Source of the DNA: a virus
Lineage: Duplodnaviria > Heunggongvirae > Uroviricota > Caudoviricetes
DNA length: 7,001 nucleotides
Virus record (IMG/VR): IMGVR_UViG_2563366974_000011
Location: 1 to 7,001 of that record
Direction: 5' to 3' (one strand)
The notes under the pieces were generated by a model. That model did no database searches and was not told the DNA's origin. It saw only the letters and a list, made by a program, of their open reading frames with translations. The translations under genes and the position numbers were made by a program. This document shows, piece by piece, positions 1-7,001 of this stretch; position 1 is the first letter of the stretch; each line of letters starts with the position of its first letter.

Positions 1-288
1 TTAACGGATCAACATCCAGATCAGCAGACACGCCACCACCGGCACAGCAAAATCCATCAGGCTTGCCACATCCCACGCGCGCGGATCAAAACCGCCCCAC
101 CACGGCATATTCATTCGCTTGCCATGCCCGAACATTTCAATCCAGCGATATTCTGCCTGGGTATGTTCACGCGCAATGAAGAACGTACAACCGGCTATCG
201 CTCCGTAAGCCCAGTTTCCGGTAAAAAGACCAACCAGTACCTGCGCAGCCACAGCACAAAGTGCATGAAGGAAAGGTGTTATATCCAT
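1..288 (-). CDS. Hypothetical small inner-membrane protein (95 aa, 2-3 predicted TM helices)
   Basis: ATG 286-288 preceded by AAAGGAGG. Hydrophobic segments at residues ~6-39 and ~74-95 flank an aromatic/charged loop (EYRWIEMFGHGKRMNMPWWGGFDPRAWD). TAA stop at 1-3, so the ORF is complete. No family recognised by eye. Confidence 0.6.
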   Translation of the reverse strand: MDITPFLHALCAVAAQVLVGLFTGNWAYGAIAGCTFFIAREHTQAEYRWIEMFGHGKRMNMPWWGGFDPRAWDVASLMDFAVPVVACLLIWMLIR

Positions 289-298
289 TACGCCTCCT

Positions 299-1003
299 TT
301 ATCCGATATCGCTTCGGGAAACGGATAACAACTTTAATTCTGACTCAAGTTCATCAACTCTTTCAGTCAGCTTCTGGATATGGTGAATCAGTGGAACAAC
401 CAGACGTTCGTACATTACACCTTCGGCAACAAGGCCATTGCTGGAAATGGTTTCCGGTGCATCATCTTCGTTGGCTGGTCGCCAGTGAACAAACTGAGGG
501 GCAATTTCTCCTACTTCCTCGGCAATCAATCCATAGAATCCCCAGTCACGCCTGTCATTTTCGCATTGCGACCTGTACCACACAGGGCGCATCCTGAAAA
601 TGAGATCGGCGTGCTCTGAATCTATCGTCTCTACTGAATGTTTATAGCGGATAGACGATGTTGACCGCAGCACAGACGAAATTGCAGGGTCAGGATTAAG
701 ATAAAGATTTGCCGCCGCTGTAGTTGTGCCCAATCCCCATAAATAAAACGCTTCACGGCCAGTCAGCGGGTAAAAATCTCCGCCATAACGACCACTTTCC
801 AGATCGTTCACTTCCACTTTGTTTTTCAGCTTATTATCCACTTCTGTTTTTGTGTATCTGGTACTGATATCCTGCTTTGCACTGTCCATATCAGTCTGAA
901 GCGTTGATACTTTTACGTTAATTGAGGAAATATCTTCCTTTGCCTTACTGACATCTCCCTTTAGCGTTTTGATGTCATCAGGAATTACTGTCGATGTAGC
1001 CAT
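299..1003 (-). CDS. Small fibre-like protein (234 aa): N-terminal coiled-coil segment plus C-terminal Peptidase_S74-like intramolecular chaperone domain
   Basis: ATG 1001-1003 preceded by GAGGAAG that overlaps the upstream TGA. Residues ~117-225 (SIRYKHSVETIDSEHADLIFRMRPVWYRSQCENDRRDWGFYGLIAEEVGEIAPQF...GLVAEGVMYERLVVPLIHHIQKLTERVDELESEL) follow the S74 pattern recalled from endosialidase and T5 L-shaped fibre C-termini. Residues ~10-70 are heptad-like and K/D/E-rich. Confidence 0.7.
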   Translation of the reverse strand: MATSTVIPDDIKTLKGDVSKAKEDISSINVKVSTLQTDMDSAKQDISTRYTKTEVDNKLKNKVEVNDLESGRYGGDFYPLTGREAFYLWGLGTTTAAANLYLNPDPAISSVLRSTSSIRYKHSVETIDSEHADLIFRMRPVWYRSQCENDRRDWGFYGLIAEEVGEIAPQFVHWRPANEDDAPETISSNGLVAEGVMYERLVVPLIHHIQKLTERVDELESELKLLSVSRSDIG

Positions 1004-1012
1004 TTTTCTTCC

Positions 1013-1294
1013 TCACATCCAGCTACGGAGTTGATGCTCAACAGCAACCGCGTGTTCATCGAATAATGACGATATTTGCGAATCATTAATGATGCGCACA
1101 TTTACAAAATATCCGTCCTCCTTAACACATACCGGCTCGCCATCTTCAGTCAGTTCTCCGGTTTCTTTGTACACATTACCTATCACGTCAATAAGAATAT
1201 CATCCTGCATCGACTCGTCATCATAATAGCCAATGCTCTCCATAAAGGCCGAAAAGTCGGCCCTGTCGACAAATTTGAGTGTTAAATCTTTCAT
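1013..1294 (-). CDS. Hypothetical small strongly acidic protein (93 aa), unknown function; translationally coupled to the fibre-tip frame
   Basis: ATG 1292-1294 overlaps the upstream TAA by 1 nt, with GGGGGAG about 8 nt upstream. About 21 Asp/Glu against 7 Lys/Arg. No signal peptide or TM segment. No family recognised by eye. TGA stop at 1013-1015. Confidence 0.6.
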   Translation of the reverse strand: MKDLTLKFVDRADFSAFMESIGYYDDESMQDDILIDVIGNVYKETGELTEDGEPVCVKEDGYFVNVRIINDSQISSLFDEHAVAVEHQLRSWM

Positions 1295-2043
1295 TAGATT
1301 AACTCCCCCACCTGAGCATCAGTCAATGCCTTGTGCCATATTCTGAAATTCCTGACATGACCAAATAAATGGCGTAAACCGGCTGTAGTCTGGCCTCCAA
1401 TACGGATAATTGCGGAGTTCTGAATACAGGACCATGTGGTTTTTGTTTCGCTGGATATACGCCCGTTACTTACTGCGCATGTAGACTGATCTGACTTTAC
1501 ACGCATCCCCATAACCATTTTTTCAAGCGATGCATTTTCGTTTATCCGCCTGTTAGCCCCACCAATATCGCAATAAGGAAATCCGTCGTAATCTGCTGAA
1601 GAACCGAAGCCAAGAATAATAGCCGCTCCGGTTTGATGACCGCCGGTATCAAAAACACGCGGTGCTGCATTTGGCGTTTTATACCAGTTCTTATGTACCT
1701 CACAAAGAACCGTAAAAGGTAGATTATAAAGATTATTCTTAATTGGGACTGTAACTATATCGCTTGCCCGCGTTCCTGCAGCTACCCCCGTAACAATAAA
1801 AGATGATGCGCCTGTTCCACCTTCAACCTGGGGAGTTGCGACATCCAGATAGTCTCCAGATGCTGTACTTTAACCTGTTACAGGAGCATACTGAACGAAC
1901 GCACCAACCGTGTTCTCTGTTGTTTCTGCATTAATTGTAGCCTCAAAAAAAATCCAGCCAGTAGCATCATCTTTTACAGCCCTTGCAATAATACGGTTTG
2001 TATCAGCTCCCGTTCTATCAATTCGGAGGGTTAATTTAATGCG
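1294..2043 (-). pseudogene. Start-less 3' portion of a tail-fibre gene encoding a LamG/concanavalin-A-like (jelly-roll lectin) receptor-binding tip; in frame with stf but cut off by stops
   Basis: Hand translation gives a 249-codon stop-free frame: RIKLTLRIDRTGADTNRIIARAVKDDATGWIFFEATINAE...GHVRNFRIWHKALTDAQVGELI*. It has no in-frame ATG/GTG/TTG until MVMGMR at 1516-1518 (the 74-aa track ORF). The C-terminal motif resembles the LamG consensus. Same phase (mod 3) as stf. Its TAA stop overlaps the next gene's ATG (TAATG). Confidence 0.55.
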
Positions 2044-2160
2044 TTATGTTTCTCTTAATGACGTTACAGCACCATCATAATGGTGTTCAAATATTAGACG
2101 ATACATTTTATCATCATCACTTTTTCCCAGACGGCATATAATGATAACCTATTCTTCCTC
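2044..2160 (-). other. AT-rich stop-dense junction separating the stf ORF from the in-frame fibre-tip remnant; possible recombination scar and/or internal promoter
   Basis: Hand translation of the minus strand: stops in the stf frame at 2161 (TGA), 2149 (TAG) and 2044 (TAA); three consecutive TGA in a second frame at 2111-2119; TAA at 2094 in the third frame. Holds a 20-codon ORF (MYRLIFEHHYDGAVTSLRET) and a -10-like TAATAT. Confidence 0.6.
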
Positions 2161-3672
2161 TCAAGTGACAACACATCCGGTACTGCCAGACAGCGCTACA
2201 ATGGTAAGAGCTTTACTCTTACCAACAAGCGTATCTTTTACAATAAATCTGCCATAAGTAAAACTGAAAGTATCTGTGCCTGTTTCTGTAACGTCCAGTG
2301 AAGTTGACTTATTCCACTTCGAAGGGTCTGTACTGTTAGGGAGAAGGTTCGTTCTTTGCCCCTCAATAAGCAGGCCATCACGTTCAAATCGTGGCTCGTC
2401 AATGGTAGCCTCTGTCAGCACACCAGATTTATTAATGTAAGTTGCTTTTGATGCGCGTTTAAACTTAACCACCTTGTCACCAGGCATCGTTATTTCGTCG
2501 TCACCAATAACAATCTTTTTATAAGATGGCGAAAAGCCCGTAATCATATCCAGTGAATCGTTAAACGGTATCCACACATCAGGCAGCGGCTGTAAGACAT
2601 ATTTATACGGATCTGCTGCCTGGCTTGCATACTCTCTGGCTGCGTCTTCACTTGCTTTTGCAGCGGTCTGGCTTGCAGCGGATGCTTTCGCCGAGTTCGC
2701 CGCTGCAGTCTCGCTTGTCTTTGCATTGGTTTCACTGGTTTTTGCTGCTTTTTGACTGTTGGCTGATGCAGTGGCAGAAGCAGCCGCCGCGCTTGCAGAA
2801 CCAGCTGCAGCACTCTCGCTTTGGGCTGCTGCATCCTGACTGTTTTTCGCCGCAGTTTCGCTGGCTTTGGCATTCGTTTCGCTGGTCTTCGCTGCCGTCT
2901 GGCTGGACTTTGCGTTAGTTTCACTCGTCTTCGCAGCTTTCTGGCTGTTAGCCGCAGCAGTTGCTGATCCAGCTGCTGAAGTCGCAGAACCGGCTGCCGC
3001 GCTCTCGCTTTGGGCTGCTGCAACCTGGCTGTTTTTTGCCGCAGTTTCACTGGCTTTGGCATTCGTTTCGCTTGTTTTCGCTGCCGTCTGGCTGGACTTT
3101 GCGTTGGTTTCGCTCGTCTTTGCGGCTGTCTCGCTATTTTTCGCGTTGGTTTCTGATTTTTTGGCTGCTGTCGCGGAGTTTGCCGATGCAGTCTTTGAGG
3201 TCGCTGCCGCCTGTGCACTATTAGCTGCATTCGTTTCTGAGGTTTTCGCCGCGTTCTTTGATGATGCCGCTGCAGTTTCGGATTTCTTTGCCGCCGCTGC
3301 GCTCTGAGAGGCGGCTTCGGCGTTGCGTGCCACTTCTTCCACCATTGCCTCAAAACGACGCAATGCCTCCGGCATGACATCATCTTCCGTCATGGCACCG
3401 AGAAAATCATTCAGCGTACCTGGTCTGGAACCTTCATAGACGGTAATGGTTCCGGCATGTGAAGGCGGAAAACCTTCAACCAGCAGGGTGACGCTGTACT
3501 GGCCATACTCAACATCCATGCTGTAACGCCCGGCTTCATCCGGATTTTCAGAGGCCACCGTGTTCACCAGTACCGTGGTGCTGTTACGCTTTGCCTTCAG
3601 TTGAATAGTGCAGTTCTGTATTGGTTTTCCCGCACCATCTTTCAGCACACCTGAGATTTTTACTGCTGCCAT
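2161..3672 (-). CDS. stf: Side tail fibre protein Stf, N-terminal tail-attachment domain plus Ala/Ser/Thr-rich repeat shaft (503 aa from ATG 3670-3672); terminates prematurely relative to the downstream in-frame fibre-tip remnant
   Basis: The ORF track starts at GTG 3676-3678, but the ATG two codons later has GGAG with a 5-nt spacer and gives MAAVKISGVLKDGAGKPIQNCTIQLKAKRNSTT..., matching the lambda/StfR N-terminus as I recall it. Contains long SETNAK/AAKTSE repeats. TGA stop at 2161-2163. Confidence 0.85.
   Translation of the reverse strand: MAAVKISGVLKDGAGKPIQNCTIQLKAKRNSTTVLVNTVASENPDEAGRYSMDVEYGQYSVTLLVEGFPPSHAGTITVYEGSRPGTLNDFLGAMTEDDVMPEALRRFEAMVEEVARNAEAASQSAAAAKKSETAAASSKNAAKTSETNAANSAQAAATSKTASANSATAAKKSETNAKNSETAAKTSETNAKSSQTAAKTSETNAKASETAAKNSQVAAAQSESAAAGSATSAAGSATAAANSQKAAKTSETNAKSSQTAAKTSETNAKASETAAKNSQDAAAQSESAAAGSASAAAASATASANSQKAAKTSETNAKTSETAAANSAKASAASQTAAKASEDAAREYASQAADPYKYVLQPLPDVWIPFNDSLDMITGFSPSYKKIVIGDDEITMPGDKVVKFKRASKATYINKSGVLTEATIDEPRFERDGLLIEGQRTNLLPNSTDPSKWNKSTSLDVTETGTDTFSFTYGRFIVKDTLVGKSKALTIVALSGSTGCVVT
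2813..3190. repeat. Two tandem 189-bp (63-codon) direct repeats inside stf, with nested ~21-bp sub-repeats and degenerate partial copies on both sides
   Basis: Anchor ctctcgctttgggctgctgca occurs at 2813 and 3002. Anchor ctggctttggcattcgtttcgct occurs at 2861 and 3050. Both give a 189-bp period. The protein shows AAKTSETNAKSSQTAAKTSETNAKASETAAKNSQ.AAAQSESAAAGSA... twice. Confidence 0.85.
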
Positions 3673-3682
3673 ATCCACTCCA

Positions 3683-3710
3683 CAAAAAAGCCCGCCTGAA
3701 CCGGCGGGCT
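3683..3710 (-). terminator. Rho-independent terminator downstream of lom, immediately upstream of the stf RBS
   Basis: Minus-strand read: AGCCCGCC-GGTTCA-GGCGGGCT, a perfect 8-bp GC stem (plus 3689-3710), followed by TTTTTTGTG. The stf Shine-Dalgarno GGAG begins 3 nt after the T-tract. Confidence 0.78.
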
Positions 3711-3736
3711 GTCATAACACTGTGTTACCTGGCTAA

Positions 3737-4336
3737 TCAGAATTTATAACCGACACCCACGATGAAACCGTCAGTGCGCCAGTCGCCACTGCCGGAGCCT
3801 TCATAAGCAATATCAATGGCCACGGATTCGGTCGGGTTAAACTGCACGCCAGCTCCCCACGCCAGAGACGTGTTGCTGTGGCGATCGTCATCACTTCCGG
3901 TCAGCACATCGTGCGTTTTCCCCTTGTTGTCAGTTACGCGGAGATAATCCCCGGAGAACGTCGAAACACGGCTGTAAGCCACACCTGCCATCGCATAAGC
4001 ACTGAACCATTCATTCACGCGTACAGATGGCCCCGCCATCATGCTGAACCAGCGGTTACGCACTGAATCTTCATGCCAGCGGGTATCGCTGTAATGCGTT
4101 TTTTGCTCATCTTTGGCATTGGCATAACTGAATGACGTCACCAGCCCCAGCGTGTCCGTAAATTCATAACGGTATTTCACGTTAATGCCCTTCAGGTCAT
4201 CACTGCCTGGCATATCAGTATGGGTCTGAAGATACCCGGCGCTTAGTGTGGACTGATGCTCTGCTGCGCTCGCTGGCGTACCAGCGGCAACCAGCCAGAC
4301 TACTGCGGACAGAATAACAGCACATAATTTACGCAT
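3737..4336 (-). CDS. lom: Outer-membrane protein Lom (Ail/Lom/OmpX-family beta-barrel), 199 aa
   Basis: ATG at 4334-4336 with GAGAGG 6 nt upstream. N-terminal signal peptide MRKLCAVILSAVVWLVAAGTPASA|AE. C-terminal ...AIDIAYEGSGSGDWRTDGFIVGVGYKF ends in an aromatic residue as OM beta-barrels do and matches lambda Lom as I recall it. Position between J and stf as in lambda. Confidence 0.93.
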   Translation of the reverse strand: MRKLCAVILSAVVWLVAAGTPASAAEHQSTLSAGYLQTHTDMPGSDDLKGINVKYRYEFTDTLGLVTSFSYANAKDEQKTHYSDTRWHEDSVRNRWFSMMAGPSVRVNEWFSAYAMAGVAYSRVSTFSGDYLRVTDNKGKTHDVLTGSDDDRHSNTSLAWGAGVQFNPTESVAIDIAYEGSGSGDWRTDGFIVGVGYKF

Positions 4337-4360
4337 AATTACCTCTCGCTTTTCTGCAAT

Positions 4361-4385
4361 AAAAAAGGCACCATTTCTGGTGCCC
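4361..4385 (-). terminator. Rho-independent terminator downstream of J
   Basis: Minus-strand read: GGCACCA-GAAA-TGGTGCC hairpin (plus 4367-4384) followed directly by TTTTTTATTG (plus A-run 4361-4366). It lies between the J stop (4404) and the lom RBS GAGAGG. Confidence 0.7.
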
Positions 4386-4403
4386 GTATCTGGGTTATAA
4401 AAT

Positions 4404-7001
4404 TCAGCTAATCGTGATGCCTGCAGTGGCTTTCTTCATCACAACAACCAGCAAATCGCTGATACTTGCTGTGGGATACCAGCCATTTACCAGCCATGCT
4501 GACACCGAAAACTCCAGTGTCATGTGACCGTGACCGGCAGGCATATCAATAACGCCACTGTAAATCAGCGTATTATCCAGCGCGGTACGGTTATAAATTT
4601 CAGCACCGTTTTTCCGCACTATCAGACGGCATGAGGAGTAAATATCAGTATGCTCTCTCTCATGCTTAGCGCCACTGAATGCCACAGCCGGAATAACAAT
4701 TTGCCGGTCAAACGGCTGATCGTCATAAACCCTGACGGTAATGGTCCCTGATGGCCACCGCTCCGGTGCCCGGGAGTCACGGGGGAAAGCTTTGCCCACT
4801 GTTTTAACGAGATCGCCTTCAATCTGGTTCGCGGACAGTTTTCCCAGAACCCGGCAGTTCTCGTTAATCGTGACGTTGTTGAGCGTCCCGGAGTTCGCAT
4901 TCACGTTACCGCTGATATCGGCATTTTTCGCCGTCAGCCGCCCGTCCGGTGTCAGGGAAAATGCCGGAGGATTACCGCCGCTGGTAATGGTCGGAGCCGT
5001 CAGGCGTTTCAGGAACACGTCGTTCATGAATATCTGGTTGCCCTGCGCCACAAACATCGGCGTTTCATTCCCGTTTGCCGGGTCAATAAACGCGATACGG
5101 TTAGCGGCAACCAGGAACTGGCTCAGTTTGCCTTCCTCCGTATCCTCCATGCTGAGGCCAAGCCCCGCGACATAATGTTTGCCGTCTTTGGTCTGCTCAA
5201 TTTTGACGCCCCACATGGCATTCCATTTATCGTTGGCGTCCTTCCACTCTTTCGAAAACTCCTCCAGTTTGCTGGCGTTATCTTCCGTCAGCTCAAAGTT
5301 TTCCAGCAGTTCCTTGCCGAGATGCGTTTTATTGATCAACCCTTTATAAAAATTCAGATAACCTTCCGCATCATCGCTCGCCCGACCAACGGCCTCCACA
5401 AATGCCGATTTACCAACGGTGTTCACGCTGCGGATATAAAAGTAATAATCATAACCCGGCTTAATATTGCTACTGGCGGCTATCCAGTACAGCGCCGTAC
5501 CAAGATAACGCGCGCTGGTTTCAACCTGCCTGATATCGATAATCCGCTTTTCCGAGAACCAGAACTCAAACTGCACCGTCGGGTCATATACAGCCAGTTT
5601 CGGGACCGCTGTTATCTGAAAATACCCTGGTATCAGTTCAATAGTGACAGGCGCTGCCGGTGCCGCAATCCGGAACGATACCGATGCCGGATCGCCCTGC
5701 TGCCCCCACGCATTTACCGCCCGGACCGTCAGCGTGTAACGCCCCAGCGCCAGTTGCCTGAAGCGGTATGTGGTTTCCGTCGTCCGGGCCATGCTGACCA
5801 GCCGCTCACTGCCGTCGTCCGCTGCCACGGTAAGGCGAAGCAGGAAGCTCACGCCCTTCACCACCTTCGGCGTGTCCCATCGCGCCAGCACCTGATATTC
5901 CCCGCTGTCTGCGGTGACTTCGGCGGTCAGGTGCTGCACCGCTGGCGGCGTGACACCATTCACCGTGCCGCTCTGGTCGCCGTCAAAGTGCGCCCCGTTA
6001 TCCACGATGGCTTCTTTTTCCGGTACATGCTGCACGGCGGTGATGGCATACGTACCGTCATCGTTCTCCCGGATACTCACACAGCGGAACAGGCGCTGGC
6101 GCAGCGTCGGCAGCTTCAGCCCCCATACGCTGTATTCAGCAACACCGTCAGGAACACGGCTCACTTTTACCTTCACGCCGTCGGTGACGGACTGAACCTC
6201 CACGCTGACCGGATTGCCACTTCCGTCAACCAGGCTTATCAGCGTGGTACCGGAGGATGGCAGCGTGATTTCACGGTCGAGCGTCAGCGTCCGGGTCTGG
6301 CTGTTCACCGCCAGCACACGACCACCGGTGCTGATACCGGCATAGTCATCATCACAGATTTCAATGACATCGCCCGGTACATGGCGAAGCCCTTCTGCGC
6401 CCACGCTGAAGTCCACGGTCTGCGTTTCCAGCAGTTCCGTTTTAATCAGCCACAGCCCGGCGCGGTGTGCCTGCCCCCGGCTGGTACAGCCAAAGGCATC
6501 CATCTTCGTGACGTTACGACCGTAACGGGCAATGGCCTGCGTATCTTCAACAAGCTCTGTCGCCGTCTCCCAGCCGTTGTTCGGGTCAATCCAGTTCACC
6601 TCAACGGCATTATGGCGGTCCTTCAGGGCGCTGAAGCTGTAGCGGAACGGCGCGCCATCATCCGGCATCACCACATTACTGCGGTTATAGGTCCACACCT
6701 TATCTGATGGTCGGTCCTGCACGAACGTCAGCGTCTGCCCGTTCCATACCGGCATACAGCGCATCGCCGAGCAGAAATCACTGAGAACATCCCACGCCTT
6801 GCGCTGTGTGGTCAGGCAGGCATTACAGGTGATGCGCGGCTCCGTGCCACCAAAGCCATCCGGCACCGACTGGTCGCAATTCTGGCCGATGACATACAGC
6901 GCCCATTTGTCCACATCCGCCGCACCGAGACGCTTCCCCATGCCGTAGCGCGGATGGGTCAGCATATCCCACAGACACCAGGCCATGTTGTTGCTGTATG
7001 C
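4404..7001 (-). CDS. J: Host specificity protein J (tail tip / central tail fibre), C-terminal ~865 codons; 5' end lies beyond the window
   Basis: The ORF track gives an 860-aa minus ORF 4404-6986 from an internal Met. The frame stays open up to the window edge (codons above 6986 read ..AYSNN with no stop). TGA stop at 4404-4406. Sits immediately upstream of lom as in lambda. Very long, GC-rich; assignment is by recall of the J family, not a search. Confidence 0.9.

What the first reader, a model, noticed from the sequence alone, without database searches (positions are those of the whole stretch)
1..1294. Tightly coupled three-gene cassette of unknown function downstream of the tail fibre
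Three small ORFs follow the fibre tip with overlapping or near-overlapping stops and starts (TAATG; TGA inside the GAGGAAG SD; TAA then AAAGGAGG), indicating co-translation as one unit. None resembles lambda tfa as I recall it. The region just past the tail-fibre gene is a known hotspot for exclusion, receptor-blocking and lysogenic-conversion cargo (e.g. Cor in phi80/N15, gtr genes in Salmonella phages). The combination of acidic cytoplasmic protein, S74-domain fibre-like protein and small membrane protein is not one I recognise, so it could be an undescribed fibre-maturation or exclusion module.
Basis: inference. Interest (0 to 1): 0.6.

Follow-up and report, generated by a model that had tools for sequence, protein, structure and literature searches.

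The report
Fibre accessory genes plus membrane protein
The three small genes are real and tightly packed, but they are not one new cassette: two are accessory parts of a common two-piece phage tail fibre, and the third is an uncharacterised small membrane protein that moves independently and sits just after the receptor-binding genes of many prophages.

Summary
The stretch is 100% identical to E. coli MLI109, and related DNA occurs in 1,913 of 5,426 complete E. coli genomes.

- **p93** always follows a fibre gene ending in a LamG-like domain. This holds in lambda-, T1-, 9g-, T5- and rV5-like phages, most of them lytic, so it serves the fibre and is not lysogen cargo.
- **p234** is a second, short fibre subunit. 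It has a conserved N-terminal docking peptide, a variable middle and a C-terminal self-cleaving S74 chaperone domain, which resembles the branched LtfA/LtfB fibres of phage DT57C.
- **p95** is a three-helix membrane protein under purifying selection, and its sequence does not track the fibre alleles. It lies after the last receptor-binding gene in lambda-like, P22-like and myovirus-type prophages of several proteobacterial classes. It also occurs as a chromosomal orphan and as a decayed remnant in one phage with no lysogeny genes nearby. It is a candidate exclusion or conversion protein, but its function is untested.

No database or paper that I searched assigns a function to p93 or p95. The stf gene in this window carries four unexplained in-frame stops.

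The parts
1013..1294 (-). p93: a 93-aa acidic alpha/beta protein of the phrog_1361 family. Its start overlaps the stf stop (TAATG). It is proposed to be an accessory of the LamG-type fibre tip, acting as an assembly chaperone or an adaptor.
299..1003 (-). p234: a second, short tail-fibre subunit. [quoted passage not shown]
   Evidence: Pfam Peptidase_S74. phrog_3299 positions 1147-1384 of 1385, E=5e-139. Similar to the C-terminus of DT57C LtfA, chain 8hqz_d. RefSeq names it 'tail fiber domain-containing protein'.
944..1003 (-). Conserved N-terminal peptide of p234 (MATSTVIPDDIKTLKGDVSK), a putative docking motif onto the proximal fibre.
   Evidence: The motif M[AV]T[SK]T[VN]IP.DI..LK is found at the start of the fibre-2 gene in lambda-like, T1-like, 9g-like and T5-like phages. 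The sequence after it varies in content and length, from 227 to 388 aa. PHROG hits to residues 1-32 of two other fibre families.
302..658 (-). S74 intramolecular-chaperone domain of p234 (residues 116-234). The predicted self-cleavage site is T115|S116, with K121 as the dyad partner.
   Evidence: The Pfam match starts at residue 116. The S-x4-K pattern SSIRYK aligns with TSGIEYK of DT57C LtfA and with SDRDLK and SDSRVK in relatives. The cleavage chemistry is from published knowledge of endosialidase and T5 pb1 IMC domains and was not tested here.
1..288 (-). p95: a 95-aa three-helix membrane protein of the phrog_1443 family (named 'Ybl63' in one UniRef entry). It is an independently mobile gene that sits after receptor-binding modules.
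   Evidence: PHROG hit at E=2.5e-58 with no function annotated. No Pfam, NCBIfam or PADLOC hit. AF2 pLDDT 94.6 with helices at 4-23, 26-53 and 74-94. Invariant residues include H8, R40, E41, Q44-W49, G56, R58, P62, G65, G66, W72 and P83.
1294..3678 (-). stf side-tail-fibre gene, the proximal fibre. It has the prophage fibre N-terminal domain, an Ala/Ser-rich repeat shaft and a LamG-like C-terminal domain. In this window it is broken by four in-frame stops.
   Evidence: Pfam phage_tail_N at E=2.5e-67, and Laminin_G_3 at E=9e-4 (19.9 bits, below the 27.6-bit gathering cut-off) on the last 74 aa. phrog_1419 positions 1-499 and 720-793. Translation with stops. The intact 792-aa homologue.
1297..2286 (-). 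LamG-like C-terminal domain of Stf (about 330 aa). Its last roughly 45 aa (IRIGGQT.AG.RHLFGH.RNFRIWHK.L) are conserved across phage families and are always followed by a p93-family gene.
   Evidence: Alignment of fibre C-termini from lambda-like, T1-like, 9g-like, T5-like and rV5-like phages. Local HMM hits.
1775..2270 (-). Anomalous substitution patch within stf that contains the four in-frame stops.
   Evidence: 133 substitutions against MLI109 with no indels. Transitions to transversions 40:93. Codon positions 35/40/58. The flanks are 99-100% identical. No closer allele in 5,426 E. coli genomes.

Best explanation
Window 1-1294 is the distal end of a lambdoid prophage's receptor-binding locus. 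It holds two functionally different things.

(1) A fibre module. Stf is the proximal fibre and ends in a LamG-like domain. p93 is a small acidic partner of that domain. Most likely it is a dedicated folding or assembly factor, and alternatively a small adaptor subunit. p234 is a short distal fibre subunit. It trimerises with the help of its own C-terminal S74 chaperone domain, which then cuts itself off at about T115|S116. The mature part docks on the Stf tip through the conserved N-terminal peptide, giving a two-part (branched or extended) side fibre.

(2) p95, a separate three-helix inner-membrane protein that is not needed to build virions. It is carried mainly by temperate phages, just after whatever their last receptor-binding gene is. 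I commit to the view that it acts in the cell envelope of the lysogen or infected cell to exclude incoming phage. The most likely point of action is the inner-membrane DNA-entry step.

What is shown: the gene order, the domain content, the distribution, the separability of the parts and the purifying selection. What is inferred: the chaperone or adaptor role of p93, the docking of p234 on Stf, the self-cleavage, and any activity of p95.
For: Fibre module:
- The order LamG-tipped fibre, then p93, then a fibre-2 gene starting with M[AV]T[SK]T[VN]IP.DI..LK is conserved in lambda-like prophages, T1-like KarlJaspers, 9g-like ESCO3 and VogelGryff and T5-like VSe12.
- rV5-like phages keep the fibre plus p93.
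- Most of these phages are strictly lytic, so p93 and p234 serve the virion.
- p93 stays with the LamG tip when fibre-2 is absent, as in phage 21 and PhiR41_1.
- p234 passes the S74 gathering threshold and keeps the Ser...Lys pattern. Relatives share its two ends but carry different, larger middle regions, as expected of exchangeable receptor-binding domains.
- Precedents exist. LtfB docks on LtfA through a conserved N-terminal 45 aa (PMC4728585, PMC10713586). T-shaped IMC fibres sit on a proximal fibre with a galectin-like tip (PMC11990801).

p95:
- It lies after a P22-type tailspike and before int, behind a terminator-like hairpin and a weak promoter-like site.
- It lies next to an OafA O-acetylase gene in phage 611R6.
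- It lies after S74-ended fibres in Aeromonas, Leclercia and Desulfovibrio prophages, after p93-like or DUF4376 proteins in Pantoea, Comamonas and Halomonas, and after a tail-fibre-assembly gene in phiHAP-1.
- Mean identity is 93%, with no correlation to the fibre alleles (r = 0.06-0.11).
- Synonymous codon differences outnumber non-synonymous ones, 15,448 to 7,190.
- In phage HC6, which has no lysogeny genes in the stretch viewed, it survives only as a frameshifted remnant after an S74-ended fibre.
- Five of its six K/R residues lie in the 40-73 loop, which by the positive-inside rule suggests that the conserved loop faces the cytoplasm (inference from the sequence).
Against: - There is no direct evidence for any protein-protein contact.
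- The co-variation of p93 with the Stf tip (r = 0.30-0.38) and with the fibre-2 N-terminus (r = 0.39) is what physical linkage alone would give.
- Nearly identical p93 proteins occur with Stf tips that are only about 47% identical. This argues against a tightly allele-specific chaperone.
- The mature part of p234 would be only about 115 aa, which is small for a receptor-binding fibre.
- In this window p95 has no promoter match of its own and is translationally close-coupled to p234. In several myovirus-type prophages it sits in the middle of the tail operon. A role in the lytic cycle therefore cannot be excluded.
- p95 has non-prophage chromosomal homologues and conserved His/Glu/Arg/Asp residues, which could indicate an enzyme.
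- It shows no similarity to any known exclusion protein, and its fold search was uninformative.
Confidence: 0.6

Rival explanations
1. All three proteins form one obligate unit, a fibre-maturation or exclusion module in which the membrane protein p95 works together with p93 and p234.
For: The start-stop junctions are close-coupled. The full trio recurs in many E. coli prophages. p95 often directly follows S74-ended fibres even in distant taxa and p93-like genes in Pantoea and Comamonas.
Against: Every pairwise combination occurs without the third member. p95 is absent from the lytic phages that keep p93 and fibre-2, and it is decayed in HC6. p95 is uncorrelated with the fibre alleles. It also exists as a chromosomal orphan.
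Confidence: 0.1
2. p234 is not a fibre subunit. It would be a trans-acting chaperone for Stf, as the database names 'chaperone of endosialidase' and 'putative lateral tail fiber chaperone' imply.
For: Annotations in the BASEL and ESCO3 records. The part before the S74 domain is short, at 115 aa.
Against: Characterised S74 domains act in cis on the polypeptide they end and are then released (published knowledge on endoNF and T5 pb1). p234 matches the C-terminal tip plus IMC of 1,385-aa fibres. Relatives carry inserts of 110-270 aa, the size of a receptor-binding domain, between a conserved N-terminal peptide and the IMC. That pattern fits a modular fibre, not a chaperone.
Confidence: 0.12
3. 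p95 is a lysogenic-conversion factor. It would alter the envelope, for example by modulating LPS, O-antigen or another lipid-linked pathway, rather than block DNA entry.
For: In P22-like phages it occupies the slot between tailspike and int, which to my knowledge is where P22 carries gtrABC. It lies beside an OafA O-acetylase gene in 611R6. Conserved H8, E41, H42 and D79 near one membrane face could form an active site. It has cellular homologues. From my reading of the upstream ORF translations, which I did not verify, two of these lie next to a KdsA-like gene. One lies about 1.2 kb from lipid A acyltransferase genes.
Against: At 95 aa it is very small for an enzyme. No Pfam family, including GtrA, matches. 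The charge distribution suggests that the conserved loop faces the cytoplasm. The chromosomal neighbourhoods are inconsistent.
Confidence: 0.2
4. p234 is a relic: the 3' end of an older, longer fibre gene left behind when a LamG-tip-plus-p93 segment recombined in. On this view it is no longer functional.
For: It aligns with the last 238 positions of the 1,385-position phrog_3299 fibre profile. Fibre loci are highly mosaic. A 38-aa S74 remnant precedes p95 in 611R6.
Against: It has its own Shine-Dalgarno sequence and ATG. No internal stop occurs in 24 distinct versions, and substitutions concentrate at third codon positions (20/25/65). Its N-terminal peptide is conserved across four phage families exactly at the gene start.
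Confidence: 0.07

Closest known systems
Branched lateral tail fibres LtfA/LtfB of T5-like phages DT57C and DT571/2, and the related two-protein lateral fibres of BASEL siphoviruses
   Same: A proximal fibre anchored to the tail carries a second fibre protein encoded just downstream. The second protein has a short conserved N-terminal docking segment and a C-terminal S74-type intramolecular chaperone. The p234 IMC aligns with the LtfA C-terminus (PMC4728585, PMC10713586, PMC11990801).
   Different: Here a p93-family gene always lies between the two fibre genes, and the proximal fibre ends in a LamG-like domain. The DT57C protein list gives LtfA (gp108) and LtfB (gp107) consecutive numbers, so no gene lies between them (PMC10713586). 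The docking peptide differs from the phiEco32 gp15-like N-terminus of LtfB. The mature p234 is very short, at about 115 aa.
Intramolecular chaperone (Peptidase_S74) domains of K1F endosialidase and the T5 L-shaped fibre pb1
   Same: A C-terminal domain with a Ser...Lys pattern at its start (S116...K121). Pfam match above the gathering cut-off.
   Different: The domain is attached to a minimal 115-aa fibre fragment rather than to a long fibre or tailspike. Self-cleavage was not tested.
Lambda Stf/Tfa, and the Mu, P2 and T4 tail-fibre assembly chaperones
   Same: p93 has the same position (immediately 3' of the fibre gene) and the same kind of linkage to the fibre's C-terminal domain as Tfa.
Phage superinfection-exclusion and receptor-blocking proteins encoded next to receptor-binding genes (Cor of phi80, N15 and T1; Llp of T5) and inner-membrane exclusion proteins (T4 Imm, P22 SieA, HK97 gp15)
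   Same: p95 shares the genomic slot just after the receptor-binding genes, its small size, its membrane location, its mainly temperate distribution and its dispensability for virion building.
   Different: p95 has no lipoprotein signal, since LHALC is not a lipobox. It has no sequence similarity to any of these proteins. It does not co-vary with receptor specificity. It has cellular homologues. No exclusion phenotype has been tested.

Membership tests
Peptidase_S74 / intramolecular chaperone auto-processing domain (p234) | Sequence match to the family profile above the curated threshold | tested here: met
   PF13884: 27.3 bits against a cut-off of 22, covering residues 116-172 and profile positions 1-57 of 58. 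Supported by the match to the DT57C LtfA C-terminus.
Peptidase_S74 / intramolecular chaperone auto-processing domain (p234) | Conserved Ser at the cleavage site with a Lys five residues downstream | tested here: met
   S116-S-I-R-Y-K121. It aligns with S-G-I-E-Y-K of LtfA and with SDRDLK and SDSRVK in relatives. The dyad's catalytic role is from published work on endoNF.
Peptidase_S74 / intramolecular chaperone auto-processing domain (p234) | Autoproteolytic release after trimerisation | not testable with these tools
   This needs protein expression with SDS-PAGE or mass spectrometry.
Two-protein (branched) lateral fibre, LtfA/LtfB type | The second fibre protein has a conserved N-terminal segment, and its distal part is variable | tested here: met
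   The motif M[AV]T[SK]T[VN]IP.DI..LK is conserved in four phage families. The rest of the protein has a mean identity of 54% and a minimum of 14%.
Two-protein (branched) lateral fibre, LtfA/LtfB type | Physical attachment of the second protein to the first | not testable with these tools
   No multimer prediction was available. This needs cryo-EM, pull-down or genetics.
Tail-fibre assembly chaperones (lambda Tfa / Caudo_TAP, DUF4376 and similar) as a home for p93 | Profile match to a known Tfa family | tested here: not met
Tail-fibre assembly chaperones as a home for p93 | Obligate genomic linkage to one type of fibre C-terminal domain | tested here: met
   In every locus examined from the five phage lineages, p93 follows the LamG-like tip directly.
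Cor/Llp receptor-blocking lipoproteins (p95) | Signal peptide with a lipobox, or homology to Cor or Llp | tested here: not met
   The N-terminus MDITPFLHALCAV has no basic n-region, and L10 stands at position -1 to the Cys (sequence). No family hits.
Known inner-membrane exclusion proteins (T4 Imm, P22 SieA, HK97 gp15) and PADLOC defence proteins (p95) | Sequence homology | tested here: not met
   No Pfam, PHROG-annotated, NCBIfam or PADLOC match. A functional analogy remains possible.
Known inner-membrane exclusion proteins (p95) | An exclusion phenotype on expression | not testable with these tools
   This needs plating, adsorption and DNA-entry assays.
Gtr-type O-antigen conversion (GtrA-like) as a home for p95 | GtrA-like profile match and partner gtrB or gtr(type) genes | tested here: not met
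   No PF04138 hit. No gtr genes are adjacent in any locus examined.
Holins (p95) | Location in a lysis cassette, or a match to a holin family | tested here: not met
   p95 lies at the end of the tail-fibre locus, and no endolysin or spanin gene is annotated in the loci examined. No holin family hit. In the Comamonas locus the downstream small genes have no Pfam hit and remain unidentified.

The most novel reading that the evidence does not exclude
p95 (phrog_1443, 'Ybl63') would found a new and widespread class of small inner-membrane proteins. Phages of alpha-, beta-, gamma- and deltaproteobacteria would carry it immediately after their receptor-binding genes to protect the lysogen, by exclusion at DNA entry or by a new envelope modification. 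In parallel, p93 would be a new kind of small chaperone or adaptor specific to LamG-tipped fibres, the piece that lets a second IMC-bearing fibre plug onto the first.
Probability: 0.3. Interest if true: 0.6.

Novelty: new variant of a known kind. Interest (0 to 1): 0.4.

Why it matters
Side and lateral fibre loci set phage host range, and they are being engineered for phage therapy and DNA delivery. Three practical points follow.
- Many E. coli Stf genes come with an obligatory small partner (p93) and a plug-in second fibre with a recognisable docking peptide. This tells engineers which genes must be moved together and where the modules can be swapped.
- The conserved Stf N-terminus and p95 form natural recombination arms around the variable region.
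- DNA related to this stretch of the fibre locus occurs in about a third of complete E. coli genomes, and p95 homologues occur in many other Proteobacteria. If p95 is an exclusion or conversion factor, it would be a common and so far unrecognised determinant of phage resistance in lysogens.

None of this overturns current concepts. It fills in uncharacterised parts of a known kind of locus.

Tried and rejected
- **Family searches.** Pfam, NCBIfam and PADLOC gave nothing for p93 or p95. PDB sequence searches gave only chance hits: GAPDH for p93 and antibodies for p95.
- **Co-variation (Mantel) analysis.** I hoped it would show whether p93 tracks the Stf tip or fibre-2. It correlates modestly with both neighbours, as linkage alone predicts, so it does not discriminate.
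- **A diversity-generating retroelement as the cause of the stf patch.** Rejected: substitutions arise from all four bases with no adenine bias, and no reverse transcriptase is present in the window.
- **Natural divergent allele as the cause of the patch.** No allele closer than about 76% identity exists in 5,426 E. coli genomes or about 150 viral contigs.
- **Literature.** Searches for 'Ybl63', the HannyBb and ECOR13 phages, and fibre, chaperone or exclusion terms found no study of p93 or p95.
- **Promoter scan.** The simple scan found no sigma-70 match for p95 in the window. The single weak match in the P22-like context is only suggestive.
- **Technical failures.** A first attempt to fetch p93 loci with the divergent alignment failed for lack of conserved columns. 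The first codon-position count for p95 was mis-registered and was redone.
Full report
**What is in the window.** All long ORFs lie on the minus strand. In order they are a lambda J-type tail-tip gene (4404-6986, cut at the window edge), lom (3737-4336), a side-tail-fibre gene stf (1294-3678) and three small ORFs: p93 (1013-1294), p234 (299-1003) and p95 (1-288). Terminator-like hairpins follow J and lom, as in lambda. The window is 97.6% identical overall to a prophage of E. coli MLI109 that lies next to yodB. There the same genes are annotated as gpJ, Ail/Lom, 'prophage tail fiber N-terminal domain-containing protein', hypothetical, 'tail fiber domain-containing protein' and hypothetical. Window 1-1294 is 100% identical to that genome.

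**Check of the observation.**
- TAATG, a one-base overlap of the stf stop and the p93 start.
- TGAGGAAGAAAAATG, with the p93 stop inside the Shine-Dalgarno sequence of p234.
- TAAAGGAGGCGTAATG, between p234 and p95.

p93 is acidic (pI 4.1). p234 carries Pfam Peptidase_S74 above threshold. p95 is hydrophobic, and a confident AF2 model (pLDDT 94.6) shows three helices.

The ORFs are real genes. Among 24-65 distinct nucleotide versions of each from related loci, none has an internal stop. Variable sites concentrate at third codon positions: p234 20/25/65, p95 16/9/39 and p93 21/21/38. DNA related to window 1-2200 is found in 1,913 of 5,426 complete E. coli genomes.

**The first two genes belong to the fibre.** By tblastn, the p93 family (phrog_1361, unknown function) occurs in 181 phage records. 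These are lambda-like phages, T1-like Drexlerviridae, Dhillonvirus, 9g-like Queuovirinae, T5-like Markadamsvirinae and rV5-like Vequintavirinae. In every locus I opened, the gene starts at or overlaps the stop of a lateral or side fibre gene.

The C-terminal 330 aa or so of those fibres align with one another. They end in a strongly conserved IRIGGQT.TG.RHLFGH.RNFRIWHK.L segment. On the window's last 74 aa this segment gives only a sub-threshold match to Laminin_G_3 (E=9e-4, 19.9 bits against a 27.6-bit cut-off). Because most of these phages are strictly lytic, p93 cannot be lysogen cargo. It serves the virion's fibre.

**p234 is a second fibre protein, not just a chaperone.** Its residues 116-234 are an S74 intramolecular chaperone domain. 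The SSIRYK start aligns with TSGIEYK at the C-terminus of DT57C LtfA. The whole protein matches the last 238 positions of a 1,385-position fibre profile.

In T1-like KarlJaspers, 9g-like ESCO3 and VogelGryff, T5-like VSe12 and lambda-like prophages, the gene after p93 begins with the same peptide, M[AV]T[SK]T[VN]IP.DI..LK. It ends with an S74 domain in every one of these except VSe12, where the end of the gene was not resolved. What lies between differs in sequence and length, from 227 or 234 aa up to 346-388 aa.

A conserved N-terminal peptide, a variable middle and a cis-acting chaperone form the signature of a modular fibre subunit that plugs onto a conserved partner. This is the logic shown genetically for LtfB on LtfA in DT57C (PMC4728585, PMC10713586). 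It was also predicted for IMC-bearing distal fibres on a proximal fibre with a galectin-like tip in BASEL phages (PMC11990801). The database names 'chaperone of endosialidase' and 'putative lateral tail fiber chaperone' come from the Pfam domain name and probably understate the protein. The mature p234 in this window would be only about 115 aa, a coiled coil plus a small tip. That is a weak point for a receptor-binding role.

**What p93 does.** Two readings fit: a dedicated assembly factor for the LamG-type tip, or a small adaptor between that tip and fibre-2.
- p93 is retained where fibre-2 is absent, in phage 21 and PhiR41_1. The rV5-like phages also keep it without the docking motif. This favours a partnership with the Stf tip itself.
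- Pairwise-identity matrices over 77 distinct locus versions show that p93 correlates modestly with the Stf tip (r = 0.30-0.38) and with the first 35 aa of fibre-2 (r = 0.39). It does not correlate with the rest of fibre-2 (r = 0.05). Physical linkage alone predicts the same pattern.
- Near-identical p93 proteins sit beside Stf tips that are only about 47% identical. The analysis therefore does not decide.

I put chaperone against adaptor at roughly 60:40.

**p95 travels independently.** By tblastn it occurs in 73 phage records. Apart from partial matches in Aeromonas jumbo phages and a few other phages, these are temperate. Its contexts are as follows.
- In lambda-like phages, including phage 21, it is the last gene of the fibre locus.
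- In P22-like Gally it stands alone between the tailspike and int. It follows a 9-bp-stem terminator-like hairpin and an AT-rich spacer with one weak promoter-like site.
- In 611R6 it lies there beside an OafA O-acetylase gene and a 38-aa S74 remnant.
- In phiHAP-1 it overlaps the stop of a tail-fibre assembly gene.
- Profile-guided scans of one genome per species found 70 loci in gamma-, beta-, alpha- and deltaproteobacteria.
- In prophage settings it directly follows an S74-ended fibre (Aeromonas media, Leclercia, Desulfovibrio), a p93-like protein of phrog_18574 (Pantoea, Comamonas), a DUF4376 protein (Pantoea, Halomonas) or J (Comamonas).
- It also occurs as a non-prophage chromosomal gene in Aeromonas, Leclercia, Silvania and sphingomonads.
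- In phage HC6 an S74-ended fibre is followed by a frameshifted p95 remnant. No lysogeny genes were seen in the stretch I viewed, but I did not establish that HC6 is lytic.

Within E. coli prophages, p95 is on average 93% identical while the fibre tips fall to 25-35%. Its identity does not track any fibre part.

p95 therefore appears not to be required for making fibres, and it is not matched to a receptor specificity. It behaves like an accessory ('moron') gene that rides at the 3' edge of receptor-binding modules. Together with the conserved Stf N-terminus, it also brackets the hypervariable segment like a recombination arm.

**What p95 might do.** There is no homology to Cor, Llp, Imm, SieA, GtrA, holins or any PADLOC defence protein, and the fold search is uninformative. 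The invariant residues are H8, R40, E41, Q44-W49, G56, R58, P62, G65, G66, W72 and P83. They cluster in and around the 40-73 loop. That loop holds five of the six basic residues, so it probably faces the cytoplasm. This is an inference from the positive-inside rule.

My committed guess is an inner-membrane exclusion function at DNA entry, at about 0.35. An envelope or lipid-linked modification role follows at about 0.2. A lytic-cycle role that I cannot define takes the remainder. None of these is shown.

It is partly supported. The description is accurate, and the hunch of 'fibre maturation or exclusion' captures both halves. However, the three genes are not one cassette. The fibre-related pair also occurs in lytic phages, and the combination is widespread.

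**An unexplained side observation.** The stf gene of this window keeps a single frame but carries four stop codons. They lie inside a patch of about 500 bp (1775-2270) with these properties:
- It differs from MLI109 at 133 positions, with no indels.
- The transition-to-transversion ratio is 40:93.
- The spread over codon positions is nearly even (35/40/58).
- The flanks are 99-100% identical.
- No closer allele exists in 5,426 E. coli genomes or in about 150 viral contigs.
- There is no adenine bias, so it does not resemble the work of a diversity-generating retroelement.

The patch looks like random substitution, and I cannot explain it. It means that in this particular sequence the proximal fibre is not intact.

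**Novelty and score.** The fibre part is a variant of the known two-protein lateral-fibre design, with an added, uncharacterised small partner. p95 is an uncharacterised family with a striking positional conservation. A specialist would find this a useful lead rather than a surprise. I score interest at 0.4.

Noticed in passing
window 1775-2270 (within stf, minus strand): A patch of about 500 bp with 133 substitutions relative to E. coli MLI109. It has no indels, a transition-to-transversion ratio of 40:93, a near-even spread over codon positions and four in-frame stops (TGA, TAG, TAA, TAA). The flanks are 99-100% identical. No closer allele exists in 5,426 E. coli genomes. The pattern is random-like and is not DGR-like.
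   Followed up: partly
L247 (Escherichia phage HC6) 843-3624: An 859-aa fibre ending in an S74 domain is followed directly by a frameshifted, unannotated remnant of a p95 gene. The gene has therefore decayed in this phage, which shows no lysogeny genes in the stretch I viewed. The same remnant appears in ST1UNAM, ZCEC08 and PBM-2/3.
   Followed up: partly
L010 (Salmonella phage VSe12) about 5292-6231: The annotated start of 'tail fiber protein' gp088 (5398) appears to be wrong. An upstream in-frame start right after the p93 homologue gives the conserved docking peptide MVTKTVIPTDITKLK.
   Followed up: partly
window 3280-3675 and 1-288; loci L092-L170: The Stf N-terminus (96-100% identical) and p95 (mean 93%) are conserved segments. 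They bracket a hypervariable stretch made of the fibre tip, p93 and fibre-2. This is the layout expected if the fibre modules are swapped by homologous recombination between the two arms.
   Followed up: partly
L195 4484-4999; L198 and L200 4432-4998; L203 5135-5587: In Pantoea, Comamonas and Chelativorans prophages a p93-like domain (phrog_18574) is fused to, or extended by, a further domain of about 90 aa (phrog_6034, unknown function). It lies directly next to the p95 homologue, on the downstream side in Chelativorans.
   Followed up: partly
L006, L182-L194, L208-L240: p95 homologues also occur as apparently non-prophage chromosomal genes in Aeromonas, Leclercia, Silvania and sphingomonads, with inconsistent neighbours. 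From my unverified reading of the upstream ORF translations, two lie next to a KdsA-like gene. One lies about 1.2 kb from two lipid A acyltransferase genes.
   Followed up: no
window about 2600-3300 (stf shaft): The shaft of Stf is a long Ala/Ser/Thr/Lys-rich region with near-exact internal duplications, for example SQTAAKTSETNAKASETAAKNSQ...AAAQSESAAAGS occurring twice. It causes strong AT skew and long spurious ORFs on the opposite strand.
   Followed up: no
L171 (phage Gally) 3760-4001: In this P22-like phage the p95 homologue is its own unit: the tailspike stop, a 9-bp-stem terminator-like hairpin, about 190 nt of AT-rich spacer with one weak promoter-like site, an AAGGAG Shine-Dalgarno sequence and then the gene. 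The integrase gene converges from the other side.
   Followed up: partly
L004 (PhiR41_1, 108 kb, carries ParA): A large genome with a ParA partition gene, possibly a phage-plasmid. It carries J, a split stf, a p93 homologue and a p95 homologue, but no fibre-2 gene.
   Followed up: no

What the first reader, a model, noticed from the sequence alone, without database searches (positions are those of the whole stretch)
1..288. Small membrane protein with a Trp-rich loop as terminal gene of the cassette
It has a strong SD (AAGGAGG) and 2-3 hydrophobic helices around the loop MNMPWWGGFDPRAWD. Small inner-membrane proteins encoded beside receptor-binding genes are often superinfection-exclusion factors that block DNA entry (T4 Imm, P22 SieA). 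I cannot place it in a named family from sequence alone.
Basis: inference. Interest (0 to 1): 0.4.

Follow-up and report, generated by a model that had tools for sequence, protein, structure and literature searches.

The report
Small membrane protein trailing tail-fibre genes
This is a real, widely conserved but uncharacterised 95-residue inner-membrane protein that many kinds of phage encode right after their receptor-binding genes; its bacterial relatives sit in capsule-synthesis loci, so it more likely alters the cell's sugar coat than blocks DNA entry.

Summary
Window 1-288 (minus strand) is an intact 95-codon gene with an AAGGAGG ribosome-binding site, 10 nt after the preceding fibre gene. 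AlphaFold2 gives a confident three-helix membrane bundle (pLDDT 91) around the loop MNMPWWGGFDPRAWD. It is the last prophage gene before the attachment site.

It belongs to PHROG 1443 (unknown function) and matches nothing in Pfam, NCBIfam, PADLOC or PDB. It occurs in 1,906 of 5,426 complete E. coli genomes, up to 7 copies each, and is under purifying selection (pN/pS 0.18).

Homologues follow a tail-fibre or tailspike gene, often overlapping it, in lambda-like, P22-like, P2-like, multi-tailspike, GTA-like and Desulfovibrio phages. Non-phage homologues in Alphaproteobacteria lie in kps-type capsule loci, directly downstream of a KpsS-like Kdo-transferase gene, or next to a putative lipid hydroxylase.

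My best reading (confidence about 0.35) is an inner-membrane accessory of surface-glycolipid or capsule assembly. Phages would carry it with receptor-binding cassettes to change the glycan receptor. A DNA-entry block of the Imm/SieA type is disfavoured but not excluded. Function remains untested.

The parts
1..288 (-). CDS of the 95-aa membrane protein (stop codon at 1-3); PHROG 1443; identical to WP_000355608.1
   Evidence: ORF list; PHROG 1443 match, E 2.5e-58 over the full length; annotated as a hypothetical protein in MLI109; pN/pS 0.18
220..279 (-). Helix 1 / TM1 (residues 4-23), with near-invariant H8 and a conserved stripe H8-A12-Q16-G20-G24
   Evidence: AF2 helices; hydropathy; column counts in alignment A4
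130..213 (-). Helix 2 (residues 26-53). The N-terminal half is membrane-embedded. The C-terminal half carries the family signature (G/A)RE-x-x-QAEYRWI, with R40 and E41 invariant and Q44, A45 and E46 present in at least 59 of 64 sequences
70..129 (-). Trp-rich interfacial loop (residues 54-73: GHGKRMNMPWWGGFDPRAWD), with R58 highly conserved and W72 invariant
7..69 (-). Helix 3 / TM3 (residues 74-94), with conserved S76, D79 and P83
293..299 (-). Shine-Dalgarno AAGGAGG, 4 nt before the ATG and overlapping the stop codon of the upstream gene
   Evidence: read directly from the sequence
299..1003 (-). Upstream gene: a 234-aa tail-fibre-domain protein with a coiled coil and a Peptidase_S74 intramolecular chaperone domain
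   Evidence: Pfam PF13884, E 4.6e-6; PHROG 3299/454 tail fibre; RefSeq name
1013..1294 (-). 93-aa protein (PHROG 1361, unknown function) that lies between stf and the membrane-protein gene in lambda-like phages
1294..3672 (-). Side-tail-fibre gene (phage_tail_N plus a C-terminal ConA-like/Laminin_G_3 domain; PHROG 1419). In this window it is interrupted by 4 in-frame stops

Best explanation
Shown. The gene encodes a genuine three-helix inner-membrane protein of an uncharacterised family, and it is made as the last product of the late tail or receptor-binding operon.

Inferred topology. The positive-inside rule suggests N-in/C-out, which places the conserved RE-x-x-QAE helix end and the Trp-rich loop at the cytoplasmic face. 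H8, E41 and D79 each lie about 15 residues from the far side of the bundle, so they would form one polar cluster at that interface.

Inferred function. I think the family is an accessory factor of lipid-linked surface-glycan assembly at the inner membrane (capsule, Kdo-glycolipid or LPS-type). The reason is that its non-phage members are embedded in kps-type capsule loci, immediately after a KpsS-like beta-Kdo-transferase gene. That enzyme works on a phospholipid acceptor at the same membrane face.

Inferred role in phages. Phages move the gene together with glycan-binding receptor-binding cassettes. I propose they use it to alter or reduce the surface glycan that those tail fibres or tailspikes recognise. 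The effect would be receptor masking or conversion, or keeping new tailspikes and virions from being trapped by nascent polymer or cell debris. It would not be closing of a DNA-entry channel.
For: Real and constrained.
- There are 574 clusters at 90% identity and 435 at 50%. All are stand-alone small proteins.
- pN/pS is 0.18.
- The AF2 model has pLDDT 91.
- R40, E41 and W72 are invariant. H8, Q44, A45, E46 and P83 are conserved in at least 90% of 64 diverse members.

Position after receptor-binding genes, often with a 1-4 nt overlap.
- Phage 21 and Lambda_2E9.
- A 108-kb circular ParA-carrying phage.
- P22-like JEP4: tailspike, then this gene, then int.
- P2-like phiHAP-1: tail-fibre assembly gene, then this gene, then sheath.
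- An Aeromonas HP1-like prophage, after an S74 fibre.
- Comamonas gpJ.
- A Salmonella 160-kb contig, between two pectate-lyase tailspikes.
- Cobetia phage Carin-5.
- A Desulfovibrio pectate-lyase/S74 spike.
- A GTA-like alphaproteobacterial phage, after an End_tail_spike/S74 gene.
- Metagenomic phages.

Cellular homologues in capsule loci.
- L251/L252: KpsU, two Capsule_synth genes, GT4 genes, Poly_export, ABC2_membrane and ABC_tran. The small gene lies 82 bp after the 414-aa Capsule_synth gene.
- L247/L248/L167: Poly_export and a 406-aa Capsule_synth gene, with the small gene 49 bp downstream, then KpsF.
- L118 (Devosia), L137 (Sphingomonas humi), L148 and L168.
- In seven Sphingomonadales loci the gene is divergently paired with a membrane-anchored PhyH-like Fe/2OG oxygenase.
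- A fatty-acid hydroxylase gene also lies in L251.

Other support.
- KpsS and KpsC act on (lyso)PG at the cytoplasm-membrane interface (PMC7694667).
- Mean K+R count is 5.7 on the N-tail plus loop side against 0.6 on the other side.
- In P22-like JEP4 the gene occupies the tailspike-int interval. From my own knowledge, that is where P22 gtrABC and Sf6 oac lie.
Against: - There is no biochemical or genetic evidence of any kind, and no homology to any characterised protein.
- Only about 5-6 independent cellular lineages show the capsule context. Other cellular copies lie next to ftsZ, PBP1A, ligA or pnp.
- Canonical E. coli kps loci have no such gene, and many hosts of the phage copies may lack Kdo-linked capsules.
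- A product made late with tail genes has little time to remodel the cell surface.
- The phage 21 annotation (TMHMM) gives 2 TMDs, N-in/C-in, which would put the loop in the periplasm.
- Proximity to receptor-binding genes may partly reflect permissive module junctions where morons accumulate.
- A few phages carry the gene elsewhere: after TerL in Aeromonas PS1, before a Mu-type portal, and inside a podovirus-like core-protein block.
Confidence: 0.35

Rival explanations
1. Superinfection exclusion by blocking DNA entry at the inner membrane.
For: It is a small inner-membrane protein beside receptor-binding genes. It occupies the same slots where known exclusion or moron genes sit: the P2 Z/fun position in phiHAP-1 and the end of the tail operon in lambda-like and T1-like phages. 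Virulent phages also carry it, as T4 and T5 carry exclusion genes (my own knowledge).
Against: No Pfam or PHROG family of known function matches at E<=0.1, and PADLOC gives nothing. Phages with unrelated ejection machineries share a near-identical loop. E. coli genomes with the gene hold a median of 2 and up to 7 copies. It is coupled to late genes, and no promoter-like site was found on its strand. Stable cellular homologues lie in capsule loci. The conserved loop is predicted to be cytoplasmic.
Confidence: 0.12
2. A lysis-related membrane protein: a holin, antiholin or pinholin-like protein, or a lysis-timing modulator, made at the end of the late operon.
For: It has three hydrophobic helices in about 95 aa, like class I holins. 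Expression is late. Holins follow tail-fibre genes in T7-like and many Gram-positive phages (my own knowledge). The invariant His and Trp are reminiscent of proton-channel motifs (speculative).
Against: No holin family is matched in Pfam or PHROGs. There is no charged C-terminal tail: the protein ends at ...IWMLIR. No endolysin lies next to it in the window, phage 21, JEP4 or phiHAP-1. Phage 21 lysis is explained by its own S21/R21/Rz cassette (my own knowledge). A 35-residue loop conserved from E. coli phages to Sphingomonas chromosomes is unlike holins. Cellular homologues lie in capsule loci.
Confidence: 0.07
3. A factor for the receptor-binding proteins themselves: a membrane-anchored assembly or maturation helper for fibres or tailspikes, or a membrane-active virion component released at infection.
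For: It is tightly coupled translationally to fibre or tailspike genes in at least six lineages. It appears to travel with the 3' ends of receptor-binding genes, since HC6 keeps a decayed remnant after an S74 tail spike. S74-type fibres recur upstream.
Against: The upstream receptor-binding proteins have unrelated folds: ConA-like stf, P22-type tailspike, pectate-lyase spikes, gpJ. Only 3 of 48 of the upstream ORFs I selected carry S74. Cellular homologues occur in non-phage loci. No integral-membrane fibre chaperone is known (my own knowledge).
Confidence: 0.1
4. A cargo gene unrelated to receptors: a small membrane protein for ion or metal handling, or a host-fitness or stress factor, that accumulates at module junctions by hitch-hiking.
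For: The His/Glu/Asp cluster could bind a metal (inferred). It sits at junctions that also collect cargo such as sitABCD, ompT and effectors. It is extremely common in E. coli. The cellular contexts are heterogeneous.
Against: It repeatedly lies directly after receptor-binding genes, on the same strand and overlapping them, even inside structural operons of virulent phages. The capsule-locus association is far above what a random position would give.
Confidence: 0.15

Closest known systems
PHROG 1443 (and the fragment family PHROG 34165), phage proteins of unknown function
   Same: Full-length match, residues 1-95 to profile positions 1-95 of 97, E 2.5e-58. This is the family the protein belongs to.
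   Different: The family has no assigned function, so membership explains nothing.
Phage serotype-conversion or receptor-modifying genes next to tailspike genes (P22 gtrABC, Sf6 oac; small polymerase inhibitors such as D3 Iap). From my own knowledge.
   Same: The genomic slot matches: between tailspike and int in the P22-like phage JEP4. It is an inner-membrane protein. It is linked to glycan-binding receptor-binding proteins and, through its cellular homologues, to surface-polysaccharide loci.
   Different: There is no sequence relationship: no GtrA or acyltransferase Pfam hit. It is co-oriented and translationally coupled with the late tailspike gene rather than separately expressed. It also occurs in virulent phages. 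No glycan change has been demonstrated.
Inner-membrane superinfection-exclusion proteins (T4 Imm, P22 SieA, HK97 gp15)
   Same: Small phage-encoded inner-membrane proteins. gp15 is likewise a moron inside tail genes (my own knowledge).
   Different: No family match. It is conserved across phage morphotypes. Multiple copies occur per genome. Cellular homologues exist.
Receptor-blocking lipoproteins encoded beside receptor-binding genes (Cor of phi80/T1/N15, Llp of T5). From my own knowledge.
   Same: Position at the end of the tail-fibre module, including in virulent phages. A possible role in protecting progeny from debris.
   Different: It is not a lipoprotein. There is no lipobox (residues -3 to -1 before C11 are H-A-L), and C11 is not conserved. 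It is a polytopic inner-membrane protein, not an outer-membrane one.
kps (group-2, ABC-transporter-dependent) capsule biosynthesis loci: KpsS/KpsC, KpsF/U, KpsD/E, KpsM/T
   Same: Cellular homologues are encoded inside such loci, directly after a KpsS-sized Capsule_synth gene.
   Different: The small protein is not a recognised Kps component, and E. coli kps loci lack it. The window copy is in a prophage, not in a capsule locus.

Membership tests
PHROG 1443 | Significant full-length match to the family profile | tested here: met
   E 2.5e-58, residues 1-95 to profile positions 1-95 of 97
T4 Imm / P22 SieA / other annotated superinfection-exclusion families | Sequence match to the family model (Pfam Imm_superinfect, or PHROGs annotated as superinfection exclusion) | tested here: not met
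   Pfam gives 0 families at E<=0.1. The only PHROG hits are three families of unknown function. PADLOC gives none.
T4 Imm / P22 SieA / other annotated superinfection-exclusion families | Expression blocks DNA entry without affecting adsorption | not testable with these tools
   This needs infection assays.
Class I holins | Match to a holin family model | tested here: not met
   No holin family is matched in Pfam or PHROGs
Class I holins | Three TMDs followed by a charged cytoplasmic C-terminal tail | tested here: not met
   Three helices are present, but the protein ends one residue after helix 3 (...IWMLIR). The mean K+R count in the family's C-terminal tails is 0.56.
Class I holins | Encoded in a lysis cassette next to an endolysin or spanin | tested here: not met
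   The neighbours are tail-fibre genes and the att site. The same holds in phage 21, JEP4 and phiHAP-1.
Cor/Llp-type receptor-blocking lipoproteins | Signal peptide with a lipobox [LVI][ASTVI][GAS]C | tested here: not met
   The residues before C11 are H-A-L. The N-terminal region has no basic residue. C11 is I, V or L in most homologues.
GtrA / O-antigen acyltransferase conversion proteins | Pfam GtrA-like or Acyl_transf_3 domain | tested here: not met
   No Pfam hit at E<=0.1
Accessory protein of kps-type capsule loci (unnamed; proposed here) | Gene embedded in a locus with Capsule_synth (KpsS/C), Poly_export, KpsF/U and ABC-2 transporter genes | tested here: inconclusive
   This is met for cellular homologues in about 5-6 lineages. 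It is not met for the window copy, which is in a prophage, or for other cellular copies next to ftsZ, ligA or pnp.
Accessory protein of kps-type capsule loci (unnamed; proposed here) | Required for, or modulating, capsule or glycolipid assembly | not testable with these tools
   This needs genetics and glycolipid analysis.

The most novel reading that the evidence does not exclude
The family is an unrecognised membrane component of ABC-transporter-dependent (Kdo-linker) capsule assembly. It would be a partner of KpsS-type beta-Kdo transferases that presents or processes the phospholipid acceptor at the cytoplasmic face, using the H8/E41/D79 cluster. Phages of all tailed morphotypes would have captured it and would mobilise it together with glycan-specific receptor-binding cassettes, to rewire or shut down anchoring of host surface polysaccharide during infection or lysogeny.
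Probability: 0.12. Interest if true: 0.8.

Novelty: new variant of a known kind. Interest (0 to 1): 0.55.

Why it matters
The gene is present in about a third of complete E. coli genomes, often in several copies. It also occurs in classic phage 21, in E. coli B strains and in ST131 isolates, yet it is annotated only as hypothetical.

It has a fixed position after receptor-binding genes in sipho-, myo- and podoviruses. The loop is almost unchanged between E. coli prophages and Sphingomonas chromosomes. Its cellular relatives are linked to kps-type capsule loci. Together these make a concrete, cheap-to-test hypothesis: one gene to express or delete, followed by phage panels and glycolipid gels.

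If the hypothesis holds, the family would add a widespread phage tool for manipulating surface glycans. That is relevant to host-range prediction, phage therapy and capsule biology. It may also add a missing accessory player to the capsule pathway.

Tried and rejected
Searches that led nowhere.
- Remote homology: Pfam, NCBIfam and PADLOC gave nothing for the window protein. Pfam also gave nothing for ten distant homologues. The PDB sequence search gave only noise.
- Fusion partners: an exhaustive HMM search found only stand-alone small proteins.
- Literature: the WP accession, the PHROG id, PhiR49_1 and combinations of exclusion and tail-fibre terms found nothing about this protein. The phage 21 genome paper does not discuss it.

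Ideas rejected.
- A second copy in Carin-5: the other 105-aa ORF after a tailspike is unrelated.
- 'c65', a 412-aa ORF apparently upstream in Sphingomonadales, was an antisense artefact of my greedy ORF picking in GC-rich DNA. The real neighbour is a divergent PhyH-like oxygenase.
- Its own promoter: no sigma-70-like site was found on the gene's strand in window 1-1600. Its GC content (52%) is only mildly above that of its neighbours.
- A DGR explanation for the divergent stf patch: there is no adenine bias.
- Homology between the 93-aa upstream protein and the small proteins in the same position in Comamonas: inconclusive, best E 0.054.

Full report
**1. The observation**

On the minus strand, window 1-288 is an intact ORF of 95 codons, with ATG at 288-286 and TAA at 3-1. 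Read on that strand, the junction with the upstream gene is TAAAGGAGGCGTAATG. A perfect AAGGAGG at 299-293 overlaps the stop codon of the preceding gene and lies 4 nt before the start codon.

The translation contains MNMPWWGGFDPRAWD at residues 59-73. Hydropathy analysis shows two strong hydrophobic segments (5-23 and 76-95) and a weaker one (26-39). AlphaFold2 with 28 homologues gives a confident model, with pLDDT 91.4 and pTM 0.76. It has helices 4-23, 26-53 and 74-94 and a non-helical loop 54-73.

The gene is real:
- 574 clusters of homologues at 90% identity.
- 435 clusters at 50% identity in an exhaustive HMM search, all stand-alone proteins of about 90-130 aa.
- pN/pS of 0.18 among 49 E. 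coli alleles, with residues 36-70 almost invariant.

**2. Setting in the window**

The window is the distal end of the late operon of a lambda-like prophage, all on the minus strand:
- gpJ.
- Lom.
- A side tail fibre with phage_tail_N and a ConA-like C-terminal domain (PHROG 1419).
- A 93-aa protein (PHROG 1361).
- A 234-aa fibre protein with an S74 chaperone domain.
- The membrane protein.

Bases 1-1300 are 100% identical to several human E. coli isolates. In strain MLI109 the gene (WP_000355608.1, 'hypothetical protein') is the last prophage gene. A strong hairpin follows its stop codon. About 350 bp further on lies a fragment resembling a tRNA 3' end, with no complete tRNA gene, and then host yodB. 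'Terminal gene of the cassette' is therefore correct.

No promoter-like site lies on its strand in 1-1600. Expression therefore probably depends on the late transcript. This is an inference.

**3. Family and conserved features**

The only family match is PHROG 1443, of unknown function (E 2.5e-58). Pfam, NCBIfam, PADLOC and the PDB sequence search give nothing. Fold searches return only generic three-helix matches.

Across 64 diverse members:
- R40, E41 and W72 are invariant.
- H8, Q44, A45, E46 and P83 are conserved in at least 90%.
- D79, R58 and G29 are highly conserved.
- TM1 carries a conserved stripe H8-A12-Q16-G20-G24.

From the helix boundaries, H8, E41 and D79 each lie about 15 residues from the TM1-helix 2 turn side. 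They should therefore form one polar cluster at a single membrane interface. This is an inference, because the model coordinates could not be inspected.

The mean K+R count is 5.7 on the N-tail plus loop side and 0.6 on the other side. This favours N-in/C-out with the conserved loop in the cytoplasm. The phage 21 record instead quotes TMHMM as 2 TMDs, N-in/C-in, so topology is unsettled.

**4. Distribution**

Sequence matching the gene at megablast level (nearly all copies at least 90% identical) occurs in 1,906 of 5,426 complete E. coli genomes. That makes 3,934 copies, with a median of 2 and a maximum of 7 per positive genome. It is always annotated as hypothetical. It is present in classic phage 21 (CPT_21_24, 'putative membrane protein'), in mEp460 and in many lambda-like isolates.

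**5. Phage contexts**

The striking result is positional. The homologue lies immediately after a receptor-binding gene in very different phages:

| Phage or locus | Gene order around the homologue |
|---|---|
| Phage 21, Lambda_2E9 | stf, 93-aa gene, this gene, then convergent sitABCD |
| 108-kb circular ParA-carrying phage | J, stf, 93-aa gene, this gene |
| P22-like JEP4 | tailspike, this gene (4-nt overlap), then int on the opposite strand |
| P2-like phiHAP-1 | tail-fibre assembly gene, this gene, then sheath |
| Aeromonas HP1-like prophage | 964-aa S74 fibre, this gene |
| Comamonas prophage | 2,520-aa gpJ, 72-aa gene, this gene |
| Salmonella 160-kb contig | between two pectate-lyase tailspikes |
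| Cobetia phage Carin-5 (154 kb) | tailspike, this gene, fibre |
| Desulfovibrio prophage | pectate-lyase/S74 spike, this gene |
| GTA-like alphaproteobacterial siphophage | End_tail_spike/S74 gene, this gene |
| Metagenomic phages | after tail-fibre-like genes |

The virulent siphovirus HC6 keeps only a decayed remnant after an S74 tail spike. This suggests the gene travels with the 3' modules of receptor-binding genes.

There are exceptions: after TerL in Aeromonas jumbo phage PS1, before a Mu-type portal, and before an internal virion protein.

Many of the upstream receptor-binding proteins carry glycan-binding or depolymerase-type domains: ConA-like, pectate-lyase or endosialidase-type S74.

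**6. Cellular contexts**

In Alphaproteobacteria the family is chromosomal. The loop is nearly identical to the E. coli phage version: SREITQAEYRWIE.FG.GLRANMPWWGG.D against AREHTQAEYRWIEMFGHGKRMNMPWWGGFD.

Some copies lie next to ftsZ, PBP1A, ligA or pnp. About 5-6 independent lineages carry the gene inside kps-type capsule loci:
- L251/L252 hold KpsU, two Capsule_synth (KpsS/KpsC family) genes, GT4 genes, a fatty-acid hydroxylase, Poly_export, ABC2_membrane and ABC_tran. The small gene lies 82 bp after the 414-aa Capsule_synth gene.
- L247/L248/L167 have Poly_export and a 406-aa Capsule_synth gene, with the small gene 49 bp downstream, followed by KpsF.
- L118 (Devosia), L137 (Sphingomonas humi), L148 and L168 are similar.

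In seven Sphingomonadales loci the divergent neighbour is an N-terminally anchored protein of about 330 aa with an H-x-D...H pattern. Its only PDB profile hits are Fe/2OG oxygenases of the PhyH type. They are weak (E 0.02-0.7) but consistent.

KpsS and KpsC add Kdo to a (lyso)phosphatidylglycerol acceptor at the cytoplasm-membrane interface (PMC7694667).

**7. Interpretation**

What is shown:
- It is a conserved three-helix membrane protein.
- It is the last gene of the receptor-binding operon.
- It has a recurrent position after receptor-binding genes.
- It has cellular relatives in capsule loci.

What is inferred: the family acts on lipid-linked surface-glycan assembly at the inner membrane, and phages carry it with receptor-binding cassettes to alter the glycan their fibres or spikes bind. 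The outcome would be receptor masking or conversion, or preventing new tailspikes and virions from being trapped. I put this at about 0.35.

- Phages with different ejection machineries share the same loop.
- Genomes carry several copies of the gene.
- It is coupled to late genes.
- The loop is predicted to be cytoplasmic.
- Cellular homologues exist.

It is not refuted.

A holin-type role is unlikely, at about 0.07. No holin family is matched, the protein has no charged C-terminal tail and no adjacent endolysin, and phage 21 has its own lysis cassette (my own knowledge). A fibre or tailspike assembly role or a virion role (about 0.10) and an unrelated cargo function (about 0.15) remain open.

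**8. Comparison with known systems, and novelty**

It works most like phage conversion and receptor-masking genes placed beside tailspike genes: P22 gtrABC, Sf6 oac and small polymerase inhibitors (my own knowledge). By sequence it is a member of none of these. It is also not a Cor/Llp-type lipoprotein, because it has no lipobox and C11 is not conserved.

I rate it a new variant of a known kind. The likely functional category is familiar, but the protein family is unrelated and uncharacterised, and it has an unexpected cellular link to capsule loci. Interest is 0.55: very common, strikingly conserved, cheap to test, but with no functional data yet.

Noticed in passing
window 1816-2270 (within the stf gene, minus strand 1294-3672): This patch is about 24% divergent from every one of 5,426 complete E. 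coli genomes (best match 78.7%), while the flanks are 100% identical to MLI109. The substitutions are spread evenly over codon positions and over all 12 substitution types. They create 4 in-frame stops (codons 505, 509, 544, 602). The side-tail-fibre gene therefore looks pseudogenised, error-laden or altered. The pattern is not DGR-like, as there is no adenine bias.
   Followed up: partly
L157:4965-5120 (Escherichia phage HC6, OL362274): An unannotated, decayed 51-aa remnant of the small gene (...RRRANIPWWGGFDWRAWDLPSLLD) lies right after an S74-type tail-spike gene in a virulent siphovirus. The gene seems to be transferred with receptor-binding gene 3' modules and can then decay.
   Followed up: partly
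L001:8958-8993 (E. coli MLI109, just beyond window position 1): A 10-bp GC-rich hairpin lies immediately after the stop codon (fold of 74 nt: -25.2 kcal/mol, z -4.0). Its U tract is weak. It may be the terminator of the late operon.
   Followed up: partly
L001 about 8590-8615: A fragment resembling a tRNA 3' end (GGTTCAAATCCCCCTCTCTCCGCCA) lies between the small gene and yodB. ARAGORN finds no complete tRNA there. It is probably the att core duplication that marks the prophage end.
   Followed up: partly
L122, L123, L126, L127, L128, L137, L138 (Sphingomonadales chromosomes), divergent from the small gene: A conserved protein of about 330 aa with an N-terminal hydrophobic anchor and an H-x-D...H pattern. 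Its only PDB profile hits are PhyH-type Fe/2OG oxygenases (weak, E 0.02-0.7). It may be a membrane lipid or glycolipid hydroxylase paired with the small protein.
   Followed up: partly
L003 and L158 (Lambda_2E9, phage 21), directly beyond the small gene: A complete sitABCD iron/manganese ABC transporter is carried as convergent cargo between the small gene and the int region. In PhiR49_1 the same region holds ompT-like and DLP12-like remnants.
   Followed up: no
window 1013-1294 (minus strand): A 93-aa acidic protein (PHROG 1361, unknown function) always sits between stf and the membrane-protein gene in lambda-like phages. A weak, position-matched similarity (E 0.054) to the 95-aa protein in the same slot of a Comamonas prophage hints at a conserved three-gene arrangement of stf, small protein and membrane protein.
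   Followed up: partly
window 2500-3300 (stf gene): Internal direct repeats of about 230-250 nt at 83-84% identity encode the Ala/Ser/Thr-rich 'SETNAK...AAKTSETNA' repeat region of the fibre shaft.
   Followed up: no

Follow-up and report, generated by a model that had tools for sequence, protein, structure and literature searches.

Among the closest described systems are lateral tail fibres in which one protein carries another. In DT57C, LtfB is attached via LtfA and pfam13884 occurs in both proteins (PMC4728585); in the branched, L-shaped tail fibres of the T5-like phages DT57C and DT571/2, LtfA and LtfB each end in a self-cleaving domain of this family, and LtfB is held on LtfA through a short stretch at its N-terminus (PMC4728585, PMC10713586), as we propose below for the protein studied here. 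In IrisVonRoten (Bas32, Tequintavirus), Gp24, a T-shaped protein of 574 aa with a Gp12-like RBD1 and a T5-like RBD2, has been modelled as a distal fibre on the proximal Gp22, which has a galectin-like C-terminal head; the attachment of Gp24 to Gp22 is an AF-Multimer prediction and not an experimental result (PMC11990801). From BASEL phage fibres, proteins combining a coiled-coil N-terminus with a C-terminal peptidase S74 domain have been defined as RBPseg class TC7, and the accompanying UniProt survey left out proteins shorter than 300 aa and any named 'chaperone' (PMC12143355), filters that would leave out the family of small S74 proteins described here. In the lambdoid late operon, the assembly proteins of the lambda Stf/Tfa and Mu types are likewise encoded downstream of the side tail fibre gene.

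Here we describe a small S74 protein encoded in a window of 7,001 nucleotides (positions 1 to 7,001 of the IMG/VR record IMGVR_UViG_2563366974_000011), in which a Stf-like side tail fibre gene is followed by genes for a 93-residue protein (p93), a 234-residue protein with an S74 domain (the S74 protein) and a 95-residue protein (p95). Coordinates are collected in Table 1. The S74 protein is 100% identical to WP_000235967.1 ('tail fiber domain-containing protein', E. coli MLI109). The gene order and spacing of the first three genes equal those of Gp22-Gp23-Gp24 of IrisVonRoten, and the likeness extends to each product: Gp22 is 52% identical to the MLI109 Stf over 761 aa, C-terminal lectin-type head included; Gp23 is 39% identical to p93 (E = 2e-25); and the tip and chaperone regions of Gp24 are 27% identical to the S74 protein over 144 aa (E = 1e-7). 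The putative anchor of Gp24 also aligns with that of the S74 protein at the same position, in a short match of 11 identical residues among 28 (pairwise E = 0.008), and the two share an N-terminus of the form M-x-T-K/S-T-V-I-P-x-D-I-x-x-L-K. Unlike Gp24, the window protein lacks RBD1 and has a tip of only ~50 residues. Neither Pfam searches nor alignment with Gp24 gave a collar or Gp12-like match; with this result and only 115 residues ahead of the predicted cleavage site, we regard it as a reduced variant rather than a T-shaped fibre. The proximal fibres differ at the N-terminus, which is of the lambdoid PF08400 type in the window and of the T5 type in IrisVonRoten.

Table 1. Features of the S74 protein, its gene and the neighbouring genes (positions in the 7,001-nucleotide window)
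Feature	Position	Strand	Basis or comment
S74 mini-fibre gene	299..1003	-	234 aa, stop codon included; Pfam PF13884
Shine-Dalgarno GAGGAAG of the S74 gene	1008..1014	-	overlaps the TGA stop of the 93-aa gene
Putative N-terminal docking peptide, residues 1 to ~25, MATSTVIPDDIKTLKGDVSK...	929..1003	-	common to all alleles at the gene position
Predicted coiled-coil stalk, residues 8-65, ~eight heptads	809..982	-	AF2 helix 9-60, periodicity
Tip segment, residues 66-115, SGRYGGDFYPLTGREAFYLWGLGTTTAAANLYLNPDPAISSVLRST	659..808	-	putative distal end of the mature fibre
Predicted autocleavage/catalytic motif S116-S-I-R-Y-K121	641..658	-	Ser116 = 656-658, Lys121 = 641-643
Intramolecular chaperone (S74) domain and C-terminal helix, residues 116-234	302..658	-	Pfam, AF2, Foldseek
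p93, 93-aa acidic protein, pI 4.1	1013..1294	-	phrog_1361; start overlaps stf stop (TAATG)
Proximal side tail fibre gene (Stf-like)	1294..3678	-	PF08400 N-terminus, Ala/Ser-rich repeats, C-terminal ConA/LamG-type lectin head
p95, 95-aa small membrane protein, last operon gene	1..288	-	phrog_1443; two hydrophobic segments

The resemblance to other systems is more partial. The proximal fibre of DT57C has its own S74 domain whereas that of the window ends in a lectin-type head, and a p93-like gene has not been reported for the DT57C system. With the LtfB anchor there was no detectable similarity, and tblastn searches with the N-terminus of the S74 protein matched only lambdoid, T1-like and 9g-like phages. 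The T5-like L-shaped fibre chain 8hqz_d (1076 aa) shares with the window protein both an S74 region and a shaft repeat, and the likeness to class TC7 is one of overall architecture and not a claim of homology with RBP_13 or RBP_33. Unlike the lambda Stf/Tfa arrangement, the fibre tip in the window is a lectin-type head and not gp37-like, the third protein carries a chaperone domain that would act in cis, and Pfam and NCBIfam found no match to Tfa or Caudo_TAP in the cassette.

The presence of a Peptidase_S74-like domain, proposed in a preliminary description made from the DNA sequence, was borne out by Pfam: PF13884 matched residues 116-172 (E = 4.6e-6) over profile positions 1-57 of 58, with 27.3 bits against a gathering cut-off of 22 bits. 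A phmmer search of PDB sequences retrieved the C-terminal chaperone region of the 8hqz_d chain (E = 5.3e-7), and a HMMER search of 1.84 billion representatives with the S74 protein gave 1,607 matches at E <= 1e-10. The AF2 model has pLDDT values of 75-87 over residues 130-230 and a helix at 198-231. When this model was submitted to Foldseek, the MyRF ICA domain (7dc3) ranked first (E = 1.4e-5, probability 1.00); matches to phage chaperone domains were weak (3gud, E = 0.045; 3gw6, E = 0.055) because the AF2 model is a monomer. The predicted catalytic pair, Ser116 and Lys121, sits in RSTS|SIRYKH, and the Pfam domain begins exactly at the predicted cleavage serine. All 31 aligned homologues, which are 27-95% identical to the query, have both residues. 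The expected dyad was found within a few bases of the anticipated nt 650-665 (STSS, 653-664; IRYKH, 638-652). The chaperone domains of endosialidase and T5 have the same S-x4-K spacing (see PMC4728585). Ser-x4-Lys, a C-terminal position and a terminal helix are features that the window protein has in common with endosialidase K1F, GA-1 gp12, T5 pb1 (PF13884, MEROPS S74) and the MyRF ICA domain; those domains end spikes and long fibres of ~800-1400 residues, whereas in the window protein 115 residues precede the cut. Cleavage at Ser116 would yield products of 12.6 kDa (residues 1-115) and 13.8 kDa (residues 116-234), close to the ~12 and ~13 kDa estimated beforehand; the computed mass of an uncleaved S116A form is 26.3 kDa. 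The S74 domain is predicted to be released after the trimer has folded.

The 115 residues ahead of the domain agree with the earlier estimate of their length and with its description of them as coiled-coil-like: AF2 predicts the helix at 9-60, and the hydrophobic periodicity of the stalk peaks at 3.5 residues. In an alignment of the 31 homologues, the sequences differ within the stalk by insertions and deletions. The stalk ends in a fibre-shaft repeat, DISTRYTKTEVDNKL, that aligns with the DIATTYTKTEVDSAL shaft repeats of chain 8hqz_d. Confidence in the AF2 model is low over the tip (pLDDT 29-45); in the same alignment N99 is invariant and T94 nearly so. The tip aligns with the stretch that precedes the cleavage site in IrisVonRoten Gp24, and residues 49-234 recur, at 52-61% identity, as the C-terminal module of fibres of 539-1243 aa. 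Because these residues form the terminal module of long fibres, the tip is likely to be a genuine fibre end.

At the opposite end, the N-terminal peptide MATSTVIPDDIKTLK is common to alleles of 234-574 aa occupying the third-gene position, after which they diverge; the first ~20 residues are shared by alleles of 234, 294, 343, 351 and 574 aa and by KarlBarth gp30. The longer alleles have fibre-type domains inserted ahead of their own S74 domain. In tblastn searches, 61 phage records had the peptide at residue 1 of the gene that follows the p93 homologue and 43 had a T5-like version of it; the N-termini of phrog_4563 and phrog_19752 match it too. Receptor-binding subunits exchanged on a conserved anchor show this pattern, and we infer a docking role for the peptide.

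The preliminary description had called the protein stand-alone, which is misleading because its gene always stands third in a fibre cassette of three genes. The order lectin-headed side fibre, p93, S74 gene is seen in lambdoid phages, Drexlerviridae, Queuovirinae and T5-like phages, and in 87 of 87 loci the third gene is preceded by p93. p93, an obligate companion of the lectin-headed fibre, probably acts as an adaptor or assembly factor for it; the AF2 model of p93 (pLDDT 39.6) was too low in confidence for use. The Stf matches the Pfam family phage_tail_N (E = 2.5e-67) and, over its last 74 aa, Laminin_G_3; within phrog_1419 it matches profile positions 1-499 and 720-793. All 20 full-length C-terminal variants recovered keep its ending, ...IGGQ..G.RHLFGH.RN.RIWHK.LTD.Q.... 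The Shine-Dalgarno sequence of p95, AAGGAGG, overlaps the stop of the S74 gene, and p95 follows that gene in 78 of 80 loci. In phage 21 it stands directly after p93 and is annotated as a membrane protein with two TMDs; p95 is probably a moron, outside the fibre. NCBIfam gave no match for the S74 protein, p93 or p95. The T1-type phages SH6 and Sfin-1 have a single S74 fibre of 559-594 aa instead.

We consider it moderately probable that the S74 gene encodes the distal subunit of a side (lateral) tail fibre made of two parts, in the smallest allelic form known. Three chains would assemble with the aid of their own C-terminal intramolecular chaperone domain, and Ser116 together with Lys121 would then cut each chain to free the chaperone fragment. 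The mature chains would remain as a short trimer composed of the docking peptide, a coiled coil of about eight heptads and the tip. The docking peptide would fix this stub to the lectin-headed proximal fibre, possibly with the 93-aa protein as an adaptor or assembly factor, and the virion would in consequence display a second, conserved tip, putatively receptor-binding, beside the variable lectin head. The mini-fibre reading of the preliminary description is supported in this form. Within lambdoid prophages, mean identity is 87% for the small S74 protein versus 51% for the Stf head, which is unusual for a specificity determinant and could mean a structural role instead of receptor binding. It seems distinctly unlikely that the mature stub is a minimal plug that stabilises or masks the docking site of the lectin fibre, or that the S74 domain is a temporary cap delaying activation, as has been proposed for a chaperone cap in Alteromonas phage fibres (PMC10579305); if so, the protein would be the smallest fibre module in nature that processes itself, and its function would be regulatory, not adhesive.

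Among explanations that place the protein outside a two-part fibre, we judge it unlikely that it forms an independent short fibre or decoration attached elsewhere, at the tail tip, tube, collar or head. The S74 protein is conserved while the C-terminal half of Stf is freely swapped, and it gives weak PHROG matches to 'minor head protein' families, as such a reading would have it; these matches, however, span only the chaperone domain or the coiled coil, and gene context lends a decoration protein no support. The gene moreover travels only with the lectin-headed fibre C-terminus and p93, across unrelated tails and fibre N-termini (PF08400 in the lambdoid carriers; attachment through an LtfC collar in T1-like, 9g-like and T5-like ones), so that the docking site would most simply lie on the shared part. 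A chaperone acting in trans on the proximal fibre, and absent from virions, is quite improbable to our minds, even though the gene occupies, downstream of the fibre gene, the place of tfa in lambda, the cassette is without a recognised Tfa-type gene, and 'putative lateral tail fiber chaperone' is the annotation used in the BASEL genomes PeterMerian, KarlJaspers and VogelGryff. Phage 21 and many lambda-like recombinant phages have a homologous fibre, p93 and p95 and no third gene, and the fibre would thus fold without the S74 protein; similarly, the p93 family occurs in 181 phage records, as against the ~61 with the anchor of the S74 protein and the 43 with its T5-like version. The sequence of the S74 protein does not covary with the fibre head (Spearman rho 0.09, versus 0.34 for p93; pairs are non-independent and these values indicative only), and the other alleles found at its position are complete fibres that have additional domains and an S74 domain of their own. 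To our knowledge, all characterised S74 domains work in cis, on their own chain. The database annotation 'lateral tail fiber chaperone' is probably wrong.

Two further readings bear on whether the ORF has a function in the virion at all. The gene (ATG at 1003-1001, TAA at 301-299, minus strand) encodes a real, conserved phage protein under purifying selection: in 80 related loci the ORF is intact in 79, at a length of 227-241 aa, and pN/pS is 0.16 overall, with the gene minimum in the chaperone domain (0.076) and a value of 0.125 in the tip. It is present in 983 of 5,426 complete E. coli genomes (18%) and common in E. coli prophages; isolated lambdoid, T1-like and 9g-like phages, virulent ones included, encode it at 221-269 aa, and the protein clusters that contain it have 2,928 and 650 members. 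Such prevalence, and the prior description of class TC7 (PMC12143355), indicate that the architecture was overstated when first called unusual. In the wider family, 14 of the top 150 cluster representatives are 151-270 aa long, several of which may be fragments. That the gene is a non-functional ORF, or what is left of a longer S74 fibre in decay, is scarcely credible on this record, and the suggestion that the protein is a surviving piece of a larger fibre was not upheld. The best PHROG family profile does extend over 1385 positions, of which only 1147-1384 were matched, and the same C-terminal module occurs in long fibres, two of which end in an identical ...KLTERVDELESELKLLSVSRSDIG. Start codon and Shine-Dalgarno sequence are nevertheless conserved across loci, as is the gap of 9 nt after p93, equal in IrisVonRoten gp23/gp24 and in the IMG/VR loci; plaque-forming virulent phages carry the gene; and its N-terminus is no truncation point but a conserved module. 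A factor for lysogenic conversion or exclusion, expressed with p95, whose released fragment or stub could block a receptor, is very improbable as well. The gene does lie at the prophage end, in a region that in lambdoid phages often holds morons such as lom, and adjoins the gene for the small membrane protein p95, to which it is translationally linked; yet the same gene occurs without p95 in strictly virulent Drexlerviridae and Queuovirinae, PADLOC found no match, the minus strand has no promoter-like site within 1-4500, and the S74 protein has neither a signal peptide nor a transmembrane segment.

A system of this kind has already been described, and current concepts are unchanged by the present example; full-text searches of the published literature found no experimental work on the small S74 protein. 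If the distal-subunit model is right, the protein would be a very compact natural case of chaperone-assisted fibre folding, with 234 residues of which 115 are mature, and a convenient minimal system for learning how an S74 domain first templates a trimer and then cleaves it. The N-terminal peptide of ~20 residues would then mark a docking interface of lambdoid, T1-like, 9g-like, Dhillonvirus and T5-like phages, one that could serve to swap distal receptor-binding modules between phages.

The stf gene of the window is interrupted by four in-frame stops, a break in the proximal fibre that would weigh against the distal-subunit model for this window, and an exact 41-mer across two of them was absent from the searched collection of genome contigs. 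True pseudogenisation was rejected as the main cause, since successive SNPs of the segment switch back and forth between two natural alleles. A diversity-generating retroelement behind the divergent stf segment was likewise rejected, since that segment, 700 nt in length, has a flat substitution spectrum with no adenine bias. The four stops are probably an assembly artefact; the copy in MLI109 is intact at 792 aa.

The window lies in a lambdoid prophage of E. coli and covers the distal end of its late operon, with every gene on the - strand. The closest complete genome, that of E. coli MLI109, has the same gene order, adjoining yodB/zinT, is identical to the window except in 1700-3100, and annotates the 234-residue product considered here (the S74 protein) as "tail fiber domain-containing protein" (WP_000235967.1).

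Genes of the window and their positions
Feature	Position	Strand	Remark
J	4404-6986	-	cut by window end
lom	3737-4336	-	
Stf-like side tail fibre gene (stf)	1294-3678	-	
p93 gene	1013-1294	-	93 aa
S74 gene	299-1003	-	234-aa ORF
p95 gene	1-288	-	95-aa membrane protein

Self-cleaving S74 domains on fibres have already been described, and assignment of one to this ORF, proposed in the preliminary description, stands up to scrutiny. Residues 116-172 match Pfam PF13884 over the whole profile (27.3 bits; cut-off 22), and the expected Ser/Lys dyad is present as S116 and K121, both invariant in a 31-sequence alignment. The computed products of the predicted cut before Ser116, 12.6 kDa and 13.8 kDa, agree with the earlier estimate of ~12 plus ~13 kDa, and the part described as coiled-coil-like comprises about eight heptads, with the strongest periodicity at 3.5 residues. 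Searched against PDB sequences with phmmer, the protein matched the chaperone end of 8hqz_d, a 1076-aa L-shaped tail fibre chain (E = 5.3e-7), to which its shaft repeat also aligned (DISTRYTKTEVDNKL versus DIATTYTKTEVDSAL). An AF2 model computed from a 31-sequence input (mean pLDDT 63.8) has a helix over residues 9-60, little defined structure over 58-119 and, over 120-231, a confidently modelled alpha/beta domain with a terminal helix; Foldseek matched this model to the MyRF ICA domain 7dc3 (E = 1.4e-5), followed by the phage chaperone domains 3gud and 3gw6.

The ORF is a real and common gene. Protein searches yielded clusters of 2,928 and 650 members, with close full-length relatives of 221-269 aa, and the gene occurs in 983 of 5,426 complete E. 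coli genomes, in up to five copies per genome, as well as in 62 phage records that include virulent Drexlerviridae. It is intact, at 227-241 aa, in 79 of 80 IMG/VR loci, and its pN/pS is 0.16 (pairwise, 35 distinct sequences), with the lowest values in the chaperone domain, at 0.076, and over the 50 residues preceding the cut, at 0.125. The gene lies 9 nt downstream of the p93 stop and has its own Shine-Dalgarno sequence. Given this and its abundance, integrity and constraint, we reject the suggestion that it is a relic of a larger fibre.

Nor does the gene stand alone genomically, as had been supposed: it is the third of a cassette, following genes for a lectin-headed fibre and a homologue of p93. 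The same order recurs in the lambdoid phages PhiR49_1, PhiR47_1 and HannyBb, in Drexlerviridae (PeterMerian), in Queuovirinae (ESCO3), and in the T5-like phages VSe12 and IrisVonRoten, with p93 upstream of the third gene at 87 of 87 loci examined. Alleles at the third position encode 234, 294, 343, 351 or 574 aa, to which KarlBarth gp30 is added; all have in common the N-terminus M-[AV]-T-[SKV]-T-[VN]-I-P-x-D-I-x-x-L-K, after which their bodies differ, those of 343 and 351 aa bearing a ~200-residue domain with gp34-like fibre motifs and then a canonical SDRDLK S74 domain. Such a conserved N-terminus with exchangeable bodies is the hallmark of receptor-binding subunits docking on a common partner. 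Residues 49-234 of the S74 protein recur, at 52-61% identity, as the terminal module of fibres of 539-1243 aa, so that the tip (residues 66-115, preceding the cut) is a genuine fibre end swapped between architectures. The long fibres P0186 (588 aa) and P0187 (958 aa) share their C-terminal tail, exactly or almost exactly, with the 234-aa protein (...KLTERVDELESELKLLSVSRSDIG), indicating that long fibres and the mini-fibre have recently exchanged the chaperone module.

Two of these loci depart from their annotation or from the common plan. In Salmonella phage VSe12 (locus L088, ~4289-6018) an ATG encoding MVTKTVIPTDITKLK lies just 3' of the p93 homologue and upstream of the annotated gp088 start, and gp089 (80 aa) comprises only the C-terminal half of an S74 domain; the distal fibre gene of that record thus seems either mis-annotated or broken. 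In the Dhillonvirus KarlBarth (locus L089, 3770-4649) the gene after the p93 homologue opens with the common anchor (MVTKTNIPADITALK), after which the coding sequence runs on in two overlapping ORFs (98 and 196 aa), in which no S74 motif was evident by eye and which may represent a different distal module without a chaperone.

The lateral tail fibre cassette of IrisVonRoten, Gp22-Gp23-Gp24, corresponds to this arrangement gene by gene: Gp22 is 52% identical to the intact MLI109 Stf over 761 aa, Gp23 is 39% identical to p93, and Gp24 resembles the S74 protein in the pre-cleavage tip and chaperone domain (27% over 144 aa, E = 1e-7) and in the N-terminal anchor (11 of 28 residues, a short similarity that is one weak point of the mechanism proposed below). 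Humolli et al. (2025) modelled Gp24 as a T-shaped distal fibre with a Gp12-like RBD1, a T5-like RBD2 and an intramolecular chaperone domain, its attachment to the proximal fibre Gp22, whose C-terminus bears a galectin-like domain, being predicted (PMC11990801). The S74 protein is a reduced counterpart, having the anchor, coiled coil, short T5-like tip and chaperone domain but lacking RBD1. Two-protein lateral fibres were described before in DT57C (LtfA/LtfB; PMC4728585) and IrisVonRoten (PMC11990801), as was structural class TC7, with a coiled-coil N-terminus and C-terminal S74 domain (PMC12143355), and the S74 gene already carries RefSeq annotation; new here are the placement of the small protein as the minimal allele of the distal subunit, the docking peptide common to five phage groups, and the case against a trans-chaperone role.

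That role is implied by the annotation of BASEL genomes, in which the protein is a "putative lateral tail fiber chaperone" acting on the fibre in trans. Homologues of p93, however, follow lectin-headed fibres in 181 phage records (lambdoid, T1-like, 9g-like, Dhillonvirus, T5-like and phages with ~136-kb genomes), whereas the third-gene anchor was found in only ~61 and its T5-like version in 43; and in phage 21, a classical lambdoid phage that forms plaques, the fibre, p93 and p95 occur without the third gene, so the fibre does not need the S74 protein. Across 56 distinct gene triples the C-terminal 150 residues of Stf are highly variable (mean 51% identity) and co-vary with p93 (rho 0.34) but barely with the third gene (rho 0.09), values that are indicative only, the pairs being non-independent. 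A fibre-specific assembly factor or adaptor is more plausibly sought in p93, an acidic protein (pI 4.1) whose start codon overlaps the fibre stop (TAATG), which had no Pfam or NCBIfam family, and for which AF2 gave no usable fold (pLDDT 39.6).

For the S74 protein as distal subunit we propose a mechanism that builds on what is shown here, namely the domain with its Ser/Lys pair, the selective constraint on the gene, the cassette, the modularity of its alleles and the homology to Gp22-Gp24. Three chains would trimerise via the chaperone domain, Ser116/Lys121 would cleave the chain, and the 13.8-kDa fragment would depart; the 3 x 12.6-kDa stub would be held by residues 1-25 on the distal portion of the proximal fibre, either by direct contact or through p93. 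The conserved tip would touch a conserved surface structure, the variable Stf lectin head dealing with variable glycans.

The window's stf contains four in-frame stops on the - strand (TGA 2161-2163, TAG 2149-2151, TAA 2044-2046 and TAA 1870-1872), all inside a segment 84% identical to its best E. coli genome match between flanks of ~100%. Two natural alleles, A (MLI109 type) and B (L046 type), share 63.5% identity, and across 1785-2290 the window alternates between them almost SNP by SNP, two of the four stops mixing A and B bases within one codon. Recombination would be expected to leave long tracts; this mosaic, together with multiple cassette copies per genome, makes a collapsed-assembly consensus, not a true pseudogene, the most likely source of the stops. 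The S74 gene, lying in the conserved flank, is unaffected. Upstream of ~2300, stf matches allele B at many variant sites in succession before switching to allele A, as in an ordinary recombination tract. A 189-nt tandem repeat (2701-3135, - strand; 2.3 copies, 83% matches) encodes the Ala/Ser/Thr/Lys-rich Stf stalk.

The p95 protein (phrog_1443) contains two hydrophobic stretches, and the Shine-Dalgarno sequence of its gene overlaps the S74 gene stop. Of 80 prophage loci, 78 have p95 next after the S74 gene; in phage 21 it comes directly after p93, and the virulent phages lack it. Located at the end of the prophage, it may be a moron or encode an exclusion protein. Immediately 3' of lom (3689-3710) and of J (4366-4385), the - strand has terminator-like hairpins with T-runs, so that transcription of stf, p93, the S74 gene and p95 would require read-through, as expected of Q-antiterminated late operons. 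A search of the - strand within 1-4500 gave no promoter-like site. A 510-aa ORF antisense to J (5175-6707, + strand) is probably a by-product of J codon composition.
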